NCBI GenBank assembly: GCA_965209055.1
Contig: OZ242374.1
Coordinates: forward strand, 2,880,001 to 2,944,000
Direction of reading: 5' to 3'
Origin: Acidobacteriota bacterium
GTDB taxonomy: Bacteria; Acidobacteriota; UBA6911; RPQK01; JAJDTT01
DNA length: 64,000 nt
This document shows, piece by piece, positions 1-64,000 of this stretch. The notes beneath the pieces were generated by a model that saw only the letters and a list, made by a program, of their open reading frames with translations, searched no databases and was not told the origin of the DNA. Both the position numbers and the translations under genes were made by a program. The number at the start of each line of letters is the position of its first letter. The stretch's first letter is position 1.

Positions 1-588
1 GGGGACCCGCCACTGGTGACCCTGAGGCGGCCAGTAGGTTCCGTCCTGGTCCAGGACCCGGACTCGCGCCGCCACGGCCGCGCCGCTGTCCCGGTCCCGC
101 AAGTGGACCCGGACCAGGTGCAGGGGCTGCTGCTCGGGGTTGTGGACTGCGAGTTCCGGCGGAAGGTCCGGGCGGCGTTCACTGCCGATGTGGACGATCT
201 TCCAGCCCGAGTCCCTCCGGCGCAGCGTCAGGGTCAGGGCCGGTTTGGTGACGCCATGGGACCGGTAGACCAGCACCGGATGGACCCGGATCGTGTCTCC
301 CACCTCCTGGTAGTGGGCGAAGCGGAGCCAGACGTGGGTGATCTTGTGCATGCCCCGGTGCAGGGTCTCCAGGTACTGCTCCCGGTTCTCGCCTCGGTCC
401 GTGGTCAACTCCGGGTCCAGGATCGAAGCCATGGTCTCCATGTCCCGGTTCAGGAAGCCGTTGGCCCAGGTGTGAACGGCCAGGCGGGCCTTCAGCATCT
501 CCTCGGTGGGATGGGCCGGCGCGTTGGCCCCCAAGAGGAAACCCACCAGAAGAACCGGCCATACCGCCCCGCGCCCGAGGCGGCTCAT
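1..588 (-). CDS. Secreted protein, partial (runs off the window start); possibly NTF2-like N-terminus followed by a CehA/McbA-type metallohydrolase region
   Basis: Not in the ORF track. Manual translation from ATG 588 is open to base 1: MSRLGRGAVWPVLLVGFLLGANAPAH (signal peptide-like) ... AARVRVLDQDGTYWPPQGH. Confidence 0.55.
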   Translation of the reverse strand, partial: MSRLGRGAVWPVLLVGFLLGANAPAHPTEEMLKARLAVHTWANGFLNRDMETMASILDPELTTDRGENREQYLETLHRGMHKITHVWLRFAHYQEVGDTIRVHPVLVYRSHGVTKPALTLTLRRRDSGWKIVHIGSERRPDLPPELAVHNPEQQPLHLVRVHLRDRDSGAAVAARVRVLDQDGTYWPPQGHQWRVP

Positions 589-667
589 GCCTCCCGCTCC
601 ATTCCGGTTCGACATGGGTTCCTCCCTTCTCCTGAGGGCCCTGGTATTGCGCCGGCGAAAACCGGGT

Positions 668-1915
668 TCAGGCCGACGGTGACACGTCCGGACGATATCC
701 CCCGCATCGCCGGTCCACGGCTGCCCCGAACGAGCCGATGACCAGACCCGAAACCCCCTCGGTGTCCAGAAGCCTGGCGTTTTCCTCCGGATCGTGCGCC
801 GACCACATGCGCGCCACGTGCAGCCGGCAGCCGTGGCGGGCGCAGTGGGGACCGTAGTCGTCGCGGATCGCACTGTACAGCCGGTCCATGGCCCCTTGGT
901 ACGCAGGCGAGCCTTTGACCAGGGGGATCGACCAGTAGCTCGGGATCCCGTGGTCGTCGACACCCTTGATCCCGTAGTGGTCCTCGTCGTTGACCAGGTA
1001 GCCGTAACCCTGGTGCTTGGGCCACAGGAGCCCCCAGAAAGAGGGGCAGCGCACCGCCACCTGGTCGATGACCAGATCGTCCAGCAGCTTCTCCCGGACC
1101 CAGGTCCTCCAGTCCAGGTAGAGGTTGCCCAGAGGCGGGCCCATGGTGTCGCCGGTGGGCACGCCGATTCCCAGCTCCATCCCCCGGGCGTCGAGGGCCG
1201 ACCGCAACTCTCTCAGGAACCGGGTCACCCCCTCTCCCCGCAACCGCCGCCACGGCTCAGGGTCGAAATTGCGCCGCATCATGTCGACGCCGTAGCGCCG
1301 TTCGTATTCTTCGACGACGGGCTCGTTGAATCCGAACTGGTCGCCATGGACGGCCGGCTTGGACTGGGAGCGGGTGCAGACGAAGACTCCGTCGAAGTCG
1401 TAGTCCCCCAGGGCCGCCAGGATGCGGCGGATGGTGTAGCGGCGCACGTCCGGATAGGCGTACTCCATGACGCCGTAGTGGGGACGGCCCTCCCGGTCCC
1501 GGGCCAGGCACTCGGGGTTGGCCATGGTGAACTGGCTCTGCCAACCGAAGGTTCCTCCCTGCCACCGTTCGCTCAGGGGATAGCCCTCATCGTACATGGT
1601 GGCGTAGACGTAGACCTTGTAGCCCATCTCCTTGAGCTTGGTGGTGATCAGTTCGTGCTCGTCGAAGCCCTGGTTCTCGTAGTCCTCGAAGACCCTTCGG
1701 GGCGGGGCGCCCGGGGCGCTGAAGCAGATGCGAAACTTGCTCCAGGTCTTCATCTCCCGCCAGTAGATGGCGCCGGCGCCGAATTCGCGCCGCCAGCGCT
1801 CGGCGCAGCGCAGGATCTTGCCGGGCCGGTCCATGGCGTCGTCCCCGTCCCAGGCTTCCAGGTGGTCGCCCCAACTGACGTTCATGATGGTCCGCTTGGT
1901 GTTGTTTTCAGCCAA
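668..1915 (-). CDS. GHL10/DUF187-like TIM-barrel protein, paralog B
   Basis: Near-identical to 1971-3218. TTG start at 1915 chosen because it follows the same GCGAGGTTGACC element as the paralog's ATG. Motifs YPDVRRY, YDFDGVF, FGFNEP. Confidence 0.65.
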   Translation of the reverse strand: MAENNTKRTIMNVSWGDHLEAWDGDDAMDRPGKILRCAERWRREFGAGAIYWREMKTWSKFRICFSAPGAPPRRVFEDYENQGFDEHELITTKLKEMGYKVYVYATMYDEGYPLSERWQGGTFGWQSQFTMANPECLARDREGRPHYGVMEYAYPDVRRYTIRRILAALGDYDFDGVFVCTRSQSKPAVHGDQFGFNEPVVEEYERRYGVDMMRRNFDPEPWRRLRGEGVTRFLRELRSALDARGMELGIGVPTGDTMGPPLGNLYLDWRTWVREKLLDDLVIDQVAVRCPSFWGLLWPKHQGYGYLVNDEDHYGIKGVDDHGIPSYWSIPLVKGSPAYQGAMDRLYSAIRDDYGPHCARHGCRLHVARMWSAHDPEENARLLDTEGVSGLVIGSFGAAVDRRCGGYRPDVSPSA

Positions 1916-1970
1916 GGTCAACCTCGCAGGCTTCGTTTCCAAACTGCCGCGCCGATGATCCGGACCGCAC

Positions 1971-3218
1971 TCAGGCCGGATTGGCCACGTCGGGGCGGAC
2001 CCCGCCGGCCCGACGGTCGACCACGGATCCGAACGAGCCGAGGGCCAAACCCGAAACGCCCTCGGTGTCGAGCAGCCGGGCCTCTTCCTCCGGATCATGT
2101 ACCGACCACATGCGGGCGACGTGCAGCCGGCAGCCGTGCCGGGCGCAGTGGGGACCGTAGTCGTTCCGGATGGCGCCGTCGAGGCGCTCCATGGCGCCTT
2201 CGTACGCCGGCGACCCCTTGACCAGCGGTATCGACCAGAAGCGTTTCTCGCCGTAGTCGTCGCCTCCCTTGATTCCGTAGTGGTCCTCGTCGTTGACCAG
2301 GTATCCGTATCCCGGATTCTTGGGCCACATGAGGTGCCAGAAGGAGGGGCAGCGGACCGCCACCTGGTCGATGACCAGATCGTCCACCAGCTTCTCCTCG
2401 ACCCAGGTCCTCCAATCCAGGTAGAGGTTGCCCAGGGGTGGGCCGATGTAGTTTCCGGCAGGGACTCCGATTCCCAGTTTCATCCCCCGGGCGTCGAGGG
2501 CCGATCGCAGTTCTCTGAAGAACCGGGTCAATCCCTCTCCCCGGAGCCGCCGCCAGGGCTCCAGTTCGAAGTTGCGCCGCATCATGTCCACTCCGTAGCG
2601 TCGCTCATACTCTTCGACGATCGGTTCATTGAATCCGAACTGGTCGCCATGGACGGCGGGTTTGGACTGGGAGCGGGTGCAGACGAAGACCCCGTCGAAG
2701 TCGTAGTCCCCCAGGGCCGACAGGATGCGGCGGATGGTGTAGCGGCGCACGTCCGGGTAGGTGTACTCCATGATGCCGTAGTGGGGCCGGCCCTCCTTGT
2801 CCCGGGCCAGGTACTCGGGGTTGGCCATGGTGAACTGGCTCTGCCAGCCGTAGATGCCTCCCTGCCAGCCCTCGCTCAGGGGGAACCCTTCGTCGAACAT
2901 GGTGGCGTACATGTAGACCTTGTAGCCCATCTCCTTGACCTGGGTGGTGATCAACTCGTGCTCGTCGTACCCTTTGCGCTCGTAGTCGTCGAAGACCTTG
3001 CGGGGCGGGGCGCCGGGGGGAGTGAAGCCGATCCGGAACTTGCTCCAGCTTCGCATCTCCCGCCAGTAGATGGCGCCGGCGCCGAACTCCGACTTCCAGC
3101 GCTCGGCGCAACGCAGGATCTTGTCCGGCTGATCCATGGCGTCGTCCCCGTCCCAGGCTTCCAGGTGGTCGCCCCAACTGACACTCATGATGTTTCGGTT
3201 CATATTGCTGTCCGCCAT
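1971..3218 (-). CDS. GHL10/DUF187-like TIM-barrel protein, paralog A
   Basis: ATG 3218 after GAGGT RBS; same motifs and same length (1248 nt) as paralog B. Confidence 0.65.
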   Translation of the reverse strand: MADSNMNRNIMSVSWGDHLEAWDGDDAMDQPDKILRCAERWKSEFGAGAIYWREMRSWSKFRIGFTPPGAPPRKVFDDYERKGYDEHELITTQVKEMGYKVYMYATMFDEGFPLSEGWQGGIYGWQSQFTMANPEYLARDKEGRPHYGIMEYTYPDVRRYTIRRILSALGDYDFDGVFVCTRSQSKPAVHGDQFGFNEPIVEEYERRYGVDMMRRNFELEPWRRLRGEGLTRFFRELRSALDARGMKLGIGVPAGNYIGPPLGNLYLDWRTWVEEKLVDDLVIDQVAVRCPSFWHLMWPKNPGYGYLVNDEDHYGIKGGDDYGEKRFWSIPLVKGSPAYEGAMERLDGAIRNDYGPHCARHGCRLHVARMWSVHDPEEEARLLDTEGVSGLALGSFGSVVDRRAGGVRPDVANPA

Positions 3219-3355
3219 GGTCAACCTCGCGTCTCCATGTCTCAGATTGAATGTGTGGACGCACGACAACCTGCGCCGCCGATCCGGAAATCACTCTGCC
3301 GGTGGATTCCGTCCCGTGGTGAGGCTTCACCATGTGCCGCCGGCTTCTCCCGGGC

Positions 3356-4672
3356 TCAGACCTTCGGGAGTGTCCAGGGTTCCCGATAGGTCCGGCCCAG
3401 CAACCGGTTGGCCTCTTCGTCATTGGTGAAGGTTTCGGTGGCGGCGTCGAACTTGAGTTTGTTGTTCGTGCGCCAGGCAATGTTGCCCAGATGGACGATG
3501 CCGGAGGCCACGTGGCCGATTTCGATGTCGCAGGCGGGCCTGCCGCCGTTTTTGATGCAGCTCAGGAAGTCCCGTTTGTGCCGGACGTCGTCCTCCCTCT
3601 TCGAGCCCTGGGCTTCGTGGAGCAGTTCGGCCTTGGGGCCGTAGGCGCGCCAACTGCGGTTTCCGATGATCACGTAGCCGTTTTCCCCGTAGACGGCGGC
3701 GCCTTCGACCAGGCCCTCCAAGGGAGGCCGGGACCAGAGGCGCATCTCGTACATGAGGATGCAGTTGGGATAGTCGTACATGACCAGTTGGGTGTCGGGC
3801 CATTCCTGGCAGTCGTCCAGGACCAGCTTGCCGCCGCTGGCGCTCACCGCCGACGGCCACTCGGGAAGGGTCTCGCCCTGGGCTTCGAGTCCCGCCTCCA
3901 ACCCGCGCCGGGCGTAGTCGAGGCGATGGACGCCGTCGTTGCCCAGGTCGCCGCAGCCGTAGTCGAAGAACCAGCGCCAGTGGCTGTGGAAGCGGAGTGG
4001 ATTGAAGGGACGTTCGGGGGCCGGTCCCAGCCACATGTCATAGTCGACGCCGGACGGAGGGGCGGTGTCAGCCGGGAACCCCAGGTTCCGGTTGTGGGCG
4101 CTCTCCCAACCCTTGGCGAAGCGGACCTTCCCCAGGACACCGGAACGGATGTAGTCGAACGCCTGTTGGAAGAAACGGCCGTTGCGCGACTGGATGCCCA
4201 CCTGCACCACCCGGTCGTACTTGCGGGCGGCCTCCACCATGGCCCGGCCCTCTATCATGTTGTGGGAGGCGGGCTTTTCCACGTAGACGTGCTTTCCGGC
4301 CTGGCAGGCCAGGATGGTGGGGATGGCGTGCCAATGGGTGGGTGTCCCCATCACGATGGCGTCGATGGACGGGTCGTCCAGCAGGCGCCGGAAGTCGGTC
4401 TCGGGTTTGGGGCGTTTCCCCTGGATCTCCTCGGTCCTCTTGAGCTTTTCCTCGAAGACCCGGGTGTCCACGTCGCAGACGTGGGTGACCTCCACGTCCT
4501 CCAGTTCGGCGAACCCGTAGAGGAGTCCTCCGCCCCTGCCGCGGACTCCCATGCAGGCGACGCGAAACTTCTCGTTGGGACTCTGGGCATCCTTCCGGAA
4601 TGCGGGGGCCGCCAGCGCCGCGCTCGAGAGTGCGGCGGACTTGAGGAACGATCGACGATTGGCTTGGGCCAT
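3356..4672 (-). CDS. Gfo/Idh/MocA oxidoreductase with Tat signal
   Basis: NRRSFLK twin-arginine motif; GVRGRG, HVYVEKP, NDGVHRLD. Confidence 0.9.
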   Translation of the reverse strand: MAQANRRSFLKSAALSSAALAAPAFRKDAQSPNEKFRVACMGVRGRGGGLLYGFAELEDVEVTHVCDVDTRVFEEKLKRTEEIQGKRPKPETDFRRLLDDPSIDAIVMGTPTHWHAIPTILACQAGKHVYVEKPASHNMIEGRAMVEAARKYDRVVQVGIQSRNGRFFQQAFDYIRSGVLGKVRFAKGWESAHNRNLGFPADTAPPSGVDYDMWLGPAPERPFNPLRFHSHWRWFFDYGCGDLGNDGVHRLDYARRGLEAGLEAQGETLPEWPSAVSASGGKLVLDDCQEWPDTQLVMYDYPNCILMYEMRLWSRPPLEGLVEGAAVYGENGYVIIGNRSWRAYGPKAELLHEAQGSKREDDVRHKRDFLSCIKNGGRPACDIEIGHVASGIVHLGNIAWRTNNKLKFDAATETFTNDEEANRLLGRTYREPWTLPKV

Positions 4673-4803
4673 GTGAATCTCCGTGGCAGTGGTCCTTGCG
4701 GACGGTTGTCGGATCCGATTTGCGTACTCTCAGGTATGGACCGATCCGGCGTTCCTGTCAAGAACGAAAGGGAATCAGGAATGTCCGAAGCCGGTCCCCG
4801 CGA

Positions 4804-4832
4804 TTGACAGTCGGGGACGCCGTTCTTACGCT
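4804..4832 (+). promoter_or_regulatory. Sigma70-like promoter, probably giving a leaderless mRNA
   Basis: TTGACA (4804-4809), 17-nt spacer, TACGCT (4827-4832); ATG lies 8 nt downstream. Confidence 0.55.
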
Positions 4833-4840
4833 GGAACGCA

Positions 4841-5350
4841 ATGAAGGTCGCCGTCATTTCCGACACGCACGACAACTGGCCCAACCTGGATCGCGCCTGC
4901 AAATACCTGAACGGGCTGGGTATTCGCATGCTCCTGCACTGCGGGGACGTCTGCGCGCCTCTGACGCTGCGCCGGTTGGCGGCGGCATTCCAAAACCCGA
5001 TCCACCTGGTCCTCGGGAACGTGGACGGAGACCCGTTCCTCATGGTCACCCGGACCACCGAATTTCCCCATTTGCACCACCACGGCGCCGAGCTGGGAGA
5101 GATCGAGGTCGACGGCCGGAAGATCGCGTTGCAGCACTATCCCACCCTGGCCCGGGGCCTGGCCTTGACCGGGCAATACGATGCCGTCTTCTTCGGCCAT
5201 GACCACACTTGCCGCCAGGAAGTTCTGGAAGCAGGGGGGAAACAGGTCCTGCTGGCCAATCCCGGCCTGTTGGGGGACATGGGAAAATCCCCAAGCCTGG
5301 GACTCTACGAGACGGCGGACAACAGCTTCCGGATTGTGGGTCTGGGCTAG
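4841..5350 (+). CDS. YfcE/MJ0936-family metallophosphoesterase
   Basis: SDTHDN, HCGD, GNVD, GHDH and NPG motifs. Confidence 0.9.
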   Translation: MKVAVISDTHDNWPNLDRACKYLNGLGIRMLLHCGDVCAPLTLRRLAAAFQNPIHLVLGNVDGDPFLMVTRTTEFPHLHHHGAELGEIEVDGRKIALQHYPTLARGLALTGQYDAVFFGHDHTCRQEVLEAGGKQVLLANPGLLGDMGKSPSLGLYETADNSFRIVGLG

Positions 5351-5352
5351 AA

Positions 5353-6291
5353 CTACTTCAGGGTCGCCTGGAGCGCGGCCTCGTCCACCACGCACCACTG
5401 ATACTGATTCGGGCGTCCGGCGCCGTCACGAAGAGGCGGGCTGAGAACGGTCACGCCGAAGTCCAGGGGCGCGAAGTCGTGCTGGGCGGTCTCGTCCGCC
5501 ACGCGGAAGATGTTGTAGTCGGCGGCCGCCTCCACCTGGGCCAGGTCGATGAGGTCCCGCATGGCGAAACGCCGGACTGCCGAGTTCCCGATGGCCGTGA
5601 TCCCCACGGCCCCCTGCTCTTCCAGCATGCGCCCCAAGCGGTTGAAGTCGGTGTGGCGGTCGTAGTAGGCGCCGGCCTCGCCCGGCTTGGGCTGGTAGTC
5701 GAGCATGTCCTGTCGGACGATGGAGCCGTCGGGCCGCCGGAGCCGGACGTTCAGCGGGATGGTGCGGCGGTAGGGCACGTCGCAGAACCATTCGGCGAAG
5801 TGGTGGCTGGTGGAGGCGTGGTAGGTCATTCCCGCCAGCACGATCTGCGTGTCCAGCGCCAGCATGACGCCGAAGGAGGAGCGCAGATCGAAGGCCGAGA
5901 GGGAGGGGTCCACCTGGGTGATGACCTCGGCTCTGGGCCCGATGGCGGAGAAGGAGTGGCGAAACCCGGTGCTGCGGATCGACCGGGGGTGACGCCGCAC
6001 CGTCTCGCTGATGATCCCCATCTCCGAAGGGTCGTTCTCCGGGTCGATGAGTGGATTCTCCTCGGCCTCGTGGACGAAGGTGAAGTTGGGAGCCACCAGC
6101 GTTCCCGCCGGGCCGAGAACTTCCAGGAAGGCATCCACCACGGTTTCGGCGCCGCCTCGAATGTGCCCGAAGGTCCGCATGGCCGAATGGACCAGGACCA
6201 CGTTCCCCGGTCTCAATCCGATCCGGACCAGTCCCTGCCGAATCTCATCCTGCGTCAATCCCTTCTGGCCGGTCTCCTGCTGTGGCACCAT
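5353..6291 (-). CDS. AAC(3)-family N-acetyltransferase-like protein (start uncertain, 6288-6315)
   Basis: LVHSAMRTFG, GTLVAPNFT, MGIISE, HSFSAIG, TSHHFAE. Confidence 0.8.
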   Translation of the reverse strand: MVPQQETGQKGLTQDEIRQGLVRIGLRPGNVVLVHSAMRTFGHIRGGAETVVDAFLEVLGPAGTLVAPNFTFVHEAEENPLIDPENDPSEMGIISETVRRHPRSIRSTGFRHSFSAIGPRAEVITQVDPSLSAFDLRSSFGVMLALDTQIVLAGMTYHASTSHHFAEWFCDVPYRRTIPLNVRLRRPDGSIVRQDMLDYQPKPGEAGAYYDRHTDFNRLGRMLEEQGAVGITAIGNSAVRRFAMRDLIDLAQVEAAADYNIFRVADETAQHDFAPLDFGVTVLSPPLRDGAGRPNQYQWCVVDEAALQATLK

Positions 6292-6341
6292 GAGCCTCAT
6301 CATAGTTTGCGGCATTCGGTGACGCCACCCGGGAGGAACGT

Positions 6342-7835
6342 ATGGACAGGAATCTCTTGCAGTTGGGCCGCGCCGGCCACGCTGCTCCCATTCTCGCGCT
6401 GCTGGCACTTGGAATCGGGTCCGGTTGCGGACATCTTCCCGACTCTTCGTCCGTGGCGGAGCCGCTGGTGCTGAACCGCCAGCAGGTGCTGTTGCTGCAT
6501 GACGACCGGCTGGTCCGGGACCGGCAGGGCCTGGAGTTGGTCCAGGCCCGGCTCGAAAAGCATCCGGCCAATCCGCTGCTGGTCATCGACCGCCCCTGGG
6601 AGCGGCAGGGGATTCTCAACTACGTGGCTGTTCTTCACGACGAGGAAGAGGGGCTCTATCGGATGTGGTACCAGATCCTGGGACGGACGGAGGAAGGGGT
6701 CAACCGCAGCCATTGCCTCTATGCCGAGTCCTCCGACGGCGTCCGGTGGGAGAAACCGGAGCTGGGACTGGTGGACTTCCAAGGCTCGAAGAAGAACAAC
6801 ATCCTGTTCCTGGATCCCAATGAGCGGCCGCGGGGAACGCCCGTCTACTGGGTGGTGAAGGACTACGCCGCCGCGGACGCCGGCCGGCGGTTCAAGATGA
6901 TGCTCAATCGGTGGGACTTCCGGGGCCGGGGCGTGGGAATCGGCTGGTCCCCCGACGGGATCCATTGGGAATTCACGCCCTACGTCAACCGGTTGGGCGG
7001 ATTCGACACGCACAACCTCTTCTTCTGGGACGACCGGATCGGCCTCTACACCGGATATTTCCGGACCCACGTCCGGGGAAAACGGTCCATCGGACGGGCC
7101 ACGAGTCCGGACGCCTTCCACTGGTCGGCGCCTGTCACGGTCCACACCCTGGATGAACAGGATCCTCCCGCGTGGCAGATCTATGGTCCCGGCATCTTCA
7201 AGTACAGCCGGGCCCGGAATGTCTACGTCATGTACGGGGAGGGCTACGACTCGGAGACCGAGATCTTCCGGGGGCAGTTGGGCCTGAGCCGGGACGGAAT
7301 CCACTGGAAGCGGTTCCGGGAGGAGTATTTTGCCGACACCAGCGCCGGGACCTGGGATGCTGGCTCAGTTCGGCCGGTTCCCGCGGAAGCGGTGGTCGAC
7401 GGCCGGATGGCCGTCTTCTACACGGGCAGCGACCACTCCCTGCACGACCGGGAGGGGACGAGGGGCGTCGGTCTGGCAACCTGCCAGCAGGGAGCGTTCG
7501 CCGGCTGGAGGGCCCGGGCCGGGGGGACGCTGACCACCCGGCTCCTGTTGGCCAAGGACCGGGAGCCGGGACTGCTTCTGAACGCGGAAGCCGATGGCGG
7601 CGAGATCCGGGCGGAACTTCTGGACGTCCGGGGACAGCCCATCGCGGGGTACACGCGGGAGGAATGCCGGCCGTTGACCGGCAACGGGCATCAACAGGAG
7701 GTGGTCTGGGAGGGGCAGGAGAGCCTGGCTCCGGTGGTGGCCCGGGGGGCGTTCAGCGTCCGGCTGTATCTGAAGCAGGCCACGATCTATGGGTTGCGGG
7801 TGATTCCGCCCCGAAGCGTCCGGGCGCTGTTCTGA
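6342..7835 (+). CDS. Exported five-bladed beta-propeller glycosidase-like protein (GH32/43 clan-like)
   Basis: Hydrophobic N-terminus ending GSGC; repeated S-x-DG-x-x-W boxes; KHPANPLL. Confidence 0.65.
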   Translation: MDRNLLQLGRAGHAAPILALLALGIGSGCGHLPDSSSVAEPLVLNRQQVLLLHDDRLVRDRQGLELVQARLEKHPANPLLVIDRPWERQGILNYVAVLHDEEEGLYRMWYQILGRTEEGVNRSHCLYAESSDGVRWEKPELGLVDFQGSKKNNILFLDPNERPRGTPVYWVVKDYAAADAGRRFKMMLNRWDFRGRGVGIGWSPDGIHWEFTPYVNRLGGFDTHNLFFWDDRIGLYTGYFRTHVRGKRSIGRATSPDAFHWSAPVTVHTLDEQDPPAWQIYGPGIFKYSRARNVYVMYGEGYDSETEIFRGQLGLSRDGIHWKRFREEYFADTSAGTWDAGSVRPVPAEAVVDGRMAVFYTGSDHSLHDREGTRGVGLATCQQGAFAGWRARAGGTLTTRLLLAKDREPGLLLNAEADGGEIRAELLDVRGQPIAGYTREECRPLTGNGHQQEVVWEGQESLAPVVARGAFSVRLYLKQATIYGLRVIPPRSVRALF

Positions 7836-7916
7836 GGGGGGACGATTCCCTAATCGCCCGGTCCTGTTCGCGTCTCCCGGCGGCTCAAGAATCGGCGGTT
7901 AGGAAACCGCCGCTCC
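7836..7916. repeat. REP-like hairpin pair
   Basis: Degenerate GGGACGATTCCCTAATCGCCC and CGGCGGTTAGGAAACCGCCGCTCC (7893-7916) between convergent genes; the same units recur at 40.8, 49.2 and 56.1 kb. Confidence 0.75.
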
Positions 7917-7918
7917 AC

Positions 7919-9196
7919 TCACTCGATGATGGTGCCGATGACCACTTCTTCGGTGACGTTGTGGGGACTGATGACCTCACCGCCGCAGAGGTAGAGGGTC
8001 TTGCCGACCCGGCTCAGTTCCGCCGCCAGCCGGTAGACTCCCTTCGAGAGGTCGATGCCGGTGGCCTCTCTGATCTGTTGCTCCCGCTCCGGGTGGACCG
8101 GGAATGGAGGAATCTTGGAAGGAAGGGTCCGGTAGGTCTTCTCCACAGTGTCGAACACCAGGACATCGAAGTTGGGGGAGCGCACCGCGGGGATCCGGTC
8201 CTTGTACCGATACGGATGGTCCACCGGATAGTCCTTGATGCCGCCGGCCATGATGATGAACCGGTCCCGGTAGGCGACGGCTTCCATGCCGTGCACCGGA
8301 AAGGGAAGATCCGGAAGTCTCTGCCAACGCAAGGTTTTGAGATTGAGGACGTATCCGTCCGCGCAATGGCGCAGGTGTCCCTCGAACCGGCCGTTCCTGG
8401 ATTCCGCGTAGTTGACGTAGTCCCCGCCGAAGACGTAGATGTTGTCGCCGACGGCGGTCGTGGCGGGTGACTCGCGGGCCATGCCCGGCAGCGGCGGCAG
8501 GTCCCGCCATCCGGCGCCGGGATCGGCCGTGTCGAAGGCCTCCACCGAGTTGACGTAGGCGCCGGGGTGATCACCCATGAAGGGTACGGCGCCGAACGTG
8601 GCCTGTCCCCCGATCACCACGATGGTGGTGCCGCTGACGGCGGCGCCCGGCAGAAACCGTCCCACCCGGAGGGACGGAAGTTCCTCCCACTGTTTCCGGT
8701 CCCCGGCGCCGGAGAGGCGGAACATTCGATTGCTGGTGTTATCGTTCTGCTCCTCGGGCCAGATCACCCACCCGGTAAAGACATAGAAGTCCTCCCCCAC
8801 GGCAGCGCCCTGAGGCCACTTGATGCCCACGGGCAACTCGGGCAACAAGCCGTACTCCTGGGTCCGGGTGTCCAGGATCCAGCCCGAGACGTGCCTTCCC
8901 CGGTCCCGGATCTGCCATCCCTTGCCCGTGGAGCGCTGGCTCGTCGGCTCCCAGCCTGGGAAACCGGGTGACCCGGCAGCCAGGATCAGGTCGCCGATGG
9001 CCGCCTGGGCCTGCCCCTTGGTGGGCCAGGGCATGGAGGGGCCCATTTCCCAGCTGATGTCGAGGATCTCCGGCACCTCGCCGCCGCCTTCACTGCAGCC
9101 CGCGCAGAGTGCCAGCAGGAGCAGAGGCAGGGGCAGGACCGTCCGGTGCCTGTGGTCGGCTGCCGGCAGGCGTCTACGGTGGGCCATGGCGCTCAT
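7919..9196 (-). CDS. Kelch-repeat beta-propeller lipoprotein (NanM-like)
   Basis: Lipobox LCAGC; IYVFGG and W-x-x-LP-x-LP Kelch repeats. Confidence 0.8.
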   Translation of the reverse strand: MSAMAHRRRLPAADHRHRTVLPLPLLLLALCAGCSEGGGEVPEILDISWEMGPSMPWPTKGQAQAAIGDLILAAGSPGFPGWEPTSQRSTGKGWQIRDRGRHVSGWILDTRTQEYGLLPELPVGIKWPQGAAVGEDFYVFTGWVIWPEEQNDNTSNRMFRLSGAGDRKQWEELPSLRVGRFLPGAAVSGTTIVVIGGQATFGAVPFMGDHPGAYVNSVEAFDTADPGAGWRDLPPLPGMARESPATTAVGDNIYVFGGDYVNYAESRNGRFEGHLRHCADGYVLNLKTLRWQRLPDLPFPVHGMEAVAYRDRFIIMAGGIKDYPVDHPYRYKDRIPAVRSPNFDVLVFDTVEKTYRTLPSKIPPFPVHPEREQQIREATGIDLSKGVYRLAAELSRVGKTLYLCGGEVISPHNVTEEVVIGTIIE

Positions 9197-10434
9197 TCCT
9201 CGATGATGGTCCCCACCAGGACCTCGTCGGTGACGTTGGCCGGACTGATCACTTCGCCTCCCGCCAGGTACAGCTTGCCCCGCACCAGGCTCAGCTCGGC
9301 GGCCAGCCGATAGACTCCCCGGGAGAAATCGATCCAGTCGACGTCCAGAGCCTTGTGCCTCATCTCGGGAGGGGGCCGGTAGGGAGGCAGCTTGGTGGGA
9401 AGGATCCGGTAGACCTCCTCTTCAGCGTCGAAGACCAGCACCTCGAAGTTGGGAGCGGGCCGGTCGGGGATCCGGTCCGCGTGGGCGTAGGGATGGTCCA
9501 CGGGATAGTCTCTCATCCCCCCGGCGATGATGACGTAACGGTCCCGGTGCACGGCCGCTTCCCAGCCTCCGGCGGGAAAGGGCAGGTCGGGAAGCCTCCG
9601 CCAGCGCAGGGAGCGAAGGTTCAGGACGTACGCATCTCCGCCGTGCCGGCGATGCGGGTGGAAATCGTCTCCCCCCTCGGCGTAGTTGACGTAGAAGCCT
9701 CCGAACACGTACACCTTCTCGCCGATGGCCACGGCGGCCAAAGACTCGCGGCCGAAGCCGGGAATGGGGGGGATTTCCCTCCATCCGCGCCCGGGATCGG
9801 CCGTATCGAAGATCTCCACCGAGTTGATGTAGACGCCCGGATGGTCTCCGGTGAAGGGGGACGCTCCGAAGGAGGCCTGCCCGCCCAGCACGACGATGGA
9901 TGTTCCGGAGGAGACTGCGGCCGCGAGAAATCGCCCGGTGATCAGCGACAGCATCTCACGCCACCGCCATTCTCCGGACCTGCTGGACAGCCGGAACATG
10001 CGATTTGTCGTGATGTCCACGCGGTCCTGGGGCCAGCGAACCGTTCCCGTCAGGAGGTAGAAGTCGTTTCCCACCGCCACGCCCTGAGGCCAGCTCAGGC
10101 CCACCGGCGCGTCAGGCAGAGTCCCATAGTTGTTGGTACGGGTGTCGAAAAGCCATACGCTGTTGTGCCTGCCCCGTTCCCGCGAGTTCCTGGTTGGGTT
10201 CCATCCCGGATAACCCGGAGCTCCCGCCGCCACGATAACGTCGCCCAACACGGCCTGCGCCTGTCCCTTGGTCGGCCAGGGCAGCGGTTTCCCGGGGGTC
10301 CAGGTGATGTCGCGGATTCCGGCGCCCGCGGCTTGAATCGGAAGCCACAGGCACAGCAACCAGGGGACGGCTCGCACGGATCCGGCAATTGGTTGAAGAG
10401 CGCCGTGCAACCGTCGCCCCACCCGACCAGCCAT
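9193..10434 (-). CDS. Kelch-repeat beta-propeller protein, paralog of 7919-9196
   Basis: ATG 10434 with GGAG RBS; signal peptide; VYVFGG repeats; 4-nt overlap with the next gene. Confidence 0.8.
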   Translation of the reverse strand: MAGRVGRRLHGALQPIAGSVRAVPWLLCLWLPIQAAGAGIRDITWTPGKPLPWPTKGQAQAVLGDVIVAAGAPGYPGWNPTRNSRERGRHNSVWLFDTRTNNYGTLPDAPVGLSWPQGVAVGNDFYLLTGTVRWPQDRVDITTNRMFRLSSRSGEWRWREMLSLITGRFLAAAVSSGTSIVVLGGQASFGASPFTGDHPGVYINSVEIFDTADPGRGWREIPPIPGFGRESLAAVAIGEKVYVFGGFYVNYAEGGDDFHPHRRHGGDAYVLNLRSLRWRRLPDLPFPAGGWEAAVHRDRYVIIAGGMRDYPVDHPYAHADRIPDRPAPNFEVLVFDAEEEVYRILPTKLPPYRPPPEMRHKALDVDWIDFSRGVYRLAAELSLVRGKLYLAGGEVISPANVTDEVLVGTIIEE

Positions 10435-10604
10435 AATCGGATCCACTCCTTCAAATTTCCTGAATTGTTCCAAGAACAAGCGGGAGGCCGAATTGTAACA
10501 GCCTGGAGGAGAAGTGAGAAACGAGGCGCGGGAAGTGAGATCGGGAGGGGACGAACGGATCTTCTCTTCGCCGGCCCGACCTTGGAAATCCCGGCGGTTT
10601 GCTG

Positions 10605-10613
10605 TGATATAAT
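10605..10613 (+). promoter_or_regulatory. Extended -10 promoter
   Basis: TG-A-TATAAT about 30 nt upstream of the GWxTD start codon. Confidence 0.5.
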
Positions 10614-10643
10614 TTGCTTATTCCAGGAACAGGACAGGGGACT

Positions 10644-12299
10644 ATGCGAATCCTTTACTCTCTACTCAAGACTCTGGGTGTCGCTTTCCTTTTGGTGGCG
10701 ATTTCTCCCGCTCCCGTACTGGGATCCAAGGACAGGAAGACCAAGGAGGAAAGGAAACGGGAGAAGGAGGCCAAGAAGCGCGACCAGCGCCAGCGGGTGG
10801 AGGAGCAGCAGGACTACTTCAAGAAGTGGTTGACGGAGGACGTCGTCTACATCATCACGGATGAAGAGAAAAAGGTCTTCAACAACCTGAGCACCGACGC
10901 CGAACGGGACGCCTTCATCGAGCAGTTCTGGCGCCGCCGGGACCCGGATCCGCGATCCGCCCTCAACGAATTCAAAGAGGAGCACTACCGGCGGATCGCC
11001 TACGCCAACGACCACTTCTACTCGGGCGTCGAAGGCTGGTATACGGATCGCGGCCGCATCTACATCACCTACGGTCCGCCCAGCCAGAAAGAGAGTCACC
11101 ACGGAGGCCTCTACCAGCGGAGAGTTCTGGAGGAAGGGGGCGGCTGGACCAACGTCTATGCCTTCGAACGCTGGTTCTACAACTACATCCCGGGGGTGGG
11201 CAGCGGCATCGAGATCGAGTTCGTCGACGCCAGCAAGACGGGCGAGTACAAGATCGCGCTCAGGCCTTCCGAGAAGGACGCCTTGTGGCAGGTCGGATCC
11301 AGCCCGACCGTCGAGGAGATGTTCGGAGGCGTCACCCGCGACGGTACGATGCTTGCGGATCTGGCCATGCGCAACATCGGGCTCAACGACGGGACCTTCA
11401 TGCGGGGCGCCCAGCCGTTCGACCGGGTGCGCAACTACTTCCTTCTCAACAAGCCTCCCAAGGTCGAATTCGAGCATCTCCGGGGCGACGTGGAAACGCG
11501 CCTCCTGTACGACCCCATTCCCCTGGAGATGGTCATCGGGAACTATCGGGTGGGTGAGGACGCCTTCCTGGTCCCCCTCACCGTCCGGGTGCCGGCCCAC
11601 GAACTGACTTACGACGCCGATCTTAAGAATGTCACCCGGGCGACCATCCAGGTTTATGGGAAGGCCCAGACCCTCACCGGCAATGTGGTCTACGAGTTCG
11701 AGGATCTGATCGCTGCCGACACTTCCAAATCGAAGGGATTGAAGGCGGGCACCAACTTCCTCTACCAGAAACAGTTGCCCCTCAGGCCGGGCCGGTACAA
11801 GCTGACGGTGATCCTGCAGGAAGAATCGAGCAAGCGGGTCGCCATCGAAGTGTCGTCGGTCCACCTGTCCAAGACCCAGATGGGATCCCTCACCAGCAGC
11901 ACCCTGGTGGTGGCCGACGGATTCGCCTCTTCTGCTCCGGAGCAGACCCTCTCCGACCCCTTCGTGACGCCCAGCGGAATCAAGGTCTATCCCAACGTCT
12001 CCCAGGAATTCTCTCCCGGGGCCTTCCTCAGCCTCTACTCGGAGGCCTATGAAGTGGCTCTGGATCAGGCGACGCGCCAGCCGGCGCTGGACGCCGAGTT
12101 CGTGATCATGAAGGGACGCGAACAGATCCGGTCGGAGGAACCCAGGCTGCTGCAGATGGAAGACCGGGTGATCTTGATGCATACCATGCCCCTGGAGGGG
12201 GTGGAGCCGGGACGTTACCAGGTCATGATGCAGCTCCGTGACCGGATCAGTGGCCAGGAGGCCTCCAAGCGCGCCAACTTCGAGATCCGGGGCGATTGA
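10644..12299 (+). CDS. GWxTD domain-containing protein
   Basis: FW-x-RRDP, EHYRRIAYAN, GWYTDRGRIYITYGPP; signal peptide. Confidence 0.9.
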   Translation: MRILYSLLKTLGVAFLLVAISPAPVLGSKDRKTKEERKREKEAKKRDQRQRVEEQQDYFKKWLTEDVVYIITDEEKKVFNNLSTDAERDAFIEQFWRRRDPDPRSALNEFKEEHYRRIAYANDHFYSGVEGWYTDRGRIYITYGPPSQKESHHGGLYQRRVLEEGGGWTNVYAFERWFYNYIPGVGSGIEIEFVDASKTGEYKIALRPSEKDALWQVGSSPTVEEMFGGVTRDGTMLADLAMRNIGLNDGTFMRGAQPFDRVRNYFLLNKPPKVEFEHLRGDVETRLLYDPIPLEMVIGNYRVGEDAFLVPLTVRVPAHELTYDADLKNVTRATIQVYGKAQTLTGNVVYEFEDLIAADTSKSKGLKAGTNFLYQKQLPLRPGRYKLTVILQEESSKRVAIEVSSVHLSKTQMGSLTSSTLVVADGFASSAPEQTLSDPFVTPSGIKVYPNVSQEFSPGAFLSLYSEAYEVALDQATRQPALDAEFVIMKGREQIRSEEPRLLQMEDRVILMHTMPLEGVEPGRYQVMMQLRDRISGQEASKRANFEIRGD

Positions 12300-12309
12300 G
12301 AGATCCGGT

Positions 12310-14043
12310 TTGCTCCACAAATCCCTCATCCGTGCCGGGCTCCGGCCGGTGTTCCCGAGTACGTTCGAGGGTCCCCTTCAGCGCTGGTTGAAGCTCTTTT
12401 TGTTCGTTTTCGCCCTGGCGCGCCCGCTCAGCCTGCACGCCGGCGCCGCGTCCGATTCCGCACCCTCTTTTCGGGACGTGAGCGGTGAGGCCGGCATCTC
12501 CTTCATCCACAGCAGCGGCGCGTCTCCGGAAAAGTATCTGGTCGAGACCATGGGTTCCGGGGGAGGCTTCCTGGACTACGATGGCGACGGCTGGATGGAC
12601 GTCTACCTGGTCAACAGCGGCCCCACTCCCTCGTCTCCTTCGGCGCCGCCGGGAACGAACCGGCTCTTTCGCAACAATGGGGACGGAAGCTTCAGCGACG
12701 TGACGGAGCAGGCCGGGGTCGGCGATCCCTCCTATGGCATGGGCTGTGTCTTCGCCGACTACGACAACGACGGGGACGTGGACCTCTACGTCACCAACCT
12801 GGGGCCCAACGTTCTTTACCGCAACAATGGGGACGGCACCTTTACCGATGTCTCGGCTGCCGCCGGCGTGGCCGACCCTCTCTGGAGCACCAGCGCCGCC
12901 TTCGGAGACTACGACCAGGACGGCTGGCTGGATCTTTACGTCGGCAACTATCTGAGGTTCACCTTCGACACTCACCGCCGCTGCTATTCGGGAGAGCTCC
13001 TCATCTACTGTTTTCCCCACAGCTACGACGGTGTTCCCAATACGCTCTACCGCAACCGGGGCGACGGAACCTTCGAGCAAGCGAACGAGAAGGCCGGCGT
13101 GACGGAGGAGGCTCAATATTCCAAGAGCCTGGGCGTGCTCTGGCTGGATCTGGAGGGGGACGGCGATCTGGATCTCTACGTGGCCAACGACACCACGGCC
13201 AACTATGTCTTCCGGAATGGGGGCAACGGCGTCTTCGAGGACGTCTCGTTGCTGTCCGGAGGCGCCTTCAACGGGATGGGCATGGCGCAATCGGGGATGG
13301 GCGTGGACGCCGGCGATCTGGCCGGGAACGGACTCTACAGCATCTTCGTGACCAACTTTTCGCTCCAGACCAACGACCTGTACTGGAACAACGGCCAGGG
13401 GATCCTCACGGACCATACGCTCCAGGCCGGGCTCTCCCAGGAGAGCTTCCTGCCGCTGGGGTTCGGCGCCAATTTCCTGGATTACGACAACGACGGGCTG
13501 CTCGACCTCTTCGTGGCCAACGGTCACGTGTTCGACAACATCAACACCATCAATCCCAGCCTGGAATATGCCCAGCCCAACCAGCTCTTTCGAAACCGGG
13601 GCGACGGCCGGTTCGATGCCGTCTCGGCGAGGTCCGGGCCTTATTTCTCGCGCAAGAACGTGTCTCGAGGTTCGGCCGTGGCCGACTACAACAACGACGG
13701 CCGTCTGGACCTGCTGGTGACCAACAACAATCAGAAGGCGGACCTGCTGGAGAATCGGTCGGCGGGGAATCACCACTGGCTGCAACTGCGGCTCGAGGGG
13801 ACTCACTGCAATCGGGACGGGGTGGGCGCCAAGGTGCGGCTTGAGGCGGGAGGCCGCCGGCTCAGCCAGGAAGTCCGGGCCGGAAGCAGCTACCTGAGCC
13901 AGAGCGATCTGCGGGTCCATTTCGGACTGGGCGCCGCGGCCAGGATCGATTCCATCGAAGTCCTCTGGCCCTGCGGCAGGCGGCAAACGGTGCCGCCCCC
14001 CGTGGATGTGGACCGTATCCTGCCGGTCAAGGAGTCGAGCTGA
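12310..14043 (+). CDS. CRTAC1-family protein (FG-GAP/VCBS repeats plus ASPIC/UnbV); start uncertain
   Basis: Repeated DYDNDGxxDL; ETMGSG; C-terminal GSSYLSQSDLRVHFGLG. Confidence 0.9.
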   Translation: MLHKSLIRAGLRPVFPSTFEGPLQRWLKLFLFVFALARPLSLHAGAASDSAPSFRDVSGEAGISFIHSSGASPEKYLVETMGSGGGFLDYDGDGWMDVYLVNSGPTPSSPSAPPGTNRLFRNNGDGSFSDVTEQAGVGDPSYGMGCVFADYDNDGDVDLYVTNLGPNVLYRNNGDGTFTDVSAAAGVADPLWSTSAAFGDYDQDGWLDLYVGNYLRFTFDTHRRCYSGELLIYCFPHSYDGVPNTLYRNRGDGTFEQANEKAGVTEEAQYSKSLGVLWLDLEGDGDLDLYVANDTTANYVFRNGGNGVFEDVSLLSGGAFNGMGMAQSGMGVDAGDLAGNGLYSIFVTNFSLQTNDLYWNNGQGILTDHTLQAGLSQESFLPLGFGANFLDYDNDGLLDLFVANGHVFDNINTINPSLEYAQPNQLFRNRGDGRFDAVSARSGPYFSRKNVSRGSAVADYNNDGRLDLLVTNNNQKADLLENRSAGNHHWLQLRLEGTHCNRDGVGAKVRLEAGGRRLSQEVRAGSSYLSQSDLRVHFGLGAAARIDSIEVLWPCGRRQTVPPPVDVDRILPVKESS

Positions 14044-14044
14044 C

Positions 14045-15289
14045 GTGAATTTCATCCTCCCGGCCGCCTGGGGGGTGCTTTTTCTCCTCCAGGGGATTTC
14101 CCCTCGGCCTGATCCGTTGCTGGAACGGGCTCTCCGGAAGATTGCCGTCAGCGAAGACTACGTGGGGGCTCTGGCCGACCTGGAAGCATCGCTCCGGGGC
14201 CCCGATCCCAACCCGCAAGCCCATTACCAGGCAGGCGTCTGCCGCACCATCCTGCGGGATTATTCCAAGGCTCTCGACAGTTTTCGAAGTGCCAGGGAGC
14301 TGGGAGTCCGCGGGTGGGAGTTGGAGCTGGGCTTCGGGATCGCCTATTTCCACTTGCATCAGGACGAAAAGGCTCGCGGACATTTCGAGAGGACTCTCTC
14401 CCTCAAGCCCAATGATCCGAACGCGCTTTTCCACCTGGGGCGGCTGGATTTCAAGGCCGGGGATGCGGCCCGGGCCTCGGAGCGATTCCGCCAGGTGTTG
14501 GCCCGCCAGCCGGACCATCAGGGGGCCCTCTTCAGCCTGGGGTCCGCCCTGATTCGCCAGGGGAAGGAACGGGAAGGGAAGAAGGTGCTGGAGCACCATC
14601 GGCGGGTCGGCCATCTGCAGGGGCGCCTGAAATCGCTGAGTCTCATGGCCGATTCCCCCAAGTCCTCGGCCGAGGTCTTTGCCGACCTGGGAGACGTCTT
14701 TCTGGAGCTGGGCCGTAAGGAGGACGCCCTCAAGGCCTACGAGAAGGCGGAGGAGCTCACGCCGGGAACGGCCCTGACCGGGCTCGGCCGGGGAACGCTG
14801 GCCTACGGACAAGGAGACTGGACGGAGGCCAGGACCCATCTCCTGACATATCTGGAAAAAGTGGGCGGAGACTGCCAGGGGTATCTCTTGCTGGGCTTGA
14901 TGGAAAAGCAGGAGAAGAAGTACGGCTTGGCCCGCCAGCACTTGAATCGCGGGCTCGAGCTCTGTCCCGGGCGCCTCCTGATTCTGGCCAGCCTGGCCGA
15001 GCTGGAGCTCCAGCGGGGAAACGTCGCCGGGGCCGAGGAATTCTCGCAGAAGATGATCCGGATCGATGCCGATTTCGCGGCCGGCCCCTTCTTTCTGGCC
15101 TTCTGCCGCATTTACCAGCAGCGACTGGAGGAGGCCGAGGAGCTGGGCCGGCGGACCCTGGAACTGGACGACAGGAATCCGAATCACCACCTCCTCATGA
15201 AGGCGGTCTACCAGGCCCGCGGCGACGCCGAAAAAGCGCGTCACCACGACGACCGGGCCAACCAGCTCCGCGGCGCAGCCGGTCCGTGA
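14045..15289 (+). CDS. Tetratricopeptide-repeat protein
   Basis: GTG start 1 nt after the upstream stop; repeated TPR helices (A..LG..Y...A). Confidence 0.8.
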   Translation: MNFILPAAWGVLFLLQGISPRPDPLLERALRKIAVSEDYVGALADLEASLRGPDPNPQAHYQAGVCRTILRDYSKALDSFRSARELGVRGWELELGFGIAYFHLHQDEKARGHFERTLSLKPNDPNALFHLGRLDFKAGDAARASERFRQVLARQPDHQGALFSLGSALIRQGKEREGKKVLEHHRRVGHLQGRLKSLSLMADSPKSSAEVFADLGDVFLELGRKEDALKAYEKAEELTPGTALTGLGRGTLAYGQGDWTEARTHLLTYLEKVGGDCQGYLLLGLMEKQEKKYGLARQHLNRGLELCPGRLLILASLAELELQRGNVAGAEEFSQKMIRIDADFAAGPFFLAFCRIYQQRLEEAEELGRRTLELDDRNPNHHLLMKAVYQARGDAEKARHHDDRANQLRGAAGP

Positions 15290-15312
15290 ACCCCGTCGGA
15301 TTCTAACGATGA

Positions 15313-15347
15313 GTTGACATTGTGCATTTGAAATGCATAATGTCGAC
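15313..15347 (+). promoter_or_regulatory. Promoter embedded in a 35-bp near-perfect palindrome (putative operator)
   Basis: GTTGACATTGTGCATTT-G-AAATGCATAATGTCGAC; contains TTGACA (15314-15319) and CATAAT (15336-15341). Confidence 0.7.
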
Positions 15348-15397
15348 ATAAGGACGGTCATCTCCCGCTTTTCCATCGACAACGATCCAGTCCCAGG

Positions 15398-16618
15398 ATG
15401 CAAAACTACATTGAGCGTTCTCTGGAACCGGTCCTCAGGAAGGCGTTCTCTCAGTTTCCCGCCGTCGTTCTGACCGGACCGCGCCAGTCCGGCAAGACAA
15501 CGATCCTGCAGAGGCTCTTCGGAGGCCGCTGCCGGTACGTCTCCCTGGAGCCTCCGGACGTTCAGGCGTCCGCGCTGCATGATCCGCGCAGTTTCTTGGA
15601 AACCTGCCGGCCGCCGGCGATTTTCGATGAGGTGCAGTACGTTCCCGGGCTGCTTCCATACATCAAGGAGAAGATCGATGCGAACAGGCATCGGACGGGG
15701 CAGTACCTGCTCACCGGCTCGCAGAACCTGTTGCTCATGGAGAAGGTGACCGAGTCGTTGGCGGGCCGCGCGGCCATGCTTCGGTTGTTGCCTCTCTCCA
15801 GACGTGAAGCCGAAGGACGGCCGCGGCTGCTTCTTCCCTGGGAACGTAGCGGGCACCCGGCTTCAATGCCGGCTTACGCATTTGGAGGACTCTGGAAAAA
15901 CTTTATTCGGGGCGGGTACCCGGAACTCGTGTCCCAGCCTGAAAGGGACGTGTCCCTCTGGCATTCCAGCTATATCCAGACCTATCTCGAGCGGGACGTT
16001 CGCACCCTCCGGCAGGTAGGCGACCTGACCCGGTATCAGAGTTTTGTCCGGGTTCTGGCGGCCAGAAGCGCTCAACTCTTGAACCTGACGGATGTCGCAC
16101 GAGACCTGGGCGTCGCCGTCAATACCGTCAAGGCCTGGCTCTCGGTGCTTGAAGCCAGCTACCAGGTCACGGTGCTGCGCCCCTACTTCGCCAACGTCGG
16201 GAAACGCCTCGTCAAGCGCCCGAAAGTGTATTTCACCGACACGGGGACACTCTGTCACCTCGTGGGTCTCAGGGACCCCGAACACGCCGCCTCGGGTCCC
16301 ATGGGCGGCGCTATCCTGGAGACGGCGGTGTTGTCCGAGATCGTCCGAACGCTGACGCATCGAGGGGTCGAGCCGCGGGTCTACTTTTGGAGGACGATGG
16401 CCGGGACGGAGATCGACTTCGTGATCGAGGCCGGGGGGAAGCTGGTGCCGTTGGAGGTGAAACTGTCCGCCACGCCGCGCCAACCAATGGCACGTGCCAT
16501 CAGTACTTTCCGGAGGGACCTGAAAGAGGCGGCGCGATCGGGATACCTCGTACATCCCGGTGATGTTCGCCTGCCTTTGGGCTCGGACGTGAACACATGC
16601 CCCTTCGCAGACCTGTAA
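15398..16618 (+). CDS. AAA_14 ATPase with DUF4143 domain (HTH plus PD-(D/E)xK-like C-terminus)
   Basis: Walker A GPRQSGKT, Walker B IFDEVQ, LTGSQ, ESLAGR, GGYPE, EIDF...LEVK. Confidence 0.92.
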   Translation: MQNYIERSLEPVLRKAFSQFPAVVLTGPRQSGKTTILQRLFGGRCRYVSLEPPDVQASALHDPRSFLETCRPPAIFDEVQYVPGLLPYIKEKIDANRHRTGQYLLTGSQNLLLMEKVTESLAGRAAMLRLLPLSRREAEGRPRLLLPWERSGHPASMPAYAFGGLWKNFIRGGYPELVSQPERDVSLWHSSYIQTYLERDVRTLRQVGDLTRYQSFVRVLAARSAQLLNLTDVARDLGVAVNTVKAWLSVLEASYQVTVLRPYFANVGKRLVKRPKVYFTDTGTLCHLVGLRDPEHAASGPMGGAILETAVLSEIVRTLTHRGVEPRVYFWRTMAGTEIDFVIEAGGKLVPLEVKLSATPRQPMARAISTFRRDLKEAARSGYLVHPGDVRLPLGSDVNTCPFADL

Positions 16619-16709
16619 CCACACTTCGAAAATCAAGTCGTGGTCATCACGAAATGAAGAAAGGAGCTTCCGCGCCGGTTAGAATGGCCGGGTTTCACGA
16701 GGCGATACC

Positions 16710-18779
16710 ATGTCGTTGAGGGCGTTTCTCCGAAACCTTCCCCGCGGTCACGTGGCCACCATCGCCGGGGTGGGCTGGCAGTCGGGAACCGAGGCCGCCA
16801 CCACCGATGCGGGTTGGCCCATGGGAGTGGTGCGCGACCCCCGGGGAGATCTCCTGGTGGTGGACTACCACGGCCAGCGGATCTGGAGGATTGACGGAGA
16901 CGGGATTCTCCACACCTTCGCCGGCGACGGAGTCCAGGGGTTTGCCGGAGATGGAGGACCTGCCAGGCACGCCCGATTCGATTCTCCCCATGACCTCTGG
17001 AGGGACCCGGAAGGGAATCTCTACCTGAGCGATCTGGGGAACTACCGGATCCGCCGCATCGATGCCGCCACCGGCGTCATCACGACCGTGGCCGGGTGCG
17101 GGGTCCGGGGCCGGGAAGGGGACGGAGGCCCGGCGACGGAGGCGCAACTGGACATCTCCTCCGGCGTGGCCAAGGACTCGCAGGGCAATCTCTACATCGC
17201 CGACGAACCCTCGTCCACGGTGCGGAAGGTGGATACCCAGGGCATCATCCGCCGTTACGCCGGCATCGGCGTCGGGGGATACAACGGCGACGGGATCCCG
17301 GCGTTGGAGGCGGCGCTCTATCACTGCGAGCACCTGGCGGTCGATTCCCGAGACAACCTCTACATCTGCGACAACAGCAACGACCGGATCCGCAAGGTGG
17401 ACCGCCGGGGCATTCTGACCACCGTGCTGGGCAACCCTTATCCCGTGGGCGTCGACTGCGGCTCCCTCCGATCCTCCATCGGCGACGGAGGCCCGGCCTC
17501 CGCCGCCTGCATCATCATGCCCGACGCCATCTTCATCGACGCCCGGGACAATCTGTACGTGGCCGAGAAATACGGTTTCCGCGTGCGCCGGGTGGACGCG
17601 GCCACGGGCATCGTCCAAACCGTGGTGGGCACCGGGATTCCCGGATTCGGCGAGGACGGTGATGCCGGTCCCGACAGCCGGATCAATTCCTGCGAGTCGG
17701 GTCTCTGGGCCGACCCCGACGGCACCACCTTCTGGGGCGATTGCAGCGGGCGGCTGAGAAGGGTGGACGGGAGGACCGGCGTCGTCTCCACGGTGCTGGG
17801 GGGCGCGTCGGTGAGAGACGGCGGTGTGGCGACGAGCGCCTTCATCACGGGTCCCAACGGCATCGCGGCGGGACCCGAAGGCACCGTTTATTTCGCCGAC
17901 CTCTGGGGCCAGCGGATCCGGGCCATCGACCTGGAGACCTGGCGGATCCGGACCGTCGCCGGGAACGGCGTGCGCTTCTACGGCGGGGACGGCGGGGCAG
18001 CCGTCGACGCCTATCTGGGCAACCCTCACGACGTGGCCCGGGGGCCGGAAGGCGAGATCTACATTGCCGACACCCGCTACAACCGAATCCGGAGGGTCGA
18101 TTCTTCGGGCTCGATTGCGACCCATGTGGGAACCGGCATGAGCTACGACTCGGGAGACGGAGGGCCCTCCGTCTCCGCCGCGGTGACGGCCCCCCTCTCT
18201 GTGGCCGCGTCGCCCCGGGGGGAGGTCTACCTCGGAGACTCGGTGGGGCGAATTCGCCGGGTCGATCCCGCCACCGGGGCCATCACCACCGTGGCCGGCA
18301 CCGGGAGGCCGGGATTCGGTGGAGACGGGGGACCGGCTCGCGAAGCTTCGATATCAGGACCGTCGGCCTTGGCCCTGGACCGGCAGGGGAACCTCTATTT
18401 CGCCGATACCGGAAACCACGCCGTCCGCCGCGTCGACGTCGACGGGCGAATGCGGACCGTGGTCGGGACGGGACGGCGGGGGCGGGCTCCCGACGGCGCC
18501 CGGGCGGATGGCGCTCCTCTCGACTCTCCACGTGGAGTGGCCGTGGACCGGGAGGGCAATCTCTACATCGCGGACACGGGCAACCACCGGGTGCTGGTCT
18601 CGACCCGGGAACGGGGCGTGCGCGTGCTGGCCGGCACCGGTGAAGGCGGAGAATCGGGAGACGGGGGTCCGGCCTCCCGCTGCCGTTTCAACCATCCGAC
18701 CGGCTTGGCGCTGGTAGAGGGATGCCTGCTGGTGAGCGATCACTACAACAACCGCATCCGTGCCATTAAACTGCAGTGA
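16710..18779 (+). CDS. NHL-repeat protein (two teneurin-like NHL propellers)
   Basis: About 12 repeats of GNLYIAD..N.RIR.VD...I.TVAG.G..G..GDGGPA. Confidence 0.9.
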   Translation: MSLRAFLRNLPRGHVATIAGVGWQSGTEAATTDAGWPMGVVRDPRGDLLVVDYHGQRIWRIDGDGILHTFAGDGVQGFAGDGGPARHARFDSPHDLWRDPEGNLYLSDLGNYRIRRIDAATGVITTVAGCGVRGREGDGGPATEAQLDISSGVAKDSQGNLYIADEPSSTVRKVDTQGIIRRYAGIGVGGYNGDGIPALEAALYHCEHLAVDSRDNLYICDNSNDRIRKVDRRGILTTVLGNPYPVGVDCGSLRSSIGDGGPASAACIIMPDAIFIDARDNLYVAEKYGFRVRRVDAATGIVQTVVGTGIPGFGEDGDAGPDSRINSCESGLWADPDGTTFWGDCSGRLRRVDGRTGVVSTVLGGASVRDGGVATSAFITGPNGIAAGPEGTVYFADLWGQRIRAIDLETWRIRTVAGNGVRFYGGDGGAAVDAYLGNPHDVARGPEGEIYIADTRYNRIRRVDSSGSIATHVGTGMSYDSGDGGPSVSAAVTAPLSVAASPRGEVYLGDSVGRIRRVDPATGAITTVAGTGRPGFGGDGGPAREASISGPSALALDRQGNLYFADTGNHAVRRVDVDGRMRTVVGTGRRGRAPDGARADGAPLDSPRGVAVDREGNLYIADTGNHRVLVSTRERGVRVLAGTGEGGESGDGGPASRCRFNHPTGLALVEGCLLVSDHYNNRIRAIKLQ

Positions 18780-20590
18780 TGTCTGGAACCATGAATCTGA
18801 TCGGCCTTTTCAAATTACTGCTCCTGTCACTGATGCTCGGCGCATGCTCCATGGAGAGCGGCGGTCCGGGAGACACGCCGGCCCCACTTCCCGACGTGGC
18901 CACGGGGTCCGCGAGCGCCCTGGGCACGACGGCGATGACCGTCAACGGCAGCATCCAACCGTACGGGCGCTACTCCACCTACTACTTCGAATACGGCCTT
19001 TCGACCGAGTACGGATCGCGCACCGGGGAGACGCCGGTGCCGCCGAGGCTCGGCGCCTACTATCACGAGACCTGGGACCAGGGCCTCGGAGGATGGGCCA
19101 GCTGGCTGACGGCCGAGAGCATCGAGTCGGGAGGCGCCGAGGGCGGATTCGTCCGGTTCTCGGAGCCGAGCCGCCACGATCGCAATCACGACGACGGGAT
19201 CGGCACGCTCCATCTGACCAAGTACCTCTGGACCGGATCCCTGGGTGCGGGAGAGGACACGTCCCGCGCCTGGCTGGGTGGGGGCGATCCGGATCTCCGG
19301 GGGGCACGCGTGAGCCTCTGGGCCCGGGGAAACGATTGGCGGCCCAACGGCTCCGAAGTCTTGTGGTGGACGCAGAGCCAGAGCAACATCGAGCTCGGGC
19401 ACCAGCCGGGATGGCGCCGCGCCAACTGGGCCTACACGGGTTATACCCTCACCGATCAACTGCTCGACGGACGCTGGAACCTGGTCGATTACCGGTTGCT
19501 GAACGATTCCGCGCAATGGACCTATGGGGGGAACAATCCCACGCTCCAGGGAGAGAGCGCCGCCCGCTACGCCTACTGGTCCATCGATCAGGCCCAGGCC
19601 CACGTCAATTGCGACTTCTTTCACCTGGCGGCCACGGTGGACATCGACAATCCCCCTACGGGCTCTCTGGACTTCGACGACTTTCGGCTCGTCTACCGGA
19701 ATCATTCCCTGGTCTATCCGTCCAACGGCGGCAAGTTGATTCGCTGGCCGGGAGGGGCGCCCGACGCTCCGGCCCAGCTCACCGACGGATGGCGGCACGG
19801 ACCGGGCCGCACCTGGCGCAGCGGGAGCCGGCCGGATCAGCCTCAGGAGTTCCTCTTCGAACTGGACCGCGAGGTCACAGTGAAGACCATCCAGGTCCAT
19901 CAGAATCCGGAGTGGCCGGGTAAGGAGCTGGAGGTTTTGGCGTCCGAAGACGACCGGCAGTATGAGACGGTAGCGACCCTGACCCTGCCGGAAAAAGCCG
20001 AACACGGACCCAACTTCGCCTTCGCTCTGGAAACGGGCCTCGCGGCAAAGGCCCGCTATCTGAAGTTCCGGCTGCTCTCCGGCTACCGGGACGAGCACTG
20101 GGGACTGGGTGAGATCGAGGTCTTCGGCAGCGGCGCCCGGATGCTTCCGGATGACGGCCTCTATTACGTGAACACCGACCTGGAGGGTCTGACGCCGGGC
20201 GCGACGGTCCACTACCGGCTGGTGGCCTCCAGTGAGGAAGGAACCGTCTACGGCGAGGACCGCTCCTTCACCGTTCCCGATAGCCGCAAGCCCCGCGCCC
20301 GAACCGGGCAGGCTCTTCGCGTCGGAACCCGCGAGGTCAAGGTCCAGGGCCGGCTCAACGCCATGGGACTCCGTTCCCGGTATTACTTCGAATACGGGAA
20401 CAACCCGGGTTACGGCTCCAGGACGCCCGAGCAGTATGCCGGACAGCAGGTCAGCCCCCGCACGGTCTTTCAGGAGATCCGGGACCTGAAACCCGAGACC
20501 GGTTACCACTATCGTCTGGTGGTGGCCAACGACGAGGGCGTCTCCTACGGCGGCGACCGCAGCCTCCACACGGAGTCCGGCTCTCCGTAA
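18779..20590 (+). CDS. Lipoprotein with two FN3-like modules and a discoidin/F5-8-type-like domain
   Basis: TGATG coupling to the NHL gene (alternative start 18791); lipobox MLGAC; YYFEYG...YGSRT and L.P...YHYRLV motifs; ARYLKFR...GEIEVFG. Confidence 0.7.
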   Translation: MSGTMNLIGLFKLLLLSLMLGACSMESGGPGDTPAPLPDVATGSASALGTTAMTVNGSIQPYGRYSTYYFEYGLSTEYGSRTGETPVPPRLGAYYHETWDQGLGGWASWLTAESIESGGAEGGFVRFSEPSRHDRNHDDGIGTLHLTKYLWTGSLGAGEDTSRAWLGGGDPDLRGARVSLWARGNDWRPNGSEVLWWTQSQSNIELGHQPGWRRANWAYTGYTLTDQLLDGRWNLVDYRLLNDSAQWTYGGNNPTLQGESAARYAYWSIDQAQAHVNCDFFHLAATVDIDNPPTGSLDFDDFRLVYRNHSLVYPSNGGKLIRWPGGAPDAPAQLTDGWRHGPGRTWRSGSRPDQPQEFLFELDREVTVKTIQVHQNPEWPGKELEVLASEDDRQYETVATLTLPEKAEHGPNFAFALETGLAAKARYLKFRLLSGYRDEHWGLGEIEVFGSGARMLPDDGLYYVNTDLEGLTPGATVHYRLVASSEEGTVYGEDRSFTVPDSRKPRARTGQALRVGTREVKVQGRLNAMGLRSRYYFEYGNNPGYGSRTPEQYAGQQVSPRTVFQEIRDLKPETGYHYRLVVANDEGVSYGGDRSLHTESGSP

Positions 20591-20640
20591 TTCGCGGTCC
20601 CGTCCCGGCTCCTGCCGGGCGGCACGGCAAGGGAGCGGCC

Positions 20641-21951
20641 ATGAATCTGCACCAACTGCTTCAAAGGCGGCTCGAAAGCCGGGGGCCGGTGCGTGCGGGT
20701 CTCATCGGCGCCGGCAAGTTCGGTTCCATGTTCCTGTCCCAAGTGCCGTCGACCCGCGGTCTGGTGGTTCCGGTCATTGCGGATCTCGACCCGGACCGGG
20801 CGCGCCGGACCTGTCTGGCCGCAGGCTGGGACCGGGAGTTGGTGGACCGCACACGCATCGTCCGCGACGGCCTGGAGCTGGCCGCCGCCGATGACGTCGA
20901 TGTGGTGGTGGAAGCCACCGGACAGCCTCTGGCCGGACTCGCCCACGCCCGCAGCGCCATTCGGGCGGGGAAGCACGTCGTCATGGTCAATGTCGAGGCC
21001 GACGTGCTGGCCGGCCTGGAGCTGGCCCGGGAAGCGGCCGCCTCGGGAGTGGTCTATTCCATGGCTTACGGCGACCAGCCGGCTCTGATCTGCGAAATGG
21101 TGGACTGGGCTCGAGCCTGCGGTTTCCGGGTGGCCGCCGCCGGCAAAGGGACCCGGTATCTGCCCTCCTACCACGCGTCGACTCCGGAGACGGTCTGGGA
21201 CCATTACGGAATCACCGCCGAGGCGGCCCGGGCCGCCCGGATGAATCCCCGGATGTTCAATTCGTTCCTGGACGGGACCAAGTCGGCCATCGAGATGGCG
21301 GCGGTGGCCAATGCCACGGGGCTGACTCCGGCTCCCGGCGGGCTGACCTTTCCGCCCTGTGGAGTGGACGAGCTCGCCCAGGCGCTCTGTCCCCGGGAAG
21401 CCGGCGGCCGACTGCACCACCGGGGCCAGGTGGAGGTGGTCTCATCTCTGAACCGGGACGGCAGCGCCGTGGAAAGGGATTTGCGCTGGGGAGTCTACGT
21501 CGTGGTCGAGGCGCCCAACGACTACACCGCCGCTTGCTTCTCGCAATACGGCCTGAGTACCAATGAGTCGGGTGGTTATGCCGCCCACTACAAGCCCTTT
21601 CACCTGATCGGGCTGGAGCTGGGCATCTCCATTCTCTCCGCCGTGTTGCGCGGCGAGGCCACCGGCTGCCCGACCCGTTTCGCGGGGGACGTGGTGGCGA
21701 TAGCCAAGCGGGACCTCCGGCAGGGGGAGGTCCTGGACGGCGAGGGCGGTTACACCGTGTGGGGAAGGCTCATGACCGCCGCCGGCAGCGTAGCGTCGCA
21801 CGGCCTTCCCATCGGACTCGCCCACGGCGTCCGGTTGCGCCGCGATGTTCCGGCGGGCCGGTTCCTGAGCTGGTCCGATGTGGAGATCGATCCGGATCTG
21901 GAGGCAGTGCGGCTGCGCCGGGCCATGGAGCAGACCCTGGCGGAGACTTGA
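20641..21951 (+). CDS. Homoserine-dehydrogenase-like NAD(P) oxidoreductase with C-terminal SAF domain
   Basis: GAGKFG, NVEAD, GDQP, SFLDGTKSAIEM, AKRDL..GEVLDGEGGY. Confidence 0.9.
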   Translation: MNLHQLLQRRLESRGPVRAGLIGAGKFGSMFLSQVPSTRGLVVPVIADLDPDRARRTCLAAGWDRELVDRTRIVRDGLELAAADDVDVVVEATGQPLAGLAHARSAIRAGKHVVMVNVEADVLAGLELAREAAASGVVYSMAYGDQPALICEMVDWARACGFRVAAAGKGTRYLPSYHASTPETVWDHYGITAEAARAARMNPRMFNSFLDGTKSAIEMAAVANATGLTPAPGGLTFPPCGVDELAQALCPREAGGRLHHRGQVEVVSSLNRDGSAVERDLRWGVYVVVEAPNDYTAACFSQYGLSTNESGGYAAHYKPFHLIGLELGISILSAVLRGEATGCPTRFAGDVVAIAKRDLRQGEVLDGEGGYTVWGRLMTAAGSVASHGLPIGLAHGVRLRRDVPAGRFLSWSDVEIDPDLEAVRLRRAMEQTLAET

Positions 21952-21957
21952 GTGGAC

Positions 21958-21979
21958 CGACAACCGATCCTGGTTGTCG
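21958..21979. terminator. Stem-loop after the SAF oxidoreductase gene
   Basis: CGACAACC-GATCCT-GGTTGTCG; no U tract. Confidence 0.3.
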
Positions 21980-22219
21980 TCGCTACGGGATTGGAGTGTT
22001 TACCTTGATCGGCAACACGCATATTCCCGGCTTGATCACGCCGGCTCGATATCGGTGTGTATGAAATCCCCTCCCTACCGGGTACCGGTACAACACCGGC
22101 AATGGGATGACCATGGTCGCCTCCGACAGATTCACGATATTGGGAATTGTCGATAAATGGACAAATAGGAGTAGTATTTTACTATTGATAGTGAAAACGT
22201 CTCTCGGTATCATCACGGA

Positions 22220-22654
22220 ATGCAGATTTCGGAGATCACAGCCGTCATTCGCCGGGAATTGGAACGCCGCGGGACCAACGCCTACCGGGCAGCCGTGGAC
22301 GCGGGGCTGCCCCAGAACGCCATCCGATCGGTCCTCCGCGGCCGGGAACCCGGAAGCGAACGCCTGGCAGAAATCTGCCGGGCGCTGGAACTTGAATTTT
22401 ACGTCGGGCCGCCGAGAGGGCATCGCCAGGAGACGATCCAGGAGGCGGACGGGACCCCGGAATTGCCGGCCGGGGAACCTCAGTGGGTGGAGCGGCTCCA
22501 TGCCGGGTTGCAGGAATTGAAAGCCCAGTTGGCTGTTGCGCACGAGGACATCAAGGCGTTGCGCCGGCAGATCGGGCCGCAACAGGAGCCGCCGCCGGAA
22601 GCGCTGGATTGGCCGGCCGTTGCTGGACACACCGGCTCCCGCTCCACCGATTAG
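22220..22654 (+). CDS. XRE/phage-repressor-like HTH protein with C-terminal coiled coil
   Basis: AYRAAVDAGLPQNAIRSVLRGREPGSERLAEICRALELEF; heptad pattern LHAGLQELKAQLAVAHEDIKALRRQI. Confidence 0.7.
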   Translation: MQISEITAVIRRELERRGTNAYRAAVDAGLPQNAIRSVLRGREPGSERLAEICRALELEFYVGPPRGHRQETIQEADGTPELPAGEPQWVERLHAGLQELKAQLAVAHEDIKALRRQIGPQQEPPPEALDWPAVAGHTGSRSTD

Positions 22655-22674
22655 TTAATAGATTGGGAAATGGA

Positions 22675-23904
22675 ATGACCAACGCCGAACTTGTCAGACG
22701 AATCCGGCTCGGCGAGGACTCGACTCTGGAGTTCAAGCGTGTAGTAGTGGCTGGCGGCCGCGTATCGGAACCGAAGCGCAATCCCATGGCAGACGAGTTG
22801 GCCGCCCTGGCCAACGCCAGAGGCGGCACCGTGGTCCTGGGTGTAGACGACGAAACCCAGGAGATTCTTGGTATTCCGCTCCAGGATCTGGATGCCGTCG
22901 AAGGCTGGGCGCAGGAAATCTGCAATGACTCCGTGAAGCCGGCGCTCAATGCCGATATCCGAAAGTTGGAGTTGCCGGCCCGGAATGGTCAGCTGGTTCC
23001 GGTCGTTCGCCTGGACATTCCCCGTAGCCTGTTCGTACACAAGAGTCCGGGCGGATATTTCCGCCGGATCGGCAGTTCGAAGCGGGAAATGGCTCCGGAG
23101 GTTCTGGCTCGACTCTTTCAGGAACGTAGCCAGACTCGAATGATCCGGTTCGACGAGTCCATTGTGCCGGGGACCGCGACGGGCGATCTGGACTATGCGC
23201 TGACGCGCCGATTCCTTCGGGGAGAACCCGATGAAGACGGCGTCACAGAGACCGCGGCGCGAAAGCTTCGCCTCGTGGCCGACGACGATGAGGGGCGGGC
23301 GCGGATCACGCTCGCCGGTGTCCTGCTGTGCACGCGCGAACCACGAACGTGGTTGCCTCACGCATACGTGCAAGCGGTCAGCTACGCCGGGGAGCGAACC
23401 GACATCGACTATCAGACTGACGCCCGGGATATCGGCGGGTCGCTCGACGTTCAGGTCGCCGAGGCGCTGCATTTCGTGCGCCGGAACATGCTCGTGCGTG
23501 CAAGCAAAGCGACCGCGCGTGTGGATCGTCCGCAGTTCAGCGATCGGGCGGTGTTCGAGGCGTTGGTTAACGCGGTGGCGCACCGGGACTACTCGGTGGC
23601 GGGCGCGCGCGTGCGGCTGCACCTCTTCGGGGATCGCCTTGAACTCCATGTCCCGGGCGCTCTGGCGAACACTCTCACTCCTGACAGCCTGCATTTGCGC
23701 CAAGCCAGCCGGAACGAACTGATCGTCTCACTGCTGGCGCGCTGTCCGGCGCCTACCGGCCTTGGCCGTGTGAATCTAATGGACCGGCGGGGAGACGGCG
23801 TGCCCATCATCATGCAAGAATGCGAGAAGCTGTCCGGTCGCCTCCCGGAGTACAGGCTGATAGACGACAGTGAGCTGCAGCTCGTGATCTGGGCAGCCCC
23901 GTAG
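22675..23904 (+). CDS. Schlafen/AlbA_2 domain plus HATPase_c_4 (RecG C-terminal-like) protein
   Basis: GEDSTLEFKR, ALANARGGTVVLGVDD, EALVNAVAHRDY, PGAL, RN..I, DRRGDG. Confidence 0.9.
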   Translation: MTNAELVRRIRLGEDSTLEFKRVVVAGGRVSEPKRNPMADELAALANARGGTVVLGVDDETQEILGIPLQDLDAVEGWAQEICNDSVKPALNADIRKLELPARNGQLVPVVRLDIPRSLFVHKSPGGYFRRIGSSKREMAPEVLARLFQERSQTRMIRFDESIVPGTATGDLDYALTRRFLRGEPDEDGVTETAARKLRLVADDDEGRARITLAGVLLCTREPRTWLPHAYVQAVSYAGERTDIDYQTDARDIGGSLDVQVAEALHFVRRNMLVRASKATARVDRPQFSDRAVFEALVNAVAHRDYSVAGARVRLHLFGDRLELHVPGALANTLTPDSLHLRQASRNELIVSLLARCPAPTGLGRVNLMDRRGDGVPIIMQECEKLSGRLPEYRLIDDSELQLVIWAAP

Positions 23905-23924
23905 CCGGCTGGACGGGATCCGCT

Positions 23925-24605
23925 ATGCCTGTGAAACGGGTCGTGTGCCTGGCGAACTCTCGGAAGCTGGCGGAACGGTGCGTCGCCGGCCGGGAGTGGA
24001 TCGGGGGTCGCAGAGCCGGCGCCTGGGTTCGACCGGTGAGCGATCGCGAGAGTCAGGGGGTGTCCGAGTACGAGCGGCAGTACGTTGACGGCAGCGATCC
24101 GCAGGTTTTGGACATTATCGATATTCCGGTGCTGGAACATCGCCCGCAGGACCATCAGACTGAGAACTGGTTGCTCGATCCCAAGTGCTACTGGGAGAAA
24201 GCGGGCCGCCTTACGCCGATCGATTTACCAACGTTCGTAGATACTGCTGCCCCACTCTGGGTCGACGGATACAGTACGTTCAAGGGCCGGAACGACAAGA
24301 TCCCGGTCTCGGCGATCGCTCCAGTTACCGATTCGTTACGACTTATCCGTATTGACCGTCTGCAGCTTGTCGTGTGCCGGCCCGGCGAGGCCTTCGGAAA
24401 CAACAAGCGGCGGGTTCAGGGTCGTTTCCGGCACGCGGAGACGCAATACGCGCTCTGGGTCACCGATCCCAGGTACGAGAGAAAGTATCTTTCGAAATTG
24501 GACGGCACCTATGAACTCGGAGAATGCTACATCACGATCAGTCTGGAAGAGCCGTACCAGGACTCCTGCTACAAGCTGGTCGCGACCATTTTCGAGGTTG
24601 ATTGA
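23925..24605 (+). CDS. Dual OB-fold (DuOB-like) protein
   Basis: N-terminal CLANSRK..RCVAG, WVRPVS, HQTENW, VTDP, ISL.EP...CYKLVA, typical of DUF488-associated dual-OB proteins. Confidence 0.75.
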   Translation: MPVKRVVCLANSRKLAERCVAGREWIGGRRAGAWVRPVSDRESQGVSEYERQYVDGSDPQVLDIIDIPVLEHRPQDHQTENWLLDPKCYWEKAGRLTPIDLPTFVDTAAPLWVDGYSTFKGRNDKIPVSAIAPVTDSLRLIRIDRLQLVVCRPGEAFGNNKRRVQGRFRHAETQYALWVTDPRYERKYLSKLDGTYELGECYITISLEEPYQDSCYKLVATIFEVD

Positions 24606-24615
24606 CAGCAGTCCG

Positions 24616-25254
24616 ATGCACCAGATTCACGGCAAGGTCTTCACCATCGGCCATTCCAACCACGAGATCGAGGGCTTCGTCGAGCTATTGCGGCAACACC
24701 GGATAGATGCCCTGGCTGACGTCCGCTCGGCACCGTACAGCCGCTTCAATCCGCAATTCAATCGGGAACCGTTCGCCGCCGCCCTCAAAGAAAAAGGGTT
24801 CCGATACGTATATTTCGGACGAGAGTTGGGCGGCCGGTCCGACAACTTCGAGTGTTACGACGAAGAGGGGCGTATCGTTTTCGATCGAGTCGCCGCAACC
24901 GGGAAGTTCAAACGTGGAATTGCACGCGTCGTTGACGGAGCCGCCAGACACCGCATAGCACTTATGTGCGCGGAGAAAGAGCCGCTCGAATGCCACCGGA
25001 CGCTGCTCGTCGCCTGCAAACTCGACAATCGGAGCGTCGAGGTCGACCACATTCATGCTGACGGCAGCCTGGAGTCGCACGACCAAGCGATGACTCGTCT
25101 GATCAAACTCGTACTTCCGCGTGAGGGCCCTCTGATTCGCCAGACTGAACCTCCCAGGGATGTGATGATCGCCGAGGCCGTTGAACGCCAAGTGAGGCGC
25201 ATTGGCTTCAGGGACAAGAGTCTGGCCGCCACTTTCGCGGAGTCAATGCAATGA
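24616..25254 (+). CDS. DUF488 family protein (long type)
   Basis: TIGHSNH, DVRSAPYSRFNPQFNRE, LGGR, LMCAEKEPLECHRTLL. Confidence 0.9.
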   Translation: MHQIHGKVFTIGHSNHEIEGFVELLRQHRIDALADVRSAPYSRFNPQFNREPFAAALKEKGFRYVYFGRELGGRSDNFECYDEEGRIVFDRVAATGKFKRGIARVVDGAARHRIALMCAEKEPLECHRTLLVACKLDNRSVEVDHIHADGSLESHDQAMTRLIKLVLPREGPLIRQTEPPRDVMIAEAVERQVRRIGFRDKSLAATFAESMQ

Positions 25255-25688
25255 AGTTGTCCACCATCGGATTCACAAGAAAACCCGCCAAGCGTTTCTT
25301 TCACCTGTTGCGCAAGTCGGGTGCCCGGCGGATCGTAGACGTGCGGATCCACAATACCTCCCAACTCGCCGGCTTCGCCAAGAAAAACGACCTGGCCTAC
25401 TTCCTCGGCGAGATTTGCGGGATGGACTAAGTCCATCTGCCCAGCCTCGCCCCCACCAGGGAGCTGTTGGGTGCGTATCGAAAAAAGACCATTCGCTGGG
25501 GCACGTTTGAGAGGCGTTTCATCGCACTGATGCGCCAGCGGCGAATCGAAGCGACGACGCCGAAGGACGTGCTGAGCGACGGTTGCCTCCTGTGCAGCGA
25601 GGACCGACCGCACCATTGCCATCGCCGGCTGGTGGCGGAGTACCTGAACCAACATTGGGGCGGAATCCAGATCGCCCACTTGCGATAG
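25251..25688 (+). pseudogene. Second DUF488 protein (short type), interrupted by an in-frame TAA at 25428-25430
   Basis: MKLSTIGFT...DVRIHNTSQLAGFAKKNDLAYFLGEICGMD*VHLPSLAPT...LLCSEDRPHHCHRRLVAEYL; same frame on both sides of the stop; ATGA overlap with the upstream gene. Confidence 0.88.
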
Positions 25689-25716
25689 CCGGAGGGCGAG
25701 GAATTTCTTCCCCTTC

Positions 25717-26631
25717 TCACGCCGGCTTCGGGCCGGCGGCGCTCCTTCTCAGGTGAAGGCACCAGGTGATGGGGGCCAGAGGCGGAAGATCGGTTCGTCC
25801 TTCCAGATACTTGCGGTGGTGATCCGCCGGCGAGTCGTTGCCGACGATCTCCCAAAGGTCGCGCGGGTTCAGGACGGCGCCCACGCGGGCCGGGTCGAAG
25901 CGCGAAATCATGGGTTCGCCCCGTTTCTCCACGAACGCCATCAGCCGGGAAAAGAGATCGCGGTCTTCCGGCGGCACGCACTCGGCCGCGATCAAATAAT
26001 CGAAGACGATTTCCGACCCCGAACTTGCGATCTCCGCCAACCGATCCAGATTCTCGAGAATGGAGGCCCGGGTGAGGTAGTAGGTGACTCCCATCCAGTT
26101 GAAGAAGGAGCGTGCGCCGAGATCGAAGCCGGCGGCAGTCAGCGCGCTTCGGAGGTCGCCTCTCTCGAAGTCGAAGGGGACCAGACGCAAACGAGCGGGG
26201 ATCTCCAGGTTCGCGGCGGCCAGCCGTTCCACCTTCAGGCGAATCATCTCCGCCCGGTCGACTTCGAATACGGTCAGATCCAGGTCCGGCCGGCGGAAGG
26301 CGAAGGAATCGAAGCCGGAGCCCAGGATCACGTACTGGGTCGCGCCGTTTTCGGCCGCCGTCTCGAGCGTTTCTTCGGCGAACCGGGCGCGGGTCAACTG
26401 CTGGATGCTGATGGGCACCAGTTTGTTCATGACGATCTTCGCCAGCACCCAGTCGAGGAGACGCGACGCGACGATTCGTCGCCACCGGTTTCCCAACAGG
26501 TGGATGGCGAACGGATCTTCGAAGATATGGGGTTTCCGGTGCCGAAGCAGGTGCCGGGCGCGGCTCACCGCCGCGAGTTCGGCGGTGCGGCTGGCGCCGG
26601 TGCGGTCATGTTCGTCGGTTGGTGCGGCCAC
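25717..26631 (-). CDS. Class I SAM-dependent methyltransferase (leucine-carboxyl-MTase-like)
   Basis: ASRTA...R, DPFA, RARF.E, QYVILGSGFDSFAFR, FEVD, WMGVTYYL; GTG start after AAGGA. Confidence 0.88.
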   Translation of the reverse strand: MAAPTDEHDRTGASRTAELAAVSRARHLLRHRKPHIFEDPFAIHLLGNRWRRIVASRLLDWVLAKIVMNKLVPISIQQLTRARFAEETLETAAENGATQYVILGSGFDSFAFRRPDLDLTVFEVDRAEMIRLKVERLAAANLEIPARLRLVPFDFERGDLRSALTAAGFDLGARSFFNWMGVTYYLTRASILENLDRLAEIASSGSEIVFDYLIAAECVPPEDRDLFSRLMAFVEKRGEPMISRFDPARVGAVLNPRDLWEIVGNDSPADHHRKYLEGRTDLPPLAPITWCLHLRRSAAGPKPA

Positions 26632-26873
26632 GGCTTCCTTTCGTCCGGCTCGGCCTGGATCGGTGCAGCGCCATTGTATCCTGGTTGAGCTGGACCGGCA
26701 CATCGTTGGGCTTGGCAGAATGCGGGAATCTCACGGCGTGAAGCGGCGTCGAAGGACGGGTTACAACCAGCCGTCGTTGCAGTAGACTTCTAAACCACAG
26801 TCCGCTGGCTGCGGAGCCGGACCGTCCGAACATGACGCCGGGGGTCCCCGGATTCCGGGAAGGCAAGGGAATT

Positions 26874-29800
26874 ATGCCGTTCTTTCGACGTTTCGCGTGG
26901 GTGTCTTTGCTGGTCCTCTGGAGTTCTGCGGCGGCGACCCCCGCCGCCGGGACCGGCGGCGATCTGTTCCGGGAGCTGGCGGACGAATACCGGGACCGTA
27001 TCCGGCCTCTGACGCAACAGTACTGCCAGTCGTGCCACTCCACCGAGAAGCAGGTGGGCGAGCTGGACCTGGAGCAGTTCGCGACCCTGGCCGACGTGAG
27101 GGGCGGCACCAAATCCTGGCTCAAAGTCATCGAGATGCTGGACAACGGCGAGATGCCCCCCGGGTTCGCCAAGCAGCCGGCGCCCGGACAGAAGCAGCAT
27201 CTCAGGGACTGGGTGGACCGTTACCTCCAGGCCGAGTCATTGGCCAACGCCGGTGATCCGGGTCCCGTCGTCCTGCGGCGGCTCAACAACGCCGAGTACA
27301 CCTACACCGTCCGCGACCTGACCGGCATCGATCTGGACCCGGCCCGGGAGTTCCCCACCGACAGCGCGGCCGGCGAGGGGTTCACCAACACCGGGAATGC
27401 GCTGGTCATGTCGCCGGCGCTCCTGGGCAAGTACCTGGACGCCGGCAAAGGGATCGCCAGTCACGCGGTGCTGGTGCCGGACGGGTTCCGTTTCTCGCCC
27501 CATAGCACACGGCGCGACTGGACCGACGAGGTGCTGGGCCGGATCCGCGGTCTCTACGGAGAGTACGTGGAGACGGCCGACTTCGGAGTCGGTTCGGCCG
27601 TCGGCAACCTCGCCGTCCACAGCGACACCCGCATCGGATCGGCCGGCCGGTTGCCTCTGGAGAAATACCTGTCCGCCACTCTCTCGGAACGGGACGCCCT
27701 GCGAAGCGGCCGGAAGAGCGTCCGGACCGTAGCCCGCGAACGTGGTCTGAGCGCCAAGTATCTGGATCTGCTTTGGACTCATCTCGCGGACCCTAAGACC
27801 ACTCTCCTGCTGGACCATCTCCGGGCGGCTTGGCAGACTGCCGGGTTGGAGGACGTCCCGTCGCTGGCGAGCCGGATCAGGGATTGGCAGCGCGGCCTCT
27901 GGACCTTCGGCCCCGTGGGTCTCATCGGACGGAAAGGGGGCCCCTCCCGCTGGATGGAGCCGGTCGATCCTCTGGTCACTCAAAAACGGGTCTGTTTTTC
28001 GGTGCCGCAATTCGCCGACGGCCGCAAGCCCGAGGACCTGGTCTTTTCGCTGGTGGTGGGGGATGCCGGTGACGGGAACGATCACGATTACGTGGTTTGG
28101 CAACGGCCGCGCCTGGCGGCGCACGGGCGGCCCGACATTCTGCTGCGGGACGTGAAAAGGCTGGCCACGTCCTTGGATGGAGGGGCCGCGGACGACACCT
28201 CCGAATGGGGGCTGGACCCGGGACTCTTCGGCAGGCATCCGGACGGGCGGGCCGTCGACGCCGACTCGCTCTGTGTCCAGGCGCCCTCGGTGATTCGGAT
28301 CCGCATTCCGGGCCGTCTCGCTGCCGGCTACGACTTCGTCACCACCGCCGTGCTGGAGGAGCAGACCGGACAAAAGGGCAGCGTTCAGGTCGACCTGGCG
28401 CCCGGCGCCGCGGCGGCAGATACCCGTCTCCTTCCCAGCCAGGTCATGGTCACCTTCTCGAGGGTCACGCAGGTCTTCTCGGAGAGCCGGGCCGTCTCCT
28501 TCATGAGGCCCATCCTCATCGCTTCCGAGAGTCCCATACGGGCCAGCATGGAAGCGGCGTTCGACGAACACCGGAAACTGTTTCCGGCCACCCTCTGCTA
28601 CAACCAGATCGTACCCGTGGACGAGGTTCTCACCATCAACCTCTTCTACCGGGAGGACGACCACCTGGCACGGCTCATGCTGGAACCGGAGGAGGAAGCG
28701 CGGCTCGACCGGCTCTGGGACGAGCTGCACTACGTCAGCCACAGCGCGTTCCAGCGGGTGTTGGCCCTGGACCTGCTGGTGGAGGCGTTCCAGGGGAACG
28801 GGCTGGAGGACCGGTCTCAGTACGAGGCCGTGCTTCCGCTGCTCCGTCTCTACGACCGGGATGCCGCCGACTTCCGGAAGCGTCTCCTCCGGGACGAGCC
28901 GGTCCAGCTCGACGCCCTGGTCGATTTTGCCCCCCGGGTCTACCGGCGTCCCCTGAGCGGCGATGAGAAGGACCGGTTGCGCGGCCTCTATCGCCGGCTT
29001 CGCCACGAAGAGATGGACCACGAGGAGGCGTTCCGGTTGACGCTGGCCCGCATGCTGGTCTCGGCGCCCTTCCTGTACCGGTTGGAAGAGGCGCCCGCCG
29101 GTCCCGGCGGTCCGGTCTCCGATTGGGAGTTGGCCAACCGGCTGAGCTATTTCCTCTGGTCGTCGCTTCCGGATGGGGAACTCCGATCTCTGGCTGCCGC
29201 CGGGCGCCTGCAAGACCCCGAGGTCCTGTCCCAACAGGCCCGGCGCCTGCTCAAAAACCCGCGAGTGCGGCGCCTGGCCACCGAGTTCGCCTGCCAGTGG
29301 CTGCACATCCACGAATTCGACACCCTGGACGAGAAGAGCGAGAAACACTTTCCCGAGTTCGGCGATCTGAGGACGGACATGTACGAGGAGTCGATCCGCT
29401 TCTTCACCGACCTGTTTCGGCGCGACGCCTCGCTGCTGACTCTGCTGGATTCGGATCACACCTTCCTGAACCAGCGGCTGGCGCGCTTCTACGGAGTCGA
29501 GGGCGTGGAGGGGGAGAACTGGCGCCGGGTGGAAGGGGTCCGTTCGCAGGGCCGCGGCGGAATCCTGGGCTTCGCCACGACCCTGGCCCGGCAGTCCGGC
29601 GCCTCGCGGACCAGTCCGATTCTGCGGGGCAACTGGGTCAGCGAGGTCCTCTTGGGGGAGAAGCTTCCCCGGCCGCCCCAAGACGTGCCCCAGTTGCCCC
29701 CCGATGAGATCGCCACCGACGGTCTGACCGTGCGGGAGCTCGTGGCGCGGCACAGCAGCGACCCCCAGTGTTCCGGCTGTCACCTGAAGATCGATCCCTT

Positions 29801-30179
29801 CGGATTCGCCCTGGAGGGGTATGACGCCATCGGGCGCCGCCGCCAGCACGATCTGGGAGGGCGCGTCATCGATACTCGGACCACCCTGCCGGACGGGACC
29901 GAGATCGACGGCTTGTCCGGACTCAGGGACTACCTGGTCCGGAAACGGCGGGACGCCATTTTCGGCCAGTTCTACCGCAAGCTTCTGGGTTACGCCGTGG
30001 GCCGCGAGGTCCAACTCTCGGATCAGCCTCTCCTGAACGAAATACGGGACCGCATGGCGGAGAACGATTACCGTTTCTCGGTCGCCGTCGACATGATCGT
30101 CCGGAGCCGGCAGTTCCGGGAGATCCGGGGCCGGGAGCTGCAACTGGCCCGGTCGGCGGGAGCGGAAAACGTGGAGTGA
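26874..30179 (+). CDS. DUF1592-family (planctomycete-type cytochrome c; DUF1587/1595/1592/1588/1585) protein
   Basis: CQSCH, EMPP, LRRLNNAEY, ELANRLSYFLWSSLPD, RTSPILRGNW, CSGCH..IDP.GF. Confidence 0.9.
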   Translation: MPFFRRFAWVSLLVLWSSAAATPAAGTGGDLFRELADEYRDRIRPLTQQYCQSCHSTEKQVGELDLEQFATLADVRGGTKSWLKVIEMLDNGEMPPGFAKQPAPGQKQHLRDWVDRYLQAESLANAGDPGPVVLRRLNNAEYTYTVRDLTGIDLDPAREFPTDSAAGEGFTNTGNALVMSPALLGKYLDAGKGIASHAVLVPDGFRFSPHSTRRDWTDEVLGRIRGLYGEYVETADFGVGSAVGNLAVHSDTRIGSAGRLPLEKYLSATLSERDALRSGRKSVRTVARERGLSAKYLDLLWTHLADPKTTLLLDHLRAAWQTAGLEDVPSLASRIRDWQRGLWTFGPVGLIGRKGGPSRWMEPVDPLVTQKRVCFSVPQFADGRKPEDLVFSLVVGDAGDGNDHDYVVWQRPRLAAHGRPDILLRDVKRLATSLDGGAADDTSEWGLDPGLFGRHPDGRAVDADSLCVQAPSVIRIRIPGRLAAGYDFVTTAVLEEQTGQKGSVQVDLAPGAAAADTRLLPSQVMVTFSRVTQVFSESRAVSFMRPILIASESPIRASMEAAFDEHRKLFPATLCYNQIVPVDEVLTINLFYREDDHLARLMLEPEEEARLDRLWDELHYVSHSAFQRVLALDLLVEAFQGNGLEDRSQYEAVLPLLRLYDRDAADFRKRLLRDEPVQLDALVDFAPRVYRRPLSGDEKDRLRGLYRRLRHEEMDHEEAFRLTLARMLVSAPFLYRLEEAPAGPGGPVSDWELANRLSYFLWSSLPDGELRSLAAAGRLQDPEVLSQQARRLLKNPRVRRLATEFACQWLHIHEFDTLDEKSEKHFPEFGDLRTDMYEESIRFFTDLFRRDASLLTLLDSDHTFLNQRLARFYGVEGVEGENWRRVEGVRSQGRGGILGFATTLARQSGASRTSPILRGNWVSEVLLGEKLPRPPQDVPQLPPDEIATDGLTVRELVARHSSDPQCSGCHLKIDPFGFALEGYDAIGRRRQHDLGGRVIDTRTTLPDGTEIDGLSGLRDYLVRKRRDAIFGQFYRKLLGYAVGREVQLSDQPLLNEIRDRMAENDYRFSVAVDMIVRSRQFREIRGRELQLARSAGAENVE

Positions 30180-30321
30180 GGGGGACTTGGAGCACCGGCC
30201 GGAAGGTGAACTCCGCTCGGCGGAATGAGCCGCAGGTCGAATTTCGTGGCGGCGATATTTCGCGGGTTCCTGTGCTAAAATCGCGGCCAAGACCCTTGGA
30301 CCTGGACCAGCGAGGCGCATC

Positions 30322-31626
30322 ATGAAGATTCAGCAACATTCTCGTCGGACTTTCCTGCGTGGGGTCGGCGTCACCATGGCGTTGCCCTGGATGGAGTCGC
30401 TGCCCGTTTGGGGCGCCGCAACCAAGGCGGCCGTCAACGGCGGTAACCAGGCGCCGCTGCGCTTCGCCGTCCTGTTCTCCGGCAACGGATTTCACACCAA
30501 GCATTGGTGGGCCGAGGGAGAAGGATCCGAAATGCGGCTGGGCCGGGTGCTGGAGCCGCTGAACGATTTCCGCGAGAAGCTGACCTTCGTCCGGGGCCTC
30601 TACAACGAAGAAGCCCTCAAGGGGAACATCCACAGTTCCCAGACCGGCAACCTCCTTTCGGGAGCGCCATTGGAGTCGGGAGGGGGAATCCGCTCCGGGA
30701 CCAGCGTGGATCAGGTCATCGCCCAGCGCTATGGACGGTCGACGAAGGTATCGAGCCTGGTCCTGGGTTGCGAGCGGTCCAATCCGGGAATCCACAAGAA
30801 CTACTCCATGCTCTACAGCTCCCATATCTCCTGGAGCTCGCCCACGGCGCCCACGCCTCTGGAACTCTATCCGGCCCTGGCCTTCGACCGCTTGTTCAAG
30901 GACGAAGTCGAGCGCGGAGACCGGAGCGTGCTGGATGCCGTTCTGGAAGAGGCCCACTCCTTCCGGCGGTCCATCAGTTCGCGGGACCAGTACAAGTTGG
31001 ACGAGTACCTCAATTCGGTGCGGGAGGTGGAGCAGCGCATCGAGCGGTCCGGCAACAAGGGCGAGTTGCAGGGTTGGCGGCCGACCCTGGACAAGCCCAA
31101 CGTGCCGCGTCCTCCCGACGGTATTCCTCAGGATCTGGAAGAGCACATGCGGCTCATGTGCGACATCGTGGTACTGGGATTCCAGACCGACGCCACCCGC
31201 GTCTGCACCCTCAAGCTCAACAACGACCACAGCTACCTCTTGTTTCGCCACCTTGGCGTCGACGTGGGCCACCACGAGCTGTCTCACCGCAACAACGAAA
31301 AATGGCTGCGGGTGAATCAATTCTTCCTGGAGCAGTACGGCTACATCGCCCGGAAGCTGGACCAGATCCAGGAGGGAGAGCGGACGGCGCTGGACAACTC
31401 GGTGCTCATGTACTGCTCCAGCATGCTCACGGGCCGGCACGACGCCACTCAGTTGCCGGTGGTGCTCCTGGGCGGAGGTGGCGGCCAGATTCAGGGGGGA
31501 CGGATCCTGGACTACCGGGAGCGGCCCAACCGGAAGATGTGCAGCCTCTACTTGTCGTTGCTCGACAAGTTCGACGTCCACCTGGAGCACTTCGGCGACT
31601 CGGACCAGCGTCTGACGGAGATCTGA
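30322..31626 (+). CDS. DUF1552 (HxxSH) family protein
   Basis: SRRTFLRGVGVTMALPWMESL, SVDQVIA, TDATRV, HHELSH; usual partner of DUF1592. Confidence 0.92.
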   Translation: MKIQQHSRRTFLRGVGVTMALPWMESLPVWGAATKAAVNGGNQAPLRFAVLFSGNGFHTKHWWAEGEGSEMRLGRVLEPLNDFREKLTFVRGLYNEEALKGNIHSSQTGNLLSGAPLESGGGIRSGTSVDQVIAQRYGRSTKVSSLVLGCERSNPGIHKNYSMLYSSHISWSSPTAPTPLELYPALAFDRLFKDEVERGDRSVLDAVLEEAHSFRRSISSRDQYKLDEYLNSVREVEQRIERSGNKGELQGWRPTLDKPNVPRPPDGIPQDLEEHMRLMCDIVVLGFQTDATRVCTLKLNNDHSYLLFRHLGVDVGHHELSHRNNEKWLRVNQFFLEQYGYIARKLDQIQEGERTALDNSVLMYCSSMLTGRHDATQLPVVLLGGGGGQIQGGRILDYRERPNRKMCSLYLSLLDKFDVHLEHFGDSDQRLTEI

Positions 31627-31799
31627 TCCGTCGGGTTCTCTACGGTCGGATTCCAGCCTTCGAAAAGAAGTCGGAAGCCCGTCTGGATCTGATCGACAAT
31701 CGACTGGGCGCAGTGGAGCAAGGACTGGCAAATCTCGAAGGCCTGCTGGAAGTGATACGCGATGCCGTGTTCGAGAGACGCCGCACCGCGAAGTCGTAA
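31626..31799 (+). pseudogene. Coiled-coil protein fragment with no clear start
   Basis: FEKKSEARLDLIDNRLGAVEQGLANLEGLLEVIRDAVFERRR*; heptad pattern, no ATG or RBS. Confidence 0.4.
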
Positions 31800-31902
31800 C
31801 CATCCCGGGTGACTTCGGTCGACGATCGATCCATCACCGGGTGGATGTCCGGAAGTCCCAGGGAAACCCGCAAAGGGACCTCTCTTCCGGGTCCCACTCC
31901 TC

Positions 31903-33090
31903 TCAGACCGCCGCTTTCAGGATCTCGGCGATTCGCCGGCCCACGATCTTCGCCTCTCTCGGCTGCAGGGTCCACACCAGGATTTCCAGTTCCTCTTTCT
32001 CCCAGGGACGGGCAATGATGGAGGGCTCCCCGTCGCGGAGCTGTTCGACGACCTGGTCCCGGTGGATCGGGACCCGGGACCGGTCCCATCCGATGTGCAG
32101 TTGAGGCGAATGGTTGGCGATGGGGGGGACGAACCTCCGGGTCCGGGTTCCCCGTATCTTCTCGACGCTCCTGGCGATGGTTTCGACCCGCCGGTCCCAC
32201 TCTTTCCAGTCCTTCTCGTGATCGAGCTCGAGGTAGGTCTCCACCGCCACCATCATGGCCAGCATCTCTTCCTTGTTGACCTTCATGCCCCGGCCGATGC
32301 TGTCGGCATGGGGCAACCCGTTGAGCCTGGCGGCTGCGATCAGGTCCTTGCGCCCCAGCAACAGCCCGGTGCTCTGAGGACCGCGCATCGCCTTGCCCCC
32401 GGAGAAGGTGACCAGGTCGAACCCCATGCGGATGAACCTGCCGAGATTCTCCGCGGGTGGGACGTCGGCCGCGCAATCGATGAAGGTGGGAATCCCGAGC
32501 TTCCTGCCCAGCCCGGCGAACTCGGCCGCCTGAATCTGGCCCTTCTCGTCGGCCAGGTTGAGAAACAGCATCATGGCTGTCTGTGAACCGGCTGCTGCCT
32601 CCAGTTCTTCCGCCGTCTCCACCTCCACCATCCGGACCCCGCAGTTTCGCACGGCGTGGTCGTAGACGAATCGATGCGACTTCTGGATGATGACCTCGTC
32701 GCGCATTCCGGAGGTGTCCGGGAGGCGGCGGATGAACTCCTGGTTTTTCCCGGTCATGCAGGCGGCCGTGCCCAGCGTCAGGGCCGAGGCGGCCCCGGCG
32801 CTGACCAGGGCGGCCTCCGAGCCGACCAGGGAAGCGATCCGCTTGCCCACGGCGTCGTGGAGTTCGTCCAGGTTGACGAATTTCCGGGTGGCGTATTCCC
32901 AGGCATGCATCACTTCGGGCCGCATCAAGCTGCCCGAAAGGGCCGTGGAGGTTCCCGCCGCGTTGATGATGGGACGGACGCCGAGTTCTGCAAAATAGTC
33001 TCGATTGTTCAATCTGCCGAACAACGGGCGGAAATTGGCCAGGAAGGGCGAGGTCGACAAAAGGGTCAGGAACCATCTCCGGTTGAACAT
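31903..33090 (-). CDS. SelA/DgaE-like PLP-dependent enzyme with Tat-like signal
   Basis: LGVRPIINAAGT, IDCAA, FSGGKAMRGPQSTG, GRGMKVNKEE; N-terminal NRRWFL. Confidence 0.85.
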   Translation of the reverse strand: MFNRRWFLTLLSTSPFLANFRPLFGRLNNRDYFAELGVRPIINAAGTSTALSGSLMRPEVMHAWEYATRKFVNLDELHDAVGKRIASLVGSEAALVSAGAASALTLGTAACMTGKNQEFIRRLPDTSGMRDEVIIQKSHRFVYDHAVRNCGVRMVEVETAEELEAAAGSQTAMMLFLNLADEKGQIQAAEFAGLGRKLGIPTFIDCAADVPPAENLGRFIRMGFDLVTFSGGKAMRGPQSTGLLLGRKDLIAAARLNGLPHADSIGRGMKVNKEEMLAMMVAVETYLELDHEKDWKEWDRRVETIARSVEKIRGTRTRRFVPPIANHSPQLHIGWDRSRVPIHRDQVVEQLRDGEPSIIARPWEKEELEILVWTLQPREAKIVGRRIAEILKAAV

Positions 33091-33203
33091 GGGCCGGTCT
33101 CCTCCAAAGGCGGGTTCATGGGAATGACGTCAGCCTGAGATTACGCCGCCGCCGCGCATTCTGGCAAGCCGGATCGGAGGGGGAGGGGGAACCGGCGATG
33201 ACT

Positions 33204-34364
33204 CTATGCCGCCGCCAAACCGGGAACGATGGTGGCCTTGACGCATCGCATCCCGGACGCGGCTTCGGTGGCCGCCATGATCCCCTCCCGGCTGAACGGG
33301 AAGAGGACCTGCATCCGGTCCCACGGATAGCGGTCCAGGCACCGTTCCAACATCCGGATGCCCAGCGGAATGTCGTTGGCCGTGAAGGCCCAGCTCCCCA
33401 GTATGGTGATGTCCTTGGAGCAGATGCGGTGCCAGTTGGTCTCGATGGAGCCGGCGTCGGTGAACTGCCCCATTTCGACGTAGGTGCCCCCGTCCCGGAG
33501 CATCTCGATCCCTTCCGGGCCCGCCGCCGGGTGCCCGCTGGCCTCCACCACCAGATCGGCTCCGAATCTTCCCGCCAGCCGGCGAACGGCTTCGATTCGG
33601 GATCGAGGCTCCGGGTGTTCTTCCAACGACACGGTGGCGGCGGCTCCGAAGCGGCGGCAGAGGGCCAGACGCGGATTCTCGGGCGCGCCGACCACCACCA
33701 CCCGTCCGGCTCCCATCTCCTGAGCGGCCACCAGGCAGAGCAGGCCGATGGGACCCGATCCCTGGATGACCACCGTGTCGCCCGAGCGAAATCCGCCCGC
33801 CGAGACGGCCCGGTTCAGGGCCCGGACGCAACACGCGAGAGGCTCCGAGAGAGTGCCCCGCAACGACGACAACCCCTCGGGCAGGCGGTAGATCTTGGTG
33901 GCGGGAAACATCTCCAGGTCGACGTAGACCATCTCGGCCCATCCGCCCCAGAGATGAGGGGGCTTCTCGAAGGGGATGTAGCGGCCGTAGTAGGTGGGTT
34001 GGAGACACTTGTTGGCCTGGGCCGGATAGTGGACGCAGTAGTAGCACTCGCCGCAAGGCATCAGCGGCGGGAGCATGACCCGGGCGCCCGTTTCCAAGGG
34101 CTCTCCCATGAAGTCCGAATCGAGCTCCGGACCGATCTCCTCGATCACGCCCGCCAATTCGTGGCCCAGAGTCAGGGGCCAGGGGAGAGGTTTGGGCCAA
34201 TGACCCTTCAATATGTGCAGGTCGGTGCCGCAGACGCCGCAGGCCTCGATCCGGATGAGCGCCGCCTTGCGGGGCGTCGCCGGCCTCGGGACGGTGCGGA
34301 TACGCGGAGAAGTCCCGGGACCGTCGTAGGTCGCCACCTGAATCCGGGTCATTTCGAGCGCCAT
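33204..34364 (-). CDS. Zinc-dependent medium-chain alcohol dehydrogenase
   Basis: CGVCGTD, LGHE, CGECYYC..C, GSGPIG. Confidence 0.92.
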   Translation of the reverse strand: MALEMTRIQVATYDGPGTSPRIRTVPRPATPRKAALIRIEACGVCGTDLHILKGHWPKPLPWPLTLGHELAGVIEEIGPELDSDFMGEPLETGARVMLPPLMPCGECYYCVHYPAQANKCLQPTYYGRYIPFEKPPHLWGGWAEMVYVDLEMFPATKIYRLPEGLSSLRGTLSEPLACCVRALNRAVSAGGFRSGDTVVIQGSGPIGLLCLVAAQEMGAGRVVVVGAPENPRLALCRRFGAAATVSLEEHPEPRSRIEAVRRLAGRFGADLVVEASGHPAAGPEGIEMLRDGGTYVEMGQFTDAGSIETNWHRICSKDITILGSWAFTANDIPLGIRMLERCLDRYPWDRMQVLFPFSREGIMAATEAASGMRCVKATIVPGLAAA

Positions 34365-34574
34365 TATGTCGCCGCCGGAGACGGCCGGCAAATGACCGTC
34401 CGCCCGAATGACGTGCGGCAGAACGCCCGGCCGGGATCGGTTTGCGGCCGTGGCGACTTTCGCCGGGGGCTGGTACGCTTTACTGCGAACTTTCGGGTCC
34501 GTGGATTCGGCGTGAGGCGTTTAACAGTCCGTGACGACGTTTGCCACGGGCTGTCAACGGAAAGGAATCGAGGA

Positions 34575-35735
34575 ATGGATCGCAGACAGTTTCTCAAGGA
34601 GACCGCCTTCACCACCGGCGGAGGATTGCTGGGATTGGAGGCCGCCCGGAGCCTCCGGTCCGGAACAGCCCTGGCGGAGTCCTCTGCGGAGTCCGTGCGC
34701 GTCGGGATCATTACGGAGCCGGGAGGCCAGCACCTGAGCTGGTTCACCCGGACTCTGGGCGTCCTGGAGGGTGTCGAGATGGTCGCCGCCGCCGACGAGT
34801 CGGGCGAATTCTTCGAGAAGGGCCGCGAGTACCTGGGACCCCGGGCCTCCGAATTTCAGACCTTCAAGGATTACCGCCGGATGATCGCAGAGGTTCGTCC
34901 CCAATTGGTGCTGATGGCCCTGGAGCCGGTACACACGCCCCCGGTCGTGGAGGCGGTCCTTGAGGGGGGAGCCCACGTGCTGACGGACAAGCCGGGCTGC
35001 GTGCGCCTGGCCGATTTCGAAAAGGTGGCCCGCTTGGCCGAATCCAAGAATCTGGAGCTGATGCTGGGCCTCACGAACCGGACCAATCCCGCGGCCCGCA
35101 AGGCCCGGGAACTGGTGGAATCGGGCTTGCTGGGGAAGCTCTACGGGACGTCGGTTCACCTGGTGGCGGACCACACCCGTCTGACCAGGCCCTCCTACTG
35201 GACCCGATGGGTGGCGTCCCGCGAGCGGGCCGGCGGCGGCAAGCTCATCTACCACGGAATCCATTACCTGGACCTGGCCCATTACATCGCCGGAGACACC
35301 ATCACCGAGGTTGCCGGATTCGCCGAGAAGGTCGGCGACCAGCCGGTCGACCTGGAGGATTCGGCCGTCCTGGCCTACCGGATGAGTCAGGGAACGGTGG
35401 GGACCCTGAACACGGGTTACTATCTGCCCCAGGGATACAGCACCCTGGTCAAGTTCTGGGGCTCGTTGGGCTGGCTCCAATTCGACCTGGCCGCTGGTCC
35501 CCCCATGACCTGGTACTCCACGCACCCGGACGCCCCGGGCAAGGTCCGATCGTACTACTACCCCCAGGAACCGAACACCTACACGCTGATGATGGAAGAG
35601 GCGGTGAATGCCGCTCGCGGGCTGGGCCCGTTTCCCATCACCACCCGGGAGAGCTTGAATTCACTGAGGGTGGTCTTTGCCGCCTACGATGCGGCTCGTG
35701 AAGAGGTCAGCCGGACGGTGGCCTATTCCGGATAG
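34575..35735 (+). CDS. Gfo/Idh/MocA oxidoreductase with Tat signal
   Basis: ATG after GAGG; DRRQFLK; HVLTDKP; GGGKLIYHGIH. Confidence 0.85.
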   Translation: MDRRQFLKETAFTTGGGLLGLEAARSLRSGTALAESSAESVRVGIITEPGGQHLSWFTRTLGVLEGVEMVAAADESGEFFEKGREYLGPRASEFQTFKDYRRMIAEVRPQLVLMALEPVHTPPVVEAVLEGGAHVLTDKPGCVRLADFEKVARLAESKNLELMLGLTNRTNPAARKARELVESGLLGKLYGTSVHLVADHTRLTRPSYWTRWVASRERAGGGKLIYHGIHYLDLAHYIAGDTITEVAGFAEKVGDQPVDLEDSAVLAYRMSQGTVGTLNTGYYLPQGYSTLVKFWGSLGWLQFDLAAGPPMTWYSTHPDAPGKVRSYYYPQEPNTYTLMMEEAVNAARGLGPFPITTRESLNSLRVVFAAYDAAREEVSRTVAYSG

Positions 35736-35767
35736 CCGTGATGCAGGAGGTCCGGGAGAAGAGGACG

Positions 35768-36781
35768 ATGCCGGAGATCCCCAAAGTCGGCTGGGGCATC
35801 ATAGGCGCCGGAGATATCGCGCACCGGGTGATGGCGCCGGCCATGCGGGAATGTCCCCACAGCGAGCTGGCGGCGGTGACCCGGACGACCCTCCGGGGAG
35901 CCCGGGAATTCGCCCGCCTGCACGGCGCCGGGCGCGGCTACGACAAGCTGGAGGATCTGCTGGCCGATTCCGAAGTCGAGGCCGTCTACGTGGCGACTCC
36001 CGTGGCCCGTCATCTGCCGGATACGCTGGCCGCCGCCTCCGCGGGACGCCACGTCCTGTGCGAGAAGCCGCTGGCGCTGAACGTTGCCGAAGGCGAGGAA
36101 ATGGAGGAAGCCTGCCGGCGGGCGGGGATCACCTTCATGACCTGCTACTACCAGCGCTTCAACGCCAGGCATCGCAGGATGAAGGAACTGCTGGAGGCGG
36201 GCGCCATCGGGCAGGTCACCTCGGCGCGTGTCAATTTCTCAGGCCGGAGCCTGGTCAACCCGGAGGCGTGGCGCCAGGACCCGGCGTTGGGCGGAGGCGG
36301 TCCCTACATGGACAATGCGTCTCACGCCATCGACCTGCTGCGCTTCTTTCTGGGCGAAGTGATCGAGGTCGCCGCCTTCACCGACGTGCTGTCGGGCGAC
36401 TATGCCGTGGAAGATACGGCCAGTTCCCTGCTGCGCATGGCGAACGGCGCCCAGGCCGTCGTCACCGCCCACTGGAGCAGCGGGGACCCGGACGAGGACC
36501 GCAACTCCATGATCGAGATCGTGGGAACGGAGGGCATCCTCCAGTCCTCGCCGCTGCATGAGAAGTTTTCCCGGGGACGATTGTTGTTGTCCACCCGTCA
36601 GGGTGAGGAGAGGTTCGAGTTCGAAGAGAGCACCCACGTTCAGGTTCTAACCGAGTTCGCGGAGGCCCTGGCCGAAGGCCGCGATCCGGCCATCACCATC
36701 CAGGACGGAGTGGCCGCCCAGCGGGTCGTGGAGTCGGTCTATGCCTCGTCCCGGAGCGGCCGGGCCATCCAACTGAAATAG
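35768..36781 (+). CDS. Gfo/Idh/MocA oxidoreductase
   Basis: GAGDIA, HVLCEKP, GGG..MDNASH. Confidence 0.9.
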   Translation: MPEIPKVGWGIIGAGDIAHRVMAPAMRECPHSELAAVTRTTLRGAREFARLHGAGRGYDKLEDLLADSEVEAVYVATPVARHLPDTLAAASAGRHVLCEKPLALNVAEGEEMEEACRRAGITFMTCYYQRFNARHRRMKELLEAGAIGQVTSARVNFSGRSLVNPEAWRQDPALGGGGPYMDNASHAIDLLRFFLGEVIEVAAFTDVLSGDYAVEDTASSLLRMANGAQAVVTAHWSSGDPDEDRNSMIEIVGTEGILQSSPLHEKFSRGRLLLSTRQGEERFEFEESTHVQVLTEFAEALAEGRDPAITIQDGVAAQRVVESVYASSRSGRAIQLK

Positions 36782-36805
36782 AGGACATCCAGAGGAGATT
36801 TCGCC

Positions 36806-37852
36806 ATGTCCGAAGACATCCGCGTCGGCATCATCACCAAGCACAGGGGACCCCACCTGAGCCACTACATGAGGTCGTTCGCCACCTGCCGGGGAGTGAA
36901 GCAGGTGGCCATCGCCGACTCCACCGGACGCCATTTCAAAGACGCCGGGGAGATCCTCAAGGAGCGCTATCCGGAGCTCAAGACCTACCGGAACTACCGG
37001 AGAATGCTCTCCGCCGAGAAGCCGCAACTGGTGTTGGTGACCACGGAGGCGCACATGGCGCCCAAGCGGATCCAGGCCGCCCTGGAGTCCGGCGCCCACG
37101 TGGTGTGCGAGAAGCCATCCTGTGTCCGAATCGAGGACTTCCGGAAGCTGGCGGATCTGGCGACGTCCAGGAACCTGTGCCTGATGCTGGCCATGGCCAA
37201 TCGGTTCACTCCTCCGGTCCAGAAGGCTCGGGAACTGGTTCAGTCCGGAAAGCTGGGAAAGCTCTTCAGCGCCGATGTCTACATGGTGGCGGACCAGACC
37301 CGTTTGACCCGGCCCAGGACGCAAAATTCCTGGGTCTCCAAGAAGGCCCTTTCCGGCGGGGGACACCTGATCTGGCTGGGAATCCACTGGCTCGACCTGG
37401 TCCAGTACATCACCGAAGATCGAGTGCGCAAGGTGGCGGGCTTCACCAGCAACGTTGGGGGCCAGCCGGTGGATATCGAGGATGCCGCCGTGCTCAGCCT
37501 CCTGTACAGAAGCGGCATGGTGGGCACCATGCACTCGGGTTACTACCTGGACCGCGGATACCACAGTCACATCGCCATCTGGGGCGAGAAGGGCTGGCTC
37601 CGGTTCGACCTGACGGCGCAGCAGCCGCTGGAATGGTACTCGACCCTCGAGGGGATGCCTCAGGGGATCCAGACCTTCTCGTACAGCCGGGGGACGAACT
37701 TTTATCTGGGGATCATCCAGGCCGCGGTGGATTGTGCCCAGGGTTCGGGAGACTCGGGAAAGAGCGCCGAAGAGAGCTTGAGCGTGCTCAAGACCATCTT
37801 CGGCCTCTACCGGGCGGCGGAGACGGGACGGACGCAAACACTCGGGTCGTAG
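36806..37852 (+). CDS. Gfo/Idh/MocA oxidoreductase (paralog of 34575, no Tat signal)
   Basis: HVVCEKP, ADQTRL, GGGHLIWLGIH. Confidence 0.88.
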   Translation: MSEDIRVGIITKHRGPHLSHYMRSFATCRGVKQVAIADSTGRHFKDAGEILKERYPELKTYRNYRRMLSAEKPQLVLVTTEAHMAPKRIQAALESGAHVVCEKPSCVRIEDFRKLADLATSRNLCLMLAMANRFTPPVQKARELVQSGKLGKLFSADVYMVADQTRLTRPRTQNSWVSKKALSGGGHLIWLGIHWLDLVQYITEDRVRKVAGFTSNVGGQPVDIEDAAVLSLLYRSGMVGTMHSGYYLDRGYHSHIAIWGEKGWLRFDLTAQQPLEWYSTLEGMPQGIQTFSYSRGTNFYLGIIQAAVDCAQGSGDSGKSAEESLSVLKTIFGLYRAAETGRTQTLGS

Positions 37853-37958
37853 CCGGCGCATTCCCCGATTCGCAGGGCCGGAATGGCGCGGTGACTTCGT
37901 CCCCGGGTTCAAGGTTCCCGAGACTCTCGCCGGTTCATTTCTGAAAGGAGAACGAACC

Positions 37959-38495
37959 ATGAGCCGTATCAATCGGGCAGTGATCAAGGCTGCTCTGGCC
38001 GGCGGGTGCGTGCTGTTCGTCTGGGGCATCGTCTACTGGGTGGTTCTCCCCTTTCACCAGGGAGTATTCGAAGAATTTCGGGATGAGGACGCCGTCGCTT
38101 CGGTCCTGACGCAGAATGCGTCCCAGTCCGGCATCTACATCTATCCGGGCGGGCAGGACGAAGAAGCCGTGGCGAAAAAGGCGCGGGGTCCGTCTGCCTT
38201 CGTCGTCTTTCATCCCGGGGGAATGACATCCATGGTCCGGCCCCTGTTCACCCAATTGGGCATCCAGGTCCTGGGAGCGTTCCTGATCTCCCTGCTGCTG
38301 GCCAGGGCCCGAATTGGCGGCTACTGGGGACGGGTGGGATTCGTGGTTCTCCTGCTCTTGACTGCCGGAGTCCTGTGCCATCTCCCGAACTGGAACTGGT
38401 GGCATTTCTCCACCGGGTATATCGTCCTGGTCTTTGCGGACCTCCTCGCCGGTGGACTTCTGGCGGCTCTGGTTATGGCCCGGATCATCAGGTAG
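37959..38495 (+). CDS. Hypothetical integral membrane protein
   Basis: About four hydrophobic segments; AAGGAG RBS. Confidence 0.75.
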   Translation: MSRINRAVIKAALAGGCVLFVWGIVYWVVLPFHQGVFEEFRDEDAVASVLTQNASQSGIYIYPGGQDEEAVAKKARGPSAFVVFHPGGMTSMVRPLFTQLGIQVLGAFLISLLLARARIGGYWGRVGFVVLLLLTAGVLCHLPNWNWWHFSTGYIVLVFADLLAGGLLAALVMARIIR

Positions 38496-38502
38496 GGATT
38501 CC

Positions 38503-39552
38503 ATGGCGCTTGCCATCGCCTTGCTGGTTCTCACCGGTCTGGTCCCTTCAACGTTACAGGCGGCATCCAAGAAGACCGCTCGCGAGGGTCCGTACGAGCT
38601 CCGGGGCCGGATCGTGCTGCCGGACGGAGGATCTTTCCGTGGAAGCGCCCCCGTTGTGATCCTGGAGGCGGTGCGGTTCCCACTACGGCGAAGGGTCCTC
38701 GCCGGCTGGAATGGTCGGTTCCGGATTAAGAAGCTCCCCCAGTCCTCCTACAAGATGGCGATCCTGGTTCCGGGGATGGGCGAGATGAAGCGTACCGTGG
38801 ACGTCGGGCCCACCTTTGCCGACAAAAAAGGACGAATCGAGGCCACTTTCGTGTTCGAACCTACCGCATTGGCCGAGCCCATGGCCACGGTCACGGCGAC
38901 GCGTTTGTCGGTGGACTCGAAGGCCGTGAAGGCGTACCGGAAGGCGTTGAAGAAACTGGAGAAAGGAGAGTCGGCCGAAGCGGTCAAGGAATTGGAGAAG
39001 GCGGTCGCGATCGATTCCAGATACGCGGAGGCCTGGAACCGCCTGGGGACCATCGCTTACGTCTCCCGGGATTTCCCCCGGGCCGAGCATTGTTTCCGCC
39101 AAGCCCTCGAACACTCTCCAGAGTCCTATCCGCCCGTGGTCAATCTGGGCGCGGTCCTGCTGGAGTTGAACCAGACGAACAAGGCGCTGGCCATGAACCT
39201 TCGGGCCGTCCGGATGAAGGAAAAGGATCCACTGGCCCACGCTCAGTTGGGAACGACCTACTATCAACTGGGGCGTCACGAAAAGGCGGTCGAACACCTC
39301 AATCGGGCGAAGCAACTCGCCCCCCGGCACCATTCCGGCCCCCAGTTGATCCTGGCCGACATCTATTGGTATCGGAAGGACTATGCGGCGACCGCTGGAG
39401 AGCTGGCCGAGTTTCTCCACTACCATCCGGATTGGCCGGATGCGGCCCGGTTGAACGGTCTGCTGCAGCGGGCCAGGGCTCTTGCCGCCAGACCGGTGCA
39501 ACCTCATGCCGGCGAAAAACGGGAGGCCGAAGGAGGCGAATCGAGACGATGA
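38503..39552 (+). CDS. Exported TPR protein with an N-terminal carboxypeptidase-regulatory-like beta domain
   Basis: Signal peptide; GRF....LP...Y; several TPRs (AWNRLG, AHAQLG). Confidence 0.8.
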
Positions 39553-40742
39553 CCGGCATCACCATGCTGGGGACCGGCCTCATCGGCGGGTTCTATACGG
39601 AGGCGCTGCAACGCAGGGGCCGGGAACAGGTTCTGACGGTCTATTCCCGGCGGCTGGAGCGGGCCCGGGAATTCGCGCGCCGGTGGGGCATTCCCCGTTG
39701 GACGGCGGACCTGGAGGACGCCGTGGGAGATTCCCAAACCCAGGTCGTGGTGGTTGGGCTTCCCAATGACCTGCATCTGAAAGCGGTGGAGCTGGCCGCC
39801 CGCGCGGGCAAGGCGGTCCTGTGCACCAAGCCACTGGCCCGGACTGGTGCCGAAGCCCGGCGCATACTGGAGACGGTGGAGGCGGCGGGCGTGTTTGCCG
39901 GATATCTGGAAGACCTGGTCTACACCCCCAAGACGTTGAAGGCCGTCGAAACGGTGCGGTCGGGCGCCCTGGGCCGGATTCTCTGGGTCCGTTCCCGGGA
40001 GGCCCACTCGGGGCCCCACAGCGCCTGGTTCTGGGACCATTCCCGGACCGGCGGGGGCGCCATCGTCGACCTGGGCTGCCACTGCATCGAGATCATCCGC
40101 AGTTTCGTGGGCAAGGAGGTCTACCCCAGCGAAGTCTTGTGTTGGGCCGATACCCTGGTCCATCCGGTGGAGAGCGAGGACAACTCGGTGACGCTCATCC
40201 GTTTCGACGGCGGGGCACTGGGGCAGTTCGAGGTGAGCTGGACCTTTCGCGGGGGCATGGACCTGAGAGACGAAGTCTCGGGAACCGAGGGCACCATCTG
40301 GCTCAACCACTTCCTCAGGACCGGGTTCGAGGTCTACTCCTCGAAGGGAGGGGCCGGCTACGTGGCGGAGAAGGCGGAGGCCGAGGCCGGGTGGACATTT
40401 CCCGTGGGCGATGAGGTGGAGCAATTGGGATTCGGCCGCATGTTCGATGACATGTTCCGGTCCATGGAGGCTGGACGCTCCCCGCGGGAGACCTTCTATG
40501 ACGGCTACGTGGTCAATGCAGTCATCGACGCCTGCTATCGCTCCGCCGAGTCCAAACGGTGGGAGCCCGTTGATCCGGATCCCTGGCGTGGAATTCGCGA
40601 GGCGCCGGCCGGCGGCGCGGTGGCCGAGACGTTGGGAGGGAGTCTCGTTGTAAAGCGGGAGCGAATGCCGGATGGACGCCTGAAGTTCATCTTGAAGGAT
40701 CCCGAGTCGGGCCGGATCACGGAACGCTGGGAAGAGGTTTGA
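39549..40742 (+). CDS. Gfo/Idh/MocA oxidoreductase
   Basis: [22 protein letters not shown]; ATGA overlap with the upstream gene. Confidence 0.9.
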
Positions 40743-40769
40743 CCCGGAGTCTCTCGCCTCTTGAGAAAA

Positions 40770-41004
40770 AGGAGCGATTTCCAATTGCCCAGGAGGGGCG
40801 ACTTTCCTGTCGCCCATTGGGAGCCCAGGAGGGGCGACTTTCCTGTCGCCCATTGGGAGGGGACCTTTAGTCCCCCCCTCTTCCCGGCTGCCAAGCGATA
40901 CGTTGGGTGGAAAGCGTAAAGGGGGACTCCGTCTTCCTAACCCCCCTTCCCGGCGACAGGAAAGTCGCCGGTCCCAATCGGCGGTAGGAAAACCGCCGCT
41001 CCCC
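40770..41004. repeat. REP-like cluster with an exact 36-bp tandem duplication
   Basis: (GCCCAGGAGGGGCGACTTTCCTGTCGCCCATTGGGA)x2 at 40787-40858; inverted unit GGCGACAGGAAAGTCGCC at 40952-40969; GGCGGTAGGAAAACCGCCGCTCC near 40980. Confidence 0.85.
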
Positions 41005-41817
41005 TCAGTGCTCCATGACCATTCCACCGTCGATGTTGATGGACTGGCCATGGATCCAGGAGGCCGCCCCGGTGCAGAGATAGGCGATGAACGCCCCCAC
41101 TTCCTCCCGGGTCCCGGTGCGTCCGATGGGGTGCGACTCTCCCATCTTTTCCCACTCTTCTCCCCGGCCGAACCGGTCCATGCGTGACGTGTCCACGGCG
41201 GCGGGGCAGATGCAGTTGACGTTGACCCGGTGGGGGCCCAGTTCCTGCGCCAGGGACTGGGTCATGCCGACCTGGGCGAAATTGGCGGCGCAGTAGGCCA
41301 GGGCTTCGGCGGCTCCCCGCTTGCCGGCCGAAGAGGCCACATTCACGATCTTCCCCCCGTCCCCCTGCCGGATCAAAGAGGGGATCACCGCCCGGGCGCA
41401 AAGGTAGGTGCCCCGGACCTTGACGTCCAGCACCCTCTGGAAGACGTCCGGGTCCAATTCGCCGGTGGGGACGCGGTCGCGGCCGATGGGCATGGCCGCG
41501 TTGTTGATCAGGATGTCCACCCGGCCGAACTCCTCCAGGGCGCGTGCGACCATCCTGTCCACATCTGCCACCCGGGTCACGTCCGCCACGAGGGGGAGGG
41601 CTTTTCTGCCCAGTCCGCGTACCCGCTCCGCGGTGCTCTCCACATCCCGCCACCCCAGTCTCCGCTCATCGGGTGGAAAGGTTTCCGGGTCGCGGCCGGT
41701 GCCGGTGACCGCGATGTCGGCCCCCAAACGGGCCAGGGCCATGGCGGTTTCGAAACCGATGCTCCTGAGACGGCCGGCTCCGGTGATGATGGCCACTTTG
41801 CCCTTCAATTCGCCCAT
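41005..41817 (-). CDS. SDR-family oxidoreductase
   Basis: TGAG...IG, INNA, YCAAN in place of YxxxK, NCICP. Confidence 0.9.
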   Translation of the reverse strand: MGELKGKVAIITGAGRLRSIGFETAMALARLGADIAVTGTGRDPETFPPDERRLGWRDVESTAERVRGLGRKALPLVADVTRVADVDRMVARALEEFGRVDILINNAAMPIGRDRVPTGELDPDVFQRVLDVKVRGTYLCARAVIPSLIRQGDGGKIVNVASSAGKRGAAEALAYCAANFAQVGMTQSLAQELGPHRVNVNCICPAAVDTSRMDRFGRGEEWEKMGESHPIGRTGTREEVGAFIAYLCTGAASWIHGQSINIDGGMVMEH

Positions 41818-41944
41818 CTCCATGCCTCCCTGCCGCACAGTCTACTATGGCGCCCGGTCCGCCAGGCCTCCAGCTTGCCGCAGTCCTGGAAAGGACGTAC
41901 TATTCTGGTCTATACGGGACATCAATCTACAAAGGAGGGACGCC

Positions 41945-42442
41945 GTGAAGATTCGGTACTTGCCGGCAATCGCATTGTTTCTGGGGGCGTCCGCGACGCT
42001 TCTTTCCCATCCCCACCTCAACAAGATGGTGAAGGCCACGCTTCCGAACAAGGTCGAGGCCAGCGTCACCTACTACACCGTGCCGGCCAACATGGAGCAT
42101 GTGAAGAAGGTCCAGGTCGGGGACTTCGTCCCCACCCGCGCCGTCCTTTCCCTCTCCGGCGGCACAGCTTCCGGGTCCACCATGATTCAGGCGGGCGACT
42201 ACACCATCGGCGCCATCAGGAACGCCGGCGATTGGACCCTGGCGCTCTATCCGGGCAAGCCGGCCCGCGGCATGGCTCCGGACAAGTCCAAGGTGATCTC
42301 GCTGGATTCCAGCTTCTCCGATTCGGAGGGAACCGCTCACCACGTCTCCTTCGATCTGGCGCCGGGCCACGGCAAGCTGGAAGGCAAAACCACGTTGATC
42401 TGGCACTTTGGCAATCTCTACCTTGCCGGAGCCTTGCAATAG
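41945..42442 (+). CDS. Secreted DUF2911-like protein
   Basis: GTG after AAGGAGG; signal peptide; I.AGDYT and L.WHFG segments. Confidence 0.55.
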   Translation: MKIRYLPAIALFLGASATLLSHPHLNKMVKATLPNKVEASVTYYTVPANMEHVKKVQVGDFVPTRAVLSLSGGTASGSTMIQAGDYTIGAIRNAGDWTLALYPGKPARGMAPDKSKVISLDSSFSDSEGTAHHVSFDLAPGHGKLEGKTTLIWHFGNLYLAGALQ

Positions 42443-42525
42443 GCGGTCTTCGTCATCATCCCGCGTGACGGGGAGAGCGAGGCGGGGTCCGGGTCGACGT
42501 GAGAAGGGCCGCGGGTTCTCCGGGC

Positions 42526-43395
42526 ATGATTCCCGGCATCGTGAGCAACTGCTGGCAATGGCAGTTGGAACAGGGATCCGGGCTGGAGGACCTGCTGGGC
42601 CAGGCGTTGGATCGAGGGTACCTCGCCGTTGAATTGAGGCAGACCTGTCTCGGTTCTTTCGAGGAACCGGACGGCTTTGTGCCCAAGGTGCCGGCCCTCG
42701 GACGCTTGGCGGACCGTTTCCCCGAAATCCAGTTCGATCTGGCCCTCGCGTTTCCGTTCCTGGGTCCCGGCGGAGTCGTTGAAGACCCGTTGTTCCAAAC
42801 GGGAGTGGAGGGCGCGCGGGCGCTCTCGGGCCGCTTTCGTCCCCACCTGCGGCTGGTCGACCTGGAGACGACCGGCGAAATGCTGCGGGACCGGGAACCG
42901 CAGGCCGCCCATGAGGTGGCCCGGCTCGCCGAACCGCTGGCGGACGCCGGAGGCTGGCTTTCGCTGGAGCATGCCCGGCAGCCCTGGACCCGCTTCACCC
43001 GGGTGATGGGCGAGGCCCGCCGCCTGCTGGGAAGCCGTTCGGACCATCTCCGCCTCTGCTACGATCCGGTCAATCTGTTGTTCGCTTCCGACCGGCCCGA
43101 TCCGGCCGGGGTCGTCCGTAGCCTGGACGCCGCCAATTTGTCGATGGTCCACCTGAAGCAGTTCCATGCAGGGGAGCTCCAGATCTCGATCGAGGCTGGA
43201 GAGATCGACTGGGAGGCTCAGATTTCGGTGTTGGCACGGCATGGATACACGGGGCCGGCCCATTTCGAGGTCCGGCCGGACGAACGAATCTGGGAGAACC
43301 TCGACCGGAGCCGGGTCTACCTGGAATCACTCGGCGGGCGTTTCAGGGACACCCGGTCCGGAGGAGAAGTGGAATGGGAAGATCGACGAATGTGA
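42526..43395 (+). CDS. Sugar-phosphate isomerase/epimerase (xylose-isomerase-like TIM barrel)
   Basis: VEL, LEH, YDPVN, VHLKQ, GEIDW, GYTG...E. Confidence 0.8.
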   Translation: MIPGIVSNCWQWQLEQGSGLEDLLGQALDRGYLAVELRQTCLGSFEEPDGFVPKVPALGRLADRFPEIQFDLALAFPFLGPGGVVEDPLFQTGVEGARALSGRFRPHLRLVDLETTGEMLRDREPQAAHEVARLAEPLADAGGWLSLEHARQPWTRFTRVMGEARRLLGSRSDHLRLCYDPVNLLFASDRPDPAGVVRSLDAANLSMVHLKQFHAGELQISIEAGEIDWEAQISVLARHGYTGPAHFEVRPDERIWENLDRSRVYLESLGGRFRDTRSGGEVEWEDRRM

Positions 43396-44372
43396 GTTCA
43401 GGAATCCTTCTGTTGTGCCTTGGCCTTTTTTCCGCCGGAGTGCATCTGGCCTGCGGGGGCGAGCAGGCGGCGGACCGCCATCGAATGACGGCCGCGGACA
43501 TCGAGCGCTGGATGACGGAACTCTCGAACTGGGGCCGGTGGGGCGAGGGGGACGAGATGGGTGCGGTGAACCTGATCACCCCCGCCAAACGGCGGGCAGC
43601 GGCCCAATTGGTCCAAGAAGGGGTCTCCGTGTCGCTGGCCCGGAACGCGGAGATGACCGAGGCCGTCGACAACCCCTATCCCTTCGTGCAGGAGATGAAG
43701 ATGACGCCTCCTTTTGCCAGCGACGTCTTCTCCGTCCGCTATCACGGATATGCTCACACCCACATCGATGCTCTCTGTCACCTGATGCATGGGGGAGAGC
43801 TCTACAACGGCTTTCCGGAGTCGGAAGTGACGGTCGCGGGGGCCAACAAGCTGGGGATCCTGGAGCTGAAGAACGGCATCTTCACCCGTGGAATTCTGAT
43901 GGACATTCCGAGGCTCAAGAAAGTGCCCTATCTGGAACCGAAAACGGCCATCTATCCCGAGGATCTGGAGTCCTGGGAACGGCAGGCCGGGGTTGAAGTG
44001 GCCAGTGGCGACGCGGTCTTCATCCGGACCGGCCGCTGGGCCCGGCGCGACGAGAAGGGGCCCTGGGACGTGGGGAGCAGCTCCGCGGGGCTTCACGCGT
44101 CCTGTGTCAAGTGGTTGCGGCAGCGGGACGTCGCCCTGGTGGGCAGCGACGCCGCGTCGGACGTCCTCCCGTCGCGGATCGAGGGCGCCGGCCAGCCGGT
44201 CCATCAGTTGCTGCTCGTTTCCATGGGAGTCCCCATCTTCGACAATTGCGACCTTGAGGCGCTGGGGAACGAGGCCGAGAGACAGGGGCGCTGGGAGTTC
44301 CTGCTGACGGCGGCTCCGCTTCCGGTTCCGGGAGGGACCGGCTCTCCGTTGAATCCCATCGCGACATTCTAG
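43374..44372 (+). CDS. Cyclase-family (kynurenine formamidase-like) metallohydrolase
   Basis: SNWGRWG, HTHIDALCH, IRTG, GSD, GTGSPLNP. Confidence 0.9.
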   Translation: MGRSTNVSSGILLLCLGLFSAGVHLACGGEQAADRHRMTAADIERWMTELSNWGRWGEGDEMGAVNLITPAKRRAAAQLVQEGVSVSLARNAEMTEAVDNPYPFVQEMKMTPPFASDVFSVRYHGYAHTHIDALCHLMHGGELYNGFPESEVTVAGANKLGILELKNGIFTRGILMDIPRLKKVPYLEPKTAIYPEDLESWERQAGVEVASGDAVFIRTGRWARRDEKGPWDVGSSSAGLHASCVKWLRQRDVALVGSDAASDVLPSRIEGAGQPVHQLLLVSMGVPIFDNCDLEALGNEAERQGRWEFLLTAAPLPVPGGTGSPLNPIATF

Positions 44373-44381
44373 GAGTCTGCC

Positions 44382-45428
44382 ATGCAGAGAGTGAGAGTGG
44401 GCTTGATTGGAGCCGGCTGGGTGGCGGTGAATCGGCACCTGCCCGCGCTTCAGAAGATCCCGGAGGTGGACCTGAAGCTGATCTGGTCCCGCGATCCCGA
44501 AAAGGCTCGGGACGTGGCCGGCCGGTTCGGCGTCCGCGCGACCGTCTCCCGGTGGCGGGATGTGATCCACTCGCCCGAGGTGGATGCGGTCATCATCGCC
44601 ACGCCGCCGGTGCTGCACCTGCCGGCCACCGTCGAGGCCCTGAACGCCGGGAAGCATGTCCTCTGCCAGGCCCGAATGGCCCGGAATCTGGATGAGGCGC
44701 AGAAAATGTTGGAGGCGGCGCGGTCCTCACGCCTGGTGACGGCCCTGTATCCGCCGCTGCCCGGTCTCAAGGGCGACCGGGCCATGATCCGTCTCCTCCA
44801 CGAAGAGGAATACGTGGGGATCATCCGCGAGGTCCGGATTACCGGGATGAGCGTGGACACCGATCCCAACAGTTACCGGAGCTACCGTTGGGACCCGCAG
44901 GTCTCGGGAATCAACACCATGACTCTGGGCATGTGGAACGAGGTGGCCAATCGGTGGTTGGGGCCCACGGTCCAGGTGGCGGCGCTGGCTCAGTCGCACC
45001 GCCATGGGGGTTCCGCCGATATGGGAGTGCCCGACTCCGTGGCGGTGGCTGCCCGGCTCGAGTGCGGCGCCACCGCCACTTACCACTTCTCCAATTGGGC
45101 CGCGGGATCGCCCGGAAGCCGGATCGAGATCTACGGCGACCGGGGCGCTCTCGTCTACCAGCTTTTTGCGGAGGAGATTCGGGGGCTCACGGGAACCGGC
45201 GCGGAGTTCAAGACGATTCCCGTCCCCAGTGAGGAACAGCGGGTGCAGGACACCGACTCCCAGTTCATCCGCGCCATCCTGCAAAGGACGCCGGTGGCGC
45301 CGTCTTTCCAGGAAGGACTGCTCTACATGCAGTTCCTGGAAGCCGTTGCCCTTTCGTTGAAGACGGGCCGGTCGGTCTCGCTGCCGCCCGAACCGCGAAT
45401 GGAAACCTGGGACCGGTTCCTGACCTGA
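44382..45428 (+). CDS. Gfo/Idh/MocA oxidoreductase
   Basis: GAGWVA, ATPP..H, GKHVLCQARMA. Confidence 0.88.
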   Translation: MQRVRVGLIGAGWVAVNRHLPALQKIPEVDLKLIWSRDPEKARDVAGRFGVRATVSRWRDVIHSPEVDAVIIATPPVLHLPATVEALNAGKHVLCQARMARNLDEAQKMLEAARSSRLVTALYPPLPGLKGDRAMIRLLHEEEYVGIIREVRITGMSVDTDPNSYRSYRWDPQVSGINTMTLGMWNEVANRWLGPTVQVAALAQSHRHGGSADMGVPDSVAVAARLECGATATYHFSNWAAGSPGSRIEIYGDRGALVYQLFAEEIRGLTGTGAEFKTIPVPSEEQRVQDTDSQFIRAILQRTPVAPSFQEGLLYMQFLEAVALSLKTGRSVSLPPEPRMETWDRFLT

Positions 45429-45470
45429 TCCGGTCTGACCCGAATCCTGCCGGGAATTGGCGGCGTGCTT

Positions 45471-46265
45471 TCAGGCCACGGTCCAGCCCGCGTCCACCAT
45501 CAGGTTGTTCCCGGTGATGTGGCGAGCCGATTCGGAACAGAGAAAAAGAATGGCCTGGGCCAGCTCTTCCGGTTCCACCAGCTCCTTTTGGGGGATGGGC
45601 CCGAACATGACCTTCTCCAGAACCTGCTGCCGAGAGAGTCCGTGCAGTTCCGCCTGCTTCTCGATCTGGTTCTCCACCAGGCGCGTCCTCGTATAACCGG
45701 GTGAGACGGCGTTGACCGTGATGCCCCGGGTGGCCACTTCCAGGGCCACGGTGCGGGTGAGTCCCAGCAGGCCGTGCTTGGCGCTCACGTAGGCCGTTTT
45801 GTAGGGCGAGGCCACCACGGCGTGAATGGAGGTGAGGTTGACGATCCGTCCCCACCCTTGGGACGCCATCCCGGGTACGAAGCGCCGGATGTAGAGAAAG
45901 GGTCCCCGCAGGAGGATGCCGTTGAGCCGGTCCCACTCCGGAATGGGGAACTCCTCCACCGGACTGAGGTATTGCACGCCGGCGTTGTTGACCAGAATCT
46001 GAACCGTCCCCAGCGCACTTGTGCAGTCTTCGTGGACCCGTTCCACATCGTCTTCCGCGGCCACGTCCGCGATCAATGCCAGCGCCCTGCCGCCCTGCTG
46101 CCGGATGGAAGCCGCCACGGCTTCCACGGCGTCTCGCTCCAGGTCCACGCAGCAGACGGCGGCGCCTGCCGAAGCCAGGGTGAACGCCACCTCGCGTCCG
46201 ATGCCGTTGCCCGCGCCGGTCACCAGAGCAACTCGTCCCTCCAAATTCACCGTCGAGTCATTCAT
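45471..46265 (-). CDS. 3-hydroxybutyrate dehydrogenase-like SDR
   Basis: TGAGNGIG, NNAGVQY, SIH..ASPYK.AYVSAKHG. Confidence 0.85.
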   Translation of the reverse strand: MNDSTVNLEGRVALVTGAGNGIGREVAFTLASAGAAVCCVDLERDAVEAVAASIRQQGGRALALIADVAAEDDVERVHEDCTSALGTVQILVNNAGVQYLSPVEEFPIPEWDRLNGILLRGPFLYIRRFVPGMASQGWGRIVNLTSIHAVVASPYKTAYVSAKHGLLGLTRTVALEVATRGITVNAVSPGYTRTRLVENQIEKQAELHGLSRQQVLEKVMFGPIPQKELVEPEELAQAILFLCSESARHITGNNLMVDAGWTVA

Positions 46266-46597
46266 GGTCCGATTTCCTCTTGCTCCAGTTCCTCCAGAGC
46301 CCGGACCAGTTCTTCCCGCGCATGCTGGTTGCCCTGGGTTTCGGCGATCCGGATGCCCCGCGCGAGGGTCTCCCGAGCCTGCTCGATTCCTCCCGACAGG
46401 ACGAGAGCCGCTCCGAACTGATAGTAGGCCGGGACGTACCGAGGGTGGAGCTCCAACAACCGGCCGAAAGCCTGGACGGCTTCCTCGATCCTGCCCAGCC
46501 GCTTGTACTCCATGGCCAGCCCATAGAGCGGGAATGGATCGCCGGAGCCCTGCGCCGCCAATTGCCGGAGCCTTTCCAACCGGGATGGAGCAGACAT
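46262..46597 (-). CDS. Small TPR protein
   Basis: DPF..YGLAMEY, YVPAYYQ.G. Confidence 0.8.
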   Translation of the reverse strand: MSAPSRLERLRQLAAQGSGDPFPLYGLAMEYKRLGRIEEAVQAFGRLLELHPRYVPAYYQFGAALVLSGGIEQARETLARGIRIAETQGNQHAREELVRALEELEQEEIGP

Positions 46598-46603
46598 GAG
46601 TTC

Positions 46604-47458
46604 CTACCTCTGCGCCCATTTGAGCTTTTCTCTCAAGACGTCGAAAAAGCTCTTGTTGTGGGGTTTGATCAATTCGATTCGACGACGGGAGCAGGTGCAG
46701 ACGATCTGGTCACCTTCGGCGAGTTCCACTCCCTGCTGGCCATCGACGGTCAGCATGACGTCTTCGCCCGAAGTCAGAATGATGCGGATCTCGCTCTCCG
46801 GAGGAAAGACCAGGGGGCGGTTGGTCAGGGTGTGGGGACAGATGGGAGTCACCACGGTGCAGGCCAGGGAAGGCAGCACGATGGGGCCTCCGGCGGCGAG
46901 GGAATACGCGGTGGATCCGGTCGGAGTGGCGATGATGAGGCCGTCGGCCAGAAACGTGGCCATGAAGTCTTCGCCGATGTAGGCATCGAGCTGGATGATT
47001 CGGGCCAGGGCGCCCTTGGTGATGACCACGTCGTTCAGCGCGTGAAAGCTGGCGCCGGACCCGTCGCCCCGCTTCACGGTGGCGTCGAGAAGCCGTCTCT
47101 CGTCGATCCGGTGTTGGCCCTTCAGCAGCCTTTCCAGAGCTTCATACAGCTCGTCGAGAGTGACCTCGGTGAGGAATCCCAGGGAACCCAGGTTCACTGC
47201 CAGGATGGGCGCGGTGTTGTCGCCGATGGCGCGGGCCACCGAGAGGATGGTGCCGTCGCCTCCAAAGACGATGATGGCGTCGACCCTCGATGGCATCTCT
47301 TCCCGGCTGACACCCGGGTATCCCGCGAGTTCGAAGTTCTCCAGGACACTCTCTTCCACCAGCGTCTCGCACCCTCGCCGCCGCAGCCAGAGCAGGATCT
47401 GCTCCAGGTTGCGGGCGAACTCGGTGCGGTGCGGTTTGGAAACGACCCCTACTCTCAA
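46604..47458 (-). CDS. nadK: NAD kinase
   Basis: GGDGT, NLGSLGFL, LND, DGLIIATPTGSTAYSLAAGGP. Confidence 0.97.
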   Translation of the reverse strand: MRVGVVSKPHRTEFARNLEQILLWLRRRGCETLVEESVLENFELAGYPGVSREEMPSRVDAIIVFGGDGTILSVARAIGDNTAPILAVNLGSLGFLTEVTLDELYEALERLLKGQHRIDERRLLDATVKRGDGSGASFHALNDVVITKGALARIIQLDAYIGEDFMATFLADGLIIATPTGSTAYSLAAGGPIVLPSLACTVVTPICPHTLTNRPLVFPPESEIRIILTSGEDVMLTVDGQQGVELAEGDQIVCTCSRRRIELIKPHNKSFFDVLREKLKWAQR

Positions 47459-47497
47459 AGTCGTTGTTCTCCCCAGGAAACGGATTCGCCCGGGCTG

Positions 47498-47773
47498 TCA
47501 GTCCCGGCCTCCCCGAAGGAACTTGTCCCGGCATTCCTCGGAGCAGAAGTAGAGGTCCATGTTCTTCCTGCGGGTTCGGACCGCCAAGTCGGTAGCGACG
47601 TAGATTCCGCATTGCGGATCCTTCACCATCCGGCCCCGGACCGTGGCGCGGACTCTGCTGGAACCCCCCCGGGCACGTTTTCTCGAGGCCTTTCGGCCGG
47701 CTCCGAAAAGGCGCGCGATGAGTGCCCGCACCACCAGGAGGAGAAGCAGAAGGATCAGAATCCGGAACAACAA
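47498..47773 (-). CDS. Membrane-anchored YHS/TRASH-domain protein
   Basis: N-terminal transmembrane segment; KDPQCG...YFCSEEC. Confidence 0.8.
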   Translation of the reverse strand: MLFRILILLLLLLVVRALIARLFGAGRKASRKRARGGSSRVRATVRGRMVKDPQCGIYVATDLAVRTRRKNMDLYFCSEECRDKFLRGGRD

Positions 47774-47783
47774 CCGTCCATCC

Positions 47784-48374
47784 TCAGGACTGCTCTTGAT
47801 TCAGGCGTTTGCGAGCGTTGTCGATAAATTCCTCGATCTTCTCTTTGTCGGCATGCGCCGGATGGGCCGCCAAGAGTCTCTGCCAGATCCGGATCGCCGT
47901 CTCGAGCTCACCGGAAAAGTAGTGCGCGATGCCCAGATTCTGCAGGGTCTGGGGATGATTCGGATCCAGCGACAGGGACTTCCGATAGGACTCGATGGCC
48001 GATTCCACCTGTCCCTGGTAGAGCTGGGCCGTTCCCAGGTCGGTGCGGACGCTGACGTTGCCGGGGTCCAATTCCAGGGCCTCCGTATACCAGGCGGCGG
48101 CCGCGTCCCAGCGCTTCATGTCGTAGTACGAATTGCCCAGGCGAATTCGCACTTCCGTGTCTTCGGGATGGTCCCTGGCGTGCTCCTGGAGCCGGGCCAA
48201 CTGCTCCAGCACTTCCGGCGGGGGATGATCGGATGGCAGAGCGGAGGAGTCTGCCTGCGCCTGGGGCGCCGGCTCGGGGACGGTTGCCTCTTGCTGAATT
48301 CGAGCGGCGAAGAAACCGAGGATGAACCCTATCACGACGCCGGTCGCGGCCGCCACCCGCGGCTTGTTCTGCAT
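47784..48374 (-). CDS. Membrane-anchored TPR protein
   Basis: Transmembrane segment, LPSDHPP, three TPRs. Confidence 0.82.
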   Translation of the reverse strand: MQNKPRVAAATGVVIGFILGFFAARIQQEATVPEPAPQAQADSSALPSDHPPPEVLEQLARLQEHARDHPEDTEVRIRLGNSYYDMKRWDAAAAWYTEALELDPGNVSVRTDLGTAQLYQGQVESAIESYRKSLSLDPNHPQTLQNLGIAHYFSGELETAIRIWQRLLAAHPAHADKEKIEEFIDNARKRLNQEQS

Positions 48375-48475
48375 TGGGGCGCGTATGTTATCATAATTTC
48401 CTCGGTGGGCTGTCGGAGTTTCGACGGATTCGATGAATTTGCGAGGCGCACTTCCCCTCCAAGGACCGTTAATCC

Positions 48476-49177
48476 ATGTATCGGGGCCAGGACATCGGTG
48501 ATCGCGATCAATTGGTCGCGACCTGTATCGAGATCCTGAGGTCCGGCAGCGAAGCCGAACGCTACAAGATCCTTCCCCACGTCAGCGTGACCCGCTGCAA
48601 GCGTTTCCTGGATCCGTTGCTGGAGTTGCTGCGGTCCAGGTCTGCGCAAGACAAGGAGTTTGCAGCGCTGGCTCTGGGCGCGTTGGGCGATCCGGCGGCA
48701 ATTGACCCGTTGTTCGCCGTTTTGCAGGACACCTACATATTCAGCAAGGGCCGGAACCGCTCCTTGGAAGCCGCCGTCATCCTCACTCTGGGCGAGATCG
48801 GCCACGAGAAAGCCGTCGCTCTACTGCTTCAAGTCTATGGCATGCGGTATCTCGATGAGCCGTCGGCCCACAACCGCAAAGTGAACGTGCTGTCGGCGTT
48901 GGGCCTGCTGGCTCAGCAGGGAAGTGAGAGTGCTGTCGGCGAGTTGTTGAGCCTGGCCGCGCAGGAGGTTTCAGACCGGCAGGCGCAGGCCGTCACCGAA
49001 TTGTCGGTCGCCTATTGGCATCGAGCCCATCAGGTTCCGGATACGGTCCTGAAGATGATGTACAGGATGACCGGGGCCGGCGCGGATGAAGTCAGAAAAG
49101 CGGCCGTCGCCGCCCTTTCCACGCTGGCGAACCTGGGTTGCCGCCGGGCCGCGGGTTATTTCTCCGCTCCGGCTTAA
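48476..49177 (+). CDS. HEAT-repeat protein
   Basis: AALALGALGDPAAIDPL, LGEIG..AV..L, VRKAAVAAL. Confidence 0.8.
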   Translation: MYRGQDIGDRDQLVATCIEILRSGSEAERYKILPHVSVTRCKRFLDPLLELLRSRSAQDKEFAALALGALGDPAAIDPLFAVLQDTYIFSKGRNRSLEAAVILTLGEIGHEKAVALLLQVYGMRYLDEPSAHNRKVNVLSALGLLAQQGSESAVGELLSLAAQEVSDRQAQAVTELSVAYWHRAHQVPDTVLKMMYRMTGAGADEVRKAAVAALSTLANLGCRRAAGYFSAPA

Positions 49178-49306
49178 GGAGGGGCGCTCCGGCTTAAGGA
49201 GGGGCGATTGGAAATCGTCCGCTCGTCGGTCGTCGCTTGGCGACGGGGGACGGGGGAGTTCGGCGGTTAGGAAACCGCCGCTCCTGGTTAGGAAACCGCC
49301 GCTCCT
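49165..49306. repeat. REP-like cluster with 20-bp and 21-bp tandem duplications
   Basis: (CGCTCCGGCTTAAGGAGGGG)x2 at 49165-49204; (GGTTAGGAAACCGCCGCTCCT)x2 at 49265-49306. Confidence 0.85.
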
Positions 49307-49312
49307 GGTCGC

Positions 49313-50335
49313 CTAATTGCCGCCCTTCAACTGCTTGACCAGATCGCGGGCCACCGGCGCGTTCTCGCCGTTGGGGTTGAGCTTGGCGTATTCGGCCAGA
49401 TGGTTGATGGCCCCGTCGATCTGGTTCATTCCCAGCAGGACGATACCGAGCTGATAGTGGGCTTCGGCGTGCGTGGGATCGGATACCACCGCGTTTTTAA
49501 GGGCCTCTGAAGCCTGCTTGTTCTGCCCCTTGTTGATGAAGGTGACACCCATATTGTAGTAGTTGATGGCTGCGGCGGCCGGATCGACGGCGGCGTTGAG
49601 TTCGGCCGATTTCTTGAAGGCTTTCTCCGCATTGGACGAATCGCCCATGTTGGCGTAGATGTTGCCCAGGTTCTGGTAGAAGGTGGCGTTGCTGGGAGCG
49701 ATCTCGATGGCCTTGTTGTACGCATCGATCGCTTCGTTGTGTTTCTTCAGATTCAGGTAGGCATTTCCCAGGTTGGCCCAGATGGCCGGCCTCTTGGGAT
49801 CCTTGGTGACGCATTCCCGGAACGCAACGACCGCTTCCTCATTCTGGCCCAGATTCAACGCCATGATTCCCCGGTTGTAGGCGGCGCGAACTTCCGTGAC
49901 CACGGTCTGCTGCTTCATGAACTGCTCGCGCTCTTCCTTGGTCATCTCAAAGGCCAGCTTGCCCGACTTGCCCTCCTTGAGGGTGAAGTTGACCGTGCCG
50001 CGTTTCCCGCCGCCCCTGGGGTCGAAGCCGCCGTCATCGACGCCGAAACTGGCGCGAACGCCCGACTCGTACTCGGTGCGGAAGCCCGCCTTGCGAGCCA
50101 CAACGGTGTAAGTGGCCTGGAGGTTCACCGCGCCGTGGTAGTACTTGCCCTTCTTGTTGGTCTTGAGGTTGTATTTCCGGCTGGTGTTCTCGCTTCGAAT
50201 CGAGATTTCGACACCTTCGACGGGTTTGCCTGCGGTATCCGTGACGGTTCCCTCCAATTGCCCCACCTGAGCTTCCAGGCTCGGTGCGGTGAGAAGGAGC
50301 ATCACGACGGCGATGGAGATCGTGGAGTATTTCAT
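49313..50335 (-). CDS. Exported TPR protein with carboxypeptidase-regulatory-like domain
   Basis: Signal peptide; G.VTD..GKPVEG; KTNKKGKY; several TPRs. Confidence 0.85.
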   Translation of the reverse strand: MKYSTISIAVVMLLLTAPSLEAQVGQLEGTVTDTAGKPVEGVEISIRSENTSRKYNLKTNKKGKYYHGAVNLQATYTVVARKAGFRTEYESGVRASFGVDDGGFDPRGGGKRGTVNFTLKEGKSGKLAFEMTKEEREQFMKQQTVVTEVRAAYNRGIMALNLGQNEEAVVAFRECVTKDPKRPAIWANLGNAYLNLKKHNEAIDAYNKAIEIAPSNATFYQNLGNIYANMGDSSNAEKAFKKSAELNAAVDPAAAAINYYNMGVTFINKGQNKQASEALKNAVVSDPTHAEAHYQLGIVLLGMNQIDGAINHLAEYAKLNPNGENAPVARDLVKQLKGGN

Positions 50336-50352
50336 GAGTCCGCCTTTCTCAT

Positions 50353-52323
50353 TCAGGGCTGGCCGGTCGCCGGATCGGGCCGATCCTGGCCCCCGGGCCA
50401 CCACTCATTGGCTGAGATCCTGATGCGGTCAATATTATCGACGACGGGAAAGCTTGGCAAGCTGCGGAGGAAGAGAGAACCGTAGCGCCGCGTGCGAATT
50501 CGGCTGTCGAACACCCCCACGATTCCGCGGTCTTTCCGGGACCGGATCAGGCGGCCCAAACCCTGCCTCAGGGCGATGATCGCCGCCGGAACCGAGTAGC
50601 GGAGAAACGAGTTGTCCCCCTGTTCCTCCAGCCGTTTGAGCCGGGCGGCCACCACCGGTTCGGTGGGGACCTGGAAGGGAAGCTTGTCGATCAGGACCGC
50701 CCTGAGGGCGTCTCCGGGAACGTCCACTCCCTGCCAGAAGCTGGAGGTGGCGCAGAGGACCGCGTGGGGCGTATGCCGGAACTCGTGGAGCAACTGCGAT
50801 TTCGGACGGTCTCCTTGACGAAGCAGGGGATAGGGAAGGCGCCCCTTGAGCAGATCGTGGACCCGGTTGAGCTGCTGGTAGCTGGTGAAGAGCAGGAACG
50901 CGTGTCCCCGGGTCAGATCCAGGATTTCTTCCAGTTGCCGGACCAACCGGATCACGTATCCGGGCGAAGCCGGCTCCGGAAAACGCCTGGGAATGTAGAG
51001 GAGCGACTGTTTCGAGTAGTCGAATTCGCCCTCGGTGACCAGTTGGCGGGCGTCGCCGAGCCCCAGGCGGGTGCGAACGTACGAGAAGTCTCCGTCGGCG
51101 GTGAGAGTCGCGGAGACCAATACGGCGGTCGGGACCTGGGAAAAGAGCCTCTCGTCCAAGGTTGAGGCGACCTCGATGGGAGTCAGGTTGAGGAACGTGC
51201 CGCGGCCCCGCCGCCGCATCCAGTGGACGCTCTCCCGATCTTCCAGGTCGAAAAACCGATCCAGGTGAAGCGCCAGCGACTCCACCCGGCGCAGCAGCAT
51301 GTCCCGTTCCTGGTGGGACGGGTCCCGCAGGCTCAATTCGTCGTGCAGGTTCGACAAGGTCCTCGCCAACTGGCGGTAGGCGGGCAGGGCGGGCACCCGC
51401 AAGTCGGCCGGCGCGCCGTCGGCGCCTCTCGCCGAGTCGAGACCCCATGTTCCTTCCGCGGCCGGCAGGGCGGAAAACAACATCCCGGCGCGGGACTCGA
51501 GGTCGCGGACGGTCCTCATTGACTCGGTGTCGGGGTAGGACGCGGCCAGGTCCCGAGCCAGCTCCTCCACCTGGTAGCTGCTGACTCGCTTTCCCAGGTG
51601 GGTGCAGGCGATCTCCTCGACCGCGTGGGCTTCATCCAGGATCAGCGTGGAGAAGTCGGGGAGGATGCTCCCCAGTTCATCGACTTCCAGGGCCAGATGC
51701 GCGAAGAAGAGGGCGTGGTTGACGATGATGACGTCCGATTCCAGGGCTTTCTGGCGCATTCGCGTGATGAAGCAGCCATCGAAGTGCGGGCATTTCTGGC
51801 CGGTGCAGTTCTCGCTGCGGGCATCCAGATCTCTCCAGAGTGGATCCGAATCGGACATCCATTCCAGTTCGGAACGATCCCCGGTTTCGGTCTCCAGGGC
51901 CCACTCCGATACGGCCTGCCGGGACTGGAGCCACTCTTGGGACAGGGAAGGCGCCCTGGTCTGCCGTTCCAGCTTGCGAAGGCAGAGATAGTTCTGGCGC
52001 CCCTTCATGGTGGTCACCTTCAGGTCCGGGAACAGGTGCCGGCGAATGAAAGGGATGTCCTTCAGGTAGAGCTGTTCCTGAAGATTTCGTGTCGCCGTGG
52101 AGATGATGGTCTTGCGGCGGCTGGCGAGGGCCGGAACCAGGTAGGCCAGGGTCTTGCCGGTTCCGGTGCCGGCTTCGGCACAGAGGTGATGGCCTTCCCG
52201 GATCGCTTCCAGGACCGAGAGGGCCAGTTCCAGTTGGGAAGGCCGGAACTCGTAACCCGGGAGCTCACCGGCCAGCATCCCTCCCGGGGAGAACACCTCC
52301 TGAAGCGTGAATTTCGACGCCAT
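50353..52323 (-). CDS. DinG/YoaA-family ATP-dependent DNA helicase
   Basis: EAGTGTGKT, KGRQNYLC, Fe-S cysteines, DEAH, SATL, FWQGVDVPG, QGLGRLIR. Confidence 0.95.
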   Translation of the reverse strand: MASKFTLQEVFSPGGMLAGELPGYEFRPSQLELALSVLEAIREGHHLCAEAGTGTGKTLAYLVPALASRRKTIISTATRNLQEQLYLKDIPFIRRHLFPDLKVTTMKGRQNYLCLRKLERQTRAPSLSQEWLQSRQAVSEWALETETGDRSELEWMSDSDPLWRDLDARSENCTGQKCPHFDGCFITRMRQKALESDVIIVNHALFFAHLALEVDELGSILPDFSTLILDEAHAVEEIACTHLGKRVSSYQVEELARDLAASYPDTESMRTVRDLESRAGMLFSALPAAEGTWGLDSARGADGAPADLRVPALPAYRQLARTLSNLHDELSLRDPSHQERDMLLRRVESLALHLDRFFDLEDRESVHWMRRRGRGTFLNLTPIEVASTLDERLFSQVPTAVLVSATLTADGDFSYVRTRLGLGDARQLVTEGEFDYSKQSLLYIPRRFPEPASPGYVIRLVRQLEEILDLTRGHAFLLFTSYQQLNRVHDLLKGRLPYPLLRQGDRPKSQLLHEFRHTPHAVLCATSSFWQGVDVPGDALRAVLIDKLPFQVPTEPVVAARLKRLEEQGDNSFLRYSVPAAIIALRQGLGRLIRSRKDRGIVGVFDSRIRTRRYGSLFLRSLPSFPVVDNIDRIRISANEWWPGGQDRPDPATGQP

Positions 52324-52398
52324 GATCCGTACCCGGTGAAGGTATCACGGGGCACCGAAACCGGGGATGCGCCCGCCGGACCCGGTTGGAGCCCTGGC

Positions 52399-53658
52399 TC
52401 ACGCGGACTGCCGGAGGCGGCCCGCATAGAAGGCGTGACGCCGGGTCAGAGACACGACTTCGCGGCCGATTCCGTCCAGGACACCCTCGTCGTCGCAATG
52501 CGCAAGAGCCTGGCCGATCCAACGGCCGATTCGATCCATCTCGGCCTCCTTCATGCCGCAGGTGGTCACGGTGGGGGTCCCGACGCGGATCCCGCTGGTG
52601 ACCAGAGGGGGGTGGGCGTCGAAGGGGATGGTGTTCTTGTTGACCGTGATCCGGGCCCGCTCCAGCGTCGCTTCCGCCTGCTTGCCGGTCAGGCCTCGAG
52701 ACAGGACGTCCACCAGGAAAAGGTGGTTGTCGGTGCCTCCCGAAACGATCCGGAACCCCTGTTGGGCGACACTCCGGGCCAGGGCCCCGGCGTTGGAAAG
52801 AACCTGTTCCTGGTAGCTCTTGAAGCCGGGGCTGAGGGCTTCCTTGAGACAGACTGCCTTGGCCGCGATGATGTGAACCAGAGGCCCGCCCTGGGTGCCG
52901 GGAAAAACCAGCCGGTTGAGGCGCTTCTTGTGCTCTTCGCGGCAGAGGACGATCCCGCCTCGGGGGCCGCGCAGGGTCTTGTGGGTCGTCGTCGTGACGA
53001 AATCGGCGTAGGGAACGGGGCTGGGATGCAGGCCGGCGGCCACCGGACCCGCAATGTGGGCAATGTCGGCCAGCAGATATGCTCCGACGCCTCGAGCGAT
53101 CCGGGAGAGGCGATCGAAGTGGATGGTGCGGCTGTATGCGCTGGCCCCGGCGACGATCATTCGGGGTTTCTCCCGTTTGGCCAGATCCTCCAACTCGTCG
53201 TAGTCGATCTCTTCCGTATCGCGGCGGACGCCGTAGGCGGCGACGCGAAAATACTTTCCGGAGAAGTTGAGGGGATGCCCATGGGAAAGGTGGCCGCCGT
53301 GAGACAGGTTCATGCCCAGAATCTTGTCTCCCGGCTCGAGCGCGGCCAGATAGACGGCGATGTTGGCCTGGGTCCCCGAGTGAGGTTGGACGTTGGCATG
53401 GTCGGCGCCGAAGAGCTGCCTGGCCCTCTCGATGGCCAACGACTCCACCACGTCCACGTGCTCGCAGCCCCCGTAGTACCGGCGGCCCGGGTAGCCTTCC
53501 GCGTACTTGTTGGTGAAGACCGATCCCATGGCCTCCAGGACGGCCTCGCTGACGTAGTTCTCGGAGGCGATGAGCTCCAGGGTCTCGCTCTGCCTGCGGG
53601 TCTCTTGGAAGATGGCCTCGGCCACCTCCGGGTCTGTCTCGTACAAGGATGGATGCAT
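52399..53658 (-). CDS. glyA: Serine hydroxymethyltransferase
   Basis: [28 protein letters not shown]. Confidence 0.98.
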
Positions 53659-53814
53659 GGCGGCTATTTCTCCAATTGCGGCCCGGGAACGGTTCCCTTG
53701 GCCGGTCGTACCATTATGATGCTATGCGTGCCCGGGGCGCCTTGACCAGCGGGTTCTTCAGCGGGCGGGTGATCTGCGGGGTCTCTCGCCACGGACTGTC
53801 GAGCGCCGGCGGAG

Positions 53815-54252
53815 TCAGCGCTCCAGCGAGGAAATCTTGCGGACCCGGCGGTCATGGCGGCCACCTTCAAAACCGACCCGGAGCCATTCCCGCACCATGG
53901 AAAGAGCCAGCTTCGGCTCGAGAGTCCGAGCGCCCAAAGCCAGTACGTTGGCTTGATTGTGTTGACGGCTGAGACGAACCGTTTCCAGGTCGTGGCAGAC
54001 GGCCGCCCGCACACCGGAGATCTTGTTGGCGGCGATGGCCATGCCGATGCCGGTGCCGCAGACGAGGATGCCGCGCTCGGCGCTGCCGGAAGAGACTCCC
54101 TGGGCCACGGACGCCGCGAAGTCGGGATAATCGACGCTGTCGTTCGTGTGGGGCCCCCGGTCGGTCACCTCGTGATTATCGGCTTCGAGCAGATCCTTGA
54201 TCCGCTCCTTCAATTCCACCCCGGCGTGATCGGCGCCAATCCAAATCTGCAT
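53815..54252 (-). CDS. rpiB: Ribose-5-phosphate isomerase B
   Basis: GADHAG, DYPD, CGTGIG, HNQANV, FEGGRH. Confidence 0.96.
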   Translation of the reverse strand: MQIWIGADHAGVELKERIKDLLEADNHEVTDRGPHTNDSVDYPDFAASVAQGVSSGSAERGILVCGTGIGMAIAANKISGVRAAVCHDLETVRLSRQHNQANVLALGARTLEPKLALSMVREWLRVGFEGGRHDRRVRKISSLER

Positions 54253-54325
54253 GCGCGACGGTCCTGCCGATGGATGGTAGCTCACTTGACTTGACCCGGT
54301 CAAACCGATAGAAACAGCGCTTCCC

Positions 54326-56029
54326 ATGCGCTGGTCCCGGTTCTTTGCGCCCACCTTGAAGGAGACTCCTTCGGAGGCGGAGGTGCCCTCCCATCGCCTC
54401 CTGCTGCGCGCCGGATTCGTCCGTCAGTTGGGTTCGGGCATCTATTCCTTCCTTCCCCTGGCGAGGCGGACCTTGCGGAAAATCGAGAACATCATCCGCC
54501 ATGAGATGGACGCCATCGGCGCTCAGGAGTTCGTCCTGCCGGCCCTCCACCCGGCCGAGCCGTGGAGGGAATCGGGCCGTTGGGAGGCCATGGGCGACGA
54601 GATGTTCCGGCTCAACGATCGTTCCGGCCGGGACATGTGTCTCGGGATGACTCATGAGGAGATCTTCACTACCATCGCTCGCGACGAAATCAGGTCCTAC
54701 CGCGCGCTGCCTCAGATCTGGTACCAGATTCAGCTCAAGTTCCGGGACGAACCCCGCCCCAAGTCCGGCCTGCTGCGGGTGCGCCACTTTCACATGAAGG
54801 ATTCCTACAGCTTCGACCTCGACGAGAAAGGGTTGGACCGCAGCTACCGGCTTCACGAGCAGGCCTACCGCAGGATTTTCGATCGCTGCGGCCTCCGGTA
54901 CCTGGTGGTCGAGGCGGACTCGGGAGCCATGGGGGGCAGCGTCTCTCACGAGTTCATGGTTCGGACCGATGCCGGAGAGGACCATGTCGTGACCTGTGCC
55001 TGCGGGTATGCCTCCAACCTGGACCGGGCCGTCTCGGCATTGGAGGCGCAGGAAGACGAGGCGGCGGACCTTCCGCCCCGGAAGGTGCATACGCCGGGCC
55101 GCAAGACGATTCAGGAGGTGAGCGACTTTCTGAATGTCCCTCGGTCACGGCAGATCAAATCTCTGGTCTACCTGGTGGGGGAGACGCCATGGCTGTTGTT
55201 GCTGCGGGGCGACCACCAGCTCAATGATCTGAAGCTGAGCCGGCTGGCCGGCAGCGGCGACTTCCGAATGGCCCGGTCCGAGGAGATCAGGGAGCTGTTC
55301 GGAGCCGGCGCGGGCAGCCTGGGACCGGTGGGCGCCGACTTCGTCAAGGTGGTGGCCGACCGGGGCCTGGAGGGCCGGCGGAACCTGGTCTGCGGCGCCA
55401 ATCAGGACGACTACCACCTGCTGCATGTCACTCCGGGACGGGATTTCCAGGCGAGCTTCCAGGATCTGCGTTCGGTCGAGCAGGGGGACGCCTGTCTGAA
55501 ATGCGGTCAGCCGGTGCAGGTCGAGAAGACGCTGGAAATCGGACATATCTTCAAGCTGGGATACAAGTACAGCGAGTCCATGAAGGCCCGCGTGCTGGAC
55601 CGGCAAGGGAAGGAGCGGCCCTGGATCATGGGCAGCTACGGAATCGGCCTCGAGCGGATCATGGCTGCCGCGGTGGAGCTGTACCACGACGAATTCGGCA
55701 TCGTCTGGCCGCGGGCGTTGGCGCCGTTCCAGGCCGTGGTCACGGTCGTGCGGGCGGACGACCGGAAACAACTCGCGGCCGCCCGCGAGATCTACCGGAC
55801 CCTCTGGGACCGCGGCATCGACTGTCTCCTGGATGACCGGAACGAGCGGCCCGGATTCAAGTTCAAGGACGCCGAACTCATCGGGGTTCCGATCCGAATC
55901 ACCGTGGGACGGGCCCTCCGGCAGGGACGGGTCGAGATCTTTTCCCGCCAGGACGCCAGCAAGAGGGAAGTCCCGCTGGGCGATGCCGTAACCACCGTCG
56001 TGGAGATGCTCCAGGCTTACCCGGTCTGA
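54326..56029 (+). CDS. proS: Proline--tRNA ligase (bacterial type with editing insertion)
   Basis: THEE, KFRDEPRP, MKDSYSF, GHIFKLG, GSYGIG. Confidence 0.98.
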   Translation: MRWSRFFAPTLKETPSEAEVPSHRLLLRAGFVRQLGSGIYSFLPLARRTLRKIENIIRHEMDAIGAQEFVLPALHPAEPWRESGRWEAMGDEMFRLNDRSGRDMCLGMTHEEIFTTIARDEIRSYRALPQIWYQIQLKFRDEPRPKSGLLRVRHFHMKDSYSFDLDEKGLDRSYRLHEQAYRRIFDRCGLRYLVVEADSGAMGGSVSHEFMVRTDAGEDHVVTCACGYASNLDRAVSALEAQEDEAADLPPRKVHTPGRKTIQEVSDFLNVPRSRQIKSLVYLVGETPWLLLLRGDHQLNDLKLSRLAGSGDFRMARSEEIRELFGAGAGSLGPVGADFVKVVADRGLEGRRNLVCGANQDDYHLLHVTPGRDFQASFQDLRSVEQGDACLKCGQPVQVEKTLEIGHIFKLGYKYSESMKARVLDRQGKERPWIMGSYGIGLERIMAAAVELYHDEFGIVWPRALAPFQAVVTVVRADDRKQLAAAREIYRTLWDRGIDCLLDDRNERPGFKFKDAELIGVPIRITVGRALRQGRVEIFSRQDASKREVPLGDAVTTVVEMLQAYPV

Positions 56030-56077
56030 TTCCCGGTCCCAGCCCGGACCGGCGATCTTCCCGCCGTCCAAGAAAAG

Positions 56078-56263
56078 GGAAGGGCGATTTCCAATCGCCT
56101 GGTCTTCGTCGCCAAGTTTGTCAGGTAGGAGTTCGGCGATTGGAAATCGCCGCTCCAGTTCGGCGGTTAGGAAACCGCCGCTCCTATGGGAGGGGCGATT
56201 TCCAATCGCCCGGTTTCCCTTCGTTCGCCGGCGTCCAAGAATCGGCGGTTGCGAAACCGTCGG
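56078..56263. repeat. REP-like cluster of about five hairpins
   Basis: GGGCGATTTCCAATCGCC twice, inverted CGGCGATTGGAAATCGCCGCTCC, CGGCGGTTAGGAAACCGCCGCTCC, degenerate CGGCGGTTGCGAAACCGTCG. Confidence 0.85.
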
Positions 56264-56381
56264 TCCTTTCCTTGTTTCTACCGGGCGTCCGCCGGACCGG
56301 GCCGGTGGGGAAGCTCCTTGCAAATTCGCCACTCGAATCCCGGGTCCACGGTCAATCGGCGTCGATTTTTTCCGAAATTTC

Positions 56382-56450
56382 TTGACACTTGGTCTGCGAT
56401 AGGAATATTGTGGTCAAAATCGGTTCAAAAAGGGATAAATAGGTCTAAGT
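56382..56450 (+). promoter_or_regulatory. dcw promoter with 10-bp periodic putative MraZ boxes
   Basis: TTGACA at 56382; candidate -10 at about 56404-56411; TGGTCAAAAT/CGGTTCAAAA/AGGGATAAAT/AGGTCTAAGT in 10-nt register. Confidence 0.6.
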
Positions 56451-56467
56451 AACGTCGGATTGTCACT

Positions 56468-56908
56468 GTGTTCAGAGGAAACTTCCCCACCAAGATCGAC
56501 GCTCAGGGGCGTATCAAGATCCCTGTGGCGCATCGCAGGATCTTCGAGGAGAAGTACGGCACGGAACTTTATGTCACCAGTACCAACGGCGAACACGTCC
56601 TGATCTATCCCCTCAGCGAATGGGAGCAGATCGAGAGCAAGTTGCTGGAGCCGCCCAAGATGCTGCCCGAGAAGGTCAAGTTCCTGCGCAACACGAGCTA
56701 CTACGGCCAGATGGTCTCCATGGACAGGCAGGGGAGAGTCCTGATTCCTCCCCACCTCCGGGAACGTGCCGAAATCTCCAACAGCGTGGCGGTCATGGGA
56801 TCGTTGACCTATCTGGAACTGTGGAATCGGAAACGCATCGAGAATCGGCTCGATAACGATGAGTATACGCGTGAGGACGCGATCGCTCTGGCGGAGTTGG
56901 GGATTTGA
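56468..56908 (+). CDS. mraZ: dcw cluster transcriptional repressor MraZ
   Basis: MFRG...IDAQGRI.IP, DRQGRVLIP, LELW; first gene of the dcw cluster. Confidence 0.96.
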   Translation: MFRGNFPTKIDAQGRIKIPVAHRRIFEEKYGTELYVTSTNGEHVLIYPLSEWEQIESKLLEPPKMLPEKVKFLRNTSYYGQMVSMDRQGRVLIPPHLRERAEISNSVAVMGSLTYLELWNRKRIENRLDNDEYTREDAIALAELGI

Positions 56909-56910
56909 CC

Positions 56911-57954
56911 ATGACCGGAACGGATACGGCCCACATACCGGTGCTGTGCAGGACGGTTCTGGACCACCTCCAGGTCCGGCCGCGAGGCGTCTACGTCGAT
57001 TGCACGGTGGGTCCCGGCGGTCATTCCCGGGAGATCCTGAAGAGGTTGGGAGCGGGACGCCTGGTGGTTCTGGACCTGGACGAAGATGCGCTCCGGCTGG
57101 CGGCTCGCCGCCTCGCGCCATCGAAGGCCAAGCTGAGCCTGCACCGGGAGAACTTCAGGAATCTTCCCCGGTTGCTCCGGAGACTCCGGATCCGCCGGAT
57201 CGACGGCTGTCTGGCCGACGTGGGGGTTTCCTCACTCCAGTTGGACATGGCCGAGAGGGGATTCAGCTTCCTGAAAGAGGGACCCCTGGACATGCGGATG
57301 GACCGCGCCCAGACGGTTACGGCGGCGAGCCTGGTCAATGATTCGCCTCCCGAGCGGCTGGTGGAGATTCTGCGGGCCTACGGCGAGGTCACGGGGGCGG
57401 CAAGAGTGGTGGCGGCGATGGTCGAGGAGCGCCACCGGAAGCGGTTCGAAACGACCACGGAGTTGGCGGCGGTGGTGGAGCGAGTCAAAGGTTGGCCCCG
57501 GGGGACTCGTCTCCACCCCGCAACCCAGGTCTTTCAGGCCCTTCGAATCGAGGTCAACCAGGAATTGAAGAACCTGGAAGCGTTCCTCTCCGGCGTCGTG
57601 GATTTTCTGCGGCCGGGAGGCCGGCTCGTGGTGTTGGCCTTTCACAGCCTTGAGGATCGATTGGTGAAGCGGGCCTTTGCCCGGGAATCGGGGAAGTGCA
57701 TCTGTTTTTCTCCCCGGGATCTGTGCGGATGCCCCCGGCGCCGCCGCGTGCGAGTCCTGACCCGGCGGCCGGTCCGGCCATCGGGACAGGAGATTCGAGC
57801 CAACCCGCGCGCGAGAAGCGCCAAACTCCGGGCCGTTGAACGGCTGAACGCCTCGTCCGATAGTTGCGGCGCCGCCGGTTCCCGCACGGAGCGTGGCCGG
57901 AGGGCGGAAGGATTCCGATGGGGTGACGGGGTGAGGGAAGCGAACAGAGGATAG
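56911..57954 (+). CDS. rsmH: 16S rRNA m4C1402 methyltransferase
   Basis: HIPVL, DCTVGPGGHS, GVSS.QLD..RGFSF, PLDMRM, FHSLEDR, NPRARSAKLR. Confidence 0.97.
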   Translation: MTGTDTAHIPVLCRTVLDHLQVRPRGVYVDCTVGPGGHSREILKRLGAGRLVVLDLDEDALRLAARRLAPSKAKLSLHRENFRNLPRLLRRLRIRRIDGCLADVGVSSLQLDMAERGFSFLKEGPLDMRMDRAQTVTAASLVNDSPPERLVEILRAYGEVTGAARVVAAMVEERHRKRFETTTELAAVVERVKGWPRGTRLHPATQVFQALRIEVNQELKNLEAFLSGVVDFLRPGGRLVVLAFHSLEDRLVKRAFARESGKCICFSPRDLCGCPRRRRVRVLTRRPVRPSGQEIRANPRARSAKLRAVERLNASSDSCGAAGSRTERGRRAEGFRWGDGVREANRG

Positions 57955-57959
57955 GGCAG

Positions 57960-58358
57960 ATGGTGGATTGCTGTTTTCAACAATTTCGCAACCGTCCGGT
58001 TCAGGAGAGGTCCGGGGCGAATGGTTGGCAGATGCTGGGCTGGTTGTTGGCGGTGGGCACAGTCGCGGGGTTGGTCCTCGTTTACGCGGGCCTGCGGATG
58101 GGGATCCTGGAATCCCAGTACGAAGCCGCGCGGCTGCGGAAGGAGAACACGGAGCTTCGCGAATTCAACAACGCGCTCCGCGTCGAGCATGCCACGCTCA
58201 TCAATCCCGAGACCATCGACCGGCGGGCCTCGAGCCTGGGTCTCATCGCTTCCAGTAACGGGTCGGTCAGGATCATCGAAGGAAAATCCCGCCTCTCCGA
58301 GCCGGGAAGCGAGCTGGTCGCCGAGGCCCGCAACCGTTTCGAGGTTTCGCCGGAATGA
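57960..58358 (+). CDS. ftsL: Cell division protein FtsL
   Basis: Single transmembrane segment plus leucine-zipper-like coil; lies between rsmH and ftsI. Confidence 0.8.
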   Translation: MVDCCFQQFRNRPVQERSGANGWQMLGWLLAVGTVAGLVLVYAGLRMGILESQYEAARLRKENTELREFNNALRVEHATLINPETIDRRASSLGLIASSNGSVRIIEGKSRLSEPGSELVAEARNRFEVSPE

Positions 58359-60484
58359 GTGCCGATTCCCAAGACCGCAACCGAGCCCTGGTCCCAAGAC
58401 GGGTAATTGTGTTCTACATGCTCGTCCTGGCCTCGGTCGTGGGCCTGGTCGTCCGCCTGGTGGACCTCCAGGTCTTGAAGCGGGACCATTTCCGCCAACT
58501 GGCGCAGGCCCAGAGCGAGGGTCACGTCTACGTCAGGGTCAAACGTGGCGAAATTCTGGACCGGAATCTCCGGGAGTTGGCCGTCAGCGTCGAGAGCGGC
58601 TCGGTCGGGAGTCACGCCGGGCAGGTTTCGGAGCCAGGAAAGGCTGCCACGGCCCTGGCCCCGTTCCTGCCTTTGAGCCAGGAGGAGATCCGGGAGACGC
58701 TCGATTCCAACACCGGCTTCACCTATCTGGCCAGAAAGATCCCTCCGCACCAGGTCACGACCATCAATGCGCTGAAGCTCAAGGGCATCCAGGTCGACTG
58801 GGACGTGAAGCGAACCTATCCCCAATGGGAACTGGCGGCTCACGTCCTGGGTTTCGTCGGGGTGGAAAACGAAGGTCTGGGCGGGGTCGAGTACCTCTAC
58901 GACGGAGTGATGCGCGGCGAGAAGACTCGCGTCAATCTGAAGGTGGACGGCCGGCGGCACGTCTACAACCGTGAAGCCTCGGGCACCGGTTCCGGAGGGA
59001 ACATCGTGGTCCTCAATCTGGACGAGTCCATCCAGTACTCGGTGGAACAGATCCTGGGGGATACGATACGCGAATGGAAAGCGTCGTCGGGATCGGCGAT
59101 CGTCATGGACGTTCACACCGGCGAAATCCTGGCCCTGGCCTCCCATCCCACCTACAACCCCAACGACTACACCAGTTACGGCCCCGCGGAAAAACGAAAC
59201 CGCGCCATCCTCGACATCTATGAGCCAGGGTCGACCTTCAAGCTGGTGACACTTTCGGCCGCCTTGGAGGAGGGGCTCGTCCAGTCGGGAGAACTGGTGG
59301 ACTGCCGAGTCGGAACAGTGCGTCTGGGCCGCAAGGTCTACCGGGAAGCCAAGAGGAGCTACGGCACCCTCAGCTTCGAGGAGATTCTGGCCAAGTCGAG
59401 CAATGTCGGCACCATCAAGATGGGACTTCGACTGGGTGAGGAACAATTGTATTCCTTCATCCGGCGTTTCGGGTTCGGAAGCAAGACGGGAGTCGAATTG
59501 CCGGGCGAACAGGTCGGACTGCTGGTCCCGCCGGAGCGCTGGTCCCGAATCTCCATCGGGGCTCTCTCCATCGGACAGGAGATTGGAGTCACGCCCATTC
59601 AGATGGTGCGGGCTCTGGCGGTTTTCGGAAACGGAGGCTATCTGGTGAAGCCTCGCCTGGTCCGGCACATCCTCTCCGAGGATGGGAGGATACTGGAAAA
59701 GAGCCGGGTGGAACGTGAGAGGGTGCTGTCGGAGGAGACCGTCCGGACCATCAGGAACGCCATGGGCATGGTCGTGGAGCGGGGGACGGGACGCAGGGCC
59801 CAGCCGACCGGATACTCGGCCGGCGGAAAGACCGGCACCGCTCAGAAGTTCGTTGACGGCAGCTATTCGCGCACCCGCTTCGTAGCCTCGTTTGCGGGAA
59901 TCGCCCCCCTCTCCAATCCCGTGCTGGCCGCGCTGGTCGTCATCGACGAGCCTCGAGTCCACCACTATGGCGGACTGGTGGCCGCTCCCGCCTTCCGCCG
60001 CATCATGGAACGGGCTCTGGTCAGTCTCCATGTCCCTCAGGATCGACGGCTGCCGCAGCCGAACAAGCGGCTGGCCCGCCAACAGAAGAAGCGGCCGAAC
60101 CGGCGGGTGGACCTGGCGGCGTCGCCGGCCGAGGAGCCGTGGACGCGGGATGGACTGGCCGCGGAATTGTCGAGCCTGATGGGAGACGGGAATCCGGACT
60201 CGGATGGAGGTAAATCGGTGACGGTGGCAACCGGGACCTTTCCGCTCCCGGACCTGAGCGGTCTCAGCCTCCGGGAGGCACTCCGCAAGGCCGGCAGTCT
60301 CTCTCTGAGGTTGAGAGTGACGGGCAGTGGCGTGGTCGTGGCGCAGCATCCCAAACCCGGGACTCCGGTTTTCCCCGAATCCATGTGTCAGGTCCATTTG
60401 GACGGCACGGAAAGCTCCACCTATGAGACTCAGCAACTTGCTCTCGGCCGAAGGAGTCAGAGCGTTCGTGAGAGCCGTCGCTGA
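58355..60484 (+). CDS. ftsI: Class B penicillin-binding protein (PBP3) with PASTA domain
   Basis: RGEILDRN, EPGSTFK (SxxK), SSN, KTG; C-terminal PASTA. Confidence 0.93.
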   Translation: MSADSQDRNRALVPRRVIVFYMLVLASVVGLVVRLVDLQVLKRDHFRQLAQAQSEGHVYVRVKRGEILDRNLRELAVSVESGSVGSHAGQVSEPGKAATALAPFLPLSQEEIRETLDSNTGFTYLARKIPPHQVTTINALKLKGIQVDWDVKRTYPQWELAAHVLGFVGVENEGLGGVEYLYDGVMRGEKTRVNLKVDGRRHVYNREASGTGSGGNIVVLNLDESIQYSVEQILGDTIREWKASSGSAIVMDVHTGEILALASHPTYNPNDYTSYGPAEKRNRAILDIYEPGSTFKLVTLSAALEEGLVQSGELVDCRVGTVRLGRKVYREAKRSYGTLSFEEILAKSSNVGTIKMGLRLGEEQLYSFIRRFGFGSKTGVELPGEQVGLLVPPERWSRISIGALSIGQEIGVTPIQMVRALAVFGNGGYLVKPRLVRHILSEDGRILEKSRVERERVLSEETVRTIRNAMGMVVERGTGRRAQPTGYSAGGKTGTAQKFVDGSYSRTRFVASFAGIAPLSNPVLAALVVIDEPRVHHYGGLVAAPAFRRIMERALVSLHVPQDRRLPQPNKRLARQQKKRPNRRVDLAASPAEEPWTRDGLAAELSSLMGDGNPDSDGGKSVTVATGTFPLPDLSGLSLREALRKAGSLSLRLRVTGSGVVVAQHPKPGTPVFPESMCQVHLDGTESSTYETQQLALGRRSQSVRESRR

Positions 60485-61886
60485 GGCGGGCGACCCGGAG
60501 ATCGAGTCCCTCGCTTACGACTCCCGGCAAGCGGAAACCGGAAGCCTTTTTTTCGCCATCCAAGGGTTCGAAAGCGACGGACATCTCTACCTGGATCAGG
60601 CAGTGAAACGGGGCGCGGTTGCCGTAGCCTCCCAACGGCCCGCTCCGGACGATTGCGGCTTTGCCTGGATCCAGGTGTCCCGTATCCGTCGCTTCATGGC
60701 CAGCGTCGCCGATCGTTTCTTCGGACAGCCTTCGGCCAGGCTGAGGCTGGTGGGCATTACCGGGACCAACGGGAAGACCACGACCGCGTTCCTGGCGCAC
60801 TCCATCATGAGCCAAGGGGAACCTTCTCTCGTTATGGGCACCCTGGGAGCCCGTCTCGACGGCAGGAATTGGGCCTCGGAGCGAACCACGCCGGAATCCG
60901 TGGACATCCAATCCATTCTGAACCAGGCAGTCGAATCCGGCTGCGGCCGGGGCGTGATGGAGGTCTCCTCCCATTCCCTCGCCCTGGACCGGGTCTACGG
61001 CTGCCGCTTTCCGGTGGCCGTCTTCACGAATCTGACCCGGGACCACCTGGACTTTCATCACACTCGGGAGAACTACCTCCAGAGCAAGCGCCTATTGTTC
61101 CGGTCCGATTACAACCCCGGTCTGGCCTGGTCGGTGATCAATCACGACGACCCGGCGAGCCGCCGGCTCGATCCGGAAGGCGAGGCCGTGACCTTCGGCA
61201 TGACCCCGGAAGCGCAGGTTCGCCCGATCACGCGGAAGACCACGGTTGACGGGACGCGGGTGGAGCTCGAGTGCCGGGGTCGCCGCCTGGCCTTGAGCAG
61301 TCCCCTGGTGGGAAACCACAACCTCTACAACATCATGGCGGCGGTGGCGGCCTGCCATGCATTGGGGATCGGAGACCGGCAGATCTGCGCGGGCATCTCC
61401 GGACTCGCCCGCGTCCCCGGCCGTTTCGAGAAGGTCGACGTGGACCGGGACTACACGGTGGTCGTGGACTACGCTCATACGCCGGACGCGCTGGAGAACG
61501 TGTTGCGCCTGGCCCGGGGCTTGACCTCGAACCGTGTGCTCTGCGTCTTCGGCTGCGGTGGAGACCGGGACGCGTCCAAGCGGCCGCGGATGGGCGAGAT
61601 CGCCACCCGCCGGTCCGATTGGACCATTTTGACCACGGACAACCCGCGGAGCGAGGATCCGGAGGCCATCCTCCAGCAGATCAGGGCAGGAATCCCTCCC
61701 GAACGGGACAACTTCGAGACCATCGCCGATCGAAGGGAGGCCATCGGCCGCGTCGTGAAGCTGGCCGGGACCGGAGACATGGTCCTGGTGGCGGGCAAGG
61801 GACAGGAAACCTATCAGGAAATCCAGGGGACTCGAATCCCCTTCGACGATCGGGAAGTGGTGAGGGATTCGGTGTGTTTGGACTAG
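60423..61886 (+). CDS. murE: UDP-MurNAc-tripeptide ligase, meso-DAP type
   Basis: GTNGKTT, TTPE, MEVSSH, DYAHTPDA, DNPR. Confidence 0.97.
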   Translation: MRLSNLLSAEGVRAFVRAVAEAGDPEIESLAYDSRQAETGSLFFAIQGFESDGHLYLDQAVKRGAVAVASQRPAPDDCGFAWIQVSRIRRFMASVADRFFGQPSARLRLVGITGTNGKTTTAFLAHSIMSQGEPSLVMGTLGARLDGRNWASERTTPESVDIQSILNQAVESGCGRGVMEVSSHSLALDRVYGCRFPVAVFTNLTRDHLDFHHTRENYLQSKRLLFRSDYNPGLAWSVINHDDPASRRLDPEGEAVTFGMTPEAQVRPITRKTTVDGTRVELECRGRRLALSSPLVGNHNLYNIMAAVAACHALGIGDRQICAGISGLARVPGRFEKVDVDRDYTVVVDYAHTPDALENVLRLARGLTSNRVLCVFGCGGDRDASKRPRMGEIATRRSDWTILTTDNPRSEDPEAILQQIRAGIPPERDNFETIADRREAIGRVVKLAGTGDMVLVAGKGQETYQEIQGTRIPFDDREVVRDSVCLD

Positions 61887-63298
61887 ATTTCCGGCAAGCG
61901 GCCCAGGTCATGGGCGCCCGAACCTGGGGCCGGGACCTGGGTCGGCAGGCGCGTCGGCCTCTGCCCCGGGTCGTCATCGACAGCCGGCAGGTGAAGCCGG
62001 GCGATTGCTTCTTCGCCATCAAGGGGGATCGCCTGGACGGGCACGATTTCCTGGAGGCCGCCATGGAGCGCGGAGCGGCGGTGGGGGTCTGTTCCCGCAC
62101 GCCGAACCTGGATGCCGGCGCCTATGAAGACCGGATCTTCCTCCGCGTCGCCGACACCACCCTGGCGCTGCAGGAACTGGCTGCCGAACTCCGCAGACGG
62201 TGGGGCCGGAGCCTGGTGGGCGTGACCGGCAGCATGGGGAAGACCACGACCCGCACTTTCACCACCCGGCTGCTCGAATCCGGACACCAGGTTCTTCAGT
62301 CTCCCGCCAACTTCAACAACGCCTTCGGAGTGCCCCTTTCCCTTCTCCTGTTGGAGGAACGGCATGACCTGGCGGTGCTGGAACTGGGCATGAACCATGC
62401 CGGCGAGATCCGGCGGCTGGCCCGGATCTGCCGTCCCGATCTCGCCGTCATCACCAATGTGGCGCCGGTGCATCTCGAATTCTTCTCCAGCGTCGACGAG
62501 ATCGCTCGAGCCAAGGGCGAGATCCTGGAGGACATGGCGCCGGCGGGGGTCTTCGTCTACAACGCCGACGACCGCCGGGTGGCGGATCTTGCTTCCGCCT
62601 TCCATGGGCGCAGCGTCTCCTTCTCCCTGGAGAGGAAAGCGGACGTCCAGGTCACGGACGTCCGGGTGGTCGACTCGAACAGCACCCGGTTCATCCTCCG
62701 GGCCGGATGGGGAGAGTCCTCCTGCCGGGTGTCCTTCGTCGGCCGCCACCATCTCTACAACCTGGCTGCGGCCGTGGCTGCGGCCCGGACCCTGGGTTTG
62801 AGCCGGGAACAGATCGAAGGGGCGATTCCCAGCCTGTCCCCACTGCCCATGCGAGGGAAGATCCGGGGGTTGGAGATGTCCGGTTCCCGGCGGATCAGGA
62901 TCTTGGACGACTCCTACAACTCGAACCCGCAAGCCGTACGGATGGTGTTGGAGGCCGTGGGAAAGTCGGCCGGCGCCGGCCGCCGGATCGTCGCTCTGGG
63001 AGAGATGCTGGAGTTGGGTCCCGAGAGCGCGGTCTGGCATCGCCGGGTCGGAAGGATGGCGGCCCGCATCGAGCCTCATCTCCTGGCGGCGGTGGGCGCG
63101 GGAGCCCGGCCGGTTCTGGATGGAGCTCGCGAGGCAGGTTTGGCAGACGGCAGGACCCTCTACTTCGGGACTTCGGAAGAGGCGGCGGAGTACCTGGCCG
63201 GCTTCATTTGCAGCGGCGACTTCCTCTTGATCAAGGGGTCTCGCGGAGTCGGAATGGAACGCATCGCCGCACTTCTGGAAAAGGGGAAGGGCTCTTGA
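61874..63298 (+). CDS. murF: UDP-MurNAc-pentapeptide synthetase
   Basis: IDSR, GSMGKTT, ELGMNHAGEI, DDSYNSNP, KGSRG; GTG start assumed. Confidence 0.95.
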   Translation: MFGLDFRQAAQVMGARTWGRDLGRQARRPLPRVVIDSRQVKPGDCFFAIKGDRLDGHDFLEAAMERGAAVGVCSRTPNLDAGAYEDRIFLRVADTTLALQELAAELRRRWGRSLVGVTGSMGKTTTRTFTTRLLESGHQVLQSPANFNNAFGVPLSLLLLEERHDLAVLELGMNHAGEIRRLARICRPDLAVITNVAPVHLEFFSSVDEIARAKGEILEDMAPAGVFVYNADDRRVADLASAFHGRSVSFSLERKADVQVTDVRVVDSNSTRFILRAGWGESSCRVSFVGRHHLYNLAAAVAAARTLGLSREQIEGAIPSLSPLPMRGKIRGLEMSGSRRIRILDDSYNSNPQAVRMVLEAVGKSAGAGRRIVALGEMLELGPESAVWHRRVGRMAARIEPHLLAAVGAGARPVLDGAREAGLADGRTLYFGTSEEAAEYLAGFICSGDFLLIKGSRGVGMERIAALLEKGKGS

Positions 63299-64000
63299 TC
63301 TATCACCTGTTGTACGCTCTTCACGACCAGTTCTCGGTCCTGAACGTACTCCGCTATATTACGTTTCGCACCGCCTACGCCACGTTCACGGCTCTGGCCT
63401 TGAGCCTGATTCTGGGTCCCTGGCTCATCGCCAAGCTCAGGGACTATCAGATCGGTCAGTTCATCCGGGAAGACGGTCCCGAACATCACCTTCAAAAGGC
63501 CGGCACCCCCACCATGGGCGGAGTGCTCATTGTCGTCAGCATCGTACTGCCCACCCTTTTGTGGGCTGATCTGGGAAACCTTTACGTCTGGATCGCCGTC
63601 GCTTCCCTGATCCTGTTCGGTGCTGTGGGCCTGGCCGACGACTACCTCAAGGTCTCCCGGAAGAACTCGACCGGCCTGCGGCCGCGGCGCAAAATCATGT
63701 TCCAGGTGCTGATCGCCTTGGGCATCGGGCTGACTCTCGTAGCGCTCCACTATCAGGGGCTCTACAGCATTCAGTTGAGCGTCCCCTTCTTCAAGCGTTT
63801 CACGCCGGAACTGGATCTGGTGGTGCTGGGGGTCTCGACCTTCATTCCCCTGATCGTGTTCACGGCTCTGGTCATCGTGGGAAGCAGCAACGCTGTGAAC
63901 CTGACGGACGGCCTGGATGGACTGGCCAGCGGCCTGATGGTGATTTCGGCTTCGGCCCTGACGGTTCTGGCTTACGTGACCAGCCACGCCACTTTCGCCA
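63295..64000 (+). CDS. mraY: Phospho-MurNAc-pentapeptide transferase, partial
   Basis: Not in the ORF track. TTG start gives MIYHLL...YITFRT...IREDGP..H..KAGTPTMGG...DDYLK...SNAVNLTDGLDGLA. Confidence 0.97.
   Translation, partial: MIYHLLYALHDQFSVLNVLRYITFRTAYATFTALALSLILGPWLIAKLRDYQIGQFIREDGPEHHLQKAGTPTMGGVLIVVSIVLPTLLWADLGNLYVWIAVASLILFGAVGLADDYLKVSRKNSTGLRPRRKIMFQVLIALGIGLTLVALHYQGLYSIQLSVPFFKRFTPELDLVVLGVSTFIPLIVFTALVIVGSSNAVNLTDGLDGLASGLMVISASALTVLAYVTSHATFA

Follow-up and report, generated by a model that had tools for sequence, protein, structure and literature searches.

Five plus-strand reading frames, encoding HTH, Schlafen-GHKL, DuOB, DUF488a and DUF488b proteins in this order, occupy positions 22220-25688 of the window (the whole 64,000-nt stretch of Acidobacteriota DNA that was analysed). 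The same co-directional frames and gaps (20, 20, 10 and -4 nt, in order) had been reported in the original prediction, and its domain calls agree with Pfam, which detected a weak HTH_3, SLFN_AlbA_2 with HATPase_c_4, DuOB and two DUF488 domains; the NCBIfam profile search of the cassette gave no matches. The lower GC3 noted earlier for the five genes was confirmed (0.69-0.78 vs 0.79-0.85 in eight neighbouring genes), with a ninth neighbour, an AAA/DUF4143 gene, at 0.76. The flanking genes encode, according to Pfam, a SAF/DRL oxidoreductase and an LCM methyltransferase.

The HTH gene (22220-22654, plus strand, 144 aa) encodes an Xre/Cro-C1-type protein with a coiled-coil-like tail, matching HTH_3 below the family cut-off (E 2.6e-4), the phrog_4583 repressor in PHROGs and Atlas HTH_3 clusters at 0.90-0.91. 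We detected upstream of it a pair of palindromic operator-like boxes (22147..22195; core CTATnnATAG, 31-nt period), conserved upstream of HTH in seven genus relatives, with the distal box partly degenerate in the window, and a sigma-70-like promoter match overlapping the proximal box (22185..22213, plus strand; 10/12 matches, by consensus scan only). The box pair scored 47.7 vs a maximum of 20.9 across three block shuffles, and five more such sites, with scores of 27.8-53, were found elsewhere in the genome. SOS control of the cassette was considered and rejected: recA and the two lexA-like genes of the genome carry no box-pair site above the shuffle range, the score of 7.9 about 230 nt upstream of one lexA-like gene being within it. 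HTH is present in 8/9 genus genomes and in 0/21 loci of other genera, and persists in genus genomes that lost the Schlafen-GHKL, DuOB and DUF488b genes. It is a genus-local regulator outside the mobile unit, and the proposed five-gene cassette is reduced to four genes.

Genes 3-5, DuOB (23925-24605, plus strand, 226 aa), DUF488a (24616-25254, plus strand, 212 aa) and DUF488b (25251-25688, plus strand, 145 codons), each have their own best PADLOC profile, PDC-M45A (E 4e-89), PDC-M45B (2.4e-74) and PDC-M45C (5.4e-68), the last matched with X in place of a stop codon. They are adjacent and co-directional (gaps of 10 and -4 nt), in the A-B-C order of the PADLOC-DB v2 entry, and are the catalogued candidate PDC-M45, for which an anti-phage role is predicted. 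The PADLOC run on the locus thus found the three profiles, with M45C broken in the window, and the statement that the genes form no named defence system was not upheld. The catalogue entry and the window clade share all three genes, the difference lying in the clade's fixed upstream Schlafen-GHKL gene. To our knowledge, PDC-M45 and DUF488 are widespread and without tested function; the literature search found no paper naming PDC-M45, and no defence activity of it is reported in the literature examined. The PDC set was presented as predictions left for future studies, and M45, Schlafen and DUF488 are absent from the main text of that paper (Payne et al., 10.1101/2024.01.29.577857).

The DuOB protein matches PF22557 (E 6.5e-69), and its predicted structure (pLDDT 97) contains OB folds resembling TEBP, RPA, CST and BRCA2 (Z 6.6-7.0, rmsd 2.3-3.9), with CST as the best Foldseek match (E 6.6e-4), suggesting a predicted binder of ssDNA or DNA ends. 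The C-x-E...CHR motif noted in both DUF488 genes was found there, and in 24/24 DUF488a sequences. In the DUF488a model, strand 114-118 terminates in C118 and helix 127-138 begins with R128, a CX9R spacing; classical PTP spacing is CX5R. The fold matches of the model include Cys phosphatases (laforin DSP Z 8.3, KAP Z 8.1; rmsd 3.7-4.0, 130-133 aligned), tied with tetrapyrrole methylases (Z 8.3-8.6); DUF488a is a putative Cys/Arg enzyme of phosphatase-like fold. Burroughs and Aravind reportedly described DUF488/DuOB systems of the rhodanese-phosphatase superfamily in 2023 and predicted a DNA-end-processing role of DUF488 enzymes in conflict systems. The sequence search of solved structures returned nothing significant for DuOB or DUF488a, PHROGs gave no family match for either, and viral contigs contained no relative of DuOB with the window DuOB as query. 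The DarT-like neighbour mentioned earlier in connection with DUF488 was absent among 98 neighbour proteins scanned; a DarT search of the window's own genome gave no match, its control giving no signal in the same search, and our literature searches found no paper pairing DUF488 with DarT.

DUF488b of the window carries an in-frame TAA at codon 60 (25428-25430) and, as read from the gene itself, is a pseudogene. Codon 60 aligns to a Tyr codon in 19/19 relatives, so the TAA is a recent nonsense change. It is also present in a contig of sequencing run X1 with 0 differences over 21900-25900, X1 being possibly the source sample itself. For run X6, which is independent, codon 60 is not among the 37 differences listed of 48. 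The TAA is probably not an assembly error. The window PDC-M45 is therefore a degenerate copy, with M45C broken, and its intact relatives would be better test material.

The Schlafen-GHKL protein, or Schlatpase (22675-23904, plus strand, 409 aa), has PF04326 followed by PF13749 in a single chain as its only two Pfam domains. The E-x4-EFK motif seen earlier was found (E14-x4-E19-F-K21), and its residues in the Ex4(E/D)xK nuclease motif, E14, E19 and K21, are kept in 14/14 Schlatpases linked to DuOB and each in 55/56 other rows. E295 and N299 of the GHKL ExxxN motif are invariant in 70/70 rows (14/14 linked) and, judged by spacing, would be equivalent to RzAgo E314/N318. Profile matches include SLFN8/14/11 and 3lmm, and the PADLOC pAgo profile matches residues 46-397 (E 2.4e-13). 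With PF04326 and PF13749, the Ex4ExK and ExxxN motifs and no extra domain, the protein resembles the stand-alone Schlatpase (pSlfn-HisKinase), described as the commonest prokaryotic Schlafen architecture, whose described partners are pAgo, NACHT and type I R-M (accessible text of 10.64898/2026.05.29.728809 and PMC13056530); the window clade differs in being tied to DuOB-2xDUF488. The Schlafen-GHKL module is exchanged between sensors, and that of RzAgo, the only protein for which this is demonstrated, cuts tRNA after ATP-driven tetramerisation (same text of 10.64898/2026.05.29.728809). By analogy with this N-terminal module of SLFN-pAgo, a model for ATP-driven tRNase activation, the Schlatpase is a predicted ATP-switched tRNase. 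SLFN-pAgo has a fused PAZ/MID/PIWI core, whereas the window Schlatpase has no Argonaute core or guide, and any sensor here would be a separate protein. The two systems found protective in PMC13056530 are DUF262 and Ig-like fusions, not HisKinase fusions assayed alone, consistent with a partner being required.

The original prediction that Schlafen-GHKL and DuOB-2xDUF488 co-occur beyond chance was borne out within one clade. A Schlatpase, whole or remnant, lies directly upstream of DuOB in 18/25 close DuOB loci, and outside the genus a whole or partial one does so in 14/21; all four genes are intact in 8/25 (L008, L011-L013, L016, L020, L023, L024). The linked loci come from about ten sites in three or more GTDB phyla, with flanks that differ even in close hosts (L012 vs L016, L013 vs L024). 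In quick trees, a single branch (SH-aLRT 91) separates the 15 linked Schlatpases from the rest, and the matching 20-row DuOB clade (91) contains 14 linked rows, three with remnants and three without a Schlatpase. dN/dS is mostly <0.3, and for the Schlatpase it is 0.08-0.19 in nine pairs. The linked Schlatpases are one clade under purifying selection, and the gene set, with intact catalytic motifs, has a single origin and has moved jointly. Schlatpase distances correlate with those of DuOB (rho 0.71, n=14) and DUF488a (rho 0.62, n=12), and are uncorrelated with those of DUF488b (rho 0.23, 206/2000 permutations). Neighbouring genes co-evolve through linkage alone.

The link is limited to this clade, and either half is lost while the other stays intact. 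No Schlatpase was found within 1.5 kb of PDC-M45 in 28 genomes outside the clade (some loci reach contig ends) or at PDC-M45 in six plasmid regions, so the proposal of Schlafen as the required effector was not supported; the earlier reading was borne out as to the domains, the defence-like nature of the genes and the Schlafen-DuOB co-occurrence. DuOB was found beside 0/80 related Schlatpases. The Schlatpase is intact with PDC-M45 broken in 6/25 loci and in the window: DuOB is frameshifted in L028, DUF488a is lost in L014, L018 and L022, and DUF488b in the window, L009 and L019. These copies, and the absence of any one partner that is always retained, argue against a toxin-antitoxin pair in which a constitutively toxic Schlatpase is neutralised by DuOB/DUF488, a very improbable reading that the closely packed operon and its autoregulator-like HTH in the window's genus would fit. 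PDC-M45 is intact with the Schlatpase broken or gone in L010, L017, L021 and L025. One apparent Schlatpase-DuOB fusion, P0276 (644 aa), was rejected as a frameshift product whose sequence shifts out of the Schlatpase frame at about residue 360 and then enters DuOB; it is a singleton (one member, one contig) and the only such fusion found.

Ppl lies directly upstream of related Schlatpases of the same subfamily in 26/72 loci whose upstream sequence is 300 nt or longer, among them three of the five nearest. It was found upstream of linked Schlatpases in 0/17 loci tested, where PDC-M45 is instead the downstream partner, and tblastn of the window's genome with two Ppl queries gave no match. This distribution suggests a partner swap; we infer the order, Ppl first and PDC-M45 later. 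Surveyed hosts have 1-10 Schlafen genes per genome, which makes a first chance contact with PDC-M45 easy. A possible but doubtful alternative is that Ppl-Schlatpase and PDC-M45 were loaded into an Hma-type hotspot and lost Ppl, with no functional link, moving jointly solely because of 20-40 nt spacing in one transcript. Both modules do adjoin Hma genes (HmaB-Ppl-Schlatpase at L039, HmaB-PDC-M45 at L178); L023, a basal linked locus without firm placement, precedes a Swt1-HEPN/DUF499 gene among other candidates; and the symmetric decay, the core alone in 28/28 outside genomes and the lack of a genuine fusion agree with it. Against such stacking, the Schlatpase has held its place, with dN/dS of 0.12-0.17, across roughly ten insertion sites and a dS of about 0.8-0.9, and none of the 80 metagenome relatives (67 long enough for the tree) is a stand-alone member of the linked clade.

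PDC-M45 could also be a DNA-repair or end-cleaning module, the Schlatpase coupling unrepaired damage to growth arrest or being a passenger, which we consider unlikely. Long ORFs show PDC-M45 with another partner: in 5/5 examined, DuOB and a helicase form one protein, with RecQ-specific domains in four. These fusions are in keeping with repair, and DUF488a is full-length in 9/9 genus genomes while its partners decay, which also agrees with it. The distribution of DuOB, however, is patchy (11/401, 14/401, 7/401 and 2/301 genomes in four samples, the overlapping phylum samples around G427 and G430 counted once), PDC-M45 is found on plasmids and adjoins CBASS, CRISPR, an Eco57I-type R-M gene or HmaB at various loci, and the operator pair at recA and the lexA-like genes stays within shuffles.

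We favour, with a probability of about 0.5, a mobile defence unit of four genes, present here as a copy in decay and made up of a PDC-M45 core and an optional Schlafen-GHKL arm. The core would have gained the arm once, probably from the Ppl-Schlatpase pair, and the unit would have been placed behind a local HTH promoter in the window's genus. DuOB may bind single-stranded DNA or ends exposed in phage or plasmid replication, and the DUF488 enzymes may act on these through their Cys/Arg site, taking off or transferring a terminal phosphate or adduct; the core would be able to work alone. The Schlatpase, modelled on the same supradomain in SLFN-pAgo, would be a second line, in which ATP-driven oligomerisation leads to tRNA cleavage and arrest of the infected cell. 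Its trigger is the least certain part: only tentatively would it now answer to the PDC-M45 DNA-processing step or to inhibition of that step. Complex prediction for the four proteins with the Schlatpase as partner gave a median of 0.01 (runs 0.01, 0.42, 0.01) and weighs neither for nor against coupling. A more speculative extension sees PDC-M45 as three proteins that together sense and process DNA ends or ssDNA and offer an exchangeable partner slot, taken by RecQ in some lineages and by Schlafen-GHKL in the linked clade, where it would have replaced Ppl as trigger of the Schlafen tRNase.

The pairing of the Schlatpase with PDC-M45 is what is new here, each half being already catalogued or described. 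Titles and abstracts on DUF488 include none on a Schlafen-DuOB-DUF488 system, nor is it in print in the literature found for DuOB/dual-OB, Schlafen/AlbA_2/HATPase/phage and DUF4326/RapZ-C; the searched supplement files of PMC13056530 gave no match, and among the rows listed in the PMC13092281 supplement DUF488 occurs only in feature-table rows.

Stand-alone Schlafen-GHKL proteins are the largest bacterial Schlafen class and, as far as we know, no trigger for them has been described; human SLFN11 is switched on by ssDNA. The four-gene unit joins PDC-M45/DUF488 with Schlafen-GHKL, and tRNA cleavage is an easy readout: should it require DuOB together with the cysteines of DUF488, a role would be assigned to both at once, whereas with independent arms the locus would be ordinary stacked defence cargo. 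The Schlafen arm may give the PDC-M45 candidate a cell-killing (abortive) arm. If the extension with the swappable slot is true, the unit would be a bacterial counterpart of human SLFN11 made of several proteins, and tRNA cleavage would be the first direct readout for DUF488 chemistry.

The reading frames, gaps (20, 20, 10 and -4 nt) and motifs of the five genes at 22220-25688 (+) of the window were confirmed on re-reading, as was the lower GC3 of the cassette (0.69-0.78 vs 0.79-0.85 in 8 neighbouring genes). The second gene, with both nuclease and ATPase motifs intact, has the domain content PF04326+PF13749, and a protein of this kind was named Schlatpase (10.64898/2026.05.29.728809). In that study, Schlatpases make up 58.6% of prokaryotic Schlafen proteins and are exchanged between pAgo, NACHT and R-M, and the Schlatpase of RzAgo (SLFN-pAgo) shows ATP-driven tetramerisation, then tRNA cleavage. 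PMC13056530 put to the test seven systems of four architectures, HisKinase fusions among them, with protection from the DUF262 and Ig-like fusions only; this HisKinase is probably the same GHKL domain as that of Schlatpase. The original prediction regarded the combination as unnamed, but genes 3-5 match the catalogued PADLOC candidate PDC-M45 (PDC-M45A, DuOB, E 4e-89; PDC-M45B, DUF488a, 2.4e-74; PDC-M45C, DUF488b, 5.4e-68), one of 145 computational candidates proposed for future study (10.1101/2024.01.29.577857).

The DuOB model (pLDDT 97) is moderately similar (Z 6.6-7.0) to the OB folds of proteins that bind ssDNA, with CST as the Foldseek top match (E 6.6e-4). The DUF488a model (pLDDT 86) is as close to tetrapyrrole methylases as to dual-specificity phosphatases (Z 8.1-8.3), and places Cys at a strand end and Arg at the start of the next helix; the CxE...CHR motif is conserved in 24/24 and 20/20 homologues. 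A DNA-end role for DUF488 was reportedly discussed by Burroughs and Aravind in 2023. The DuOB-DUF488 fusion proteins P0036, P0067 and P0109 (405-449 aa) support a physical link within the core. Cys phosphotransfer chemistry is described for the rhodanese-phosphatase superfamily in PMC9503650. The partner of PDC-M45 varies: all five long DuOB ORFs checked are helicase fusions, four with RecQ-specific domains; in the loci L172-L176 a RecQ-type helicase is fused to DuOB at either end, beside two DUF488 genes, with L175 truncated where its contig stops. A DNA repair role of PDC-M45 is an unlikely explanation.

In a survey of one genome per species, reaching close relatives only, Schlatpase was located directly 5' of DuOB in 18/25 DuOB loci (14 whole, 4 remnants), in agreement with the predicted co-occurrence, and in 14/21 loci from outside the genus of the window; all four genes are intact in 8/25. 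The host labels are Acidobacteriota, Rhodothermales, Binatia/Thermodesulfobacteriota and one unclassified, representing at least three phyla, since two of the labels fall in the same GTDB phylum, and the linked loci have differing flanks at about ten sites. In an 82-row quick tree, one branch (SH-aLRT 91) separates all 15 full-length Schlatpases of linked loci from the remaining rows, and the DuOB tree has a matching 20-row clade (91) with 14 linked, 3 remnant and 3 Schlatpase-less loci. Schlatpase distances track those of DuOB (rho 0.71, n=14) and DUF488a (rho 0.62, n=12), among non-independent kin and to a degree that linkage alone yields, and do not track those of DUF488b (rho 0.23, n=10). 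The dN/dS was 0.08-0.19 for Schlatpase (9 pairs), 0.12-0.27 for DuOB (8), 0.19-0.31 for DUF488a (8) and 0.08-0.57 for DUF488b (6). A lone Schlatpase-DuOB "fusion" protein was rejected as a frameshift. Two unrelated hosts have a DUF6615 gene directly 5' of their linked Schlatpase (L016 3693-4640, L023 1840-2685).

DuOB was detected in 11/401, 14/401, 7/401 and 2/301 genomes in even samples of four phyla. Outside the linked clade (G000, G001, G004, G282, G427, G428 and G430 omitted), Schlatpase was found within 1.5 kb of DuOB in 0/28 genomes, a few of the loci being cut off by contig ends. Six examined plasmid DuOB loci (out of 22 plasmid hits) had no Schlatpase and adjoin CBASS, CRISPR, SNF2 helicase or DUF4326. 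In the plasmid variant L036, L038, DUF4326 replaces the second DUF488 beside DuOB and one DUF488. PDC-M45 also adjoins HORMA-type CBASS with HTH/ImmA regulators and lies twice beside DUF5131, with TcmP additionally in L033 (L033 3361-8351; L013 8086-8940). From the Schlatpase side, no DuOB/DUF488 was found near the 80 top-ranking metagenome relatives out of 580 (41-75% identity; at least 700 nt of downstream room in 61/80). A less likely alternative is that Schlatpase and PDC-M45 are independent modules, stacked as cargo from an Hma hotspot.

Schlatpase is intact beside a broken core in L009, L014, L018, L019, L022, L028 and the window, and the core is intact with Schlatpase broken or missing in L010, L017, L021 and L025. 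Losses in both directions argue against an obligate system and make a toxin-antitoxin pair very improbable. The most likely reading, with a probability of about 0.5, is an autonomous DuOB-DUF488 end-processing core with an optional Schlatpase arrest arm. The core would bind ssDNA or DNA ends and may alter their terminal groups via the Cys/Arg site, while the putative Schlatpase arm would cleave tRNA, leading to cell arrest. The gene content, the motifs and the shared movement of the genes are established, and the substrates, a role in defence and the trigger are inferred.

DUF488b of the window is interrupted by an in-frame TAA (25428-25430). A 14.6-kb contig of the run X1 (depth 15.6), maybe the source sample, has 0 differences over 21900-25900, and Tyr occupies the position in 19/19 relatives, marking the TAA as a recent nonsense change. 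A contig of X6, a sponge metagenome from a different study, covers the whole stretch with 48 differences. The host genome, G000, has a single copy of each cassette gene, apart from two distant Schlafen-GHKL paralogues, and 6 Schlafen-domain genes in total. The AAA_14/DUF4143 gene at 15398-16618 of the window, with a lower GC3 (0.76) and lying among metabolic genes, is probably another accessory gene.

The site between the SAF/DRL oxidoreductase and LCM methyltransferase genes was found in 9/9 genus genomes, with all five genes intact in G008 only. DUF488b is lost or broken in G004 and G007, DuOB too in G007, and G001 has a large deletion; just HTH and DUF488a are left, both intact, at this site in G002, G003, G005 and G006 (L138-L141). 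The nine genus DUF488a proteins form one clade (99); each is full-length and carries the motif, so DUF488a, despite partner decay, seems to be of use by itself. HTH occurs in 8/9 genus genomes and 0/21 other-genus loci, placing it outside the mobile unit; the original prediction had proposed a five-gene cassette. At 22147-22195 of the window, a conserved pair of palindromic operator boxes, with the core CTATnnATAG and a period of 31 nt, overlaps a promoter match. The paired palindrome occurs at six intergenic sites in all, far above shuffles; the other five (G000:C1 near 241543, 870263, 1316233, 2613272 and 4113548) precede unrelated genes, one near a cytochrome c region and the others presumably near transporter-like, TauD-like, DUF1501-like and moaD/nfeD-like genes. 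The HTH may control a small regulon through these sites. Given its genus-only presence and these sites, HTH is a local regulator sharing a transcript with the cassette.

Schlatpase and PDC-M45 are each already known; no literature record of their pairing was found in a search that did not cover Burroughs and Aravind 2023 and the PDC supplementary tables. Among the 80 metagenome relatives, 72 have at least 300 nt upstream, and the PHP-ABC ATPase Ppl precedes Schlatpase in 26/72, one of these on a questionable N-terminal match. Ppl precedes 3 of the 5 nearest relatives, whereas it was found upstream in 0/17 linked loci tested. The 26 loci with Ppl are L039, L040, L041 and 23 more metagenome loci, with Ppl directly 5' and L039 behind HmaB. 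It is conceivable, though doubtful, that PDC-M45 takes the place of Ppl and would trigger the Schlafen tRNase.
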